In this document: piece after piece, positions 1-64,000 of the stretch | How the letters are laid out: each line of letters starts with the position of its first letter | Numbering within the stretch: the stretch's first letter is position 1 | Assembly: GCA_039818205.1 (NCBI GenBank) | Contig: JBCBUK010000009.1 | Span: forward strand, 32,001 to 96,000 | Direction of reading: 5' to 3' | Length of the DNA stretch: 64,000 nucleotides | Source of the DNA: Verrucomicrobiota bacterium | Lineage (GTDB): Bacteria > Verrucomicrobiota > Verrucomicrobiia > Opitutales > Cerasicoccaceae | Notes under the pieces: model-generated | Databases searched by the model: none | What the model was told of the DNA's origin: nothing | The model's input: the letters and a program-made list of their open reading frames with translations, nothing else | Translations under genes and position numbers: made by a program

Positions 1-1
1 G

Positions 2-1006
2 CGCGCCTCGTCTGCTCAGGACATGAGCAATCTCAGCAAGGAGTTGCGAGCTTGGCTGGAGGAGACTTTTGAATTTGCGCCTGCTACGCCGATCCTCGAC
101 AAACGGTCGGGTGATGTCACCGACAAGCTTTTGCTCCAGCTTGGTGATCGTTCGTTGATCGAAACGGTGATTATTCGCGCGCCACAAAAAGGCGTCGGGC
201 AAGAGAAGTCACGCAAGACGATCTGTATCTCGACTCAGGTTGGCTGCGCCTACGGTTGCAAGTTTTGTGCGTCGGGGCTTGCCGGTTGGAAGCGTGACCT
301 CTCAACCGGAGAAATTGTCGCCCAATTAATCGAGGTCTGCCGTCGCGAGGATCCCCATACGCCGCGAGTGCGTGAGGAGTTGGCCAGCTTCGATAACCTC
401 GTTGTGATGGGTATGGGGGAGCCGTTGGCCAACTATGATAGCTTGCTGCAGGCGCTGACGATTTTGAATGCGGAGTGGGGCCTCAATTTTGGTGCCCGTC
501 GGATAACTATTTCGACCTCGGGATTAGTTCCCAAGATCTACCAGCTCGCAGAAGAGCCCATGGGATTTCGCCTTGCGATATCGTTGCATGGTGCGACCAA
601 CGAGGTTCGTGAGCAGATCATGCCGGTCAACAAGCGCTGGCCCTTGGAAGAGTTATTGCCGGCGGCAAAGGCCTTCAGCGATCAGCATGGCCGAATGATT
701 ACCCTCGAATTCATTTTGATTGCCGAGATCAATGATTCGGAGGAACAAGCCAAAGCCCTGGCGAGAATCGCCCGCAACCTGCATGCCCATGTGAATTTAA
801 TTCCTTACAATACCGTGCAGGGATTGGATTGGGTACGTCCCAGTGTCGAGAGCCAAGAAGCCTTTGTATCAATCCTGCATGACGCGAAAGTCTCCGCGAC
901 GCTTCGGCGCGAAAAGGGCCACGATATCAATGCCGCTTGTGGTCAACTGCGCCTCCAGGAGGAGCGTGAGCGCGGGGAGATTTCACCGGTGCCTGTAAAG
1001 CACTAG
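2..1006 (+). CDS. rlmN: 23S rRNA/tRNA m2A methyltransferase RlmN (radical SAM), 5'-truncated by window edge
   Basis: CISTQVGCAYGCKFC (CxxxCxxC), MGMGEP, ISLH, C-terminal DINAACGQL; frame is open from base 2 and the ORF-track Met (DMSNLSK) matches an internal conserved segment. Confidence 0.95.
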   Translation, partial: RASSAQDMSNLSKELRAWLEETFEFAPATPILDKRSGDVTDKLLLQLGDRSLIETVIIRAPQKGVGQEKSRKTICISTQVGCAYGCKFCASGLAGWKRDLSTGEIVAQLIEVCRREDPHTPRVREELASFDNLVVMGMGEPLANYDSLLQALTILNAEWGLNFGARRITISTSGLVPKIYQLAEEPMGFRLAISLHGATNEVREQIMPVNKRWPLEELLPAAKAFSDQHGRMITLEFILIAEINDSEEQAKALARIARNLHAHVNLIPYNTVQGLDWVRPSVESQEAFVSILHDAKVSATLRREKGHDINAACGQLRLQEERERGEISPVPVKH

Positions 1007-1749
1007 CGCGCGGCAAACTTGCCTTGATTACGTTTGGCGAGTTCGCGCAGAAACTCCTTACCGTGAGTCGCCTGATAGGATACCGTGTGGATAACCACGG
1101 GCTTCTCCCGGTTTAGTTGCATGGTTTCAACCATACCAAAAATAAAGTCTGGTGAACGGCTTGGAGCGCCGTCGCTTAGGAGGACGATGGTTTCAACATC
1201 TGGATCTTGGAAAGCATTTTCGAGGGCGCCGCTTACATAGGTTCCTCCTTCGGGACCTTGCCGATTTAGCCAGCTGATTGCCTCGGCCTTAAACGCCTTG
1301 GTTGCGGGCTGAATTGTTGGTTTGAGCGAGGTCGATCCATTGGAAAAAAGAATGACGTTAAAATCCGAAGGCATTTCTATATTGTCGATGACATCCTCGA
1401 GGTTGTGCAGAAGCTTCTCCCATCTGCGGCCCTCCATGCTGCCGGACTTATCGATCACAAAAACAATTCGTGAGGAACGAACGCGTATTCCCATGAATTC
1501 GAACTGAACAAAGCCTCGATCGTACTCGTTGCGCCATTTCTGAAGATAGGCTTGGTCTTCCGCGCTGAAACGATCGAAATTGACCGTTACCGTATGGTTG
1601 TCTTCTCGACGAATAACAACCTTTCCATCTGCCGGATTATAATTGACCAAGCTCGCACGAATCGTGCGTCCATCTGAACTGGTAAAAGTTCGGATTTCCT
1701 GTCCCAGAAGGGGAACCGCGAGCAATATGAAAAAAGCAATGATGCGCAT
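1003..1749 (-). CDS. Secreted SHD1-like + VWA domain protein
   Basis: Signal peptide MRIIAFFILLAVPLLG; RTFTSSDGRTIRA...FSAEDQAYL resembles SHD1; VWA MIDAS DKSGS, GGT, LLSDG. Confidence 0.8.
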   Translation of the reverse strand: MRIIAFFILLAVPLLGQEIRTFTSSDGRTIRASLVNYNPADGKVVIRREDNHTVTVNFDRFSAEDQAYLQKWRNEYDRGFVQFEFMGIRVRSSRIVFVIDKSGSMEGRRWEKLLHNLEDVIDNIEMPSDFNVILFSNGSTSLKPTIQPATKAFKAEAISWLNRQGPEGGTYVSGALENAFQDPDVETIVLLSDGAPSRSPDFIFGMVETMQLNREKPVVIHTVSYQATHGKEFLRELAKRNQGKFAAR

Positions 1750-1852
1750 CTCGCCAAATAGTATGAATTCTCAACTTTGTGAGACAAGAAATTATTCAAT
1801 ACTAATGACTAGATCTGGCCAGATGATTTCTTCGAATGAGTCGTTGCGGGGC

Positions 1853-2905
1853 TCAGTTCTCCGGGGCTTTTTCGGTAGGGTCTGGAAACTCTACGTAAAA
1901 GATACTGCCTTGTGATTCTTCACGGTTTTCTGCCCAGACTTTACCGTACATCTGTTCGACCAGCGTTTTTACGATCGAGAGACCCAGCCCAGTTGAACTT
2001 TCCCCACCCGTTGGTTTGGCGCTACCGCGGGCAAATCGGCCAAATAGTTTTTCAAGATCATTTGGTGAGAGGCCTGGACCCTGGTCGACAATGGCTACCT
2101 GCACGCCGGAATCATCATCTTTTCGGCCGACTTCGACCCGAATCGTTGAGCCACGAGGTGAGTATTTTACGGCGTTGTTGATCAGGTTATCGAGTATCTC
2201 CCAGGCACGGGTTGCGTCGCCAAAAAAAGTCGATTTTTCGACCCGCTCGACGAACTCAATTGAAATACCTTTCTTCTTTGCACCTGGGCGATTGAAGTCG
2301 ACGACATCCGCCACCAACGGATTGAGAATGACGCACGCTTGGGCGAGTTGCTGAGCACCGCTCTCCAGTGCCTCCACATTCAGCAGATCCCGAATTAGGA
2401 TCAACATGTGGTTAGCGCTGTCCTGGATGTCACCCAACATTGCGGTCATCCGCACTTTTCGTTCTTCTGGCAAATCCTCGAGGCTTTCGAGATCTTCTTC
2501 AATGAGCTCGGCCATGCCACGAATACTGCTAAGCGGATTTTTAAGGTCATGAGCCGCAATGCCCAGAAACTCTGATTTACGATAGTTCGCGGATTCTGCG
2601 CGGCCTTGGGCGGCCTCGGCCGTGGCTTTGGCTTCGGTGAGCTCCTTTTCCGCGACGTGCCGTTGGTGAATCTCATACTTGAGGGATAGGCGCCAGATGA
2701 GGATTACCATAACGACGATCAGGATCACCACGCTGATGTTGAATGTCAGCGTCGCAGGCATAGCCGGTGCTAACACAGCATTAGCTGCGTTGGCGCCAGA
2801 GATATTCAGTAGGAGGCAAATGCTTGTTGTCCAAAGGCTTCTCAACGGCACATAAATCGGCTGCTGGGTTGTATCCTTTAGCAAATAAATGCATTTTGAG
2901 CGCAT
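1853..2905 (-). CDS. Sensor histidine kinase (HisKA + HATPase_c); start uncertain
   Basis: H-box AAHDLKNPL, N-box DNLINNAVKYS, DQGPG, GLGLSIVK; one hydrophobic TM segment. Confidence 0.9.
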   Translation of the reverse strand: MRSKCIYLLKDTTQQPIYVPLRSLWTTSICLLLNISGANAANAVLAPAMPATLTFNISVVILIVVMVILIWRLSLKYEIHQRHVAEKELTEAKATAEAAQGRAESANYRKSEFLGIAAHDLKNPLSSIRGMAELIEEDLESLEDLPEERKVRMTAMLGDIQDSANHMLILIRDLLNVEALESGAQQLAQACVILNPLVADVVDFNRPGAKKKGISIEFVERVEKSTFFGDATRAWEILDNLINNAVKYSPRGSTIRVEVGRKDDDSGVQVAIVDQGPGLSPNDLEKLFGRFARGSAKPTGGESSTGLGLSIVKTLVEQMYGKVWAENREESQGSIFYVEFPDPTEKAPEN

Positions 2906-2948
2906 GTTTATTCGAAATAGGCTGTCTACCCGGGTTTGCTAATACTGG

Positions 2949-4142
2949 TCAATCATTAGTTGCCCCAGAAACACAGTTTGCCTGAGAACGCCCTTTCCAC
3001 TGGCCGCCAACGCCCAAATGGTAGCGACGGGCACTGTCTATCGTTGCCATTAGGTAGAATAACGCCGTGGCTGGCAGAGCAAATACGATTAGGAAACTGC
3101 GGGCAGTTTTCTGATTGTTGTAGAATCGGACCATGGGCCAAAAAGTCACGATCATGGCAAGCCAGGCCAACAATCCAGGAGCCAGAATTCCGATCTGGCC
3201 GAATATTAGCCCGATGGCAATTGCCGCCCAAGGCACCAAAAAGGTAAGGCCGAGCCCCAGAACACACCCAAGGAGAATGAGCGGATTGTGTCTTAGCTGA
3301 GTGTAGGCTGAACGCGCAATCATTGTCCAGAGTCCACTAAAATTGCCGTAACCTCGGGCGCTAACTGTTTCGCGAGTGAGTTCCAGCCAAAGCGATCCGC
3401 CAGAATCCTTCACTTCTCGCGCGAGCGTGCAGTCGTCAATCAGGGCGTCTCGGATGGCGTCTACACCGCCAATCCGGGCCAACCGATCCGCGCGAAGAAG
3501 CACGCAGCCACCAGCCGCCGCCGCGAAGAATGGGGAAGGTGAATTGCTCCAGCGGAACGGGTAGAGCATTTGGAAAAAGTAGACAAACGCAGGAATGATG
3601 AACTGCTCGGCAATGGTGTCGGTCTTGAGTAGTGCCATTCGCGAAACGAGATCGCGCTGGTCGCCTTCAGCACGTTTGACTAACTGTTCTAACGTGTTCG
3701 GCTGGTGGAGGATATCAGCATCGGTGAACCAGATGAAGTCTGGCGACATCTCGCTGGGTAGCTCAGAGCCTTGTTTCATAGCCCAGACTTTGCCGGCCCA
3801 GCCACGGGGAAGCGGTTGTCCGGCCAGCACGGTCAATCGAAGATCCTTTTGTGCGGCCTCTGCCGCCTGGATGCTCGTGTCGTCGTCGCTATTGTCATCC
3901 ACCACGATCAACTCCAGCGGGCCTGGGTAGGTTTGGCCAAGAACGGCGCGGACAGTGTCGGCGATGACTTCCGCTTCGTTCCGCGCTGGCACCACTACGC
4001 GGACGCGGGGCCAACCGTCTGGCTCCGTTGGACTCCAGGATGGCGTTGGCGGGATTGCGGTGGTCCAAAACCGACCATGCAGTAGGCTCAGGTAGATCCA
4101 GCTGATCAACGAAAGTATCGCGATCCCAGAAAGTATCGACAT
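2949..4142 (-). CDS. GT2 membrane glycosyltransferase, HpnB-like
   Basis: VVVPARNEA, VVDDNSDD, GWAGKVWAM, FTDADI, AAAGGCVL, LIDDC, ARSAYTQL, C-terminal GGQWKGR. Confidence 0.8.
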   Translation of the reverse strand: MSILSGIAILSLISWIYLSLLHGRFWTTAIPPTPSWSPTEPDGWPRVRVVVPARNEAEVIADTVRAVLGQTYPGPLELIVVDDNSDDDTSIQAAEAAQKDLRLTVLAGQPLPRGWAGKVWAMKQGSELPSEMSPDFIWFTDADILHQPNTLEQLVKRAEGDQRDLVSRMALLKTDTIAEQFIIPAFVYFFQMLYPFRWSNSPSPFFAAAAGGCVLLRADRLARIGGVDAIRDALIDDCTLAREVKDSGGSLWLELTRETVSARGYGNFSGLWTMIARSAYTQLRHNPLILLGCVLGLGLTFLVPWAAIAIGLIFGQIGILAPGLLAWLAMIVTFWPMVRFYNNQKTARSFLIVFALPATALFYLMATIDSARRYHLGVGGQWKGRSQANCVSGATND

Positions 4143-4168
4143 TGGAAGGTCCGCTGGCGGGGAGACGG

Positions 4169-4744
4169 CTAGGCGTTGCCTGACTTCATCTCCTCGAGCT
4201 GAGGTTTGATTACTCGGTCGTAATAGTCCGGGTCGATACCATGGGAAACCTTCAGGCCAAGATGGCGCTCAATGAATTCCTCGATCGTTTGCCAACCTTC
4301 GTCGGGGAAATTGATCTTCTTAGTGTAGGCACACATGGTGAGGATGTTTTCCAGCGATTTGATGCGGGAAGTGCTTTCAAGGATGCGTTCAGCGACGCGT
4401 AAGCGCATGTGTAATTGATTGCGGTCCAATGGTTTACTGAGGAAGTCGTCGACCCCTGTATCCATTGCTTGAACGTAGTTTTGCTCATCCGCAACATTCG
4501 CGGTGAGCATGATGAAATAGGTATAATCGGTATTCGGGCGTTCGCGGATTCGCTTAAGGAAGCCCAGACCATCCAAATTCGGCATCAGCCAATCGCTAAC
4601 GACGATTCGGGTCGGGCAGGCATCAAAGATTCGGAACGCCTCCTCTCCATCGTTGGCAACTGTGACTTGATATCCCATCTGCTCGAGATTCGTCTTAAGC
4701 AAATTCTGCGAGATGATATCGTCTTCAGCGATGAGAACGTTCAT
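4169..4744 (-). CDS. Response regulator (receiver + short C-terminal domain)
   Basis: MNVLIAEDD, VSDWLMP, MLTA, DDFLSKP; start moved to ATG at 4744. Confidence 0.9.
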   Translation of the reverse strand: MNVLIAEDDIISQNLLKTNLEQMGYQVTVANDGEEAFRIFDACPTRIVVSDWLMPNLDGLGFLKRIRERPNTDYTYFIMLTANVADEQNYVQAMDTGVDDFLSKPLDRNQLHMRLRVAERILESTSRIKSLENILTMCAYTKKINFPDEGWQTIEEFIERHLGLKVSHGIDPDYYDRVIKPQLEEMKSGNA

Positions 4745-4812
4745 GGTGTGTGTTCTAGGCGTTCTGCGGTGTGATTGCACGCCTAATCAATCGGGGCCTA
4801 AATAGGGAATTC

Positions 4813-5247
4813 TCAGCCGTCGACCTTGGATGTCTGGTTCAGGCAATGTTGGGCAAAGGCCTGGATTTTTTTCCAGACATTGGAAAGACCATTACGGCGG
4901 TTGGGCGTCAGGTGCTGCGTGATTCCGACTTCGGCAAGAAATTCGGGCTCGACCGCGAGGATGTCCTCCGGCGGGAATCCACTATACAGTTCGGTTAATA
5001 GCCCCGCGATTCCTTTGGTAATGACTGCATCGGAATCGGTCGAAAACTGGCAGAGGCCGTTCTCGAAGCGGGGGACCAGCCAGAGTTGGGACTGGCAGCC
5101 TTCGATGCGGAAGGCTTCGACTTTGAATTCGTCGGTAAGGCCGGGCAGATTGCGCGCATTATCGATAATGTAGGCAAAACGTTCCTGCGGATCCTCAATG
5201 ATCGACAGGTCCTCGACTAGTTCATCACGTTTTTCCGTCAGTGTCAT
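4813..5247 (-). CDS. sufE: SufE-family sulfur acceptor
   Basis: IEGCQSQLWL, DSDAVITKGIAGLL, HLTPNRRNGL. Confidence 0.92.
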   Translation of the reverse strand: MTLTEKRDELVEDLSIIEDPQERFAYIIDNARNLPGLTDEFKVEAFRIEGCQSQLWLVPRFENGLCQFSTDSDAVITKGIAGLLTELYSGFPPEDILAVEPEFLAEVGITQHLTPNRRNGLSNVWKKIQAFAQHCLNQTSKVDG

Positions 5248-5319
5248 AAAATTCCAACCAATTGATTATTTTGCACACAGTTCGACATCCGGTGCAAAAA
5301 GAGACAAATTACCGGTAAG

Positions 5320-5898
5320 CTAGCACCACTCAGGTGGATTTTGCAATTCAGGACGCAAAACGCCGATACAGGGAAGGTTGCGATAGCGTTCAGCAAAATC
5401 TAGGCCATAGCCGACGACAAACGCCTGCGGGATTTTGAACCCGCTGTAATGCGCTTTATAGGTTTTGTTGCGGCGCCCTTCCTTGTCTAGTAACACGCAG
5501 GTTTGCAGGGAAGCGGGCTGCATCCCTTTAAGGATACCGACCAGCTTCTTAAGCGTGCCACCAGTGTCTAAAATATCATCCACGAGCAATACGTGCTCTC
5601 CCTCAATGTTGAGGCGAATGTTGTCAATGATTTCGGGTTCCGTGACCGGCTGGGTATCATCCTGATATGAAGATACCCGGATGCAATCAAGCCGGGTGTG
5701 CACGTTGAGTTGGCGTAGCAAGTCGGCTACAAAGATGATTGCCCCGTTGGTGACCGCGACAACGACAATCTCCTCGATACCTTGCCCGAGGTAATCCGCA
5801 GTGATGCGTTCGCCAAGTTCGGCAATGCGATCGCGGAGCCTTGTTTCGTCAACGAGGATATCGTCGAGATCTTCTAGCAGGCTGAGGCCGGTCATCAT
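5320..5898 (-). CDS. hpt: Hypoxanthine phosphoribosyltransferase
   Basis: [18 protein letters not shown] loop, [21 protein letters not shown]. Confidence 0.93.
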
Positions 5899-6614
5899 TT
5901 CGTTTTTTTGGCGTAAGTAGTTGGGAATCGCTTTTTCGCACTTACCAGAGCGTCTTTGATGTCGTCGGATAGGCGAGGAGCACCAGGCAGATCCCGTGCG
6001 ATTAATAGTATATCAATACAGCGTTTTTCCCGTTGTTCAAGAAACCAATGCCCGGCGTAGTAGTAGACGGTGCGCTTGTAATTGTCGTCGTAATTTTCTG
6101 GCCGAGACTCAATGTCTTTTATGAGCCAGTTGAAGTCGGTGTCCGCGACATCACTTCGACCGAGGAAACTGGGACTCCGAGCCGCATTGGCACCGCGGAT
6201 AAGGCGGAGATCTTGATTGTCCGGATTCGCAGTTACCACCTCGTCTAGGATCGTGTAGCCTTCTTCGACATAATCGAGCTTTGAAAAAATGGACGCGTAT
6301 TGGGCCTTCATAACCGTGCAGCTTCCTAGCATGGCCTTCGCCTTAAGGTTAGCTGGCTGATCCTGTAAGATGCTGCGCATGATGGTGATCGCCCGCTCAA
6401 GCGCATCTTCATCTCCGGTAATCGCCTTCTCATTGTAGGCAATCCCAAGATCGTAGCGGATTTCAAGGTCGTCTGGATTCGCTGCGGCTTTCTTTTCTAA
6501 GGCCTCGATACTCACATCTTCGCCGGTCTGCTGGTCAACGGTCTGTTCGGCGAAAACTATCTGGGTGATCAACCATCCAGAAAGGGTTAATGCGAGTAGG
6601 CGAAGTCGAAACAT
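5895..6614 (-). CDS. Secreted TPR-like helical protein (start 6614 or upstream TTG 6653)
   Basis: Signal peptide [25 protein letters not shown]-like repeats ([29 protein letters not shown]); overlaps hpt start. Confidence 0.7.
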
Positions 6615-6776
6615 AAAACTAGGGGATCGTGCCGAAGTGGCGTTCAGTGTCAACGAGAAGAATGGTTAACCTGGGTTTGTGAGGTATTAGTATTACCACT
6701 TATCTTAAGGAAATACACTCCCTAATGGGTTCGCTCATCAATTTCCCAAACGCCCGGGATTGATCGAGTGGATAGC

Positions 6777-8705
6777 CTATCGATAAATTGCTAGGAGGTC
6801 GTCTTGGCCGTGCTCGCGGAAATATTCTTCCAGCACCGCCTTGGCGACAGGAGCCGCCGTTGCGCCGCCAGCGTAGCGATCTCCCGGTTTGAGACCTTCG
6901 ACGATTACCGCAATGGCAATCTGAGGATTCTCCACGGGGGCGAAGCCCACAAACCAAGCTAGGGTCAGTTTATCGCCCGGTCGCTTGACCTGGGCAGTGC
7001 CGGTTTTTCCGGCGATTCGAATATCTTCAATCATGGCGTGCCGCCCGGTGCCCGTTGGGCTGATCACGCGTTCCATGCCCTCAAATAGCTTCTCGTATTG
7101 TAGGTCACTGAGGCCGATTGGTTCCCCGCCGTGGTCGATTATCTCGTTGGGCTTTCGCTTGAGAATGGTGACGTCGGTGCGCGTCTCCCGCCGAGCGATT
7201 GATGCGGTGACCGCAGCCATTTGGAGTGGTGTAATCAGGAGGTCACCTTGGCCGATGGCGACATTCGCGGTGTCACCAGGGCGCCAACCGAATCCGCGAA
7301 CATTGCGACTCCATTCCTTGTCGGGGATCAACATCCGGGTGGCTTCATAGGGAAGTTCGATTCCCGTTTGCTCATCGAGCCCAAATCGGCGCGCTTCTGC
7401 GGAAATGTTGGCGATTGTTGTCCGAATGCCCATGTCGTAGAAATAGACGTTTGAGCTCTTCTCGATCGCTTTGGCCAAATCAATATCGTGGTAGGGCCCG
7501 CCGGTGTGCTCAGGAAACAGGCGATTGCCGACGCGGAAATATTGGCCGCCGGTGACTTGTTCCTCGGGATCGATCGTGCCTGCGCGCATGCCGGCAATTG
7601 CCGAAATCAGCTTAAATGTTGACCCGGGCGGGTAGAGGCCCTTCGTCGCACGATTCAGCCAAGCGCCACGATCGGTAATGTCTTTGGCGACTCCATGAGT
7701 CAGGTGCGGACTAAAATCATTCAGGTCGTAGGCTGGTTTGCTGGCAAGGACAAGCACTTCTCCGGTATCAACCTTGATCGCGACAACGGCTCCAGTGCGG
7801 TCCCCCAAAGCCTTCTCGGCTGCCAGTTGCAGGTCGATGTCCAGGCTCGTATGAACATGGCCACCCTGTTCGGCGTTCAGCTGGGCAATCGGTTCGCCAT
7901 ATTGGTATTGGAAATTATCGACGACGTGAACCTCGCCGCCACTCTGTCCCTGCAAGACCTCGTCATATTGCTTTTCGACGCCGTTGATGCCAACTTCTCC
8001 TTTGTAACTGTAGGTGCGCAGGTTTTCCCCGGGTAGGTCAGCGGGCGGTACTTGCCAGCTGCCACGCACGTAACCCAGGGTGTGGGCAGCGGCATCCTGA
8101 TGCGGATAGTCGCGAGCGGTATCCGTGTAGATGCCGATTTTTGAGCCGAGCGGCAGCTGTTCAATCAGGCGGGCGTAGTCGGCTTGAGGCAGGTCGCTGA
8201 CCAGCTCGAAAGGCATTAACAAGCGTTCGCCGAAGTGGCGGCGAATGTCCCGGCGACTCAACTTGTGGTCGGTCCCAAGGATGTAATTTATCTCGTCCAG
8301 ATAGCGATTGAGCACGTTTTCCCGCGCTTGCCAGAGGGTTTCCTCCCAATCAAAGGTAAAGGGCTCATCCGTTTCTGAAAGCTCATGGTTTTCCTGGAGA
8401 GATCGTTTGATTGAATAGTATTCCTTCTGAAACTCCTTTCGCAGCTCTTCAAGGTAAACGACAGCCGAAAAGCGGGGCCGATTACCGACTAGCAGTTTGC
8501 CTGAAATGTCGTATATATTTCCGCGCGGTCCTGGTTGGATTACTCGTCGTTGGCTTTGTCGCAACTCCCGTTCCCGATATTCGGTATGCATTAAGAGTTG
8601 CCGCCAGGCCAAGCCGGAGCCAAGCACCAGAAACAGAATGCTGAAAACGACATAAAATACCCCGAGTCGCGGGTTACTTTGCCGATAGTGATGGACAACT
8701 TGCAC
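6777..8705 (-). CDS. mrdA: Penicillin-binding protein 2 (class B transpeptidase)
   Basis: N-terminal TM, PRGNIYD, YPPGSTFK (SxxK), SSN, AGKTGTAQ, AWFVGFAP. Confidence 0.92.
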   Translation of the reverse strand: MQVVHHYRQSNPRLGVFYVVFSILFLVLGSGLAWRQLLMHTEYRERELRQSQRRVIQPGPRGNIYDISGKLLVGNRPRFSAVVYLEELRKEFQKEYYSIKRSLQENHELSETDEPFTFDWEETLWQARENVLNRYLDEINYILGTDHKLSRRDIRRHFGERLLMPFELVSDLPQADYARLIEQLPLGSKIGIYTDTARDYPHQDAAAHTLGYVRGSWQVPPADLPGENLRTYSYKGEVGINGVEKQYDEVLQGQSGGEVHVVDNFQYQYGEPIAQLNAEQGGHVHTSLDIDLQLAAEKALGDRTGAVVAIKVDTGEVLVLASKPAYDLNDFSPHLTHGVAKDITDRGAWLNRATKGLYPPGSTFKLISAIAGMRAGTIDPEEQVTGGQYFRVGNRLFPEHTGGPYHDIDLAKAIEKSSNVYFYDMGIRTTIANISAEARRFGLDEQTGIELPYEATRMLIPDKEWSRNVRGFGWRPGDTANVAIGQGDLLITPLQMAAVTASIARRETRTDVTILKRKPNEIIDHGGEPIGLSDLQYEKLFEGMERVISPTGTGRHAMIEDIRIAGKTGTAQVKRPGDKLTLAWFVGFAPVENPQIAIAVIVEGLKPGDRYAGGATAAPVAKAVLEEYFREHGQDDLLAIYR

Positions 8706-9174
8706 GTTTACGTTCGGAACCTAAATTTCTCCCTTTTAAAGACAATCAATTCTCGCTCACGTTCAATTCTATATTCCTTTGGAGTAGATTCAAATGGCCT
8801 CAGTGGTAGAGTGGGGCGGTGAAAATGAAAATATTTTTTTATGGAGTCAGTTTTATAAGTATATGATTGGCAGTTGATTGTGGTTTAAGGGTTGGCTTCT
8901 TGAAACGTCTTAAAATCCGATTTCGCCAGTGCTTGCCTGGTGCCTAGCGGGAGCCGAACTGGTGTTTTGCGAACTTTTTAGCGAATTGAGGTGCTCAAAT
9001 TTGGGCAATAACCGAATCTCAGGTTAAAAAGACCCATGAGAGTGGTTCATGTCTTAGTTGATCTGGGGTGCAAGCCCCTCATGTTCAGATTTTATGGGAG
9101 CTGCGCGTGATATGAATGCTATTCATGTAAAACATGAGATTAATATCGCGGTGATAATTGATCATTCGATCGGG

Positions 9175-9191
9175 TTGGCATGGCTGGTGCA
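9175..9191 (+). promoter_or_regulatory. Sigma54 (-24/-12) promoter of nitrate operon
   Basis: TTGGCATGGCTGGTGCA, GG-N10-GC, close to consensus YTGGCACGRNNNTTGCW, 46 nt upstream of the nrtA ATG. Confidence 0.75.
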
Positions 9192-9237
9192 ATAAGGGGC
9201 GCAATTCACACTGAATTTATACCCAAACACGACACAC

Positions 9238-10599
<1,362 letters not shown>

Positions 10600-10625
10600 T
10601 TATTTAAGTCCTCAAAACGTCCTGA

Positions 10626-10655
10626 GCCCGGTGGCAATGTCCACTGCCACCGGGC
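10626..10655 (+). other. Intercistronic hairpin after nrtA (probable mRNA stabiliser or attenuator)
   Basis: Perfect 11-bp stem GCCCGGTGGCA-ATGTCCAC-TGCCACCGGGC; no U-tract. Confidence 0.6.
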
Positions 10656-10716
10656 CACGGGATTCACTCACAAAGTCACTCACGTGAATTTCTCACACAA
10701 ACGCTGACCGTTTTTC

Positions 10717-12279
10717 ATGAAATTCAAAATTCTTAAAGCACTCGACGTCGCTGGCCTACAAGTATTCGATCCTGTAGTCCGTTTGGTATGCGGCGAAAAT
10801 CCAAAAGAACAACTGCGCAAGATCCTGTTGTTCATTGGCGTGCCCATCGTAACGTTCCTGGTCTTCCTGGGCCTCTGGAGCTACATGGCACCACGACACA
10901 CCACCAAGGCCGGTGAGGTTCCAACTCCTGGAGTTGTGCTCGACGCCGCGGATGGTATCTGGACGTTTCACGTCCGTGAAAATCAAAAGGCACAAGACTT
11001 TCTCCTTGATGGCGGAAATCGCGAAAGCGAGCTCGCTAGCGTAGAAGCGCGCATCATGGAACTCGAGCCACTTGCGGCCGCAGCGCGCGAGCAGATGGAG
11101 ACGTTGGAAAGCGAATCCAAGGCAAAGATTGACGAGCAAGTTGGTCCCCTTCAAGCCGAATACAAAGAGCTGCGCACCAAGTCCAGAGAAGATGGCAAAA
11201 CCCGTGAGGCGGCATTGATCGCCGAGGCAGATAGTCTTCCGGTTGGTAATGCTGCTGCTCGCGAGGCCTTCCTAACGAAGGTAGCTGAACACGCTGAGAA
11301 GTCCGCTGCTGACAAAGAAGCGATGCGCGATTTTAAGGCCAAGATTGAAGCAGCCTACACCGAAAAGTTTCCTGAACTCGAAAAGGTTCGGGGTGAGTAC
11401 AACACTTACGAAGAAGAACTGCAGTATCTGAGCAAGCGTTTGGACTACCTGACGGGAGACAACCAATCGCTCAAGATTTCTGACCAAGAGCTCAAGCTCG
11501 ACGAACTTCAGGCGGCTTTCCTTGGCGCCGAAGGTGGCAAGGCTACCTTGAAGGCGGCTGAAAAGGTCGTGAAGCAAAAGGAAGCGATCAACCGTATTGC
11601 GGATAGTGAATACTCCCGCCCTTGGACCTTCCCGCGCCAGATTGCTCGTAGTGTTTGGTGTGTATTTGTTGGCTTCTTTATCGGGTCTGCAATCGCAATT
11701 CCACTGGGCGTTCTCTGCGGCCTAAGCCGTGTGATTATGGCAGCGTTGACTCCTCTGATCGCCTTGTTCAAGCCGGTTTCACCAATCGTTTGGCTGCCTA
11801 TCGTTTTCATTATTGTCGGTGGGTTTATCTCCGACCCGGAGAAAGCTGTGGTTCACCCGGCGTTCCTTTCTTCGGCGATCACGGTTGCACTCTGTTCGCT
11901 CTGGCCAACCTTGGTTAACACGGCATTGGGTGTGGCTTCGGTTGAGAAGGACCACGTGAATGTTGCACGGGTTTTGCGCCTCGGCTTCTTTAGTCGTCTG
12001 TTCAAGATCGTATTGCCATCGGCGTTGCCGCTGATCTTTGCCGGTCTTCGTATTTCGCTCGGTGTTGGCTGGATGGTTCTCATCGCTGCTGAGCTGCTCT
12101 CCTCCAGCGAGGGTATTGGTAAATTCGTCTGGGATATGTTCAATAACGGTTCTTCTCAGACCTTCGCTCAGATGTTCGTCGTTGTGTTCGTCGTGGGTGC
12201 TGTCGGCCTTTTGCTCGACCGTATCATGATCGTCCTGCAGCGTTCGGTATCCTTTGATGGTGCGCCGACTGCGATCTAA
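10717..12279 (+). CDS. nrtB: Nitrate ABC transporter permease with long coiled-coil insertion
   Basis: C-terminal permease core FKPVSPIVWLP, LWPTLVNTALGV, GLRISLGVGWMVLIAAE; ~220 aa E/K/A-rich helical insert after TM1. Confidence 0.9.
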   Translation: MKFKILKALDVAGLQVFDPVVRLVCGENPKEQLRKILLFIGVPIVTFLVFLGLWSYMAPRHTTKAGEVPTPGVVLDAADGIWTFHVRENQKAQDFLLDGGNRESELASVEARIMELEPLAAAAREQMETLESESKAKIDEQVGPLQAEYKELRTKSREDGKTREAALIAEADSLPVGNAAAREAFLTKVAEHAEKSAADKEAMRDFKAKIEAAYTEKFPELEKVRGEYNTYEEELQYLSKRLDYLTGDNQSLKISDQELKLDELQAAFLGAEGGKATLKAAEKVVKQKEAINRIADSEYSRPWTFPRQIARSVWCVFVGFFIGSAIAIPLGVLCGLSRVIMAALTPLIALFKPVSPIVWLPIVFIIVGGFISDPEKAVVHPAFLSSAITVALCSLWPTLVNTALGVASVEKDHVNVARVLRLGFFSRLFKIVLPSALPLIFAGLRISLGVGWMVLIAAELLSSSEGIGKFVWDMFNNGSSQTFAQMFVVVFVVGAVGLLLDRIMIVLQRSVSFDGAPTAI

Positions 12280-12315
12280 TCTGCTCACTGAAGTAACTTT
12301 AGCCTAATTTTTGTC

Positions 12316-13161
12316 ATGCCTTTCCTGGAAATGGAAAATGTCAGCGTGGGCTTCGGTCCTGAGGGAACTCGGACCGAAGTCTTACACGACGTCAATCTCA
12401 CCGTTGAGGAGAATGAGTTCATTGCGATTGTCGGTTTCTCCGGTAGCGGTAAAAGCACTCTGGTATCTTTGCTTTCAGGCCTTCTGAACCCAGACAAGGG
12501 GGAAGTCCGCCTGAAGGGTAAGAAGGTCACGAAGCCAGGCCCGCACCTTGGAATCGTTTTTCAAAACTATTCTTTGCTCCCTTGGTTGTCAGTTTACGGC
12601 AACATCGAGCTTGCGGTGAATCAGGTGTTTACAGACTTCTCGAGAGCTCAACGTAAGGAACACATCGAGCGCTACATTGAGATGGTCAGCTTGACACCCG
12701 CTCGCGACAAGAAGCCTAGCGAATTGTCCGGTGGTATGCGCCAACGGGTATCGTTGGCTCGGACCCTCTCCATGCAGCCGGAAGTTATGTTGATGGACGA
12801 GCCCCTGAGTGCATTGGACGCCCTGACCCGCGCCAACCTCCAAGACGAGTTGATTCGTATTTGGGAAGAGGACAAACGGACGGTTGTTCTGATTACCAAC
12901 GATGTTGACGAGGCCGTTCTCTTGGCTGACCGCATTGTTCCGCTCACGATGGGACCGAAGGCAACTTTGGCGGATGATTTCGAAGTGACGCTGCCACGGC
13001 CCCGTGATCGCACCACGTTGAACACCGATCAGCGTTTCAAGAAATTGCGCAACGAAATCATTCACTTTATGACTTCGATGAACAAGGAAGCAAAGATGCT
13101 TCGCGTCGACCAAGGCCTGGCTATGCCAGACATTAAGCCGGTCGATTTCACCGCCGCTTAA
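12316..13161 (+). CDS. Nitrate ABC transporter ATP-binding subunit (NrtC/D-like)
   Basis: [37 protein letters not shown]-loop reads ITND. Confidence 0.92.
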
Positions 13162-13203
13162 TGACTCAGTTTAACTTACCTCAATCATCAACGCTGACAT
13201 ACT

Positions 13204-14076
13204 ATGATTGAAAACAGATACGTAGAAATTTTTGACCTCGTCAAAGCCTATCCAAATCCCTTTGGCGAACCTGTAAACGTCGTTGAAGACTTCAACCTGA
13301 CGATTAAGAAAGGCGAAGTCATTGGCGTCATTGGACACTCCGGTTGCGGAAAGTCCACGGTGCTGACCATGGTTGCTGGACTTAACGAAATCACCTCTGG
13401 TGGTATCGTCGTCGCAGGCCATGAAATTGACGGCCCCGGGCCGGACCGTGCGGTTGTGTTCCAATCGCCGTGTTTGCTGCCTTGGATGACCGCCTACCAA
13501 AACGTCATGATGGGCGTTAAGCAGGTTTACCCGCATGCTTCCAAGCAGCAGCGCCGCGTGGTCGTTGAGTATTCACTCAGCGTTGTTGGCTTGGCCGATG
13601 CGATGAACAAGTATCCGCGCGAACTCTCCGGCGGTATGCAACAGCGCGTCGGTATCGCCCGAGCGATTGCATTGAAGCCAAAGGTTCTCCTGCTTGATGA
13701 GCCGTTTGGTCGCTTGGACTCGCTGACCCGAATGGAGCTGCAGGACGTGATCCTTGGCATCCTCGACCGCGAGCACATTACGACGATGATCATCACGCAC
13801 GATCCCGATGAGGCGATCTTCATGTCCGACCGGATTTGCATGATGACCAATGGACCCAAGGCACGGGTTGGGCAGATAATGCCGATTGATTTTGAGCGTC
13901 CCCGCGAGCGTGAGGCGATTATGGAAACCGACAAGTTCTACGCCTATCGTCAGCGCCTCTTGCAGTTCCTCGATGACTGTGAGGCGGAGAAGCACGGAGG
14001 CGGTCCAATTCGTTGGGATCCAGAGCCCGAAGCCACCGCCGATTCGGCTGAAGAGCCAGAGTCCAGTGTTGTCTAA
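13204..14076 (+). CDS. Nitrate ABC transporter ATP-binding subunit (NrtC/D-like)
   Basis: [30 protein letters not shown]. Confidence 0.92.
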
Positions 14077-14098
14077 TCGCCTGCGTTAAACCACTTGA

Positions 14099-15655
14099 AT
14101 GATATCGGAACTCCAGTCGCCGATCGATGATGAAACCCCGATCGATCGGTTGTTACGTGAACAAAACCGCCTGCAAACACCCGTCGCAAAGTTCTCTGAG
14201 AAGTTTGATTCGGGTGAGGCCGATGCGAATTTTCGAGAACTAATTCCGCTCGAGAATCCCAAGCCTGGTGAACAGTTTGCGTTCGAGGTCGATCTTGACC
14301 GTTGCACGGGTTGTAAAGCTTGCGTGGCCGGATGTCACAGCCTCAATGGTCTCGAAGAGAATGAGACTTGGCGAGATGTCGGGCTGATCCAGGGGCTGTC
14401 GAACGGGAAAGGCTATCAGCAGACAGTTACCACGGCTTGCCACCACTGCGTGGATGCCGGTTGTCTCAATGGATGCCCCGTGAACGCCTATGAGAAGGAT
14501 CCCGTGACCGGGATTGTTCTGCACCTGGATGATCAGTGCATTGGTTGTCAGTATTGCGTTCTTAAGTGCCCTTATGATGTTCCAAAATACAGCGAGCGTC
14601 TGGGCATAGTCCGAAAGTGCGATATGTGCTACAGCCGTCTGTCCGTCGGTGAGGCACCGGCTTGTGTTCAGTCCTGCCCGACCGAGGCGATTCGTATCGT
14701 TACCGTCGACAAAGAATCGTTGACTAAAGAATCGGTTGACCCATCGAAGCCCGCATTTTTACCAGCAGCACCGCATCAGTCTTATACACTGCCCACGACC
14801 AGCTACGTGTCGGATCGCGACGTTCCAGCCGATGCGAAAGCAGGTGACGAAACCGTATTGCGGCCTCAACATCCGCACTGGCCGTTGATTATCATGCTCA
14901 CGCTGACTCAGGCATCGGTTGGTGTCACGGGGGCAGCGGTAGCGTGGTCTGGCTTTGGTGTCGGTTTGTTTGTCGCCTCTTCTCTGCTTGCTGGGGTTGG
15001 CCTTGCTGCCAGCGTATTGCACCTTGGCCAACCGCTTAGGGCTTGGCGGGTGTTCTTGGGACTGACCCACTCTTGGCTTAGCCGTGAGATCGTTGTTTTT
15101 GGTGCGTTTGCGCCGATGCTGTTTCTATTGACTGGGCTTCAATTTACCACTTTGCAGGACAAAGTTCCCGGTGCATTTGGTTGGCTGGCTTTCTTGGTTG
15201 GATTGACTGGCGTATTTACCTCGGTGATGATCTACGCCGATACCCAACGAGCCTTCTGGAAGTTTGAACGCTCGGCATTACGTTTCTTTGGCACGACTTT
15301 AATTGCCATGGGCGCTGGAGGATGGATCGTCAGTGGCCATATTTCGGCCGCGCTCTGGTTGGTAGCTGGCGTGCTGGCGAAATTCTGTCTAGACGCACTC
15401 GGATGGTTGGATGCCCTGGATAACGAGTTCACGCCTGACAAGCATTCCGCGTTAATTCAACTGACTCGCGAACCGGAAGTCGTCGTTGTGCGTTGGCTGC
15501 TATCATTCATCGGTGCAGCGATGGTTCTTTTTATTCCAACAATACCGTACGCTTTGGGTGGAGCTGTTCTTTTGTTAGGTGGCGAAATCGCTGAGCGCTA
15601 CTTATTTTTCCGTGCAGTTGCTGCATCCAAGATGCCAGGAGGTATTCGAGCATGA
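14099..15655 (+). CDS. Fused DmsB-type multi-[4Fe-4S] ferredoxin + DmsC/YnfH-type membrane anchor
   Basis: [42 protein letters not shown]...PACVQSCP; then multi-TM domain with [33 protein letters not shown]. Confidence 0.9.
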
Positions 15656-17874
15656 AGATACACATTGGACCCAAGCCACAAAACACACCTTTGCGTCAAT
15701 GGGATGGCCCGATGACGCGCGAGCTCGTGCAGCGACCGGGCGAGTTCGGCTTGGGAAGTGTACCGGAGGTCAAGGCTCCAGATGCAACCACCGAGAGTGT
15801 CTGCGGATACTGCGCGACGGGTTGTTCGCTTAAGGTGCACTTAAAGGATGACGTCGCAATTAATCTATCTGCCGACAAGAGCTATCCGGTTAACATCGGT
15901 ATGGCTTGCCCCAAGGGTTGGGAATCACTGGCACCACTGGCTGCCACCGATCGCGCAACAACACCTCTGCTCAGAAATAGCGCTGGCGAACTGGAGCCAG
16001 TGAGTTGGGAGGTTGCGCTCAAAGAAATGGTGAGCCGCTTTGGAAAAATCAAGGACGAAGCCGGAGGCGAGTCACTGTCCTGGTTGAGCACGGGGCAGAT
16101 TCCCAGCGAGGAAATGGCTTTTCTCGGATCCTTGTGCAAGTTTGGTATCGGTATGCTTCACGGCGACGGTAATACGCGCCAGTGCATGGCAACCGCAGTT
16201 GTTGCCTATAAAGGTTCGTTCGGATTTGATGCGCCGCCATACAGTTATGCGGATTTCGAAGAGTCCGATGTCTTGGTTTTCGTTGGCTCCAATCTGTGCA
16301 TAACGCATCCAATCATGTGGCAGCGGGTCATGCGCAATAAGCGGAAGCCCGAAATCGTGGTGATTGATCCCCGCCGCACCGAGACTGCGATGGCGGCAAC
16401 CCGCCATTTACCATTGTCGCCAAAGTCCGACTTGGTGCTCTTCTACGCGGTCGCCCGCTTGCTGATCGAAAATGACTGGCTCGATCATGACTTCATCAAT
16501 GCTTCGACCAACGATTTCGATGATTTTAAGCGCTTCCTGCTCGAGAATGACTTCTCTCTTGAAACCGCGGCGAAACAAACCGGCTTGGAAGAGGATTCGA
16601 TTTTTGATCTAGCTCGTCTGATCGGTAGTGGCAAACGCGTTTCGATTTGGTGGACGATGGGTGTGAACCAAAGTTACGAGGGAACTCGCGTGGCCCAGTC
16701 TTTGATCAACCTCGCGCTCATGACCGGGAATATTGGTAAGCCCGGCTCCGGCGCCAACTCCATTACCGGTCAGTGCAACGCGATGGGGTCGCGGCTTTTT
16801 AGCAACTCCACGAATTTGCTCGGCGGGCACAAGTTTACCAGCGAAGAGCACCGGCAGAAGGTCGCAGGAATCTTAGATATCCCCGTTGATCGCATTCCTC
16901 AGGAGGACTCGTGGTCTTATGACCGAATTCTTGAGGGCGTTGAGCAGGGCAAAATTCGTGGATTGTGGATCGTTGCCACCAATACTGCACACTCCTGGAT
17001 CAATCAGAATCGATGGAATCGTTTGCGGGAGAAGCTTGATTTCCTCGTTGTCCAGGACATGTATCACAGCACGGAGACCGCGCAGATGGCGGACCTCGTT
17101 TTGCCAGCGGCTGGCTGGGGCGAAAAGGAGGGGACCTTCATCAACAGCGAGCGTCGCATTGGTCGCACGCGAAAGGTTAGCCGTTCTCCAGGGCAAGCGC
17201 TGGCAGACTTTCATATTTTCCAGCTAGTCGCCCACTACTGGGGATGCGGGGATATGTTCAAGCGTTGGACGTCTCCCGAAGAAGTCTTTAAACTACTGAC
17301 CGAGTTGACCGAAAACCAGCCATGTGACATCACGGGCATACCCAGCTATGAGAAGCTGGAAGAGTCAGGTGGGATTCAGTGGCCGCTGCCCAGCGGAACG
17401 AACGAGTTTGAGAAAGAACGCCGCTTGTTTGAGGACGGAAAGTTTTTCCATCCAGATCAGCGTGCCCGATTCGTCTATAGTGAACCACAACCGCTCGCGG
17501 AACCGACGGATAAGGAATTTCCGTTTACGCTCCTGACCGGTCGAGGCTCCTCCTCGCAGTGGCACACCCAGACGCGGACCAGTAAGTCCGATGTTTTAAG
17601 AAAGCTTTATCCGGCAAATGTATACGTGGAGATCAACCCAGAAGATGCTCAGCGATTGGGCATAAAGTCGGAAGATCCAATCACGATCCGTTCCCGCCGG
17701 GGATCCATTATTGCTTCTGCCCACCTGACCCCGATTACACCGGTTGGCTCGGTTTTTGCTCCTATGCACTACCGCGAAGTCAACCAGCTGACACTGTCGT
17801 CTTTCGATCCTCATTCAAGGCAGCCTTCTTATAAGGCCTGTGCCGTAGAGATCCGAAAAGCGGATAGATTTTAA
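15652..17874 (+). CDS. Molybdopterin nitrate reductase catalytic subunit (NasA/NarB-like, no export signal)
   Basis: CGYCATGC...CPKG Fe-S motif, NTRQCMATA Mo-ligand Cys, [22 protein letters not shown]; no twin-arginine leader. Confidence 0.9.
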
Positions 17875-17888
17875 ACACGACTGACATT

Positions 17889-19655
17889 ATGAACGCGAAC
17901 CAGGAATTCAGCCCTGAGCAGAAGCAATACCTTCAAGGCTTTTTTGCCGGCGTCGCCCAACGAACACCTTACTTCGTTGGTCAGACCGCCGATGGGCAAT
18001 TGACAAACGATCCCAGCGCCTCGAGTGGAGGCAACCTCGCCGATGACACGGTGCACGGCGTAGCCATTGACGACCTCAGCAAAGAGGAACGAATCAAGCA
18101 CGAACAACACGGCCTCGATGTTTGGGATACGTTACTTGATAACGCTGCGAAAAACAAATTTCCCGAAGGCGGAGATGTATTCCGCTACAAGTTTCACGGG
18201 CTGTTCTACGTCTCGCCGGCTCAAGAGTCGATGATGCTTCGTTGCCGTATCCCAGGATGCGTGCTCCGCTCAGATCAGATGGCGGGCTTGGCCGAGATCG
18301 CGGAAGACTGGGGCGGTAATTACGCTCACGTTACCACTCGGGGTAACTTTCAGGTCCGCGAGATTATGCCGAAGGATAGCGTCGACGTATTGGTCAAGAT
18401 GCGTGAGATTGGCCTGACCGCGCAGGGGTCGGGAGCAGACAACGTACGCAATATTACGGCGTCGCCGACCAGCGGCTTTGACCCATTGGAAGTGATGGAC
18501 GTCTTGCCCTTGGCCAAGGCGATGCACCACTACATTTTGAACAATCGCGACATGTATGATCTGCCGCGTAAGTTCAATATCGCTTTCGACAACGGTGGCT
18601 CGATTAGCGTCTGTGCTGACACCAACGATATCGCGTTCTATGCCGTTCGGGTGGGTGACGGGCAAGAGGTCGAGCCCGGCGTCTATTTCCGCGTCCAGCT
18701 TTGCGGAATCACGGGGCACAAGCAATTTGCGAAGGACTGCGGCCTGCTCCTCAAACCAGACGAGTGCGTTACCGTTGCTGCAGCGATGCTCCGCGTGTTC
18801 CAAGAGAATGGGGACCGTACGAGCCGCAAAAAAGCGCGCCTTAAGTATTTGGTCGATGACTGGGGTGTGGAAAAATATTTGGAAGAGACCGGCAAGAAGC
18901 TGGCTTTCGACCTGCGATACTTCCCATTGGAGAATTGTGAGCCACGTCAGCCGATTACCCGTCACGGTTACATCGGAGTCTATCCGCAGAAACAGGAAGG
19001 CTTCAATTTCATTGGCGTAACGGTCCCAGTCGGCCATATGACTCCGGATCAAATGAAGGGCGTTGCCCGAATCGCTCAGCGATTTGGAAAGGCTGAGATC
19101 CGTTTGACAGTTTGGCAGAATTTCATCATCCCGCACATCGCGGATGCCGACCTAGAGACTGTGCAGCAAGAGCTTCGTGCGTTGGGCTTTGATTACACCC
19201 ATGACCCGATTAGTAATGGCCTCGTCGCTTGCACGGGCAACGCTGGTTGCAAGTTTGCTGCCACGAGCACAAAAGCCCAGGCAATTTCATTGGGCAAGCA
19301 CCTGCGCGAAACCGTTAAGCTTGACCAACCAATTAATATCCACCTAACCGGCTGCCCGCATTCCTGCGCCCAACACTACGTGGGTGATATCGGCTTGCAG
19401 GGCGTCAAAGTCAAGGTCGATGGAGAGTCCGTCGAAGGCTACCAGATCGTGCTTGGTGGCGGTGTTGATGATGAACAAGGCATTGCGGCGGAGGTCTTTT
19501 CGTCGGTGCCCTTTAAGGATGTTCCCCAGCTCCTGGAAAACGTCCTCAAAACCTACCTGGAATCGCGCGAAGGGGAGGAGAGCTTTATTAGCTTCACCCG
19601 TCGCCACACAACCGAAGAACTCAAAGATCTCTTTTCTGCTCATGTCCTCAACTAG
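17889..19655 (+). CDS. nirA: Siroheme/[4Fe-4S] nitrite reductase, NirA family
   Basis: [43 protein letters not shown]. Confidence 0.92.
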
Positions 19656-21423
19656 TCCTCAATCGTTAGTCCCGTATTTGCCAGACAACGCCCCATTTTC
19701 GTCGGAACAGCGGGCATACCTTAATGGTCTGCTAGCGGGCATTTTCTCCTCGGCTCCATCGGGTGTTCCTGCGGCAGCGGCTGAGCCCGCTCGCCCTATG
19801 ACGATCCTCTTTGGGTCGCAGACCGGTAACTCCGAAAGTGTCGCCAAACAGGCTGCCAAAAAGGCCAAAGCTCAGGGCTTTGCCGCCGAGGTGTTCGATA
19901 TGGAAGCATATCCACAAGAGCGTTTGGCTTCGGAGCAAAACCTCTTGATCATCACGTCGACTTATGGTGAGGGTGATCCGCCGGACAATGCGATGGAACT
20001 GCATGCTTACGTGCATTCCGACAGTGCGCCCAAGTTGGATAATGTTCGCTTTTCAGTTCTCGGATTGGGCGATTCAAACTACCCGGATTTCAATCAATGC
20101 GCGAAGGAATTTGATGCCCGCCTCGTGGAGCTGGGTGCCTCGCGGATGTATGACGGCATTTATTGCGACGTGGATTTTGACGAAGATTTCGAGCGTTGGT
20201 TGGACGGCACATTGAGCGCTGCCAGCGAAGGGGGTTCCGGTAATGGCGCCGCGCCAGCGCCTGCAATCGATATTGCTCCGCCTGCGGCTTCAACCAAGCC
20301 CGAGGGCTACAGTCGCAAGAATCCATTTCCGGCCACGTTGCTTAAGAATTACAATCTGAATAAGGAAGGCTCAGCTAAGGAAACGCGCCACGTTGAAATC
20401 TGTCTAAAAGATTCTGATTTGGAATATGAGGCGGGCGATGCGCTTGGCGTCGTTCCGGTGAACTGCGCCGACTTGGTTGAGGAGTTCTTGCAGGTCACGC
20501 AGTTTGACGGCGAAGAGGGCGTCCCAGGTGCAACTGGTGACGAGGTGCCACTTCGATTGGCGTTGGCCGAACACTACGACATCACCACCATCAGCAAGCT
20601 GTTTTTGGCAAACTTCGCACCGTTTGCGAATAACCAAACCTTGAATGGGTTGTTAGCAGACGGGAATGGAAACATCGATGAGTATATGGAGGGACGTCAG
20701 ATCATTGATTCTCTAATCGATTTCCCTGCGAAGTGGCCCAATGCGAGTGAGTTTGTTGCGATGTTCAAGAAGCTTGCTCCGCGTCTGTATTCGATCTCTT
20801 CGAGCCCTAAGGCACACCCGGAACAGGTTCACTTAACCGTTGGCGCAGTTCGGTACGAAACGCATGGCCGTTCCCGCAAAGGCGTCTGCTCCACCTTCCT
20901 TGCCGATATGCCAGAAGGCACTGAGATTCGGGTTTATATTCAACCGAATAAACACTTCAAGCCTCCGGCAGATCTGAATCATCCGATGATTATGGTTGGG
21001 CCGGGAACCGGAATTGCGCCGTTTCGTGCGTTCCTAGAGGAACGTGCCGCCACGAAAGCTCCTGGAAAGAACTGGCTCTTCTTTGGTGATCAAAAGTCTG
21101 ATTTCGATTTCCTCTACCAGGACCAGCTGAATTTCATGAAGGCGACGAAGCAGCTGCACCGGTTGGATTTGGCCTTTTCCCGCGATGGCGGCGCTAAGGT
21201 CTACGTGCAACATCGCATGCTGGAACAAGCGGAAGAATTGTTCACCTGGCTCGAGGAGGGCGGCCACTTCTATGTCTGTGGCGATGCTTCCCGGATGGCT
21301 AAGGATGTCGACCGCGCGCTGCACGAAGTCGTGATCAAGGCTGGTGGCAAAAGCGAAGAAGAGGCAGCAGCCTATGTCGATGAGCTGCGAAAGCAGAAAC
21401 GCTACGTTCGCGACGTTTACTAA
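19642..21423 (+). CDS. CysJ-like diflavin NAD(P)H reductase (flavodoxin + FAD/NADPH domains)
   Basis: [45 protein letters not shown], terminal DVY; start set at ATG 19642 overlapping nirA end. Confidence 0.9.
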
Positions 21424-21451
21424 TTTGGCGAGAACGCCCTACGCTACATCC

Positions 21452-21485
21452 AAAAAACAACTGCCATGAACGTGGCAGTTTTTTT
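21452..21485. terminator. Bidirectional intrinsic terminator
   Basis: AAAAAAC-AACTGCCA-TGAACG-TGGCAGTT-TTTTT between convergent genes. Confidence 0.8.
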
Positions 21486-21771
21486 ATGCGTCGGACTTCA
21501 ATTTTTCTTTCAGCCGCGCTTTACATTCGTCGGACATCCCTTCCTTAACGGCTTTGTCGGCAATTTTCTCCGCATTTACATCGAGGTTGCAGTGCATCAT
21601 CTCGATCTGCTTTTCGTATCGCGCGGTGTAGGGACACATGAAGCAAAGGATCTTCAGCTTCAGTTTTTCGCCAAATGTGAGTTTGCGCTCGCACGACTCA
21701 GATACCAGACGAACGGCGTCATGGCAGCTGAGAAAGTTTCGATTGAACCACTTGTAGATCGCGTAAAACAT
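21484..21771 (-). CDS. Small zf-HC2/ZAS-like anti-sigma factor (degenerate)
   Basis: LSCHDAVRLVSESCERKLTFGEKLKLKILCFMCPYTARYEKQI, C-terminal MSDECKARLKEKL; pattern of small soluble anti-sigma partners of ECF sigmas. Confidence 0.7.
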   Translation of the reverse strand: MFYAIYKWFNRNFLSCHDAVRLVSESCERKLTFGEKLKLKILCFMCPYTARYEKQIEMMHCNLDVNAEKIADKAVKEGMSDECKARLKEKLKSDA

Positions 21772-21796
21772 GAAAATAAGATAACTCTGCTAAAGT

Positions 21797-21824
21797 TTTG
21801 ACGGTAGTGTTGGCAAAACCTTGC
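21797..21824 (-). promoter_or_regulatory. Putative ECF-sigma promoter
   Basis: Minus strand GCAAGGTT-N13-CGTCAAA upstream of the anti-sigma gene; same architecture at 26908-26935. Confidence 0.55.
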
Positions 21825-21835
21825 ACTCGTTCAAT

Positions 21836-22552
21836 TTATTTTTGTTCCACAAAAAAAAGAAATAATTCTGGTACGTTTTGGGCACTGAAATCTGGCAGCG
21901 GGGGAGATTGCCTAGCTCCTTTAGGGCCAACCAGTGCCGAACGCCATCCCGCCTGATTTGCGCCCTGGATATCTTCGTAGGGGCTGTCGCCAACGTGGAG
22001 AATTGACCCAGCTGGCTGATTGATCGCAATTTCGACCTGACTAAACGCTTCTTGAGCGGGTTTTTCAGCTCCTAGCTCGACTGAGAGGAAGACTGCGTGA
22101 AAATATTTTGCGAGCCCAATCCCTTCGAGAACCGAGTGAAGACGCTCGTCGTTGTTGGAGAAAAGATAGATTGGCAGACCGCGAGATTGCAATTTCGATA
22201 GGGTGTCGACGATGCCCGGCAAAATTTTCCACCGATCGGGAGACGAAAAGGAGCGCCACAATTCTCGAAAAATAGGTTCCATATCCGCCTCGGCGGTCAA
22301 TCCCGAGAATGTCTGAAAGACAATTTGTTTCCATCGCACTTGATCCAAAAGGGCTGCAGGATTCTCGGCCTTCAAAGCCTTGAAAACATGTCTAAAACGG
22401 TTTTCTAAAATTTCCGGTTCAAGAGAATAACCAAAACTTTTAGCCGTTTCTGCGTAAACTTCGCCAACGGACGGATGAGGGACAATGAGGGTTCCAGCGG
22501 CATCAAAGGTGATCGCTTCAATGCCCTTTAGTAAGTCACTTGGATGATTCAC
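21836..22552 (-). CDS. HAD-IA family hydrolase
   Basis: ITFDAAGTL, FSNNDERL, EKP, LHVGDSPYEDIQGA. Confidence 0.9.
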   Translation of the reverse strand: MNHPSDLLKGIEAITFDAAGTLIVPHPSVGEVYAETAKSFGYSLEPEILENRFRHVFKALKAENPAALLDQVRWKQIVFQTFSGLTAEADMEPIFRELWRSFSSPDRWKILPGIVDTLSKLQSRGLPIYLFSNNDERLHSVLEGIGLAKYFHAVFLSVELGAEKPAQEAFSQVEIAINQPAGSILHVGDSPYEDIQGANQAGWRSALVGPKGARQSPPLPDFSAQNVPELFLFFVEQK

Positions 22553-23342
22553 GGTCGAGGTGTTGGTCGAGGCCCAGCTCTGCTCGAATGCGTTTGCTTT
22601 CGATGGCTTGCGCTAGCTTCTGCTTGTTCAAATCGTAGCGATCCCGGGAAAGTTCGCCGTGGTTCAAATGGGCCAGCTGGCAGCGGCCGTAGACGAATTT
22701 CCGGGTGCGACCCAGGTGGTATAGGCGGGCCGCCAAATCGGAATCTTCTGCTCCCCAGCCCTCGAAGCTTTCGTCGTAGCCGTTTACGGCGATCAGGTCG
22801 TCCCGCCAGATTCCAAGATTACAGCCCAAGATACCGGTGAGTTCCTGGTTGCGCTTTATGACCGGCCGCGGCCATCGAATGGCTTTGAACGCACCGGAAA
22901 TTTTCCCAGAGAAAAACAAGGATTTCAGAGATGATTTGCCAGCAATCAGTCCTGGAACCTGAGCTTCTGGGACGAAACAGCGCCGTCCTTGGACAAAGCT
23001 TGGTCGCTCAGCCATGAGCCGGTGGTCGGAGACAAAGCGGCGAAATGGCAGGCAATCGCCGTCGATGAATACCAGGTAGTCAGACTTTGCTTGAGCGATA
23101 GCGAGGTTGAGCACTCGCGAACGCCGATAGCCATCGTCTGCCTGCCAGATGTGATGAACCGGGTAGGTTGAGCGCGATTGCCAGTCTCTCACCAAATCGC
23201 GGGTTTCGTCGGCTGAACCATCGTCTGCGATGAGGAGTTCGTCGGGCTTTTGGTTGCCCTGATTTAGCCACCGCAACACCGCATCGAGTTTCTTCGGTGC
23301 ATTGTAGGTGTTGATCACTAGGGCGAGGCTCGGCTGACTCAT
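22536..23342 (-). CDS. Glycosyltransferase family 2
   Basis: INTYN, IADDGS, FIDGDC, GCNLG, VNGYDESFEGWGAEDSD. Confidence 0.9.
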   Translation of the reverse strand: MSQPSLALVINTYNAPKKLDAVLRWLNQGNQKPDELLIADDGSADETRDLVRDWQSRSTYPVHHIWQADDGYRRSRVLNLAIAQAKSDYLVFIDGDCLPFRRFVSDHRLMAERPSFVQGRRCFVPEAQVPGLIAGKSSLKSLFFSGKISGAFKAIRWPRPVIKRNQELTGILGCNLGIWRDDLIAVNGYDESFEGWGAEDSDLAARLYHLGRTRKFVYGRCQLAHLNHGELSRDRYDLNKQKLAQAIESKRIRAELGLDQHLDRESSK

Positions 23343-24157
23343 GGCTTGCTGGAGCCACCTGGCTTGAAGCGTTCGCGAACCTCGGGGGTGGTTTGATACT
23401 CGTAGAGGCGGCTATGGCGAACGAGTGCGGCAAAGGCCGTCAGCACCGCCGCGTAAAAGCCTGGGAAACCATCGAGAAAGCCTCGTCGAAGGAAATAGGC
23501 ACGAAAGAATCGCCAAGGCGGCCGGAACAGAGCGTGGGAGAGACGCCAGGATTTTCCGGCGTCCAACTGCCGCTGTAAGTAGATGTCGGCAAAATAGTTA
23601 ATCTTCACGATTTGATCGTTGAGCGTCGGGTTCGTGTAGTGGTGAAGGTCGGTGTTTAGGCGCTTGGCGTTGCCCTCAATCTCCATACGATCATGCTCAC
23701 GACTGCCTGCCCAGTGGCCCTTGCCCCGGCGAATGAGGCGCAGGCTGCGGTCCGGATACCAGTCCCCATGCATCATCCACCGCCCGAGAAACCAAACTTT
23801 TCGCGGAAACGACGCCCCATTGTAGGAGGGATCATCATTCTCAATAAAATGACGTAGGTCCGCCGCGAGCTCAGGTGAGAGTTCCTCGTCGCAGTCCAAG
23901 CAGAGGACCCAGGGAAGCGTGGCTTTTTCTAACGCAATGTTCTTCTGATCGCGGTGTCCATGCCAGGTTTCCTCGAAGATCGTTGCGCCGTACTGATCGC
24001 GGGCAATTGTCTCGGTGCCATCGTCACAGTCATTGTAAACCACGATTATCTCCTGAGCCAGGGCTTGGACACTGTCCAAACAGCGGCGAATGCGGTCGGC
24101 CTCATTGTGGGCGATCACGCAAACAGACAACGGCAGACTTCCCTGCGGGCTAGCCAT
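23339..24157 (-). CDS. Glycosyltransferase family 2 (LPS WaaE/KdtX-like)
   Basis: LSVCVIAHNEA, QKNIAL, WVLCLDCDE, HGDWYPD, RGFLDGFPG; start set at ATG 24157. Confidence 0.88.
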   Translation of the reverse strand: MASPQGSLPLSVCVIAHNEADRIRRCLDSVQALAQEIIVVYNDCDDGTETIARDQYGATIFEETWHGHRDQKNIALEKATLPWVLCLDCDEELSPELAADLRHFIENDDPSYNGASFPRKVWFLGRWMMHGDWYPDRSLRLIRRGKGHWAGSREHDRMEIEGNAKRLNTDLHHYTNPTLNDQIVKINYFADIYLQRQLDAGKSWRLSHALFRPPWRFFRAYFLRRGFLDGFPGFYAAVLTAFAALVRHSRLYEYQTTPEVRERFKPGGSSKP

Positions 24158-25175
24158 GAGCGATGTCCTCCAATAACTGATGCGCACTGCGGGCTATCTC
24201 GGCGGGCGTCACTGTGTCAATGCAGCGATTGGGTAGGGCACACTGGTGCAGGTGGCCGGAGCATGGGCAGGCCAATCCTTGATGGCAGACTTGATGCTTG
24301 CCTAAAGGAGCCCAGCGGGAGGACGCCGTCGGCCCAAAAAATCCGATTGTTGGGACGCCCAGGCCAGCGGCTAAGTGAAGTGGCGCTGTATCAGGTGAAA
24401 TAAAGAGCTTGGCCAGCGAGAGCGTGGCAATGAAGTGATCGAGAGTCTCGAATGCGGGGAGGGTCCGCAAATCTGGACGGCGCTCTTGCAATTTCCTGAG
24501 CAAGTCCTGCTCTCGCTCGCTGGGACCTGCTGTAAATGCGAGCTCATAAGGCAAGTCGGATAGGCGGTCCGCCAGGTCCGACCAGTATTCGACGGGCCAT
24601 TCCTTCTTTTCCTGGCTGGTGGATAGGTGCCCGATGATGGTTGGTTTTGAGATCAGTTCGCGCGCCGCGGATAGCGCATCTTCCCGCGGAGAAAGTTCAA
24701 GCCCCAGCGCTTCGCGATCAAAGGGGACGTCCCATGCACTTAGCACGTAGGCGTCACGCACCGATTCATGCCGGGTGGTATCCAGTTCCTCAATCGTCTG
24801 AGTGTAGCAACGGGTTCGTCCCGAGAAACCTTTGGGGGCAATGACACCGAGGCGCTCGCGAGCGCCGATCATTCGTGAGAGCACCGCTCCGCGATCATTG
24901 CCCACAAAATCTACGCTGCGGTCGAATTTCTCAGAACGCAGTTGCCGGACAATGGGTAGGCTGTCGCGGAGGCGAAGCTTGCCGCGGGTGCGCGGTAGCG
25001 CCCAGACGTGGTCCAACCAACCTAAACCGGTGAGCAGGGGAGCCGCTTCGGCTGCCACAAGGGTATGGAGTTCGGCTTGAGGGTAACGTTGGCGAAGCAT
25101 ACGCAGCGCGGGCACCATCAGAGCCACATCGCCGAGAAATTTAAATTTGATTGCCAGGATTTTTTCGCTGCCCAC
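24150..25175 (-). CDS. Glycosyltransferase family 9 (LPS heptosyltransferase-like)
   Basis: KFLGDVALMVP, SPDTAPLHLAAGLGVPTIGFFGPT. Confidence 0.9.
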   Translation of the reverse strand: MGSEKILAIKFKFLGDVALMVPALRMLRQRYPQAELHTLVAAEAAPLLTGLGWLDHVWALPRTRGKLRLRDSLPIVRQLRSEKFDRSVDFVGNDRGAVLSRMIGARERLGVIAPKGFSGRTRCYTQTIEELDTTRHESVRDAYVLSAWDVPFDREALGLELSPREDALSAARELISKPTIIGHLSTSQEKKEWPVEYWSDLADRLSDLPYELAFTAGPSEREQDLLRKLQERRPDLRTLPAFETLDHFIATLSLAKLFISPDTAPLHLAAGLGVPTIGFFGPTASSRWAPLGKHQVCHQGLACPCSGHLHQCALPNRCIDTVTPAEIARSAHQLLEDIAHG

Positions 25176-25240
25176 CGTAAATGCACTAATTCGAACTGCG
25201 GACTTCCGCCCTTAAAACTTTACGCGATAACGATTAAGCC

Positions 25241-26266
25241 ATGACCGAGCAAGGACGAAGCTTTTTTCAGGCGATTCAGACCGCTGAGCGCGTCCTTGTC
25301 CTCGATCTCGGGTTTTTGGGCGACACGATCCACCTGATTCCGGCTCTGCACGAATTGCGATCGGCGTTGCCCAACGCCACGATTGACGTCATGGCTGCCG
25401 ATCACGTGAAAGTCATCCTGCAGGTCGTACCTGGATTGGGGGAAATTCTCGGTTACCCGCGGTTTCCAAAAGGTCCACGGTGGTATCAAGATTTTGGGCG
25501 AGTTTCAGCCCTGCGCAAGCGACGGTACGATGCGGTCATCAATCTTAACGGATCAGACCGCTCTAGTATTCTGACCAGGGCAACTGGAGCCCGTTTTCGC
25601 TTGGGTCGTGTGCCGCCAAAGCCGGCGCTGTTTTGGCCCTACTGCTTCTCTCACACGGTCGACGTCCAACATGGCGGTCGCCCGGTTTTCCAACAGCGTT
25701 GGGAATGCCTTGAACAAGCAGGCTTCCCGGTTTCGGCAGAACCGTATTTTAACGTGGCAGTCCCAGCGGACATCGATGCTTCCGTCGCGGAAAAACTGTC
25801 AGGCGAACGCGGCTATATCCATGTGAGCCCGTGCACGACTCAGGACCATAAAGAGCTTCCGATGGGCGAGCTGATTTCATTGGTCGACCGCCTGATCGAG
25901 GCCGATGGCGGGCAAAAAGTTGTTCTTTCCTGCGCGCCCAATGATCGCGAGCGCGAGAAAATGCTGACGCTATTGGGGGGCTTGAAGAACGAAGCGTGGC
26001 GCGTGTTTTCGGGCGATTTGAGCCTTCTGGAACTCGCCGCGGTGATGGGGCGGGCAACGGTCCATTTTGGAGGTGACTCCGGTGCATTGCACTTGGCCCT
26101 CATGATGAATGCGCCCACGGTTTCTTGGTTTCGCGACTACGGCGGGAAAAGTGAGTGGCTGCCTCAAGGGCCGGAACATGCCACTATCTTGGGGGTTGAG
26201 TCGCCGAATGGATTAAAGGGGATATCGGCGGAGGGTTTGATCGCGGCGTGGCAGAGGACCTCCTAA
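25241..26266 (+). CDS. Glycosyltransferase family 9
   Basis: LGFLGDTIHLIPAL, GGDSGALHLA. Confidence 0.88.
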   Translation: MTEQGRSFFQAIQTAERVLVLDLGFLGDTIHLIPALHELRSALPNATIDVMAADHVKVILQVVPGLGEILGYPRFPKGPRWYQDFGRVSALRKRRYDAVINLNGSDRSSILTRATGARFRLGRVPPKPALFWPYCFSHTVDVQHGGRPVFQQRWECLEQAGFPVSAEPYFNVAVPADIDASVAEKLSGERGYIHVSPCTTQDHKELPMGELISLVDRLIEADGGQKVVLSCAPNDREREKMLTLLGGLKNEAWRVFSGDLSLLELAAVMGRATVHFGGDSGALHLALMMNAPTVSWFRDYGGKSEWLPQGPEHATILGVESPNGLKGISAEGLIAAWQRTS

Positions 26267-26272
26267 CGCAGG

Positions 26273-26301
26273 AGTGCCAGCCCCTAAGGACTGGCACTTT
26301 T
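26273..26301 (+). terminator. Probable intrinsic terminator
   Basis: AGTGCCAG-CCCCTAAGGA-CTGGCACT-TTT just after the GT9 stop. Confidence 0.6.
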
Positions 26302-26339
26302 CCTACTGTTACTTTACTCTGCTCTAACTAACTTACTGC

Positions 26340-26882
26340 TCAAGAATTTTGATCTGCTTCAGAAATTTCTTTTAGGGCTCCGATGTATTCTTCGGTTGGT
26401 GCTCCGGTATACATCATCTTGGCCAACGGAGTTCCATCTTTTCCGAGAACGACCATTGTTGGGAAGCCTTCGACTTGAAAGATCGAGTGGAGGGCCTTGT
26501 TTTGTCTTTGGAGAACATCGGTTTGTGGCTTGAAACGCGGGAAGTCTACATAGACTTGGACCAGGTTTTCATCGGCATAGGCCTTAAAGTCATCGGAATC
26601 CAAGACTCGACGCTGGAGCATCGTGCATGGTGGGCACCAATCAGATCCGGTAAATTTTACCAACACCTGTTTGTTTTCGGTCTTGGCCTGCTCAATCGCT
26701 GCATTGATGTCAGTTATCCATCCGTCTGGGACATTTGGCTGAGGAGCCGTCGAAACGGTGGAGGTGGCTCCAGTGCCTTGCCCAACTTCAAAGTCAAATG
26801 GGAGGGCGCAGGTTCGAGTTCCACCGAAATAAGCGGCTGCGCCAAGCGCAAGAGCGGAAAATACAATCAGAGAGTGTTTCAT
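26340..26882 (-). CDS. Exported thioredoxin-family protein
   Basis: Signal peptide; FTGSDWCPPC, VDFPR, VEGFPT. Confidence 0.9.
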   Translation of the reverse strand: MKHSLIVFSALALGAAAYFGGTRTCALPFDFEVGQGTGATSTVSTAPQPNVPDGWITDINAAIEQAKTENKQVLVKFTGSDWCPPCTMLQRRVLDSDDFKAYADENLVQVYVDFPRFKPQTDVLQRQNKALHSIFQVEGFPTMVVLGKDGTPLAKMMYTGAPTEEYIGALKEISEADQNS

Positions 26883-26907
26883 TTTAGTTCCTTTATAAGT
26901 ATGACTA

Positions 26908-26935
26908 TTTGACGCATAATCTATTCCAACATTTC
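26908..26935 (-). promoter_or_regulatory. Putative ECF-sigma promoter of the thioredoxin gene
   Basis: Minus strand GAAATGTT-N13-CGTCAAA. Confidence 0.45.
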
Positions 26936-27027
26936 AAAAAAAATTTGCCGTATGCCAAGAATCAGTGTAAATTTAGATATAGAAAATTCTTTACTCGTTG
27001 GAAAATAACAGGTTGTAAAATACGCCA

Positions 27028-28665
27028 TTGAAGACATTTGACGTAATCGTGGTTGGATCGGGAATCGCCGGTCTCAGCTTTGCATTGGGAATGGGCCGCT
27101 TGGGCTACCGAGTTGCGATCATCACCAAGAAGGATCGTGCCGAGTCCAACACCAACTATGCCCAAGGGGGCATTGCCAGTGTCACCTCGCAGAAGGACGA
27201 TTTTGAGCTTCATGTCAAAGACACTATAACTGCAGGTGACGGACTTTGCAACGAGGACGTCGTCCGCGAGATCATTAGCGCTGGTCCTGATCGGATTAAC
27301 GAGCTGATTGAGCTTGGTGTCGCGTTCACCCATCTGGGCGATGGGCGTGTGTCCTTGCACAAAGAAGGCGGACACAGCAAGCGCCGGATTCTACATGTTA
27401 AAGATCTCACCGGTGCAGCGATCGAGGCGGCAATGCTCGATGCGGTTGCGGCCTGTAAGACGATTGAGGTCTTTGAGCATTACATGGCCATCGACTTAAT
27501 TACGTTTGAAAAGCTCAGGCGAAAGGGGATGTCGCTTGGACCGATGCAGAATCAAGTGGTTGGATTGTATGCGCTCGATTCGTTGAACGGAAAGGTTGAA
27601 GCCTTTTCTTCCCGTGTTGTCATGATGGCCACGGGTGGAGTCGGGCAGGTATACCAGTATTCGACGAATCCGACAATAGCGACGGGAGATGGCATTGCGA
27701 TGGCTTTCCGAGCAGGTGCCGAAGTCCGCAACATGGAGTTTATCCAGTTTCATCCGACCTCGCTGTTCACCTATACCAATGAGCGCTTCCTGATCTCGGA
27801 AGCGGTGCGTGGCGAAGGGGCTATCCTTAGAAATCTCAAACGACAGCCCTTCATGGAACGCTACGATGATCGCAAGGAGCTTGCGCCACGGGATATTGTG
27901 GCTCGTGCGATTGATAGCGAGATGAAGAAAAGCGGTGCCCAGCACCTGTGGCTCGATATCACCGAGCAATCGGAGGCAAGCGTGCGGGATCGTTTCCCGA
28001 ATATTTTTGAGGCGCTGCAGAAGCAGGGAGTGAATATGGCGAATGACCCGATTCCCGTGGTTCCGGCGTGTCATTACCTTTGCGGCGGGGTAACAACCGA
28101 CCTTGCGGCCCAAACGAGTCTCCCAGGGTTGCTGGCTTGCGGTGAGGTTGCTTGCACTGGGCTTCACGGCGCTAATCGTCTTGCGAGCAACTCGCTACTC
28201 GAGGCCTGTGTGCTAGCGCGGGCGGGCGTCGATACAGCAACGCGAATCCTTCAGCAGACGCCGGTGAGTTGCCCCTCGCTACCCGATTGGGTCGATGGCG
28301 ATATGCGCGACCCGGATGAACGGGTGGTCCTTTCGCACAACCTCGATGAGTTGAAGCGGACGATGTGGGACTATGTGGGTATTGTTCGAACCACCAAGCG
28401 GCTACGCCGAGCGAAAACACGGGTGAACAATCTCCAGACGGAGATTAATGAATATTACTGGAACTTTAAGGTCGAACCAGACCTCCTTGAGCTGCGCAAT
28501 CTGATCCAAGTCGCCGAACTAATTATCGACTGTGCGCTGCAGCGCCGAGAGTCGCGCGGGCTGCACTTCACGTTAGATTTTCCCGATCAGCTAGCCGAGC
28601 CGGAGGATAGCATCGTGAATCATCATGCAAGTATGCATGATCATCGAATTCACGCGCAACTTTAG
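27028..28665 (+). CDS. nadB: L-aspartate oxidase
   Basis: GSGIAGL, SNTNYAQGGI, EGGHSKRRILH, QFHPT, ISEAVRGEG, GLHGANRLASNSLLE, RESRGLH. Confidence 0.95.
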   Translation: MKTFDVIVVGSGIAGLSFALGMGRLGYRVAIITKKDRAESNTNYAQGGIASVTSQKDDFELHVKDTITAGDGLCNEDVVREIISAGPDRINELIELGVAFTHLGDGRVSLHKEGGHSKRRILHVKDLTGAAIEAAMLDAVAACKTIEVFEHYMAIDLITFEKLRRKGMSLGPMQNQVVGLYALDSLNGKVEAFSSRVVMMATGGVGQVYQYSTNPTIATGDGIAMAFRAGAEVRNMEFIQFHPTSLFTYTNERFLISEAVRGEGAILRNLKRQPFMERYDDRKELAPRDIVARAIDSEMKKSGAQHLWLDITEQSEASVRDRFPNIFEALQKQGVNMANDPIPVVPACHYLCGGVTTDLAAQTSLPGLLACGEVACTGLHGANRLASNSLLEACVLARAGVDTATRILQQTPVSCPSLPDWVDGDMRDPDERVVLSHNLDELKRTMWDYVGIVRTTKRLRRAKTRVNNLQTEINEYYWNFKVEPDLLELRNLIQVAELIIDCALQRRESRGLHFTLDFPDQLAEPEDSIVNHHASMHDHRIHAQL

Positions 28666-28689
28666 TGTAAAAAAGCCGTTAATAAGTAT

Positions 28690-29655
28690 GTGACTCATTT
28701 ATTGAAGCCGACGCTTGCCGCCCTGATCTGCTCTAAGCTCCTGCTAGTAAGCGTCTTTGCTCACCCCAGTCACGAGGCGCATTCAACTCGTTTCAACGTC
28801 AAATCGACCGGCTCATCCGGGAATAATTTTCAGAACCAAGTCTCTATCGAAGCTGATCACGGTTTCCGGACCTTGCGGAGTAATGCGATCCCATCGCATT
28901 CGTTTGGGAACTTTCCGAATCGTGGAAACCCGAATTCGATGAGCCCGCAGAACTTTGAATTGAGGATGTCATTGAATCCTCAGATCGCCAACCAACCGAC
29001 GGCTGCGGACGCCTATTTATTTGGAATTGCGGTGAATGGGGTGCCGTTTGAGCCCGGTACAGCCGAAACTTGGGAGGGAAACCATGATTGGCGAGAAGAG
29101 GCTAAGACGGCGGACGGAAAGAAGCGTCTAGGCCTCGACGAGAACAATGCCCATGTCCAGCCAACGGGTTTGTATCACTACCACGGCATACCTTGGGGGC
29201 TGATTGCGGAGCTACGTAAGGACAACCCTCGGGCGGGGATTGACGAGCCACTCCTTGTTGGCTGGGCGGCCGATGGTTTCGCTATTTACTACCTGGAGGG
29301 TCTTCGATCGAGTTGGCGCCTGAAAACGGGTAAGCGTCCGGGTAGCCCACGGGGGCCCGGCGGTAGTTACGATGGGCTCTACACCGCAGACTATGAGTAC
29401 CTCGCCAAATCTGGTGATCTCGACTATTACAACGGCCGATTCGACGCCACGGCAGAGAATCCCGAAGGAGAATATCGGTATTACCTGACGGATGACTTTC
29501 CCTTCCTTTCTCGATACTTCGTTGGGTTCCCCGACGAGAGCTTCAGCAAACATCGGGGAGGCTCAGGCGGGCATCCTGGGCATATGCCTCCTCCTCCACA
29601 TGGGTCTAGTGGCCATTCGTTCTCGCGCCACGGACCGCCACCTCATCGATTTTAG
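28690..29655 (+). CDS. Secreted YHYH-domain protein
   Basis: Signal peptide; GIAVNGVPF, NAHVQPTGLYHYHG, GWAADGF, GDLD; His/Pro/Gly-rich tail. Confidence 0.88.
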   Translation: MTHLLKPTLAALICSKLLLVSVFAHPSHEAHSTRFNVKSTGSSGNNFQNQVSIEADHGFRTLRSNAIPSHSFGNFPNRGNPNSMSPQNFELRMSLNPQIANQPTAADAYLFGIAVNGVPFEPGTAETWEGNHDWREEAKTADGKKRLGLDENNAHVQPTGLYHYHGIPWGLIAELRKDNPRAGIDEPLLVGWAADGFAIYYLEGLRSSWRLKTGKRPGSPRGPGGSYDGLYTADYEYLAKSGDLDYYNGRFDATAENPEGEYRYYLTDDFPFLSRYFVGFPDESFSKHRGGSGGHPGHMPPPPHGSSGHSFSRHGPPPHRF

Positions 29656-29712
29656 CCAAAAGCGTTAAATTTGACTGGCCACTGGCCAATCGGTTGCTGA
29701 ATTTATCCGGCT

Positions 29713-30165
29713 ATGGCTAAAGTTGAAGTTGATTTGGTAAAGATGGTGATGACCCGCAATGGTCTGGATGTGCGCACCGTTGCGCAAGTGATCGAGGACA
29801 TCAACACCGAGATGAAGGCTCAAACCGACGACGAAGATAAGCCGCCACCCGTCAAGAAGCAGTTTGTCATGATGGTTTCTGACCCAGAGGAAGTCCTCCA
29901 AGGCAAGATTATGACTGGCTGGGTGCTCCAGATCCCCGAGGAGGACAGCCCGCACGTGGCTGAGGAGCGCGTGTTTCGACTGGGCTACGAATACAACATG
30001 ACCAAGAAGGGGCGGCGTATCCCGGTCAAAACAGTGGCCGAAGCCTGTGAAAACGTTCCGGCTCGCATTCAGAAAGAGCAGAAGGTGTGGGTAAAAACCA
30101 AGGAGCCAGTCTACATTTTACCGACCAAGAATAAGATTCCAGGTGAAACCAAGGATTCGTTTTAG
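29713..30165 (+). CDS. Hypothetical cytoplasmic protein
   Basis: 150-aa ORF with normal composition filling the gap between genes; no motif recognised. Confidence 0.7.
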   Translation: MAKVEVDLVKMVMTRNGLDVRTVAQVIEDINTEMKAQTDDEDKPPPVKKQFVMMVSDPEEVLQGKIMTGWVLQIPEEDSPHVAEERVFRLGYEYNMTKKGRRIPVKTVAEACENVPARIQKEQKVWVKTKEPVYILPTKNKIPGETKDSF

Positions 30166-30252
30166 GCTGGTTTGAAAGGATTTCGCGGGCTGCTTGACCC
30201 CGTTTGGAGAACATGGAAGAATGGTGGTTCATTTAAAACCAATCCTTCTACC

Positions 30253-30498
30253 ATGAATTCCAAAGCAGTTTTTCTTCTTAGTGCTCTTCTATTGATCGTT
30301 GGCCTCGCTGTGGGCTCTAGCTTAGCAAATGCCAACCAGATCGGAGTGCAGCGAGTTAAATGGGATTACACGATCACAAGCACGCCCTTCAGCCTACAGG
30401 CCCTTGGCGATGATGGCTGGGAATTGGTCGCCGTCTCCCGAGAGCCCAATCGTCAGGGTAGCGTTGAAACGCGGTACTACTTCAAGCGGCCTAAATAA
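30253..30498 (+). CDS. Small exported protein, DUF4177-like
   Basis: Signal MNSKAVFLLSALLLIVGLAVG; KWDY...LGDDGWELVAV...YYFKRP. Confidence 0.75.
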   Translation: MNSKAVFLLSALLLIVGLAVGSSLANANQIGVQRVKWDYTITSTPFSLQALGDDGWELVAVSREPNRQGSVETRYYFKRPK

Positions 30499-30506
30499 CC
30501 GCTAGC

Positions 30507-30872
30507 CTAGCCGCGAATCGTCACATCCCGGATTGCACCGCAATCGGGTAGGGCGCGAACGCGCTTGAGGATTTGCCGCTCCGCGAACAGCAGCTCCTGC
30601 TTGATAACGGAGTTTGCAGCGAGAATTACTAGTTGCTTGCCGTTCACGATCTTCATGGGACGTGCACGGTGAGCAGTCTCTTCGCCGACGATGTCTTTCC
30701 AGTTCTTGACGATGATCTCCTCGGCGGTGGGTTTACCGATTTTGTAGCGCTCCAGGATCACCTCGACTACGGAGTCGATTGGCTTCGCTTCGCGAGCGCG
30801 CGAGCGCCCTCTGTCCTCGGGCACTCCCCGAAGATTTGCGATCAGATTGTTGACTTCCCGGCTGAAGTGCAT
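30507..30872 (-). CDS. dciA: DciA/DUF721 family protein (helicase-loading partner)
   Basis: [35 protein letters not shown]. Confidence 0.7.
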
Positions 30873-30887
30873 CGTCGTGTGTCGCTC

Positions 30888-31733
30888 ATGCAAAGCGTAA
30901 TGGACATCCTGCGCAAGACGACCGGCTATTTCGAGCAGAAAGGTGTTCCCGAAGCTCGATTAAACGCCGAGCGTTTGATTGCGCACGTTTTGGGCTGCTC
31001 AAGATTGGAGCTCTATCTCCAGTTCGAGCGTCCGTTGACGAATCTCCAACTCGATCAATTGCGGCCCTTGGTGTCCCGTCGTGGGCGGCGGGAGCCGCTG
31101 CAATATATTTTAGGCGATACCGAGTTCTACGGCATGACACTCAAATGCGACCGGCGGGCGTTGATTCCGCGACCAGAAACGGAAGAACTCGTCGAGGCAT
31201 TAGCGGAAAATTTTAAGTCGAGTCCACCCGGGAACGCCTTGGATTTGGGCACCGGAACCGGCGCATTGGCGCTGGCCTTGGCAAGGGTTTGGCCCGAGGC
31301 AGCAGTTACCGCGGCCGATTTGAGCAAAGACGCCTTGGCCTTGGCTGCTGAGAATGCGGCGCTGAACGAGCTGACCGAGCGAGTAAACCTCGTTACCTCC
31401 GATTGGTTTGAGGCAATCGACCCGCAGCGTTTTGATTTAATTGTGTCGAACCCGCCCTATTTGACTCGGGAAGAGATGGGGACGGCAGAGCCTGAGGTGG
31501 TTCAGTTTGAGCCGGAGAGCGCCCTGGTGTCGGGTAACGATGGCCTGGATGATCTCCGCAAGATCATTGCGGATTCAATCAACTACCTCAACGAGGGAGC
31601 CTTGCTGGCGATGGAAACCGGGATTGCTCAGCACGAAGTCTTGGCTGATCTAGTAACGTCCGCAGGATTTAAGCGCGGGGAGTCGCGCAATGACTTGAGT
31701 GAGCGTCCACGCTTCTTCTGGGCTTGGGCCTAG
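30888..31733 (+). CDS. prmC: Release factor glutamine methyltransferase
   Basis: [35 protein letters not shown]; start set at ATG 30888. Confidence 0.93.
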
Positions 31734-32329
31734 TCCTCAGTGCCAAAGAAGTTCTTCTCCAGGCATTGCCGCAGGGCAAGGCGGGCGCGGTGGAGGATGG
31801 TCCAAAGGTTCTGTGGTGTAATCTCGAGTTGCTCGCAGATTTCGGCGCTGGTTACGCCATCGACCTCGCGCATGATAAAGACGGTGCGAATCTTTTCCGG
31901 TAGCTTTTCGGAGCAGAGATAAAATTGCTGCATGAATTCTTTGCGGTCCATCTTTTCGACCTGAGCCGGGCTCCAGTCCGAAGGTATATTCGGGTTATCG
32001 AAATTCCAGCTGCCGTCATCGCTGAAGAGGTCGCCTTCTTCCCGCTCAAAGAAATTCGCGGTTTCCTGCATCGACTGGGTCCGATTCTTCTTCCGGTAGT
32101 AATCGATCACCTTGTTCTTGAGAATGCCGGTCAGCCACGTCTTCACGCTCGCCTTGCCGGTGAATCGATCTTTGCCTTTGATCGCCGCAAGGAAGGTTTC
32201 TTGGACGAGGTCTTCTGCCAACGCCGTGTTGTTCACCCGGAAGTAGGCAAACTTGTAGAGCGAATCGCCATATTCGTCGACCCACGTCGAAGGGTCGAGA
32301 TTGGACTGTTTGGACATCTCTTCGGACAT
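31730..32329 (-). CDS. ECF sigma-70 factor (Neisseria Ecf/sigmaE-like)
   Basis: [54 protein letters not shown]; start 32329 or 32317. Confidence 0.88.
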
Positions 32330-32437
32330 TGAGCAGCTAGGTAGTCGTTGTAGGCGAATAATTTCATTCACAATTTATCGGCGGGTCAAGCGAGATAAGC
32401 TGTTGTCAACGCGGGTTTAACAAATAGCGTATTATTC

Positions 32438-35125
32438 ATGCCTCGTAAGAAGTCTGTCGCGAAGAGCGTTGCTAACCCGGAGCGTATGCGCCTCGAACAG
32501 GATCGAATGCGTGAAAAAAACTGGAAACGATGGGGTCCATACCTGTCTGAGCGCCAGTGGGGAACCGTTCGTGAAGACTACTCAGAGTCGGGCGATGCCT
32601 GGACCTATTTCCCGCATGACCATGCCCGCAGCCGCACCTATCGATGGGGTGAAGATGGTTTGCTGGGGTTCACCGATCGTGAGTGTCGGCTTTGCTTTGG
32701 CCTTGCGCTGTGGAATGAGGCTGATCCGTTCCTCAAGGAGCGCCTTTATGGGCTGTCTGGTCCAGAGGGAAATCATGGCGAGGACGTTAAGGAGCTTTAT
32801 TATTACCTGGAATCGACGCCGACGCACAGCTATGTCAAATCGCTCTATAAATATCCTTATGGGGAGTTTCCTTATGAATGGCTGAAGGAGCAGAATGCCC
32901 AACGGGGCCTCGAAGAGCCGGAATACGAGATTTTGGACTCGGGAGTGTTTGATGATAATCGCTACTTTGACGTATTTGCAGAATACGCAAAGGAAGGTCC
33001 CAATGACCTTTTGATCCGCATCACGGTTGCGAATCGCGGCGAAGAGGGGCGCAGTCTTCATGTGCTGCCAACGCTCTGGTATCGAAATACCTGGGCGTGG
33101 GGATGCGAGCACGAGGGCTGCACCTTGAAACCCACCATGAAGAAAATGGAGGAAGGGCATGTTGTGACGGAGCATGAGACCCTCGGGAAATTTCATTTCT
33201 GGGCTGAGAATGCGCCGGATTTCCTCTTCACCGAGAACGAGTCTAACACGGAGTTGTTGTATGATTCTCCAAGTTATACTCAATATACCAAGGATGCTTT
33301 TCACCGGTATGTGGTGAATGGCGAAATTGGGGCAATTGAGCCTGGCCATGGAACCAAGGCCGCGCCGCATTACCGCGTTTATTTGGCGGCTGGTGAGACC
33401 AAGACGATTCAATTGCGCTTGAGCCATGAGGACGAAGCACCAAAAGAGCCGTTCGGGAAGGGCTTTGACCAGGTTTTCGAAAAGCGTATCGCGGAGGCCG
33501 ATTCCTTCTATAACGATATCACCAGCCACACCCTTTGCCCATCCCAGTTGAAGGTGCTCCGGCAATGCTATGCCGGACTATTGCAGACGAAGCAGTTTTA
33601 CCACTATTCGGTGCGGGATTGGTTACGGGGAGATCCCGGAGAGCCGGCTCCGCCGGAACAGCGTAAATCTGGACGCAACAGCGATTGGGGGCACCTGTTT
33701 AACCGGGACGTCATCTCGATGCCAGACAAGTGGGAATATCCCTGGTTTGCAGCCTGGGATTTGGCCTTCCACATGATCCCGTTTGACAAGATTGACCCCG
33801 ATTTTGCCAAACAACAGATGGTCCTGTTTTTGCGGGAATGGTACATGCACCCTAACGGCCAGATCCCAGCCTACGAATGGAATTTTTCCGATGTGAATCC
33901 GCCGGTACATGCCTGGGCATGCTGGCGACTTTACAAAATGACCGGGCATCGGGGTGAGCGAGATCGTGACTTCCTGGCGCAATGCTTTCACAAACTGCTG
34001 ATCAACTTCACGTGGTGGGTTAACCGGAAGGATCCGGAGGGACGAAACTTATTTGCCGGCGGATTCCTTGGATTGGATAATATTGGCGCGTTCGACCGGT
34101 CAAAGCCGTTGCCGGGTGGTGCTCAACTGGTGCAGGCCGATGGTACCGCCTGGATGGCTTTCTATTGCGCGACGATGCTCTCGATTGCCTTGGAGTTAGC
34201 GGCTGAGGATCCATCTTACGAAGGCGTCGCTTCGAAGTTCTTCGAGCATTTTGTATCGATTGGAGAAGCGATCAACACGCTGGGCGGTGGTGGCCTCTGG
34301 AACGAAGAAGACGGCTTCTATTATGACATGCTCCATACGGGAGATGGCCAGGGCATTCCCATGGCGATTCGCTCGATGGTTGGATTGCTGCCGATTTGTG
34401 CGGTTGAGATCCTCAAGGGAGAAACAATTGATCGACTTCCCGGTTTCAAGAAACGCATGCAGTGGTTTCTCGACCACAATGACATCTTCCTCGAAAAAAC
34501 TTCATGCTTGGAGTTCGGAGGAGGTGAGGGGAAGGAGGCGCGCGCGCTACTCGGGATTACTTCCCGTGACCGTCTGGAGCGCGTGCTCCGCTACCTGTTT
34601 GACGAGAACGAATTTCTGTCCCCCTACGGTATTCGGTCCTTGTCGAAGGCGCACGAAAACGAACCGTTCGTTTTGGATTTCGGTGGCGAACAGCACAGCG
34701 TGAAGTATGAGCCGGGTGAGTCGCAGTCCTACCTGTTTGGCGGAAATTCAAACTGGCGCGGACCCATCTGGTTTCCGGTGAATTTTCTGATCATCGAAGT
34801 TCTGGAGAAGTATCACCATTTCTACGGTGATAGCCTCAAAGTCGAGCTCCCGACGGGCTCGGGTAACTGGGTGACACTGGACAAAGCCGCCGAGGATCTA
34901 AGCCGCCGACTCACAGCCTTGTTCCTTCCCGATGACAAGGGAGATCGACCAGTCAACGGGCAGCATCGGGATTGGTATCGCAATGAGCACTTCAAGGAAC
35001 ACGTGCTCTTTTACGAATACTTCCACGGCGACGATGGTCGCGGTTGTGGAGCCTCGCACCAAACCGGTTGGACCGGCCTCGTGGCGAAGCTTCTTGAGGA
35101 TCGCTGCCATCTGAATGAGGGCTGA
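32438..35125 (+). CDS. MGH1-like glycoside hydrolase (GH63-like glucosidase)
   Basis: WGPYLSERQWGTVREDYS, MPDKWEYPWFAAWDLAFH, GGNSNWRGPIWFP, GASHQTGWTG. Confidence 0.9.
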   Translation: MPRKKSVAKSVANPERMRLEQDRMREKNWKRWGPYLSERQWGTVREDYSESGDAWTYFPHDHARSRTYRWGEDGLLGFTDRECRLCFGLALWNEADPFLKERLYGLSGPEGNHGEDVKELYYYLESTPTHSYVKSLYKYPYGEFPYEWLKEQNAQRGLEEPEYEILDSGVFDDNRYFDVFAEYAKEGPNDLLIRITVANRGEEGRSLHVLPTLWYRNTWAWGCEHEGCTLKPTMKKMEEGHVVTEHETLGKFHFWAENAPDFLFTENESNTELLYDSPSYTQYTKDAFHRYVVNGEIGAIEPGHGTKAAPHYRVYLAAGETKTIQLRLSHEDEAPKEPFGKGFDQVFEKRIAEADSFYNDITSHTLCPSQLKVLRQCYAGLLQTKQFYHYSVRDWLRGDPGEPAPPEQRKSGRNSDWGHLFNRDVISMPDKWEYPWFAAWDLAFHMIPFDKIDPDFAKQQMVLFLREWYMHPNGQIPAYEWNFSDVNPPVHAWACWRLYKMTGHRGERDRDFLAQCFHKLLINFTWWVNRKDPEGRNLFAGGFLGLDNIGAFDRSKPLPGGAQLVQADGTAWMAFYCATMLSIALELAAEDPSYEGVASKFFEHFVSIGEAINTLGGGGLWNEEDGFYYDMLHTGDGQGIPMAIRSMVGLLPICAVEILKGETIDRLPGFKKRMQWFLDHNDIFLEKTSCLEFGGGEGKEARALLGITSRDRLERVLRYLFDENEFLSPYGIRSLSKAHENEPFVLDFGGEQHSVKYEPGESQSYLFGGNSNWRGPIWFPVNFLIIEVLEKYHHFYGDSLKVELPTGSGNWVTLDKAAEDLSRRLTALFLPDDKGDRPVNGQHRDWYRNEHFKEHVLFYEYFHGDDGRGCGASHQTGWTGLVAKLLEDRCHLNEG

Positions 35126-35153
35126 TTTTTCATCAGCCCACCATCAGATACGT

Positions 35154-37574
35154 TTACCGAATCTCGTAGCCAGCTTCCTTCATGGAGCGTTGAACGGCGT
35201 CGAAGGCAGAGTTAATTTCCTTGTCCTTGAGCGTGCGCTCGGGGCTCCGGTAGCGAATCGAGAACGCGAGACTCTTCTTGTCGTTGGACAATCCGGTGCC
35301 GGTGTAGACGTCAAAGACTTCAACTGAATCGACACCGAATGCACCCGCGGTGGATTCCTCGGCAGCTTTGGCGAGTTCGCGACGAACAGTTTCGGCTGGA
35401 ATGGTGGCGTCGACCACAAGCGCGAGGTCCTTCTCACTGCCGGGAAAATCACTAAAGCTCGCAAAGCGTGTCGCCGTATCGTTGCTGGGCAAGCGGTCGG
35501 CACGGAAGAGTATCTCACCAGCAAGCCACAATCCGTCGACGCCAACTTCTTTGAGCATGGTCATGGACAGTAGGCCAGCGCGAGCCATTACGGCGTCGGT
35601 GAACCAGCAACCAGCGCCACCGCATTGATGCGGCTGAAACGCCGGGTGTTCGGTCGTGTCCCAATCGGGAACTTCGAACCCGCCGAGGCCGAGTAGATTC
35701 TCAATCATTGCCTTGGCCGTGTAGAAGTCACCTGAGGCACGCTCGCGCCATTGGCGGTCGGCGGCATCAGCACGAAATACGAACGCGATGGAAGCGAGTT
35801 CGAAAATCTCACCTTCACCCCAACGGAAGACCCGTCCGGTTTCGAAGAATCGCGTTGGAGCGTTGCCGCGCGCTTGATTCAACTGCGCCGCCCGAGTCAG
35901 GCCAGGGACCAAGGAGGCCCGGAGGTGACCCATCTCCGAGGTGAGCGGATTTGCAAGTTTTAGGTTAGCGTATTGGTCTCCATACTCGAAGTCAGCAAGC
36001 TGGTCACCATTGACTAGAGTATAGTGCGAGCACTCGGCGTAGCCTTTTGCGGCAAGCAGGTTGGCTGCTGCCCGGTTATACTTGGCGAGCGGAGCGTCAT
36101 CGCGGGCCAACCCGGTGGCGCGGACGTTACCACTGGGAATCTGGGCCGTGCCATACAAGCGAATGAATTCCTCCACCAAGTCGATCGGCCGATCCACCTC
36201 CGGGCGGAAGCTCGGGACGGTAACCGACCAATCATTACTTTGTTCGGCAGAGTTACTCTCGACGACAAAGCCGAGGCGCTTGTAGGTTGCGAAAATTTCT
36301 TCGTCGGTTACCTCGAAGCCGCACACCTGGCGGACGTAGTCACCGGAAATATTGATGGTGCGATCACCACGCGGCTTTTCCCCAACGACGATGGGCTGGC
36401 CAACAACTTCGCCACCGGCAACTTCAACAATCAGATCCAGAGCGCGACGAGCGGCGTAGTCAACGCCAGCCGGGTCAACGTCACGGGTGAAGCGGTGGGA
36501 GCTGTCGGAAAACAGGTTTAGGCGACGGGTTGCCCAGCGGACGGAGCCGGGTGAGAACCACGCGCTCTCGAGTACGATATCGGTTGTATTGTCGTCGACC
36601 TCGGCATCGATGCTGCCCATGACACCGGCTACGACCAGTGGGCGTTCGGTATCGGCAATGACCATCATTTTGCTGGTCAAGGAGCGTTCAGTTTCATCGA
36701 GAGTGGTGATCTTTTCGCCCTCGTTTGCCTGGCGCACGAGCAGCTTGCTTCCCTTGATCTTGGATGAGTCGAATGCATGAAGCGGCTGACCGGTTTCCAT
36801 GAGCACGTAGTTGGTCACATCAACAACGTTGTTGATCGGCCGCTGACCAATGGCAGTCAATGCCTCCTTGAGCCAGTCCGGGCTCTCCGCAATTTTAACG
36901 CCTTTCACGCTCCACGCGGTGTAGTACGGGCAGGCTTCCGTCGATACCTCGACGGCTTCAAGAAGCCCATCACCACCGCCGGCTTCAGCCTTGGTTGCGG
37001 GAACCTTTAGCTCCTTGTTAAAGTAGGCGGCCAGTTCGCGCGCGACACCGATGTGGCTCAGGCAGTCACCTCGGTTGGCAGTCAACTCGAGTTCGATGAT
37101 GGTGTCGGAATCCTTGAAAATGTCATTCATCGGCGTGCCGATTTCCGGACGGTCGTCCAGGATCATCAAGCCACTGTGGTCGTCGCCCAGGCCGAGCTCT
37201 TTCGCGGAGCACATCATGCCGTTGGACTCAACGCCGCGGAGCTTGCTCTTCTTGATTTTGAAATCACCCGGGAGCTTGGCCCCTACCAAGGCAACGGGAA
37301 CCCGGTCACCGACTGTGTAGTTGGTTGCGCCACAGACGATTTGCGTTGGTTCTTGCTCGGCAGAGTATTTGACCATGCAGACGCCCAGGCGATCTGCGTT
37401 CGGGTGTTGCTCGCGGCTTAAAACCTCGCCGACCACCAAGTTGTCGATCGGCGGCAAGCTGTTCGATTGAACGGCCTCTACTTCGAGTCCGATCATGGGA
37501 AGTGCTTCGCAAATTTCGTCGACTGAGACATCGAGATCGACGTAGTGCTTCAACCAATTGAGGGAGATTTTCAT
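35154..37574 (-). CDS. pheT: Phenylalanine-tRNA ligase beta subunit
   Basis: MKISLNWL, HPNADRL, ANRGDCLS, NNVVDVTNY, DLVEE, C-terminal KSLAFS...RTLKD. Confidence 0.96.
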   Translation of the reverse strand: MKISLNWLKHYVDLDVSVDEICEALPMIGLEVEAVQSNSLPPIDNLVVGEVLSREQHPNADRLGVCMVKYSAEQEPTQIVCGATNYTVGDRVPVALVGAKLPGDFKIKKSKLRGVESNGMMCSAKELGLGDDHSGLMILDDRPEIGTPMNDIFKDSDTIIELELTANRGDCLSHIGVARELAAYFNKELKVPATKAEAGGGDGLLEAVEVSTEACPYYTAWSVKGVKIAESPDWLKEALTAIGQRPINNVVDVTNYVLMETGQPLHAFDSSKIKGSKLLVRQANEGEKITTLDETERSLTSKMMVIADTERPLVVAGVMGSIDAEVDDNTTDIVLESAWFSPGSVRWATRRLNLFSDSSHRFTRDVDPAGVDYAARRALDLIVEVAGGEVVGQPIVVGEKPRGDRTINISGDYVRQVCGFEVTDEEIFATYKRLGFVVESNSAEQSNDWSVTVPSFRPEVDRPIDLVEEFIRLYGTAQIPSGNVRATGLARDDAPLAKYNRAAANLLAAKGYAECSHYTLVNGDQLADFEYGDQYANLKLANPLTSEMGHLRASLVPGLTRAAQLNQARGNAPTRFFETGRVFRWGEGEIFELASIAFVFRADAADRQWRERASGDFYTAKAMIENLLGLGGFEVPDWDTTEHPAFQPHQCGGAGCWFTDAVMARAGLLSMTMLKEVGVDGLWLAGEILFRADRLPSNDTATRFASFSDFPGSEKDLALVVDATIPAETVRRELAKAAEESTAGAFGVDSVEVFDVYTGTGLSNDKKSLAFSIRYRSPERTLKDKEINSAFDAVQRSMKEAGYEIR

Positions 37575-37596
37575 AGCAAATTACTTTCTTAAAAAA

Positions 37597-38202
37597 TTAT
37601 GACTGAGCAGGCAGCTTAAAGAGGAGGGTGGTAGAGGCAGAAAAGCCTAGGAACTTACTGAGAACTGGATAGTGTTTTGTTTCGGTTTCAGTGAAGCCCA
37701 CTTTTGCATAGAGTTTCTTTGCGCGCGGATTGGTGTCGATGACGTCCAAGCGCACGTGGGAGAAGCTTTCATCAGCGGCAAAGGTTTTAATTCGATTGAG
37801 CAGCTTGCTGCCAATGCCCCGGCCGCGACAACCACTGTCAACCGAGATGCCATCTAACACCAGTTCGCCGGGGACTGGATCGCGGTCGTAGAGTGCGAGC
37901 ACAGCGACGGCCTTAATCGCTTTGAGGAATCCAAGTTCTTTTTTTATCGCTGGCCAATCCATACAACCAGTCAATGAACCGCTTGGCGTATGGAATCCAA
38001 CGATACCAACAAGGCGCTTCTCAAGGTAAGCCGTAAAGGAATAGTGGGGCTGCAAGCATCCCTTGATGACGGCCAACCGCTTTTCGAACGAACCGATGGC
38101 CAAGGCGATCTTCGGGCCAAAGGCTTCCTCGTACAGCGTTGCCGCGCTTGCCCGGTATTCTTCCGAGAAGCCCCGCTGAATCTGAATGTCGGCGTCGGCC
38201 AT
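37597..38202 (-). CDS. GNAT family N-acetyltransferase
   Basis: GISVDSGCRGRGIGSKLL, LDVIDTNPRAKKLY. Confidence 0.88.
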   Translation of the reverse strand: MADADIQIQRGFSEEYRASAATLYEEAFGPKIALAIGSFEKRLAVIKGCLQPHYSFTAYLEKRLVGIVGFHTPSGSLTGCMDWPAIKKELGFLKAIKAVAVLALYDRDPVPGELVLDGISVDSGCRGRGIGSKLLNRIKTFAADESFSHVRLDVIDTNPRAKKLYAKVGFTETETKHYPVLSKFLGFSASTTLLFKLPAQS

Positions 38203-38209
38203 ATTTCTG

Positions 38210-38695
38210 CTATTGAGACATTACCAAGGCAGTGACTGGCTCTTGGGTTTCAATTTTAAATTTGATGATTTCGTTGCTTTCAGCCTTTGCGTGTATGCGA
38301 AAAGGTGCTGAAGTCGCTTGATATCTAACGTTGTATTCCATCATCTTAATCTGGCCTGGTTGCAGTCCAAGGAGGCTGTTCACCAGTTTTAATGCACGTT
38401 CTTCATCGAAGCCGCTTTCAAGCTGTTTTTCGAGTTCGAGAAAATAGTTTTCGACCTCATCGATCTTCAGATCGAATTCACATTCATCGAATTCAACTTC
38501 TTCGATCTCTACGTCAAATACAGATTCCTGTTCGCGGAAAATGAAAGGGACTAGAAGATTCAGCACACCAACCACCCAGCCCCAGGGCCAAATGCGGTTG
38601 CCCAGCAAAAAGAGGAACGATACGAAAAATAGGCCTGCGGAAACCATGATTCTGGTTTTCCAGCTCCAACCAACCATCTTTTCAAAGAAACCCAT
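38210..38695 (-). CDS. Hypothetical membrane protein (2 N-terminal TMs, acidic domain)
   Basis: Two hydrophobic segments, then E/D-rich region; tightly packed between pheS and the GNAT gene. Confidence 0.65.
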   Translation of the reverse strand: MGFFEKMVGWSWKTRIMVSAGLFFVSFLFLLGNRIWPWGWVVGVLNLLVPFIFREQESVFDVEIEEVEFDECEFDLKIDEVENYFLELEKQLESGFDEERALKLVNSLLGLQPGQIKMMEYNVRYQATSAPFRIHAKAESNEIIKFKIETQEPVTALVMSQ

Positions 38696-38714
38696 GTTGC
38701 GTTCCTCGGATCTT

Positions 38715-39755
38715 TTACGCGAACTGGCGCAAGAATCGAAGGTCGTTATTGTAGAAGTGGCGGATGTCGTCGATGCCGTGAATGATCATCGCGATTCGTT
38801 CCACGCCCATGCCGAAGGCGAAGCCAGTCCACTCTTCGGAATCGATTCCAACGGATTTGAACACTTCGGGGTCAACCATGCCACAGCCGCCAAGCTCGAT
38901 CCATTGATTGGAAAGCTTACCGAGGTTGGGCGTCATCATATCGAGCTCAAATGACGGTTCGGTAAACGGGAAAAAACTTGGGCGAAGCCGAACGGTCGAA
39001 CCCTTCCCGAAAATTTCCGCAACAAAGTAGTCCAGCACGGCCTTCAAGTCCTTGATGGTGACGTTGCGGTCGACGTAAAGGCCTTCACACTGGTGGAAGT
39101 TTGCGCTGTGGGTCGCGTCTGTAGTGTCACGGCGAAATACGCGTCCGGGCGAGATGATGCGCAGCGGAGGCTTCTCCGCCAGCATTGTACGGATCTGAAC
39201 TGTGGAGGTATGTGACCGCAGGATGAAGCGCTCATCACCTTGCTTGGTCACGTTGCCCATCTGAGTACCTTCGGGCATGAAAAGAGTGTCTTGTTCGTCC
39301 CGAGCAGGATGGTCTTCGGGCGTGTTGAGCGCGTCGAAACAGAACCATTCAGACTCGACTTCCGGCCCTTCGGCGACGGTGAAGCCGATTTTGCGGAAGA
39401 CGTCATCCATCCGTCGGCGAGTCTGAGTGAGGGGATGTAGCAGGCCGGGCTCTGGGTCCGGGCTTGGGAGGGTCGGATCGATTGGCGGACCAATTCTCGC
39501 GGCGAGCTCAATCTCTTCAAGCTTCTCCAATGCTTGGGTATAAATCCCCTCAATCTGCACCTTGTATTCGTTGATGACCTTGCCCATGGTTGGGCGTTCT
39601 TCCTTGGGGATGTTCTTCATTCCCTTAAGGATGTCGGTCAATTTGCCTTTGGGGCCTGAAATGGTGGCCTTAAATGACTCGAAGTCCGGGCGTTTCTTGA
39701 TGCCGGGGATCGCGTTCTGGACCTCGGAGAGGATGGCTTGGAGTTCTTCCTTCAT
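38715..39755 (-). CDS. pheS: Phenylalanine-tRNA ligase alpha subunit
   Basis: HPARDEQDT, LRSHTS, DATHS, RPSFFPFTEPS, GFAFGMGVER; start set at ATG 39755. Confidence 0.96.
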   Translation of the reverse strand: MKEELQAILSEVQNAIPGIKKRPDFESFKATISGPKGKLTDILKGMKNIPKEERPTMGKVINEYKVQIEGIYTQALEKLEEIELAARIGPPIDPTLPSPDPEPGLLHPLTQTRRRMDDVFRKIGFTVAEGPEVESEWFCFDALNTPEDHPARDEQDTLFMPEGTQMGNVTKQGDERFILRSHTSTVQIRTMLAEKPPLRIISPGRVFRRDTTDATHSANFHQCEGLYVDRNVTIKDLKAVLDYFVAEIFGKGSTVRLRPSFFPFTEPSFELDMMTPNLGKLSNQWIELGGCGMVDPEVFKSVGIDSEEWTGFAFGMGVERIAMIIHGIDDIRHFYNNDLRFLRQFA

Positions 39756-39769
39756 GAGTTTCGGACAAT

Positions 39770-39796
39770 AAAAAAGGCGGCCATGGTGGGCCGCCT
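39770..39796 (-). terminator. Terminator-like hairpin between rplT and pheS
   Basis: Minus strand AGGCGGCC-CACCAT-GGCCGCCT followed by a T run. Confidence 0.7.
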
Positions 39797-39825
39797 CAAG
39801 AGGTTCGTCAAGCAGGACGTTGCAA

Positions 39826-40185
39826 TTAGCTGTCCAATGCGGCCTTGGCTTTTTCAACCAGGGCGTTAAATGCAGCTTCGTCGTGAATCGCCATTTCGCT
39901 GATCGCTTTGCGATCCAGGCCGATTTCAGCCTTCTTCAAGCCATTCATGAAACGGCTATAGGAGATGTCGTGTGGACGCACGGCGGCGTTGATACGAATG
40001 ATCCAGAGTTGACGGAACTCGGACTTCTTCTTGCGGCGGTCACGGTAAGCGAACTTACCGGAGCGCGATACGGCGTCTTTCGCATAGCGATAGAGGCGCG
40101 ACTTGTTTCCGAAATATCCCTTTGCCTGCTTGATCTTTTTCTTGCGGCGGGCGCGGGTAGCGGGTGCGTTGGTTGCTCTGGGCAT
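39826..40185 (-). CDS. rplT: 50S ribosomal protein L20
   Basis: [45 protein letters not shown]. Confidence 0.97.
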
Positions 40186-40278
40186 GTTGTGTGTTTTCTA
40201 TTTGGTTTCGTGGGCGGCAAGGTCGCCTTTTCACCTTGGGCGCGCCCGGATTATTGGTCTATTGGTGGATCGCCTGAT

Positions 40279-40473
40279 TTACGCGTGTGGTGTGCCGCGG
40301 AGGAACTGGTTTGCTTGGCCTTGGCCCAAACCGTGATCCTGACGCATGGCTCGCTTAGTCTTTTGCGACTTATTACGCAGCAGGTGGCGGTGGTTTGCCT
40401 TCCAGCGGCGAACCTTGCCCGTGCCCGTAATCTTGATACGCTTGGCGATTGCTTTGCGAGTTTTCTGTGACAT
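40279..40473 (-). CDS. rpmI: 50S ribosomal protein L35
   Basis: KTRKAIAKRIKITGTGKV, HRHLL; upstream of rplT; start ATG 40473. Confidence 0.93.
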   Translation of the reverse strand: MSQKTRKAIAKRIKITGTGKVRRWKANHRHLLRNKSQKTKRAMRQDHGLGQGQANQFLRGTPHA

Positions 40474-40595
40474 AAGATTTGTGGAAAAGCCGAAGAAAAC
40501 ACCGGTTTTTAACCGGTATGGCAAGTGAAAAACGCGATAAACATGCGGATTTCCTAGAATTCCGGATTATCCGCGCCTGAACCGTTCTTCTTGGC

Positions 40596-41372
40596 CTAGC
40601 CCCCAAAGAAGCCGTCGATGAATTCGGAATAGGTTCCGAGGTTCGGATCGTTGTCGACCAATTGATTCGGGTCGCGAATTGGGCGGTATCCCGAGATGGA
40701 GAAAGGTTGATTCGGAATGGTTTCGTCAGCCAACGATTCATCATAGTGGAAGGGGCCAGGAACGCCGTTAAACGTCGCATTGTAGGCCAGGATTGCGCCG
40801 TAGAACGCACCTTTGTTACCACCACCATTGGACGTGTAGATCGCTTCTGGCGCGTAAAGAACCGCGGCGAGATCAACATTTCCGTTCATCGTGATGCGTT
40901 GGCGGTCAGCATCGGTCATGGTTTCGTCGTCAAACTCCTGAGTCGCATAGAGTTTGAGATTCTTGGGCCGACCCTCGTTGTTGATCGAGGCATTGCCGCT
41001 CATGGTGAAGTCGCCGGCGAAATAGATGACGACTTCGGCACTCGCGGTCAGAGTCGGGTTTCCCGAAATGGTGATGTCGCCATCGGCGACGATGGTCGTC
41101 GGTCCCACAAAAGTGATGTCTCCTAGGGCCAGATTTTCTTTGATGTGGTAATACTCGGGAGCAAGCTCGCTGCCGCCAATCGTCATTGTCGCGGCAGCCG
41201 CACTGGGCGTCACGCTGATGCTAGCTCCATTGCCCAGCCCCACGCCACTGTTACCCTTGCCGTTTTCATTTTTGCCGTGCGCGGTGAACGCGGCAACTGA
41301 GAGAACTCCGCCCAGACCGACTAATAGGGCGAGGGTGATTCTACCGTAAGGCTTGGATGTATTTGTTTTCAT
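40596..41372 (-). CDS. Secreted beta-solenoid protein (cassette 2), resembling the C-terminal half of large PilX-like proteins
   Basis: Signal peptide; G/N-rich beta repeats ITISGN, FTMSGN, VLYAPEA, GAILA, FHYDESL. Confidence 0.75.
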   Translation of the reverse strand: MKTNTSKPYGRITLALLVGLGGVLSVAAFTAHGKNENGKGNSGVGLGNGASISVTPSAAAATMTIGGSELAPEYYHIKENLALGDITFVGPTTIVADGDITISGNPTLTASAEVVIYFAGDFTMSGNASINNEGRPKNLKLYATQEFDDETMTDADRQRITMNGNVDLAAVLYAPEAIYTSNGGGNKGAFYGAILAYNATFNGVPGPFHYDESLADETIPNQPFSISGYRPIRDPNQLVDNDPNLGTYSEFIDGFFGG

Positions 41373-41392
41373 GGTTCAGGGATGTAAAAGAG

Positions 41393-42253
41393 TTAGTTAA
41401 GCGAGGTTTGCCAGACGGTGATGTCGCTGGTGTCTGGCACGGTGATTACCGGGAACTCGGCGGTGAACCCGGTTTGGATCTGCCCCGTGATTTGTTTTAC
41501 TTTGCTTGCGTCGATGTTGGAGGCGTCTTCGGTTCCAGTCACGAGATCGCCCCGGATATCGGTTTGAGGCCCGAACGATACCTTGATCGCATCGCTATCC
41601 TCGGAAACGGTTCCCGCAGTCGCGTTTTGGCGTTCCTGATTGGTTGCTGGTAGCCCATAGAGGCCGACTTCCGAGTCGTAACTGTCGATCAGCGAATTGT
41701 AGTCCAACTCGTTCTTCACGATAAGACCGCGGAAGGGGACGTTCAGTTCGGCCGTGAAAGATATAATACGCTCGGCACTGCGGTTGGTGCGAGTATCGGT
41801 GACGACACCTTTTGCGTAGACGGAGTATTCCTGCCGGGAAGCATCCTGGCTCGGTTTATTGACCACGACCCGAATGACTGCCTGGTGGTCTCCATCAAAA
41901 ATGTCATCGCTGCTAGAGTCACCTTCAGGCAGGAGAATTTCTTTGGTCCAATATAGGTCACCGTAAAAGTCTTTACCCTCGGTCCAGCCGTCATCAATCC
42001 AAGCGGTTTCGTCGAATCGATTGTTGTTCATACCCCACATGACTTCGTCCGCACCGGCTTCAGCCGCCGCGAAGGCCATATTGTAGAGGCGGTTTTGGAC
42101 ACTTGATTCGTAATCATTGACGGCCATTGGCATCAGTGAGCCCAGGACAACGAAGACGAACATTGAAAACAGAAATGCAGCAATCAAAGCAGAGCCCTTC
42201 TCCCGCCACAGGGCGGTGAGCTTGGGAAGTGCTCTATGGAATTTTCGGGTCAT
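41393..42253 (-). CDS. PilX/GspK-like minor pilin (cassette 2)
   Basis: REKG|SALIAAFLF type IV leader lacking E5, AFAAAEAGADE, FRGLIVK, IDSYDS. Confidence 0.8.
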   Translation of the reverse strand: MTRKFHRALPKLTALWREKGSALIAAFLFSMFVFVVLGSLMPMAVNDYESSVQNRLYNMAFAAAEAGADEVMWGMNNNRFDETAWIDDGWTEGKDFYGDLYWTKEILLPEGDSSSDDIFDGDHQAVIRVVVNKPSQDASRQEYSVYAKGVVTDTRTNRSAERIISFTAELNVPFRGLIVKNELDYNSLIDSYDSEVGLYGLPATNQERQNATAGTVSEDSDAIKVSFGPQTDIRGDLVTGTEDASNIDASKVKQITGQIQTGFTAEFPVITVPDTSDITVWQTSLN

Positions 42254-42256
42254 ATA

Positions 42257-42817
42257 TCAGTTTCGGGGCGTAACTCGAGTGGTCGACTCTTTGGTGTAGG
42301 CGGAACCACCGGCTTTGCGCTCGGTGATTAGGGTAAAATCATAGCTGCCGGTTCCATCGACCCGTTCGACGGAAAATTCAGTAACATCTTGGAGAAGGCG
42401 TTTGGTGTTATTGTTTAGAACCAGGCCTTGGGCTGAATATTCCGCGTATGCTCGCCGTAATTCGGCATTGTCGGAAACCATGTAGGTGATCTCGGTGCTC
42501 ACCGGGGTAACGCCGTTTTCGTTTTCGAAATTTGGCAGGGTAAGCACGACCGAGTAGGGTTCGTCGTCTTTATCGTCCTCAGGTTCGTTGATCTCGATGG
42601 ATGTCAATCCGCGGAAGTCATCCGCGATATGATTAACGACATAGCGGAATTCGCGATCCATATCTGCCTGAGTAGCAAGGCTGTAGTGAACCTTGCTGAA
42701 CCTGATCATCGCGGAAAACGCCATCGCAAAAACCACGATCGCTAAGGATGCAGCAATCATCACTTCGACCAGGGTAAAGCCGAGAGAGGATGCGGATCGC
42801 TTACGCGCTAATTCCAT
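42257..42817 (-). CDS. PilW/GspJ-like minor pilin (cassette 2)
   Basis: SLG|FTLVEVMIA N-methylation motif; C-terminal TRVTPRN. Confidence 0.85.
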   Translation of the reverse strand: MELARKRSASSLGFTLVEVMIAASLAIVVFAMAFSAMIRFSKVHYSLATQADMDREFRYVVNHIADDFRGLTSIEINEPEDDKDDEPYSVVLTLPNFENENGVTPVSTEITYMVSDNAELRRAYAEYSAQGLVLNNNTKRLLQDVTEFSVERVDGTGSYDFTLITERKAGGSAYTKESTTRVTPRN

Positions 42818-43220
42818 ATTGAGTGATGAAGGTTACAATTTTTGCGTTCTGCGGTTTCCCGCTGCTATCGGTCCAGCCGACTTCAAGGACTACTTGGAGC
42901 TGGTCGTCGCGATTTTCGCGTTTTGCGACTGAAATGGATGTTGAGAATCGTTGATCATTCGACTCGGTGACAAACTCTGAATCGTCGGAAATTTCGCCAA
43001 CTGCCTCCCAGCTAAGGCCGCGAATTCGCTCGAGTTCTGACAATAGCAATTCATTGGCCGCAACGTTCAACCGGCTGTTCTCGGACGCCCGCATCGCCGG
43101 CTTTAACGCAACAAATGCCGATGCCATAACCAAGGCAACAAGAGACATTGCTACCATGACTTCAATTAAAGTCATGGCCGATTGGGGTCTTTTGGCCTTA
43201 TTGGTGGGAGCCAAACGCAT
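42801..43220 (-). CDS. PilV/GspI-like minor pilin (cassette 2)
   Basis: QSA|MTLIEVMVA; SELERIRGLSW; LEVGWTD. Confidence 0.85.
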   Translation of the reverse strand: MRLAPTNKAKRPQSAMTLIEVMVAMSLVALVMASAFVALKPAMRASENSRLNVAANELLLSELERIRGLSWEAVGEISDDSEFVTESNDQRFSTSISVAKRENRDDQLQVVLEVGWTDSSGKPQNAKIVTFITQYGISA

Positions 43221-43296
43221 CTGTTTGGTTAATCTGTGTTCGTTGCTAGAGTCTTTAACTCATGTTTGTATCGATATTTCGCTTCAATTGCTAACT

Positions 43297-43322
43297 AAAA
43301 CGACGCCCCCCAGGGAGCGTCG
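43297..43322 (-). terminator. Terminator between the two pilin cassettes
   Basis: Minus strand CGACGCTCCC-TG-GGGGGCGTCG-TTTT. Confidence 0.65.
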
Positions 43323-43357
43323 CCAAGCTAAATAAATTTTTTATAAATCTGAGAGGC

Positions 43358-44314
43358 TTAGAAGGTGGCGAAGAAGTCTTCGTAGGAACCATTCTGGGGA
43401 TCACCTTGGAAGTCATCCTTGGCCTTCATGATGCGGTAGTCTTCCATGATCATTGATTCGGTTCCGAGTGCCAGGTCTTTCAAGGCTTCATCGTAGTTCA
43501 GGCCGTTGAATTCGTGATTGGTAGACCCCTGTCCGTTGTTGGAGATCGTATTTGCGATTACCGCGCCGAGCATCCCGGAGGTTCCCTTGATGCTGAATGA
43601 CGCATCCGGCGCATAAATGACGGCTGACAATCCAGCGTTACCCCCCAGTCCAATGCTTTGGCCGTTTCCGCCGGTGCCGTAGATGATGAAGCTTGCAGGA
43701 GGGGCGAGGGTATTCACATCGCCGTTGCCCTGCAGGCCGACATCACCTTTTACATACATCACGAGCGTCGAGTCATCAGTGATTTGAACCTCTTGATTTT
43801 TGAAATCGAATCCCTGGTCCGCGATTATAATCGCATGGCCATCAATGACGACGTTGTTGCCCAGTGAGAAGTCGCTCGAAAAGTGAATGACGCTCGGACT
43901 TTCCTCGGTGCCTGGCGCATAGATCGTGGTTACGGCATTCGCGCCATTACCCTCGGTGACAGAGTAGAGCTGGGAAGCACTGATGGTGTCTCCACTGCCA
44001 TCGTCTGAGTCATCCAGTCCTAGATCGATCCCAAAACCAGATGATTCGTTCGTATCCGTTGCATCCGTTGCATCCGTGGTATCGGTTGTATCCGTAGTGC
44101 CGGTAGAATCTGTCGTGTCGGTGGTTGTGCCCGTTGTTGTATCGGTCGTGTCAGTGGTGTCGTTTTTATCGTTCTTCTTCTCTTGGCCTGGGTTTGTTTT
44201 ATCCTGACCCGTGCTAGCCGGTTTTTTGGCTTGGGCCACCGAGGGAAGGGCGACCATGAGGAAGCCCGATAGCATTAAGCTAAAGGCGATGTGGCTGAGG
44301 CGTGAAAATTTCAT
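43358..44314 (-). CDS. Secreted beta-solenoid protein with Thr/Asp-rich linker (cassette 1)
   Basis: Signal peptide ending AQA; DTT-repeat linker; MYVKGDV, IIYGT, AVIYAPDA, GAVIA, NYDEAL. Confidence 0.78.
   Translation of the reverse strand: MKFSRLSHIAFSLMLSGFLMVALPSVAQAKKPASTGQDKTNPGQEKKNDKNDTTDTTDTTTGTTTDTTDSTGTTDTTDTTDATDATDTNESSGFGIDLGLDDSDDGSGDTISASQLYSVTEGNGANAVTTIYAPGTEESPSVIHFSSDFSLGNNVVIDGHAIIIADQGFDFKNQEVQITDDSTLVMYVKGDVGLQGNGDVNTLAPPASFIIYGTGGNGQSIGLGGNAGLSAVIYAPDASFSIKGTSGMLGAVIANTISNNGQGSTNHEFNGLNYDEALKDLALGTESMIMEDYRIMKAKDDFQGDPQNGSYEDFFATF
44051..44161 (-). repeat. Degenerate 9-bp coding repeat (DTT/DAT/GTT tripeptides)
   Basis: Encodes DTTDTTDTTTGTTTDTTDSTGTTDTTDTTDATDATDT. 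Confidence 0.8.
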
Positions 44315-44338
44315 AATACGAGCGGTTGGGAATGAGAA

Positions 44339-45169
44339 TTAAAACAGGGAAGGACCGTTGTTGCCGGACGAAGACGGATGCTCAACGGAGGGGAAATTTG
44401 CCGTGTAGTTGGTGGTCTGGCTCACGATGTTTCCATTGTAGGTGACCGCATCGCCAAAGACGCTTGCGCCAGTTAGCACGTTACCGATCTGAAGGGCAGT
44501 CATGCCGGCTTGCGTTTTTGAGTTGGAGCTCGAGAGCAGAACCGAGTTGTCTGAAGTGCTCAAAGAGCCACCTTGCCAATCGCTGTCGCGGCCATTCAGA
44601 GCGTCTGGGACACTGGCGAAATCGTTGGTGTTCGTTGCCGCAAGGATTGTTCCTGATCCAAGGTCCATTGTGTCTTTTGATACGAAGCCGATAAACGGTT
44701 TGAGTTGATCGGTGTCAATCTGGACGATCTGGTTGAGGATGTCGGCACCGGAACCATCGACAACGATACCCTGTGCGATGACTTCCATTTCTTGGCCCTC
44801 GACGGGCTCTTTGACGGCCACCTTGGCATAACCAGTGTATTCGCCACCCAAAGTGACTCCGGGAAACTGAACGCGGCGAACGTAGTAGTAGGCACCATCA
44901 GGGCCAAGCTTCTTGGTCCAGTCGCGATCGGCGTCCCACATGGCCGTGTCCCAGCCATTTTGGTAGGCGGACCAGATCGCCTCTTCGCCACCTGCCTCAG
45001 CAAGGGCAAAGGATGAGGATAAAAGTCGGTTTTTAACGGCCATGCGGTAATCGCCCATATAGGCAGGGAGCATGGTTCCAACCATGATGAAGGCCACCAT
45101 GGTGAAGAGGATCGCGGCGATGAGCACGGAACCTCGTTTTGAATCTGTTGTCGTTGGGGTCGGCTGCAT
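44339..45169 (-). CDS. PilX/GspK-like minor pilin (cassette 1)
   Basis: KRG|SVLIAAILF, SFALAEAGGEEA, FIGFVSK; paralog of 41393-42253. Confidence 0.8.
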   Translation of the reverse strand: MQPTPTTTDSKRGSVLIAAILFTMVAFIMVGTMLPAYMGDYRMAVKNRLLSSSFALAEAGGEEAIWSAYQNGWDTAMWDADRDWTKKLGPDGAYYYVRRVQFPGVTLGGEYTGYAKVAVKEPVEGQEMEVIAQGIVVDGSGADILNQIVQIDTDQLKPFIGFVSKDTMDLGSGTILAATNTNDFASVPDALNGRDSDWQGGSLSTSDNSVLLSSSNSKTQAGMTALQIGNVLTGASVFGDAVTYNGNIVSQTTNYTANFPSVEHPSSSGNNGPSLF

Positions 45170-45170
45170 G

Positions 45171-45677
45171 TTAGTTCCTCATTCTGATGTTCAAGTCGCG
45201 ATCGAGAGTAATGTTCCGGTCTCCGATGTCTTTGCTCAGGGTGACCGAAAATGAAAGTGAGTCGTTGGATTGGCTGGCGGTAAATTTGCTCACATTTTCG
45301 AGCAGAAGACGTTCATCGCCGCTGTCTTCCTGGCGGTAGATATTGTCGCCACGGTAGATGTAGTGTATGAGCTGCGGTGTGTTGCCGTTGGGCATAGTCA
45401 ATGTGCAAGAGCCACTGCTTATGGAGGCATTTGCGGCCATGCGGGCATCGTCAGAGAGCTCTTGGATGGTCATGCGCATCTGGCGATCGAAGTCGGATCG
45501 CGCGGCCATGGTCAGGTTCGTTTTGTAGAATTGAATGAACATGCCGGTCGCGCCCGTGAGGATAAAAGCCGCAATTGCAATGGCGACGAGGATCTCGGCG
45601 AGGGTGAAGCCCTTGTGAGAGGCCTGCTTACGACGCGCTGACGCCGCTTTTTGTAACGATAGTGACCAAGTTTGCAT
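45171..45677 (-). CDS. PilW/GspJ-like minor pilin (cassette 1)
   Basis: HKG|FTLAEILVA; C-terminal IRMRN; nearest in-frame ATG is 45677, overlapping the upstream gene by 50 nt. Confidence 0.82.
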   Translation of the reverse strand: MQTWSLSLQKAASARRKQASHKGFTLAEILVAIAIAAFILTGATGMFIQFYKTNLTMAARSDFDRQMRMTIQELSDDARMAANASISSGSCTLTMPNGNTPQLIHYIYRGDNIYRQEDSGDERLLLENVSKFTASQSNDSLSFSVTLSKDIGDRNITLDRDLNIRMRN

Positions 45678-46086
45678 TGTGAGTCTTTCCTTTGGTGTCC
45701 GTCCAAGAAACTTCGAGTAGGATTTCCATTTGATCAGAGCGACTTTCACGGTTGGTTAGAGAAATGGCGCTGGCCAAACGATTGTTGGTGCTCGCAGTGT
45801 AGAAACTGAGAGATTTGTTGGAATCTTTGGCGTTGTCGTAGTTGGTTTTCAAAGTCTCGATCTCCGACCAACTCAACGAGCGAATATACTCCAGTTCTGA
45901 TTCGAGGTGAAACTGTGCATCGGCGTTTAACCGCGCAGATTCAGATGAACGGAATCCGATTGAGAGGGTGGCCATAGTCGAAAGAAAAACCATAGCGATA
46001 ATCACTGATCCGATCATAACTTCAACGAGGGTAACTCCCGAGTGAGCGCCTGTCGTTTTTGTTTTAATTCCCATATTTGCCATCAT
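45628..46086 (-). CDS. PilV/GspI-like minor pilin (cassette 1)
   Basis: HSG|VTLVEVMIG; SELEYIRSLSW; LEVSWTD. Confidence 0.85.
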   Translation of the reverse strand: MMANMGIKTKTTGAHSGVTLVEVMIGSVIIAMVFLSTMATLSIGFRSSESARLNADAQFHLESELEYIRSLSWSEIETLKTNYDNAKDSNKSLSFYTASTNNRLASAISLTNRESRSDQMEILLEVSWTDTKGKTHNANLVTIVTKSGVSAS

Positions 46087-46123
46087 GATAACATTATTGG
46101 GTGGATTTCCGACAGAGCTTTAG

Positions 46124-46190
46124 GGGAAGTTTTAGGCCCCCAACTCAACAGGGCTGCATGGTCCTACTGTAGTTAGGACTAATTCGTCAT
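46124..46190. promoter_or_regulatory. Three spaced imperfect palindromes (RGGAC-N6-GTCCY-like), candidate response-regulator boxes
   Basis: GGGAA-N6-GGCCC (46124), AGGGC-N6-GTCCT (46150), AGGAC-N6-GTCAT (46175); 25-26 bp period. Confidence 0.4.
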
Positions 46191-46739
46191 TGATCTCAAA
46201 AGAATGTAATGAGTAAGAAGTTTCGACATTCATTACTTGCTCAGTGGCATTGTTTTGACGTAGTGATTCCACCTTGCCCTTGGTAAATATATGCAAATGT
46301 ATTTCTGTTTCGATTTTTCTTAAAATGAGTCTATGAATAAACTTCTTTTCACTGATGTAATCTGGGCTTTCAGCGTTTTTTACAGATCCAATTATGGCGG
46401 TATTCTAGTGGCCTATATTCGCTGATTTTCTCTAGAGAACTGGCGCTCAACGGGAATACTTCAGAGTCCGATTCACTATTGTTTACCAGATTCTTTGTTG
46501 GAGGAACCCTCTAATCGACTCGCAGAGCAAAACGGAAACAGTTTCCTTAAAAAACCAGTTTGATGAACTATTTTGGTAAACTATTTCATGTGAGTGATCA
46601 TAAGGCTAATCATGGAGAATCTGTCACCTTTGACCATAATATGCACGAGCCTCAATTAAATCGGGATGTTTTCGCAGGCTGGTTTGTTGGCCCAGTGTTT
46701 TCGCTCGGATTTCGTGTCGATTCCAGTCACCGTTGAATC

Positions 46740-48368
46740 ATGAATCCCGGCTTAAGCATCTGGAACCGTCTGCTGGGCGTCATGCTCGTACTGGTGCTTT
46801 CGGCGGGAGGATTGCTTTTTTGGCAGGAAAGGATAGCGGAGCGGGCGAGTGAGCGAGAGTTGCGTGCTTCGATCGAAGATCGGCAAGCGGCATTTCAGCG
46901 CACAAGCCGTCAGCTCTCGCAGTCGTTGATCGATTTCGTGGTGGTGGAAAGCCGCACGAGCTTGCCAGCCAAGCTGGAGTCGGGCCGGGCGGGGGCTGTT
47001 GGCGCCGAATTAGAAACATCTGCGGATGTTGCGCGGGTTGACTGGTTTGCCCTCTTTGGTACGAATGGGGAGCTCCTCTCGCTATACAATGGAACGCAGC
47101 GAACTCCCAGCGAGAATGCTCTGCCAATTCCGGCGGCAACGCTTCAATCGCTTGCCAATGACGGGGAGGATGCGATGTTTTTCTCAGCACAGTTTGGGAT
47201 TCCGATGCAGTTGGTGTTTTCTCCGGTTCGCAGCGCTGATGGCGATTCCAATTTAGGTTATCTGCTCGCTGGTCGGTATTGGGATCGTCGTTATTTGACC
47301 CAGCTAGGAAACTTGGTGGACGCGCAAATTAATTTCGTACCGCTGGATCGAGTTGGTCCGGCTGCTTCTGGATTTATTGACGGCGGAATATCATATCAAG
47401 TGACGGAGCTCGGGCTTGGCATTTCGGGCCAGCCCCTGTTTGCCTACACGGTGACTTATGACCTGTTGGAAGATCGTATGGAGTTTGCGGAGGTCAAGGG
47501 AGCGCGTAGGCGGGTGGCGCTTGGTGTCGTTGGCTTACTGGTTGTATTCTTTGCCGTGCTATGGAAGTGGTTGGCTTTTCCTCTGCGGCTGGTTGCAGAG
47601 GCGCTTGAGAAGGACGACCCGACGGTTCTCAAACCGATCCTCAACGAGGACTATGATTGGGCCAGAATCGCTCAGCGTCTGACCGAATCAAGCGAGGCCC
47701 GACTTGAGTTAACCAAGCAGGTCCAACGCCGGCAGGAGCAGCTTCGCATCGAGCAGGAGACGACCAAAGTCCGGCAGTCCCTGGCTCGAGATTTGCACGA
47801 TGGCGTAATTCAGAGTGTGTATGGCGTTGGCCTCCAACTGGATAGGGTGGGCCGATTGGCACAAAAGGATCCCGACAAAAGTCGGAAGAGTATTCGAGAA
47901 TGCCAAGAACAACTCAACGGCATTATTGGTGAGATCCGGGGCTACATTAAAGGGCTGGACCCCAAACCGCTTCAGGGACAGGGACTTAAGGATGCCTTGT
48001 CTCAGCTGGTCACGAATTCGCAGCGATCAACCGACGCCAAAATCGTCGGTGACTTTGATTCGGAAAGCTGCGAGGCGCTGTCTGCCAGTGAAGCCATAAA
48101 TATTTACCAGATTGCTCGGGAGCTGCTCAGCAACGCGATCCGACACTCGAAAGCGTCCCAGATTCGGATTCGGATGGAACGGTTACCTAAAGCTGTGTGT
48201 CTCACCGTTTTGGACAACGGCACCGGAATCGATTTGGAGGCCGCTCGAAATAAGGGAAACGGTTTAGGCAATCTCGAAAATCGCGCTCGACAAATGGGCG
48301 GTAATATTGAGTTTAGTAACAGGCATGCAACGGGATTAAGTGTATCCGTGACGACGCCGATAAAATAA
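46740..48368 (+). CDS. Membrane sensor kinase (periplasmic CHASE4-like domain, HisKA_3/NarQ-type)
   Basis: Two TMs flanking the sensor; LARDLHDGVIQ, ELLSNAIRHS, DNGTG, GLGNLENRA. Confidence 0.9.
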   Translation: MNPGLSIWNRLLGVMLVLVLSAGGLLFWQERIAERASERELRASIEDRQAAFQRTSRQLSQSLIDFVVVESRTSLPAKLESGRAGAVGAELETSADVARVDWFALFGTNGELLSLYNGTQRTPSENALPIPAATLQSLANDGEDAMFFSAQFGIPMQLVFSPVRSADGDSNLGYLLAGRYWDRRYLTQLGNLVDAQINFVPLDRVGPAASGFIDGGISYQVTELGLGISGQPLFAYTVTYDLLEDRMEFAEVKGARRRVALGVVGLLVVFFAVLWKWLAFPLRLVAEALEKDDPTVLKPILNEDYDWARIAQRLTESSEARLELTKQVQRRQEQLRIEQETTKVRQSLARDLHDGVIQSVYGVGLQLDRVGRLAQKDPDKSRKSIRECQEQLNGIIGEIRGYIKGLDPKPLQGQGLKDALSQLVTNSQRSTDAKIVGDFDSESCEALSASEAINIYQIARELLSNAIRHSKASQIRIRMERLPKAVCLTVLDNGTGIDLEAARNKGNGLGNLENRARQMGGNIEFSNRHATGLSVSVTTPIK

Positions 48369-48370
48369 GT

Positions 48371-49054
48371 GTGATAATGACGACCCAGACTCCAACCAAA
48401 GTATTAATTATTGAAGACCACGAAGTAGTCCGCCTTGGGCTGCGCCAGATCATTGGAGATTTCGACGAATTCAATTTGGTTGGGGAAGCAGGTACCTGTG
48501 CGGATGCCTTGACGGTTTATCAGGAAAGCCAACCGGACGTTGTTTTGCTCGACCTTATGCTTCCAGATGGCAGTGGCCTCGAGCTCTGCGCAAAATTGCG
48601 CTCCTTCGAGCATAAATCGAAAATCATTGTCCTGACTTCTTGCGAAGATGACCGATGCATTTTTGATGCGTTTGCGCAAGGTGTTGAAGGGTATTTGTTA
48701 AAGAACGCAAATGGCGAATCCTTGGTGAATGCCTTGCGCGATGTCATGCTAGGAAAAACGATCCTGGATCCATCCGTTACTCAGCACGTGGTTAATCACT
48801 TGCGGGATGAAGGGCAGAGCAAACAGGAAGACTTGATCAATACGCTTTCCGCACAGGAAAAACGTGTCCTCGAACAAGTCGCCAAGGGCTTAACCAATAA
48901 GGAAGTAGCCGCGGTTCTCAGCCTCAGCGAGAAAACCGTCAAAAACTATTTCAGCAACGTTTTGAGCAAGCTCTACGTTTCCCGACGCACCGAAGCAGCG
49001 GCACTATACTGGCAGTTCAACCGCCAGAACGAAAACTATCCGCTCGGGCGATAA
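48371..49054 (+). CDS. NarL/DevR-family response regulator (REC + LuxR HTH)
   Basis: IIEDHEVVRLG, LLDLMLPDGSG, GLTNKEVA, LSEKTVKNY, RRTEAA. Confidence 0.93.
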   Translation: MIMTTQTPTKVLIIEDHEVVRLGLRQIIGDFDEFNLVGEAGTCADALTVYQESQPDVVLLDLMLPDGSGLELCAKLRSFEHKSKIIVLTSCEDDRCIFDAFAQGVEGYLLKNANGESLVNALRDVMLGKTILDPSVTQHVVNHLRDEGQSKQEDLINTLSAQEKRVLEQVAKGLTNKEVAAVLSLSEKTVKNYFSNVLSKLYVSRRTEAAALYWQFNRQNENYPLGR

Positions 49055-49116
49055 GTCCTTGTGCTGTGGCGGTAGACCTTCGGGACCTTAGTCTATTCGT
49101 GTCCCTATTCGATTAG

Positions 49117-49147
49117 TCTTGATGTCGAGAGAACGCCGGCTGATAAT
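49117..49147 (+). promoter_or_regulatory. Sigma70-like promoter overlapped by a MarR/MhqR-type operator
   Basis: Palindrome TCTTGA-TG-TCGAGA (49117-49130) over TTGATG-N17-GATAAT; ATG 5 nt after the -10. Confidence 0.55.
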
Positions 49148-49152
49148 GGGTC

Positions 49153-49605
49153 ATGTCTGAAAATCCTGATACCTCGGGACCGCATCTTTGGCTCGTTTGG
49201 TGGAAAGCCTATCATTCGATCGAAAAGTATGACCGGCAAAGCATCCAGAAGCTTGGTTTTGCCACCTTGAGTGATTTCGCGGTGCTCGAGGTCTTGCTTC
49301 ACAAGGGCCCGCAGCCGGTGAATTCAATCGGGCGACGGGTATTGCTAACGAGTGGATCCATCACAGCAGCCGTCGACCGAGCGGAAGCCAAAGGATTGGT
49401 GGAGCGGCGTTCTTCGCCAACGGATCGCCGAGTCGTCGAGGTCCATTTAACCGAGGCGGGACAGGAACTTATTGAAAGAGCTTTTAGCAAACACGCCGAA
49501 GCCCTAGAGGAAGTGTTTGCAGAGTTTTCGTCTGAGGAGCGCGATACGCTCTATCGTTTAATGAAGAGTGTGGGGAAACGTGCGGATGATCTGAATCGTG
49601 CCTGA
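49153..49605 (+). CDS. MarR-family regulator, MhqR-like
   Basis: SDFAVLEVLLHKGPQPV, LLTSGSITAAVDR, DRRVVEVHLTEAG. Confidence 0.9.
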   Translation: MSENPDTSGPHLWLVWWKAYHSIEKYDRQSIQKLGFATLSDFAVLEVLLHKGPQPVNSIGRRVLLTSGSITAAVDRAEAKGLVERRSSPTDRRVVEVHLTEAGQELIERAFSKHAEALEEVFAEFSSEERDTLYRLMKSVGKRADDLNRA

Positions 49606-49638
49606 GATTGCTTTACTCCTCGGGCACCCTGACGCAAT

Positions 49639-50784
49639 CTGAGGCTTATTCGACTCCATCGCTACATATTTGGCCAGCTATTGTTGGCTGCGACACTGGC
49701 AATCGCGGTATTCGCTTTTGTCCTTGTTGCGGCTAACGTTTTAAAGGAAGTCGCGGGTCCCTTTGCAGCCGGTCACTTGACGCCGACGATGGTTGCGTAC
49801 CTTGTCGGGATTGCGATTCCCGGCGTTCTTCCTTACGCATTGCCGTTGGGGCTCCTGACTGCGGTGTTGCTTGTTTTTGGTCGCTTATCGGCGCAGAACG
49901 AGTTGGTCGCTATGAAGGCGGCGGGTATTAATCTTTGGCGGATTTGCGCGCCGGTTTTTCTGATTGCGATTCTGGGCGTCGTGACTTCCGGGCTAATCAA
50001 CGTCTACTATGCGCCGATTGCGGACAGCGCGTTTCGGGCGACTTTGCAAAGTGCGGCCCAAGCCGATCCGTTGAGGTTTTTCTCGCCCCGGACCTTCGTG
50101 AAGGACTTCGACGACTATGTAATATTTGCCGAGCGACGGGAGGGCAACGAACTGCGAAATATTCACGTCTGGGAATTGGATGATCAAGATCGAGCGATCC
50201 GCCATTTGCAGGGCTTGCGTGCCTTGTTGGACTTCGACCGGATGGATGCCGCGATCGTTTTGACGGTCTTTGATGCCAGCGGACAGATTATTGATCCAGA
50301 GTTGCCGCCCAGTGAAATTGATTCCAGTAACATCCTGTTTTTTGACCGGTCCGAGTTTCGTTTGCCGCTGGAGGAGCTGTTAGGCAATCAACCCAAACAG
50401 ACCAAACTCGCGTTTCAAACACTGGACAATTTGATGGCAGAACGGAACGATGCCCTGGCCCTCGAACTATCCGGAAGTGACCCGACTGCTTACGCCAAGC
50501 GCATCGAGCTTCAGACGGCTATCCAGAAGAAATTCTCATTTTCCTTTGCCGTGCTTTCGTTGTGTTGGATCGCGATTCCGCTGGGGATTAAAGCCAGCCG
50601 GACGGAGACCTACGTGAACTTCGCTTTGGCCTTTGGTTTGGCCGTGCTGTATTTTCTCTTGTTTATCGTATGTTCGTGGACGGAGAAAACACCGGAGCTC
50701 CGAGCTGACCTGCTTATCTGGACGCCGAACCTTATATTCCAGGGACTTGGTCTGTATCTGTTTTTGCGTGCCGCAAGGCGCTAG
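49639..50784 (+). CDS. LptF/LptG-family LPS export permease; start probably non-canonical (CTG 49639 or ATT 49648)
   Basis: LHRYIF N-terminal motif, ALPLGLLTAVLLVFGRLSAQNELVAMKAAG, IAIPLGI, WTPNL. Confidence 0.85.
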   Translation: MRLIRLHRYIFGQLLLAATLAIAVFAFVLVAANVLKEVAGPFAAGHLTPTMVAYLVGIAIPGVLPYALPLGLLTAVLLVFGRLSAQNELVAMKAAGINLWRICAPVFLIAILGVVTSGLINVYYAPIADSAFRATLQSAAQADPLRFFSPRTFVKDFDDYVIFAERREGNELRNIHVWELDDQDRAIRHLQGLRALLDFDRMDAAIVLTVFDASGQIIDPELPPSEIDSSNILFFDRSEFRLPLEELLGNQPKQTKLAFQTLDNLMAERNDALALELSGSDPTAYAKRIELQTAIQKKFSFSFAVLSLCWIAIPLGIKASRTETYVNFALAFGLAVLYFLLFIVCSWTEKTPELRADLLIWTPNLIFQGLGLYLFLRAARR

Positions 50785-51587
50785 TTAAAGGAATCTCGAA
50801 TATATCTCGGTCGGTCAGTTATTATTCCATCAACTCCCATTTGAGTATGTCGTTTCGCCTTGGAGCCGCTATTAATGGTGTATACAAAAAACTCTAGATT
50901 GGCTTTTTTCGATTTCGAAACGAATTCGTGGCTTACCACTGCGTTTGCTTTCAATATCAGTCCATCCAAGTTTGCCGACACGGCGCGATCTATCGTTTGG
51001 TCGATCAATGATGGCCAATTCTGATAGTTTATGTTCTCGTTAATATGCACGATCCAAAAACAGTCTAGCTCAGGGAACGCATCTTTTGCTTGAGACATCG
51101 TATGGTAGTCGAAGCCGATCAGTCCGATTTGAAATGTGTGTTTCGTGCCCAAAATTGGTCTTAGCAATTCTATAATTTCGGGGCCTGATTTTAATTCCAA
51201 TAAAATCAGTTTGTTGGCGGGAACCGTATGTAAGACTTGTTCTAAAGTTGGTATCTTTGCACCTCGGTATTCTTTTCCTTTGAATGATCCGACATCAAGG
51301 TCTTGAAGTTCCGCCAGCGTTTGTCGATTTACCTGTCCTTTCCGGCCACCGATTCTTTCTGTGTTGTCGTCGTGGTAGGCGACGATCTGATTGTCTTTGG
51401 TGACTCGGATGTCGATTTCAATCGCGTCCGAACTGACCTGCCAGGCAAGAATTGCCGATTCTACCGTGTTTTCCGGAGCTAGATTCGATGCACCTCGATG
51501 TGCTATAATTATTGGATTTGCACCGAGATTTAAAGAGAAGCAGAACGACGCTAGTATGAAGAACAATCTGCTACATTCTACGCTCAT
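50781..51587 (-). CDS. Exported glycerophosphodiester phosphodiesterase
   Basis: IIAHRGAS, APENT, IEIDIRVTKD, HDD, IPTLEQV, GVDGIITDRP. Confidence 0.92.
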   Translation of the reverse strand: MSVECSRLFFILASFCFSLNLGANPIIIAHRGASNLAPENTVESAILAWQVSSDAIEIDIRVTKDNQIVAYHDDNTERIGGRKGQVNRQTLAELQDLDVGSFKGKEYRGAKIPTLEQVLHTVPANKLILLELKSGPEIIELLRPILGTKHTFQIGLIGFDYHTMSQAKDAFPELDCFWIVHINENINYQNWPSLIDQTIDRAVSANLDGLILKANAVVSHEFVSKSKKANLEFFVYTINSGSKAKRHTQMGVDGIITDRPRYIRDSFN

Positions 51588-51608
51588 CGAATACTATTCC
51601 GCAAGGCG

Positions 51609-53429
51609 CTAGACTGTCATCTCGACGTCGTGATAGGCGAGGAAGCTTTCAAGCCCTTTGGGCGTGAGGTAGCTTTTGAGCAAGCGCTGATCGGAATTGG
51701 TGAGGTCCACGACGATTAAGCCGTCCACGCAGTGTCCAAAGTCGGCATCTACATTAAACGAGAGCAGGGTGCCATTGAGCTTAAGATAGTGCCGCAGCAA
51801 GACGGGAACGCCTTTGGAGTCCTCTTCGATCTCTGAGATCAATGCTGATACGTCGTCGATGCTGCGAACCGAAGCGACGGCTTCTTTTTCGGTCGCCCCC
51901 AAAGCGCTCTTGGGTGGGTGCTTGGCTTTCACGAAGGACGCCAGCTCGTGGTGGAATTTGTTTTTGCGGAGGAACTTTACCATCAAATCCTTGGAGACTG
52001 CGGTGTATTCCTGGCTAATACTCACTGGCCCAAAGAGTGTGCGGTATTGGGGATTGGCAACGACGAATAGCCCGATACCGCGCCAGATCAATGACAGTGA
52101 AGCGTGCTTCTTTTGATAGTCTGGTGCGATGAATGAGCGACCAACTTCCAAGGCAGGGCCCAGACGCTCAAAGAACTCTGGCTTGAACTTAAATAGAGAT
52201 GCGGTGTAGAGGCCCTGGCGTCCCTGGGTAAGCAGAATTTCGTCCGTCAACCCGATGCGGTAGCTACCAACGATGGCGCTCTTCTTTTTGTCCCACATGA
52301 AGAGGTGGCGATAGTGGAGGTCGTATCGATCAAGGTCGGTCGACTCGCCAGTTCCCTCGCCGACAATGCGGAAAGTCCGTTCCCGGAGGCGGCCGAGTTC
52401 TTCGAGCACTTCCGGAATTTCGGTGGCGTGCGCCCAAAAGACTTGGAAGTCGCCATGCTCGGTCAGCAAACGGTCAGTGGGAAGTCCGGCAATTTCTTTG
52501 GCGAGCACCGCGGGAGCGGTTGATTCCGCAATGGGAGCCATGGGCGTTTCGCGCTTGGGTAGACGCGGGAACGAGAATCGTCGCCGCGGTTTGTCGTCAC
52601 CTTCGCGTTCGGCCAAGAGGTAAGTCTTGAGCCGGAGGAAATCGGTCATCGCCTGGTTGCTCGAAAAGTCCTTGAGCTGGCGGTAGGCCAAGGGTTGGCC
52701 GATCCGCAGCCGCACCGTTGTGCTGGTCCGCTTGGCCATCTCGCGCGGGAGGGTCGCGGTCCGCAGCATCGGGTGTATCAAACCTGCGATCTGATAGAGC
52801 CAACTGTTATGCCCTTCAAAGTAGACTGGGGTCACCGTCGCTTGGGCCTTGTGAACCAGGCGGGCAGTGTTATCGAGCCACGGTGGATCGGTGATTTGTC
52901 GCTTGCCCCAATACCAATGGGAGACCGTGCCGGAGGGAAACGTGCCGACGCAGCCACCGTCCCGGAGAAAACGAATGGTCTCTTTCATCGCGGCAAAGTT
53001 GCTCCGTGCCGCTTCTGGTCCGCCAAATGGATCGACGGCGATAAGCCATGGGCGGATCTCTGGCATGCGCGCGAGCAGGTAATTGGCGAGCAGCTTCGAA
53101 TCGTCGCGAATGGCGGTGATCAAGGCTCCCAAAACAACGCCGTCGACGGCTCCAAACGGATGGTTGCTCACGACGAGCACGGGGCCCTCCGTTGGGATCT
53201 TGGCGAGGTCTTCTTCGCTGACTTCATAAGCGACGTCGAGCGAGCGCAATGACTTCTCAAAGAAGTTGATCGTCGAGTGGTCGACGGAGACCCGATGGTA
53301 GATTTCGTTGAGCGCGGTAACACCCATGAAATCCTCCAGTGGCTTTCCGCCTAGATTGTAGACCGCTCGCTTCCATCCCGTCAGGGAATTGCGGACATTG
53401 ATAATCTGGCTGGCTGCTTCTGGAGGCAT
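51609..53429 (-). CDS. Bifunctional PlsC-type acyltransferase + GNAT N-acyltransferase (OlsF-like amino-lipid synthase)
   Basis: N-half VVSNHPFGAVDG, FPSG; C-half GRLRERTFR..GEG, DLDRYD, LEVGRSFI, LFGPVSIS, VPVLLRHY. Confidence 0.8.
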   Translation of the reverse strand: MPPEAASQIINVRNSLTGWKRAVYNLGGKPLEDFMGVTALNEIYHRVSVDHSTINFFEKSLRSLDVAYEVSEEDLAKIPTEGPVLVVSNHPFGAVDGVVLGALITAIRDDSKLLANYLLARMPEIRPWLIAVDPFGGPEAARSNFAAMKETIRFLRDGGCVGTFPSGTVSHWYWGKRQITDPPWLDNTARLVHKAQATVTPVYFEGHNSWLYQIAGLIHPMLRTATLPREMAKRTSTTVRLRIGQPLAYRQLKDFSSNQAMTDFLRLKTYLLAEREGDDKPRRRFSFPRLPKRETPMAPIAESTAPAVLAKEIAGLPTDRLLTEHGDFQVFWAHATEIPEVLEELGRLRERTFRIVGEGTGESTDLDRYDLHYRHLFMWDKKKSAIVGSYRIGLTDEILLTQGRQGLYTASLFKFKPEFFERLGPALEVGRSFIAPDYQKKHASLSLIWRGIGLFVVANPQYRTLFGPVSISQEYTAVSKDLMVKFLRKNKFHHELASFVKAKHPPKSALGATEKEAVASVRSIDDVSALISEIEEDSKGVPVLLRHYLKLNGTLLSFNVDADFGHCVDGLIVVDLTNSDQRLLKSYLTPKGLESFLAYHDVEMTV

Positions 53430-53604
53430 TCAGAAAACAGTAGGATTCGTGCATTATGTCACAAGCAAGAAACGCGAAGTCTTCGGTTTGTTTTGAAAGT
53501 TTTTGGAACGATATGGCTCTAAGGTCTCATCGCTTGAAACCGAAATATGATGACCAGTTGATACTTTCTTGCGTTCGGTTGGGGAATTTGTCACTGTTTT
53601 TAGG

Positions 53605-54450
53605 TTGAAAGCTATTAGAGAGCAGATTCCTCTTCGGAGCAACGAATCCTTTTCGGCCTACCAATATAGTGGTCCGGAATTTGATGCACCGTATCATTTT
53701 CATCCGGAGATCGAGGTCGTTTACATTGAGGCGGGAAAAGGCTTCCGTATCGTCGGAGATCATACGGGATCATTCTATCCGGGCGACCTGTGTTTGTTTG
53801 GCGGGAACCTGCCACATTTTTATCACGCGGATAGCACTTCGAAGCGCGCCTCATCGCTGGTCATTCAATTCTTGCCCGAGCTGATGGATTCGGTTGTTTC
53901 CACGACGGAGATGGCTCCGGTGCAGCGTTTGATGAAACTGGCCCAACAAGGCGTTTGTTTTAGCCGCTATCAATCGACGGAGACGGTGGATCTGATGCGG
54001 AAGGTTATTGATTCCAATGGTCCAGATCGCCTCCTCACCTTGTTGCATTTGTTGACGAATTTGACCCGAGTGCCCGAATCTCAGCCCCTTGCGAGTCTGG
54101 GGTTTTTGCATGATCCCGATCAGGAGCAAACGGCGCGAATTGAACGGATCTGGACCATCCTAATGCACCGCTTTAGCGAGGAGATCAGCCAGGCGAGCGT
54201 CGCGTACGAGATGAATATGAGCACTTCCGCGTTCAGCCGATTGTTTCGCCGTGCAACGAACATGACTTTCACCGATGCATTGATCGAGATTCGTCTGGGT
54301 CACGCTTGCCGGCAGCTTCAAGAGAACGACTCAACCATTAGCGAGATTTGTTTCAACTCCGGATTCAACAACCTCTCCAACTTCAACCGCCATTTCAAGA
54401 AGCGCTACGGCGTTTCTCCTCGTGAGTGGCGGCAGCAGTTGGACGTATAA
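53605..54450 (+). CDS. AraC-family regulator with cupin sensor
   Basis: YHFHPEIE, GGNLPH, AFSRLFRR, SGFNNLSNFNRHFK; start TTG 53605 (or 53569). Confidence 0.9.
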   Translation: MKAIREQIPLRSNESFSAYQYSGPEFDAPYHFHPEIEVVYIEAGKGFRIVGDHTGSFYPGDLCLFGGNLPHFYHADSTSKRASSLVIQFLPELMDSVVSTTEMAPVQRLMKLAQQGVCFSRYQSTETVDLMRKVIDSNGPDRLLTLLHLLTNLTRVPESQPLASLGFLHDPDQEQTARIERIWTILMHRFSEEISQASVAYEMNMSTSAFSRLFRRATNMTFTDALIEIRLGHACRQLQENDSTISEICFNSGFNNLSNFNRHFKKRYGVSPREWRQQLDV

Positions 54451-54453
54451 TCG

Positions 54454-55101
54454 CTAGCCTCCAAACGTGATCGATTTGTCGAGAATATGGGCGATCGCCT
54501 CGCCGAGGGTGCGGTGATCTGGCTGATCGATGTGGACGCCGTCTTGAGGGCTGGTTCGAATGACGGTTCCTGCGTCGAAAAAGTAGGTCCGGTGGTCGTT
54601 CGCGACCGTTTCTAAGGCTTCAGCGAATCCAAGGCAACGCTCATCGGCGCCGGTAAACTTGGGCGCGATGCTGCCCTTGGGGTCAACGATGGCCGGGGGC
54701 GCAACCACCATGATTTCTGGCGTTGGCATGCCAGGTTCGATGGGGGCGTTTCGAATGATTTTGATTAGCTTGGCAACTCCCTCAGCAGCCAATGACGCGT
54801 CGTTGTTGTGCGACCGTTGAAAGTCGTTGGTCCCGAGCATGACAATCACCAACTTCAGCGGCGAATGCATCTCGATGACCTGAGCCAAGCCTTGCGATCC
54901 ATCACGCCCGTCAAGGAAAGGCGAGCTCCAGGCGGTCCTGCGGCCATTCAGACAGTTCTCAACCACCCGGACGGATTTGCCCGTCGCGAGAAGGCAGTTT
55001 TCAAGAACACCAGGCCAGCGCTGATCGAAGGGAAGGCGTTGGCGAGTCCCCGGAATAATGCCCCAGGATTGGCTATCCGAATAGACGAGGATTTGATCCA
55101 T
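54454..55101 (-). CDS. SGNH/GDSL hydrolase
   Basis: YSDSQSWG, LNGR, MLGTND, DGVH. Confidence 0.9.
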   Translation of the reverse strand: MDQILVYSDSQSWGIIPGTRQRLPFDQRWPGVLENCLLATGKSVRVVENCLNGRRTAWSSPFLDGRDGSQGLAQVIEMHSPLKLVIVMLGTNDFQRSHNNDASLAAEGVAKLIKIIRNAPIEPGMPTPEIMVVAPPAIVDPKGSIAPKFTGADERCLGFAEALETVANDHRTYFFDAGTVIRTSPQDGVHIDQPDHRTLGEAIAHILDKSITFGG

Positions 55102-55109
55102 GGACCAAC

Positions 55110-56309
55110 TTATTGCGAAGTGTTTGGTGCCTCAGTTGATTCTTTCTTAATCGTCTCCTCGACTTCGTTGGTGCTGTTCTCGATGGCGGTTTCGGCTTGC
55201 TCGGCGGCATGCTCGGCCCGGGCCTTGATTTGCTCGCTTTCGGGCACTGGGGTGACGAGGATCGGCACGATCATAGCCAACCCAATTGCGACGGCTGAAC
55301 CCAAAAATGCTTTGCCTGCGTCACCAAATACGAGACGGCTTACTTCCTGCTTTCCTCGATGGTGCATAAGCAAAGCGAGGCCGATTTCACGCCCTGCCAG
55401 TAGGCCGAGGAAAACCCATGTCGTGCTCATCGGCATCTTGGGCGGCCAAGGCACTTCTAGACCCATTGCGGCAAATAATTGCGGGATGTAGTCGACCTTG
55501 AAAAAGAGCAGGACTAGGCCATATAGAAGGTCGATAAATGTCGCCGAGCGGACATCGAGAGTGTTGGTTTTGCTGGTGACGATTTTCTGAATTTTACCGC
55601 CCCGCGTGCGGATCAAATAGCCTTGGAGAAGCGTCATGCCCACAAGCGAGGCCACCAGCCCAGCAATGTGCAGCTCGCGTGGCAAATAGACAAAAATGTT
55701 CGCCAGATCCTGGACAAGCCACATCGACCACAGGAAGCCGGTGGAGAGCCATTGGAATACGGTCCAATACGGGTGAGGCTTTTTATCACCGTAGGTCGCG
55801 CGAAAGTGTTTTTCTAGCTTACCGGTGACGAGCCAAAAGATCACCAAGCCGAGCACAAACGCGATGACGTAGCCGACGAGCGACTTCTCCATCATCGTGC
55901 CAAATAGGTCTAGCGCCTCGGTATGGCTGTTGCCTTCTTGCGCGGCCACAATGCCTTTGAAGCCGGTGAGGACTAACAGCGAGGTACTGACTGGTATGCC
56001 CAAGCGCGTGAGGATAACGAGCGCTAATGGTGGCAAGATAAACACCCAGGTAAAATAGCCGCCGTAGTCGGCGGGGAATGGGATGTTTTTTGCGGCCAGT
56101 CGACCAAATGCCGGGTCCCCGCCATTGGAAACCCATCCCCAGGTAATTGTCACCACCATGATGCCCGAGATCCATATCCAAAGGATCCACCAGGGGCGTT
56201 TTGCATTGGAGCTGAGAAAGGTGCCAAGGGTTTGGATCGAGTCGTTCGCTACAATGGAGTATGCCGCGAGGCAGAATCCAAGAACCATTAATATTTCGGA
56301 TATTCCCAT
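55110..56309 (-). CDS. Multi-pass membrane protein, distant PiT/PHO4-like transporter
   Basis: Many TMs; IVANDSIQTLGT, GIPVSTS, QDLAN, PMSTTWVFLG resemble the two PiT signature repeats. Confidence 0.6.
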   Translation of the reverse strand: MGISEILMVLGFCLAAYSIVANDSIQTLGTFLSSNAKRPWWILWIWISGIMVVTITWGWVSNGGDPAFGRLAAKNIPFPADYGGYFTWVFILPPLALVILTRLGIPVSTSLLVLTGFKGIVAAQEGNSHTEALDLFGTMMEKSLVGYVIAFVLGLVIFWLVTGKLEKHFRATYGDKKPHPYWTVFQWLSTGFLWSMWLVQDLANIFVYLPRELHIAGLVASLVGMTLLQGYLIRTRGGKIQKIVTSKTNTLDVRSATFIDLLYGLVLLFFKVDYIPQLFAAMGLEVPWPPKMPMSTTWVFLGLLAGREIGLALLMHHRGKQEVSRLVFGDAGKAFLGSAVAIGLAMIVPILVTPVPESEQIKARAEHAAEQAETAIENSTNEVEETIKKESTEAPNTSQ

Positions 56310-56375
56310 AGCAATCAGTAAAAACGGGCCAGATGGTCCGGGATTCTCGGATGCCCGTCAATGCCCGTTTCATCC

Positions 56376-56393
56376 GTTACACATTAGTAACAA
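56376..56393 (-). promoter_or_regulatory. Pho-box-like element upstream of the PiT-like gene
   Basis: Minus strand TTGTTAC-TAAT-GTGTAAC; also a perfect GTTAC-N6-GTAAC inverted repeat. Confidence 0.35.
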
Positions 56394-56409
56394 CTCGGGC
56401 CACGTGAGC

Positions 56410-56556
56410 CTAATCGGAGCTCTGTAGTTCGATAGGGCCCGCATTGGCGGACGGATTATCTCCCCAGATAACCATGCCCGCCAAGCCGGCGAGCAAGATT
56501 ATGAGGATGACGGTCAGCGTCCGCGCTTCCTGAGTGGTGATCCTTAGCGGACCCAT
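56410..56556 (-). CDS. 48-aa single-TM small protein (below ORF-track cutoff)
   Basis: MGPLRITTQEARTLTVILIILLAGLAGMVIWGDNPSANAGPIELQSSD; ATG 6 nt after the upstream stop, same strand. Confidence 0.6.
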   Translation of the reverse strand: MGPLRITTQEARTLTVILIILLAGLAGMVIWGDNPSANAGPIELQSSD

Positions 56557-56562
56557 TGGCGA

Positions 56563-57342
56563 TTACTCGAAGAGGCCCTTGATCGCTTCGCCCGCTTGGT
56601 TGATGGCCTCGCCGGCTTCCTTGGTGTCTTCACCGCCGGTCAGACCTTTGAGCAGTGCCTGCGGGTCGTGGCGGATCTCGCTGGCCATTTCGGCAACGGT
56701 TTCTATGACCTTTTCAAGGACAACGCTCATCACATACTCAATCGCCTCGGCGGGTTCAACACCTTCGCCGCCAAAGTCTTTGTCGATCGTTGGCAGGGGC
56801 AGCTCCTTCTTGATAGTCAAGACGGCGAGGTCGACCTGGCCATCGCTGACGATCAATTTATGCAGGACCAGTGTTTTTTCCGAACCGTCATCGGCTGAGG
56901 TGTCATCGCTTGGCTTGTCGCCTTTGGATGGCATCTTATCCCGGAACTTCTTAATGTTGTTGTTGATGACTTGGAGGTTGTTGCCGCTGAGGGATTGCTC
57001 GACGGTAAACTCGGGGGCAACGATCCGGATCTCATTAACCTCGATGCGGTCGGAGAAGATCGTCTTCGGATTGAGGTCCACGTAGATTTCGCTGCAAGTC
57101 ATCGCTGACGGGTCGGAAAACCCATCCGGGTTGCCGACATTCAGGCCGTTGATACCCAAGTTACCGCCAAACACATTGACGCTGGCGCTATCGATGTAGG
57201 TGTTGGTGCCGGTAATCTCTGGTCCCAATTTGTTGAAGGCAGCTTTTACGCCGCCGCCGACGATGGAGTTGAGCCCGATGAAAAGGGCCACGAGGCCGAT
57301 GATGACGAGGAAGATAAATCCCAGAAACAGCTTTTTAATCAT
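56563..57342 (-). CDS. AsmA/DUF748-like N-terminally anchored periplasmic protein
   Basis: N-terminal TM; GLNVGNPDGFS, IEVNEIRIVAPE, NNLQVI. Confidence 0.7.
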   Translation of the reverse strand: MIKKLFLGFIFLVIIGLVALFIGLNSIVGGGVKAAFNKLGPEITGTNTYIDSASVNVFGGNLGINGLNVGNPDGFSDPSAMTCSEIYVDLNPKTIFSDRIEVNEIRIVAPEFTVEQSLSGNNLQVINNNIKKFRDKMPSKGDKPSDDTSADDGSEKTLVLHKLIVSDGQVDLAVLTIKKELPLPTIDKDFGGEGVEPAEAIEYVMSVVLEKVIETVAEMASEIRHDPQALLKGLTGGEDTKEAGEAINQAGEAIKGLFE

Positions 57343-57391
57343 AGTGGATATTGGTTTGAGTTAGCTATGCATCGGCTAAGTGCCAAATTGA

Positions 57392-59161
57392 TTAACCCTC
57401 AGCGACATCGGCCAAACGGTTGAATGCACTGACCAAGGCCTTGATGCCGGCCAATTCGATTGAAGGGTCCAATCCGCAACCCCACAAAGTTTTACCGTCC
57501 GAGTCGCGAACGATCTGAACGTAGGCCGCCGCATCGGAGGCCGAGCCATCGGTTAATGCATGGCTTCGGTAGTCGGTCACTTTAAAGTTTTTCAGACCCT
57601 GTCCATCCAAGGCTTGCGCCAAGGCATTGATTGGGCCGTTGCCGTAACCCTCGACGACTTCGTTGGAGCCCTTGTAATCGAGCGAAAACGTCCACCCATA
57701 CTCGGATTCTCGGCGCGCGCGCTGGTGGACCAATTTGCCATCGTCGTTCGTGCCTTCGACGTAGTGCTCATCGTGGTCGAGCATAATCAATGGTCCCTCG
57801 CGGTTGACGAATTCTTGGTAGAAAACATCGCGGATTTCATCCGGCGTCAACTCGCGGCCTTGGCCGTCCGCTTTCGCTCCAACGGCAGTGCCCACTTCGG
57901 GGTGCATTGATTTTGGCAGATCCAACCCGTGTTCGCGGTCCAGCACGTAAGCGATGCCGCCTTTGCCACTTTGGCTATTGATGCGAATGATGGCCTCGTA
58001 GTTTCGACCGATGTCTTGCGGGTCGATCGTCAAGTAGGGGACCGCCCATTCAACATCGGCTGAATCATCACCACTTTCGGCAGATTCATTCGCAATGATG
58101 TCCATCCCTTTCTTAATTGCGTCTTGGTGGCTTCCAGAAAACGCAGTGAAGACCAACTCGCCAGCATAGGGATGGCGCTCGTGCACGTCCATGCGGGTTA
58201 CGCGCTCATAAACCATCCGGATGTGATCGAGTTTGGAGAAATCCAAGCCGGTTTCGATGCCGTGGCTGTTCATGTTCAACGCGACGGTGACGATGTCCAA
58301 ATTTCCGGTGCGTTCGCCATTGCCAAACAAGGTGCCTTCGACGCGGTCGGCTCCAGCCAATAAACCAAGCTCGGTTGCCGCCGTACCGGTTCCACGGTCA
58401 TTATGAGTGTGCAGGGAGACATGGACCTTGTCGCGAATGCCGTCTTTCTCTAACTGACGGCAGAACCACTCGATCATGTCGGCGTGCACGTTGGGTGTTG
58501 CCCACTCAACCGTGGCGGGCAGATTCAAAATAATGGGTGCTTCCTTGGTCGGCCCCCAAACCTCGGTGACCGCCTTGCAAATTTCGTAAGCGTAGTCCAC
58601 CTCGGTGTCGGAGAAGCTCTCGGGCGAGTACTGGAAGAGCAACTCGGTCTCCGTGACCTCGTTGGCCAAAGAGCGGACCAACTTGGCACCGTCGACAGCA
58701 ATATCCTTGATCTTACCCTTCGACGCGTTGCTAAAGGTTACCCGACGCTGCAGAGGCGAGGTGCTATTATACAAGTGGACGATCGCCCGCTTGATGCCGA
58801 CTAATGACTCAAAAGTACGGCGGATCAAATGTTCCCGCGCCTGGACCAAGCACTGGACCGTGACATCGTCCGGGATTAAATTCTCGTCGGCCAAGCGGCG
58901 GAAAAAGCGGAACTCCGTATCGGATGCTGAGGGGAAGCCGACTTCGATTTGCTTAAAGCCGATGTCGCACAGCAATTGAAAATATTCCAGCTTCTCCTCG
59001 ACGTTCATGGGAACGGCAAGGGCTTGATTGCCGTCGCGCAAATCAACGCTGGTCCAGATCGGGGCACGGTCCAGGTGACGGTCCGGCCATTGGCGGTCGG
59101 GCAACCGGGTTTCAAATTTTTCGTGGAAGGGTCGGTATTTTCGCAAGGATGCGGGTTTCAT
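57392..59161 (-). CDS. leuA: 2-isopropylmalate synthase
   Basis: WTSVDLRDGNQAL, IEVGFPSAS, YSPESF, SLHTHNDRG, GNGERTGN, AFSGSHQDAI, GNGPINA. Confidence 0.96.
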   Translation of the reverse strand: MKPASLRKYRPFHEKFETRLPDRQWPDRHLDRAPIWTSVDLRDGNQALAVPMNVEEKLEYFQLLCDIGFKQIEVGFPSASDTEFRFFRRLADENLIPDDVTVQCLVQAREHLIRRTFESLVGIKRAIVHLYNSTSPLQRRVTFSNASKGKIKDIAVDGAKLVRSLANEVTETELLFQYSPESFSDTEVDYAYEICKAVTEVWGPTKEAPIILNLPATVEWATPNVHADMIEWFCRQLEKDGIRDKVHVSLHTHNDRGTGTAATELGLLAGADRVEGTLFGNGERTGNLDIVTVALNMNSHGIETGLDFSKLDHIRMVYERVTRMDVHERHPYAGELVFTAFSGSHQDAIKKGMDIIANESAESGDDSADVEWAVPYLTIDPQDIGRNYEAIIRINSQSGKGGIAYVLDREHGLDLPKSMHPEVGTAVGAKADGQGRELTPDEIRDVFYQEFVNREGPLIMLDHDEHYVEGTNDDGKLVHQRARRESEYGWTFSLDYKGSNEVVEGYGNGPINALAQALDGQGLKNFKVTDYRSHALTDGSASDAAAYVQIVRDSDGKTLWGCGLDPSIELAGIKALVSAFNRLADVAEG

Positions 59162-59329
59162 GATCAAAGTCCTAAAGTGAAGGTTGAAATCGATGCTGCC
59201 AAGCGCGAATCGCGCACGCGAATCGCTGGCAAATTACAAGATTCGGCAATCAGTTACCAAGAAATCGATGGGTATTCGGGAAACAATCCCGAGGCCTCTA
59301 CCAGGCCATGAAAAATTAACTTGTCCCCC

Positions 59330-59377
59330 TCAGGGGAGAAGCTTCGCGGCCAACAAACTGCGTAAGGCGCTTTTCAT
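59330..59377 (-). CDS. Leucine-rich leader peptide of leuA (MKSALRSLLAAKLLP)
   Basis: 5 Leu codons in 15 (TTA, TTG TTG, CTT CTC); stop lies in a hairpin; TTGACA at 59413-59418 upstream. Confidence 0.65.
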   Translation of the reverse strand: MKSALRSLLAAKLLP

Positions 59378-59472
59378 AGTCTGGAACTGAGAATCGGGTA
59401 GTGGGGAATAGATGTCAAGCTTGGGAGGCTGAATCATTATGCCGAGCAACCGGCAGAAATTTTCTTTTATTT

Positions 59473-60426
59473 CTAAGGTTTGTCCGAAGTGTTGAGCAAG
59501 ACTTCCGCGGTCACCATGAGATGGTCGGAATGGGCCAATCTAATGACTTCGCCACCCGATAATGTAGCATTCTTACCTAGAATCCAATCGATCTTTAGGC
59601 GTGGTTCTTGAGAAGGAAACGTGTAGTGCTCGGGATTGTCTAGAAGCGCTGGACTAAAGTCTTCTGAAAATAGATAAGTCATGGTGTTTTCTTTACCAGC
59701 GAGTATGCCAGACGGAGAGGAGTTAAAATCACCGAGAGCGATGAGAGGCATATCCCCCTGGTTTGCCAGTGAAGCGATGCTCTTCGCCGCTTTCACACGA
59801 GTAAGTTCGTCCCGGTATTCCAAGTGAACGGCGACAATTTGAATGAGCCCTCCCGGAAGGTTAACATCGGCGACAAATCCGTCGTGGTTTCCGATGAACC
59901 AAGACTCAAGGCTAGAGTAGGGTTCGAAATAGACGGGCTCGGCCTTAACTATCGGATATTTGCTTAACAGCGCATTCCCAAAGTTAAGTTGATAGAACGG
60001 CAATGAAACCAGGTAATTGGGCTGCTCAAGGAGATACGCGAATCCGCATTTCTGAGCAAGATACTCTGCTTGGTTTATGTTAAAACTCCAAGACGTTGAA
60101 AAATCGATCTCGTTGAGCACGATAAGGTCCAGGTTTGCGTTCGAAATCTGTTCGGCGATTGCATCCAAGCGGGTTAGCAAGTCTTCCTTTGACTTGTTGT
60201 CCCAGTTACTTGCGCCGAGAACTCCGCCTCGGCCATGTGCTATGTTGTAGGCTGCGACCCTCAACGAATCGCCACCGTTGTTCGGATCCTCAAGCTTTCG
60301 GATTTGTAGCGGTGAGAAAGCATGGTGCGCACGGCTATAGCCGTACCACAATCCAATCGCTAGAAATAAAACGATGCAGATCCTGAGTAGCGTCTTGATG
60401 AAGCGGCGCATCTTATCATTGGTCAC
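59473..60426 (-). CDS. Endonuclease/exonuclease/phosphatase family protein, membrane-anchored
   Basis: AAYNIAHGRG, LNEID, GNALLSKYP, LGDFNS, IDWIL, SDHL. Confidence 0.9.
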   Translation of the reverse strand: MTNDKMRRFIKTLLRICIVLFLAIGLWYGYSRAHHAFSPLQIRKLEDPNNGGDSLRVAAYNIAHGRGGVLGASNWDNKSKEDLLTRLDAIAEQISNANLDLIVLNEIDFSTSWSFNINQAEYLAQKCGFAYLLEQPNYLVSLPFYQLNFGNALLSKYPIVKAEPVYFEPYSSLESWFIGNHDGFVADVNLPGGLIQIVAVHLEYRDELTRVKAAKSIASLANQGDMPLIALGDFNSSPSGILAGKENTMTYLFSEDFSPALLDNPEHYTFPSQEPRLKIDWILGKNATLSGGEVIRLAHSDHLMVTAEVLLNTSDKP

Positions 60427-60575
60427 TAGCGAACCGCTCTCGTTCCAAAAATGCTAGAGAACTATTTATTGAGACGGGAAGGGTCACTCCCAGAAGTATG
60501 CTCGCAGAATTGAATACCTAGTAGTCCAAAAGCGACTCCGGTGATTTCTAATATCTCATCGGTCGAAGCGAAGCG

Positions 60576-61556
60576 CTACGACCGAAAATGCTCAAAGGCG
60601 GCTACGTCGATGGGTTGATTGGTGGCTTGGTCGATTAGGAGCCCATTGGTGTCGTCGGTGGCTTCCCCGATTCGGCCGATGACCGTGATAGGTGTATCGT
60701 GGGAGCGGCGCCATTCGACGAGCATAAGCTCGGGGTCAATCTCCTGGTCGAGGATCATGAGCAGCTCGTAATCCTCTCCATCGCAAAGTGCGTGCTCTAA
60801 AGGACTGCGTCCGCTGGACTGTGCTTTTTCCTTCGCAGCCTCGCTAACCGGAATGATGCCGATGTCGAGCTGGCCGCAGGTGCCATCCGGGAGCAGGGGA
60901 GGCAGGTCTTTGGCCAGGCCGTCGGTGACGTCGATCATTGCTTTGATCACGTTTTGCTCGGCGAGCCACATGCCTTCGTTTACACGCGGAATGAAGGTCT
61001 TTTCTTTGCCGTGACGACTACCACCGAGATCGCCCGTTACCAGGATGTAATCGCCCGCTGATTGTCCACCGAAGCGGCGGACAGCTCGGGTTGCGCTTCC
61101 CAAAAGGGTGAGGTGCGAAGCAAAAAAGTTTTTGCTACCACCGCGGGTCACATCGCCGCCCACGATGAGCAAACCCCATTGCAGCGCGCAATCTCGCAGG
61201 CCCGTGTAAAAGGCTTCCATCCAATTGATGCTAACGTCGTCGGACAGCGTGAGGGCGATCACGGCACCGGCTGGTGCGCCACCCATGGCGGCAATGTCGC
61301 TCAAGTTGCGTTTGATCAGTTTGGCACCGGCTTCTTCGGCGGTGAAGGTGTCATCAAAATGCTCATTCCAGACGAGGGCATCAACCGTGGTGAGGATTGT
61401 GCCCACGTCACCCGAATCCATCACTGCGCAATCATCACCGATACCGAAGGGTGGTGGAGGCGAAATCGCTTCCATCCACGAAGTGATTTTTTTTATCAGC
61501 GCGACCTCGCCAATGGAGGCGACTTGATCGGCTTCTTGCTCAGTGAAGGGTGTCAT
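60576..61556 (-). CDS. thiL: Thiamine-monophosphate kinase
   Basis: GEVALI, GIGDDCAV, NLSDIAAMGG, VGGDV, IDVTDGL, DGEDYEL, FEHF. Confidence 0.93.
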   Translation of the reverse strand: MTPFTEQEADQVASIGEVALIKKITSWMEAISPPPPFGIGDDCAVMDSGDVGTILTTVDALVWNEHFDDTFTAEEAGAKLIKRNLSDIAAMGGAPAGAVIALTLSDDVSINWMEAFYTGLRDCALQWGLLIVGGDVTRGGSKNFFASHLTLLGSATRAVRRFGGQSAGDYILVTGDLGGSRHGKEKTFIPRVNEGMWLAEQNVIKAMIDVTDGLAKDLPPLLPDGTCGQLDIGIIPVSEAAKEKAQSSGRSPLEHALCDGEDYELLMILDQEIDPELMLVEWRRSHDTPITVIGRIGEATDDTNGLLIDQATNQPIDVAAFEHFRS

Positions 61557-62414
61557 CTACAAACTCTCGGGCATTTCCGGCATCATAATGATCAGAAAAA
61601 TTGAATTAGCATTATAGAAGCCATGAAAGAAGATCGGCACCAGAATATTCTGCTCACTTTCATAGCTTTTCGCGAGCAAGACTCCGAGTACGAATAGCGG
61701 CACAACGCTCAGGAGATTAAGGTGGAGAAAGGCGAACATGGCTGCACTTACCAGAACAGCACCATTTTGTGCCATTTTACCCTTGAGAAAGCGGTAAATA
61801 ATCCCCCTAAAAAGAATTTCTTCGCTCAGCGGAGCCAGGACCACGGCTGCGATAACCAGCGCGATCATTGCGCCGATCGAATCCATGCTGGCAAACTCGT
61901 CAACAATGCTCTGGCGCTCGATCGAGACGGGGAAGCCAAGTTCGTTTAGAAACGTAAGAAACGGAATCCATATAATGGTGGCAGCGAAAACAATCGGTAC
62001 TGAAGCCAGAAACCAGTACAGGCCAATCAGCATTGAACGAGGAACCGCCGAACGTGCCGGGCTAAGACTGAAGTTCATAAAGTGGAACTTCGGATGAAAT
62101 CCCGCCACCGCTCCCACCAATAAAATGCATTGGAATGTGAGGGCAATTAGGGGCGTTTCCCAAACCTGGAGTTCGGTGTCTTCCCACTCCATGGTGATAC
62201 TGGCGACCGTTCCAACAGCTAGAATGGAGATGACATATACCATCACCAAAAATACCAGAAACTCAGTCCAGCCAGCATTCCAAGCGGGCATGTCAGGTTT
62301 GGGAATCGAGGTCTTCCGCTGATAAGCCATGCGGACCAGGATACCGATTCCGACCAAGGAAAGCGCGAGCCAATACATGACGACGAGCGCGGTGGTGGTG
62401 TCTACGCCTTCCAT
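61557..62414 (-). CDS. CPBP (CAAX/Abi) intramembrane metalloprotease
   Basis: APLSEEILFRG, FAFLH, HGFYN. Confidence 0.9.
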   Translation of the reverse strand: MEGVDTTTALVVMYWLALSLVGIGILVRMAYQRKTSIPKPDMPAWNAGWTEFLVFLVMVYVISILAVGTVASITMEWEDTELQVWETPLIALTFQCILLVGAVAGFHPKFHFMNFSLSPARSAVPRSMLIGLYWFLASVPIVFAATIIWIPFLTFLNELGFPVSIERQSIVDEFASMDSIGAMIALVIAAVVLAPLSEEILFRGIIYRFLKGKMAQNGAVLVSAAMFAFLHLNLLSVVPLFVLGVLLAKSYESEQNILVPIFFHGFYNANSIFLIIMMPEMPESL

Positions 62415-62435
62415 GAAACGATTACTTTCGTGGCC

Positions 62436-63722
62436 TTATCCCGCGAACGGATAGGCGGTGCGTCCCTCGTAATAAGTTGCGCGCACGTTACCGCGAAGGG
62501 TCAAGCCGAGCCAAGGTGAATTATGTGACAAACTGGCCAGGCTTTCTTCGGTCACTTTCCAGTTCTCTTCCGGGTCGAATACGGTGATATCCGCCGATGC
62601 TCCTGGGCTAAGCGTGCCGCGATCAAGTTCCAGCACCTTGGCGGCGCGGTGAGTCATGCAGTCAATGAGTGTCGTCAGGCTAATTAATCTCGAGCGTACG
62701 AGAGTGTCGAGGCAGACAGGTAACGCAGTTTCGAGACCATTCATTCCAAACGGTGCATAGTCGAACTCCTTGTCTTTCTCGATTACCGTGTGGGGTGCAT
62801 GAGCCGTTGCAATGCAGTCGATCGTGCCGTCGATGAGGCCTTCGATCAAAGCCTGTCGGTCTTCTTCGGTGCGCAGTGGGGGCACAACCTTGAAGTGCGT
62901 ATTATAGTCTTTGAGTGCGGCCTCAGTCAGCGAGAGGTGATGCGGTGTCGCTTCCGCCGTTATCTTTACGCCGCGCTGTTTGGCGCGACGAATCGTGTCC
63001 ACGGCATATCCCGAGCTAATGTGCTGAAGGTGGATGCGAGCGCCATAGTGGGCAGAGAGGATGACGTTCCGCGCAACCATAATGTCTTCTGCAGCGCGGG
63101 GCATCCCGCGCAAACCAAGGCGCAGGGACCAGATACCTTCGTTCATGACGCAGTCTTCCGTCTGGGTCACATCTTCGCAGTGGTCCATTACCACCAAGCC
63201 GAACATCGAGGCATATTCTGCGCCGCGCCGCATCAGCTCGTGGTTTTGAACGCAGTGCCCGCCGTCGGAAATCGCGATCGCACCAGCCTCTTTCAGCGAT
63301 CCGATCGGTGCCAGCTTTTCGCCCTCGCGATTGAGGGTAAGGCAACCCGTTGGGAGGACATTGACGATTGCGTCGCGGTCTATCAGGTCGTGAATCTGGC
63401 GGATGGCACCCACGGAGTCCGCTGGCGGCTTGGTATTGGACATCGCGACGACCGTGGTAAAACCACCTTTGGCGGCAGCACGGCTGCCCGAGGCAATCGT
63501 TTCCTTGTGGCGGTCGCCCGGTTCTCGCAAGTGGCAGTGTAAATCAATGAAGCCGGGACAAACGACCATACCGTTGGCATCGAAAACCTTGGCATTTTTC
63601 TTTTGCTCGGCGCTGAGCGATTCAACGATTTTGCCGTCCACTGCGTAAACGTCTCCCACGTCATCCCGCTGGTTGGCGGGATCAACGACGCGTCCATTCG
63701 TTATCCAAAGTGTGTGACTCAT
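62436..63722 (-). CDS. pyrC: Dihydroorotase-family protein, probably inactive PyrC'
   Basis: [25 protein letters not shown]; catalytic motif reads IATAHAPH instead of IATDHAPH. Confidence 0.85.
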
Positions 63723-64000
63723 GCGGATCGAGATTTCGCGTTATATTGTGCGCAGAGGTAAAGCACGCCCATGCGAACTGCAATACCGTTGGTGACTTGT
63801 TCAAGGATGACTGAGCGCTCGGAATCAGCCAGGGCGGAGTCGATTTCTACCCCGCGATTAATGGGTCCCGGGTGCATGATGATGGCTTCGGGCTTTAACC
63901 AGCCCGCCCGCTTTTCGTTGAGGCCGAACATGCTGGTGTACTCGCCCAGCGATGGAAAGTGTGTCGACGACTGACGCTCGTGCTGGATTCTGAGCAGCAT
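63719..64000 (-). CDS. pyrB: Aspartate carbamoyltransferase, 3' part
   Basis: [29 protein letters not shown]. Confidence 0.95.

Follow-up and report, generated by a model that had tools for sequence, protein, structure and literature searches.

A K-type tip pilin divided between two genes in an Opitutales bacterium, with a second half predicted to complete the first

The window (the whole 64,000-nucleotide stretch of DNA analysed here) carries two neighbouring minor pilin cassettes, each ending in a PilX-like gene, X, that is closely followed by another gene, S. Is this pair a broken gene, or a K-type tip pilin that works as two separately made halves, and what would S then do at the filament tip?

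Results

Both cassettes have the gene order pilV-pilW-X-S and lie on the minus strand throughout; within them we found no ATPase, secretin or major pilin. In cassette 1, V1 (45628..46086) is a PilV/GspI-like minor pilin with an N-methyl motif and a weak match to TIGR02523 pilV (E 1e-4, below cut-off). W1 (45171..45677) is PilW/GspJ-like (PF07963, E 1e-6; ComGF/GspJ-like matches below cut-off); its reading frame is open from 45749, and the ATG at 45677 is the likely start. X1 (44339..45169, 276 amino acids) is a K-type pilin half predicted to hold the pilin sheet and the first solenoid coils, behind a pilin helix that lacks Glu5. S1 (43358..44314, 318 amino acids) has signal-like residues 1-29, a Thr/Asp/Gly linker to about residue 126, a DUF7305 solenoid part and a C-terminal strand and helix. 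Cassette 2 repeats this layout with V2 (42801..43220; PilV/GspI-like, PF07963, E 1e-7), W2 (42257..42817; PilW/GspJ-like, with weak N-methyl, T2SSJ and GspJ-like matches), X2 (41393..42253; a K-type pilin half of 286 amino acids which, by model comparison with GspK and XcpX, lacks the last sheet strand) and S2 (40596..41372; 258 amino acids, signal-like over residues 1-31, then a Gly/Asn linker reaching about residue 60, a DUF7305 solenoid part and, at the C-terminus, a strand and a helix).

X shows PilX/GspK-type features, namely an N-terminal pilin helix without Glu5 (spanning residues 2-59 in the X2 model) and its place as third gene after V- and W-like pilins. S1 and S2 matched Pfam DUF7305 (PF23981; E 6e-24 and 5e-23), a family of solenoid homologs, and not the PilY1/PilC propeller PF05567. 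None of the Verru_Chthon families TIGR02596-02600 exceeded its NCBIfam cut-off (best 15.6 bits against a cut-off of 70, in the leader region only). X1 and X2 are 27.5% identical and the two pairs about 27% identical overall, with X1 and S1 carrying insertions of their own.

The break falls at the same place in both cassettes. X1 stops 11 residues past the motif FPSVEHP (44375..44395, minus strand) and S1 starts 24 nt further on, while X2 stops 13 residues past FPVITVP (41435..41455, minus strand) and S2 starts 20 nt further on. The X1 motif opens a long loop running along the solenoid and aligns with its counterparts in other proteins of the family, split as well as fused; that of X2 lies inside the modelled X2+S2 interface. 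With a stop, a gap and a new start at both junctions, neither pair is the single polypeptide of a ComZ-like tip pilin. All 20 of the full junctions, which come from 15 genomes, show this break, and in each it is followed by a fresh signal-like N-terminus and a linker of low complexity (12 of these genomes span four family codes). An assembly accident does not explain the stop codons, since 14 other genomes have the junction too, with X-S gaps of -1 to 34 nt and in all three frames.

Downstream of the break, S1 and S2 both begin with a basic n-region followed by a hydrophobic stretch (best 11-residue Kyte-Doolittle means of 2.42 and 2.55), and their C-terminal helices are alike. A hydrophobic N-terminus of at least 2.0 was found in 20 of 20 S proteins versus 3 of 29 fused proteins just past the break. 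When fused open reading frames were cut into halves, 10 of 39 were dropped (those listed were 8 in which the pattern did not find the motif and 1 split S), and 29 of 38 distinct rows were kept. The Sec signal of S is thus a heuristic call from Kyte-Doolittle hydrophobicity. S also sits after a pilX-type gene, as PilY1/PilC do.

On contig C18 of the same genome, X and S match neighbouring stretches of a single open frame (X at 45158-45877, S at 45971-46408), with X1 matching the N-terminal part of this fused protein. In total, 143 full-length fused homologs were collected, and a long-frame copy was also present in 11 of 11 split-bearing genomes of one survey. An atlas look-up returned DUF7305-type clusters only, and the fused profile, searched against the sequences of solved structures, had no match below E 0.02. 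The interval 46087-46739 held no remnant of a divergent fused cassette.

pN was 0.15-0.24 against a saturated pS of 0.76-0.84 in 12 of 12 comparisons, and by this sequence measure both halves are under purifying selection. The trees favour a single fission, with one fused lineage (P0142/P0228) nested within the split clade. When the tail columns were removed from the S tree (108 rows), support for the split clade fell to 78 and one further fused row fell inside it; the AU test for this tree covered 38 of its rows. In the X tree, a topology uniting the 20 split rows and leaving P0228 out was not rejected (p 0.58). The X and S trees of 20 pairs showed no strongly supported conflict, and each of the four strong splits in the S tree was strong in the X tree as well. 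Five genomes supplied 10 junctions for comparison, and at all 10 an X1 is followed by an S1-type gene or an X2 by an S2-type gene.

These results bear out much of what an earlier note on this DNA had claimed. Its description of X genes ending shortly past a shared motif, with S genes 20-24 nt on in both cassettes, is confirmed by the coordinates. Its statement that the halves are normally one polypeptide agrees with the C18 copy and the 143 fused homologs, and the check it proposed, comparing each half with single PilX-like proteins, returned consecutive regions of the C18 frame. A functional fission rather than decay is supported by the one shared break site, the three frames, the hydrophobic leader and selection on both halves; separate export of S is likewise favoured, by the hydrophobicity heuristic only. 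The suggestion that S could be swapped between cassettes is not supported, given the lack of strongly supported conflict between the trees.

One S lineage (P0090/P0229) has gained an ice-binding-like domain at the freed N-terminal end, in one cluster only, and a search for longer S fusions of 540-2000 amino acids yielded three weak matches. The metagenome collection yielded no genomic context for the fused P0142 or the cargo-bearing P0090.

We then considered the predicted structures. A fused homolog was modelled with a pLDDT of 96, and its best Foldseek match was ComZ (E 1.7e-6). Residues 122-389 matched an ice-binding solenoid (Z 18.4, rmsd 2.7, 197 aligned), and the comparison with GspK (Z 9.7, rmsd 2.9, 98 aligned) extended to model residue 412. 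Both the fused homolog and the split pair are thus predicted to share with ComZ an ice-binding-type solenoid inserted ahead of the last pilin strand, and the break appears to fall in the long loop of this discontinuous solenoid. The likeness to ice-binding proteins is one of fold only; PF11999 (DUF3494) had no sequence match in X or S. X2 alone (pLDDT 86) gave modest values against GspK (Z 7.8, rmsd 2.5, 85 aligned) and XcpX (Z 5.0), and among solved K-type pilins GspK was closest to the pilin domain.

Complex modelling covered one pair, X2+S2 of cassette 2. The model passed with a score of 0.83, compared with 0.00 for the best of three controls; of 157 solved complexes 116 attain the pass mark, as do 2 of 215 mismatched pairs. 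Contact agreement between runs was at least 94%, partner pLDDT at least 87, and about 240 contacts were modelled, with the last coil of S on the first coil of X. Since X2 and S2 are two halves of a split gene and both alignments included halves of fused proteins, this score could stem from their resemblance to the fused fold and to ComZ. Without S, the X model is an open solenoid with an unfinished sheet.

The models further suggest that the last strand of the pilin sheet is missing from X and carried by S, a point absent from the earlier note. X2 alone aligned with GspK 29-300 and XcpX 44-301, whereas the fused protein aligned with 29-315 and 44-316; on GspK, XcpX and PilA the X2 match ended 14-15 residues earlier. 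The predicted strand in trans is residues 223-232 of S2 (40677..40706, minus strand), which align with strand 398-406 of the fused model and lie in the modelled interface, and residues 287-296 of S1 (43427..43456, minus strand), placed by the alignment of orthologous S1 rows to the columns that hold the strand in fused proteins. We infer the pairing of strand and sheet from the presence of both segments in the interface and from the alignment ranges; the named residue pairs of the interface are in the solenoid only. Behind the strand, a C-terminal aromatic helix of S2 (40605..40637, minus strand) is conserved among split S proteins and typical of their clade, and residues 248-256 are partly within the interface.

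This strand would be the one that PilY1 gives in trans to license pilus assembly. According to the available text of one study, assembly of type IV filaments is licensed by a C-terminal strand completing the K pilin, which is supplied in cis in GspK and CpaL and in trans in PilY1 and MshQ; secreted substrates donate no such strand to the K pilin, and strand-donating adhesins are retained (PMC12918778). Because S appears to carry the strand that PilY1 donates, it probably remains at the tip as a subunit on which the structure depends, and is not released as cargo.

Discussion

We consider it likely that a K pilin was cut and that S is exported separately and rejoins X as a retained PilY1-like tip subunit. 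Each cassette would be a type IV filament tip-initiation set, with PilV/W/X corresponding to GspI/J/K, in which a ComZ-like K pilin was cut within the long loop of its discontinuous beta-solenoid. X would stay membrane-anchored through its pilin helix and keep the first solenoid coils, whereas S, having gained its own signal peptide, would enter the periplasm by Sec. S would then fold onto X at two sites: its last coil would stack on the first X coil, and its C-terminal strand would complete the X sheet with the aromatic helix behind. The X-S dimer would join V-W and prime a pilus by way of type IV machinery shared within the cell, so that S would be retained at the tip and act like PilY1. The freed N-terminus of S would bear the variable low-complexity tail and, occasionally, an extra domain. 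One-chain homology, the conserved break, selection and co-inheritance were read from sequence, while the fold, the position of the break in it and the interface come from models only; from these we infer export, licensing, tip location and adhesion.

Rather than staying at the tip, S might dock on X in the periplasm as a transient partner or cargo of a type II secretion pseudopilus and be shed outside. The genome has several GspE-like ATPases and secretins, GspK is the closest solved K-type pilin, and S bears its own (heuristic) export signal, yet we regard this as improbable: the modelled contacts are extensive, X without S is left open and unfinished, and donors of the completing strand are retained. 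The release of S that the earlier note had allowed for is therefore disfavoured by the model, in which S completes two folds, and the docking by solenoid complementation that it had proposed is supported by the same model. Its view of S as an adhesin or cargo domain holds in part, since S is mostly the larger part of one solenoid and a separate cargo domain occurs in the one cluster. A functional split with interchangeable S halves, X1 and X2 mixing with S1 and S2 into combinatorial tips, seems slightly less probable still. Both pairs share a locus and a common fold, and close cousins of a true partner can dock in complex modelling; at the gene level, however, the fixed order of X1-S1 and X2-S2 types and the agreement of strong splits without a conflict speak against mixing, as do the low identity of the pairs and the insertions of X1 and S1.

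A nearly neutral fission, in which the dimer does what the fused pilin does and nothing new, is unlikely, though less so than the other alternatives. The fused P0142/P0228 inside the split clade, the long-frame copies in every split-bearing genome surveyed and the unconserved sequence of the linker all fit it; on the other hand, the split has been kept across families and through duplication, and one S lineage acquired a domain at the freed end. This explanation fits the docking mechanism and differs on benefit only. Decay, assembly error or recoding read-through is effectively refuted. Broken family copies are common (7 of 20 regions), but read by eye those seven break elsewhere and have no signal-like start, whereas the true junctions share one site, in three frames, with a hydrophobic leader between two halves under selection.

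Several known systems resemble this pair. ComZ of Thermus thermophilus (PDB 6qvi) and cyanobacterial solenoid PilX, at 10-13% identity, each consist of one chain that provides its own last strand in cis, whereas here there are two genes and a signal-like leader on the second. PilX/PilK with PilY1/PilC, and MshP with MshQ, offer a separately exported protein, encoded after pilVWX, that donates a C-terminal strand completing the K pilin, as the available text of PMC12918778 describes. S differs from PilY1/PilC in having no beta-propeller and a length of about 250-350 amino acids, in being a piece of the K pilin itself that completes the solenoid too, and in a tail of 25-35 residues after a strand that in PilY1 lies at the extreme end. 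PilY1-type tips are also described, in the available part of PMC8179133, as variable N-terminal modules on a carrier, a likeness to S. In Geobacter, PilA-N/PilA-C (GSU1496/GSU1497) likewise combine an anchored N-half with an adjacent signal-peptide C-half (PMC5174107, in part) and form a heterodimer (PMC11046646, in part), as proposed for X-S. That split affects the major pilin and cuts after the helix, whereas here a tip K pilin is cut inside an inserted solenoid, and fused and split forms occur in one genome. S is a DUF7305 (PF23981) member, a family grouped here with the pAdhesive_15 and DUF3494 ice-binding-like solenoids; DUF7305 covers mainly the half past the loop, and the match of the whole solenoid to ice-binding proteins does not imply ice-binding function.

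It is quite possible, though less likely than not, that a PilY1-like tip subunit was born independently inside a K pilin, by a cut and a recruited signal peptide that moved the licensing strand from cis to trans. If so, pilus initiation would be conditional on a second exported protein, and a free N-terminus would have opened that is starting to carry new domains, as in P0090/P0229. The split pair of this Opitutales group would be a naturally occurring intermediate between tip pilins complete in one chain and tip adhesins secreted on their own, and a natural split of an ice-binding-type solenoid at a topological seam. The step looks reversible, with fused P0142/P0228 nested among split forms, and fused and split tips coexisting in one genome would be a living model for the origin of separate tip adhesins, which the available text of PMC12918778 places only on deep phylogeny. 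As both states occur in one family and one genome and the cut site is known to a few residues, the cis-to-trans step is directly testable. The literature searched, outside which most subscription papers fell, held no published description of this split.

Elsewhere in the genome we counted six PilT-family ATPases over cut-off, seven further PilB/GspE-like ATPases and five secretin matches. A search for the PilY1 family found nothing in this genome, and in 151 genomes of the phylum no match exceeded the cut-off; as the controls were silent too, this does not amount to evidence of absence. A scan for promoters and terminators stayed at chance level (6 versus 5.2 and 7 versus 7.0). Upstream and divergent from the cassettes lie a sensor kinase (HisKA_3) and a LuxR-type response regulator (46740..49054, plus strand), a conserved neighbour and candidate regulator; a similar pair adjoins the cassettes in G001, G002, G003 and G010.

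Two cassettes with a divided K-type pilin

The ORF map of the window revealed two four-gene cassettes on the minus strand, each in the order V-W-X-S, where V and W are PilV/GspI- and PilW/GspJ-like minor pilins, X is the pilin half of a K-type (PilX/GspK) protein, and S is the second half with its own signal-like leader. Cassette 1 comprises V1 (46086-45628), W1 (to 45171), X1 (45169-44339), and S1 (44314-43358), and cassette 2 comprises V2 (43220-42801), W2 (42817-42257), X2 (42253-41393), and S2 (41372-40596). Prepilin N-methyl motifs are present in V and W. The pilin-like helix of X lacks Glu5, and X yielded no match at E < 0.01 in a family profile search; both S1 and S2 matched Pfam DUF7305. 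Identity is ~27% between X1 and X2, and likewise between S1 and S2. The earlier note's account of the break motifs was borne out, as were its gap lengths (24 and 20 nt) and its description of leaders, linkers, and C-termini. Near homologs of X2 are named Cerasicoccus or Puniceicoccales, with 10 of 10 matches being X-half in length. Reading by eye revealed a hairpin, rich in GC and with a short T run after it, between the two cassettes (43300-43325, minus strand); the promoter and terminator scan did not list it.

A sensor-regulator pair adjoins the cassettes in five genomes, and PilT, PilB/GspE, and secretin genes lie elsewhere in the genome, away from them. Genomes G001, G002, and G003 have a divergent cassette, containing a fused pilin, that separates the split cassettes from the sensor-regulator pair, and G181 has a similar back-to-back layout of fused and split forms. 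The divergent fused cassette is absent from 46087-46739 of the window, where tblastn found no remnant of it.

Fused relatives and a conserved break

The claim that the halves are normally one polypeptide held: a single open frame on C18, another contig of the same genome, is matched by X and then S over consecutive stretches, and 143 full-length fused proteins were collected. The S profile matched 106 of 401 genomes sampled from the order (150 match rows listed, 89 further rows unlisted). Among the matches listed, at least 11 of the 401 genomes carry split cassettes, and all 11 also contain a frame of at least 440 aa, confirmed as fused by translation in seven. Twenty regions chosen around short or doubtful frames comprised five split cassettes, seven broken at other sites (where, by eye, a signal-like start was absent), two short intact, four running off contig ends, and two intact fused.

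We then compared 20 full junctions between X and S from 15 genomes, G004, L092, L095, and L096 among them. At every junction, X stops soon after a common proline motif and the start of S holds a hydrophobic stretch whose best 11-residue window averages 2.0-3.2; the gaps span -1 to 34 nt and represent all three frames. Directly past the break site, fused proteins have a comparable stretch in 3 of 29 cases (median 1.47). The n-region of S was positive in 17 of 17 examined, the leader being called by a hydrophobicity/charge heuristic, not SignalP. pN was 0.15-0.24 in all 12 comparisons, where pS had saturated (0.76-0.84). The common break site, variable frames, hydrophobic S leaders, and low pN rule out decay, assembly error, and readthrough.

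Fused-pilin copies at L075, L076, L077, L080, L081, L082, and L084 are disrupted by insertions or frameshifts, and the family seems to decay often. Two intact 365-aa relatives (L078:5102-6199 and L079:4900-5997), whose pilin helix leads almost straight into the solenoid, apparently miss the pilin sheet. At L097:5037-5309, behind a fused cassette, only the 3' part of an S gene of the split type is left and X is missing ahead of it; a split cassette was probably deleted here. Region L038 of genome G039 contains an S-domain fragment adjoined by transposase-like ORFs; this fragment and its flanking genes occur in three copies within G039. Fused C18-type cassettes are followed by a small gene whose N-terminus is hydrophobic (L037:8465-9001; similar ORFs in L039); it had no Pfam match and was not found behind split cassettes.

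Predicted fold and rejoining of the halves

The fused C18 protein was modelled with a pLDDT of 96, and its top Foldseek match was ComZ (E 1.7e-6). Model residues 122-389 resemble ice-binding solenoids (Z 18.4, rmsd 2.7, 197 aligned). Alignments to GspK, XcpX, and S. sanguinis PilA extend to residues 408-412, beyond this region, which argues that in the modelled protein the solenoid is inserted ahead of the last pilin strand. The same insertion has been described for ComZ (PMC6561018) and cyanobacterial PilX (PMC13759059). The break site falls in a strand-free stretch (about residues 225-243), which we read from the model as the loop linking both ends of a discontinuous solenoid. Four fused relatives (P0053, P0066, P0067, and P0070) have long Thr/Tyr-rich insertions at the split site.

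X2 alone (pLDDT 86) aligns to GspK 29-300, XcpX 44-301, and PilA 12-125, and the fused model to GspK 29-315, XcpX 44-316, and PilA 12-139; as modelled, the last pilin strand is absent from X. S2 223-232 falls in the strand columns of fused proteins in the alignment. The X2+S2 complex scored 0.83 (best of three controls 0.00), with 239-243 contacts, run-to-run agreement of at least 94%, and partner pLDDT of at least 87. Of 157 solved complexes 116 attain the pass mark, as do 2 of 215 mismatched pairs; it applies roughly here, the alignments being custom-made. Because each input is one half of a split gene, and because halves of fused proteins entered both alignments, what the modelled pass demonstrates is resemblance to the fused fold, not binding in the cell. 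The most certain residue pairs link the first coil of X2 (177-194) with the last coil of S2 (194-212); X2 161-170, S2 223-232, and the S2 tail helix appear in the interface lists as segments, not as residue pairs. The coil order of discontinuous ice-binding-type solenoids agrees with the modelled X2-S2 contacts.

According to PMC12918778, the C-terminal strand completing a K-pilin is required for assembly and tip retention; PilY1/PilC supply this strand in trans, and GspK and CpaL carry it in cis. S would, by analogy, be exported by Sec, fold onto membrane-anchored X, and complete its solenoid and pilin sheet, thereby licensing the V-W-X tip and staying on it. X and S would work like PilX plus PilY1, yet S is not a PilY1; jointly they form a ComZ-like pilin in two chains. 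The Geobacter major pilin is a precedent for such a fission, its second half likewise bearing a signal (PMC5174107 and PMC11046646). This split system was undescribed in the literature searched on pilin gene fission, DUF7305, DUF3494, and Verrucomicrobia/Opitutae/Cerasicoccus pilins. By analogy, the X-S tip may serve in adhesion or DNA capture.

History of the fission

One group of the S tree gathered 39 rows, either split or stand-alone with a signal, plus the fused P0142, among 69 fused rows (SH-aLRT 97; 2 changes, with a mean of 32 after shuffling). The stand-alone rows have no genomic context and came from a search with a profile of split proteins, making the sample biased. With the tail columns removed, support fell to 78 while the group took in another fused row. 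The X tree grouped 20 split rows with P0228, a cluster mate of P0142 (support 96). Placing P0142 outside the split group was rejected in the S tree (38 of 108 rows; AU test, p 0.00016), and excluding P0228 was not rejected in the X tree (p 0.58). The simplest reading of these sequences is one fission and one re-fusion; repeated fission at one seam could also have occurred.

The earlier note proposed swapping between cassettes. In X and S trees of the 20 pairs, all four strong S splits were common to both trees and no strong conflict was found between them, so gene-level swapping is not indicated. In one S cluster (P0090 and P0229), whose genomic context was looked for in a metagenome collection and not found, a full ice-binding-like domain sits between the leader and S.
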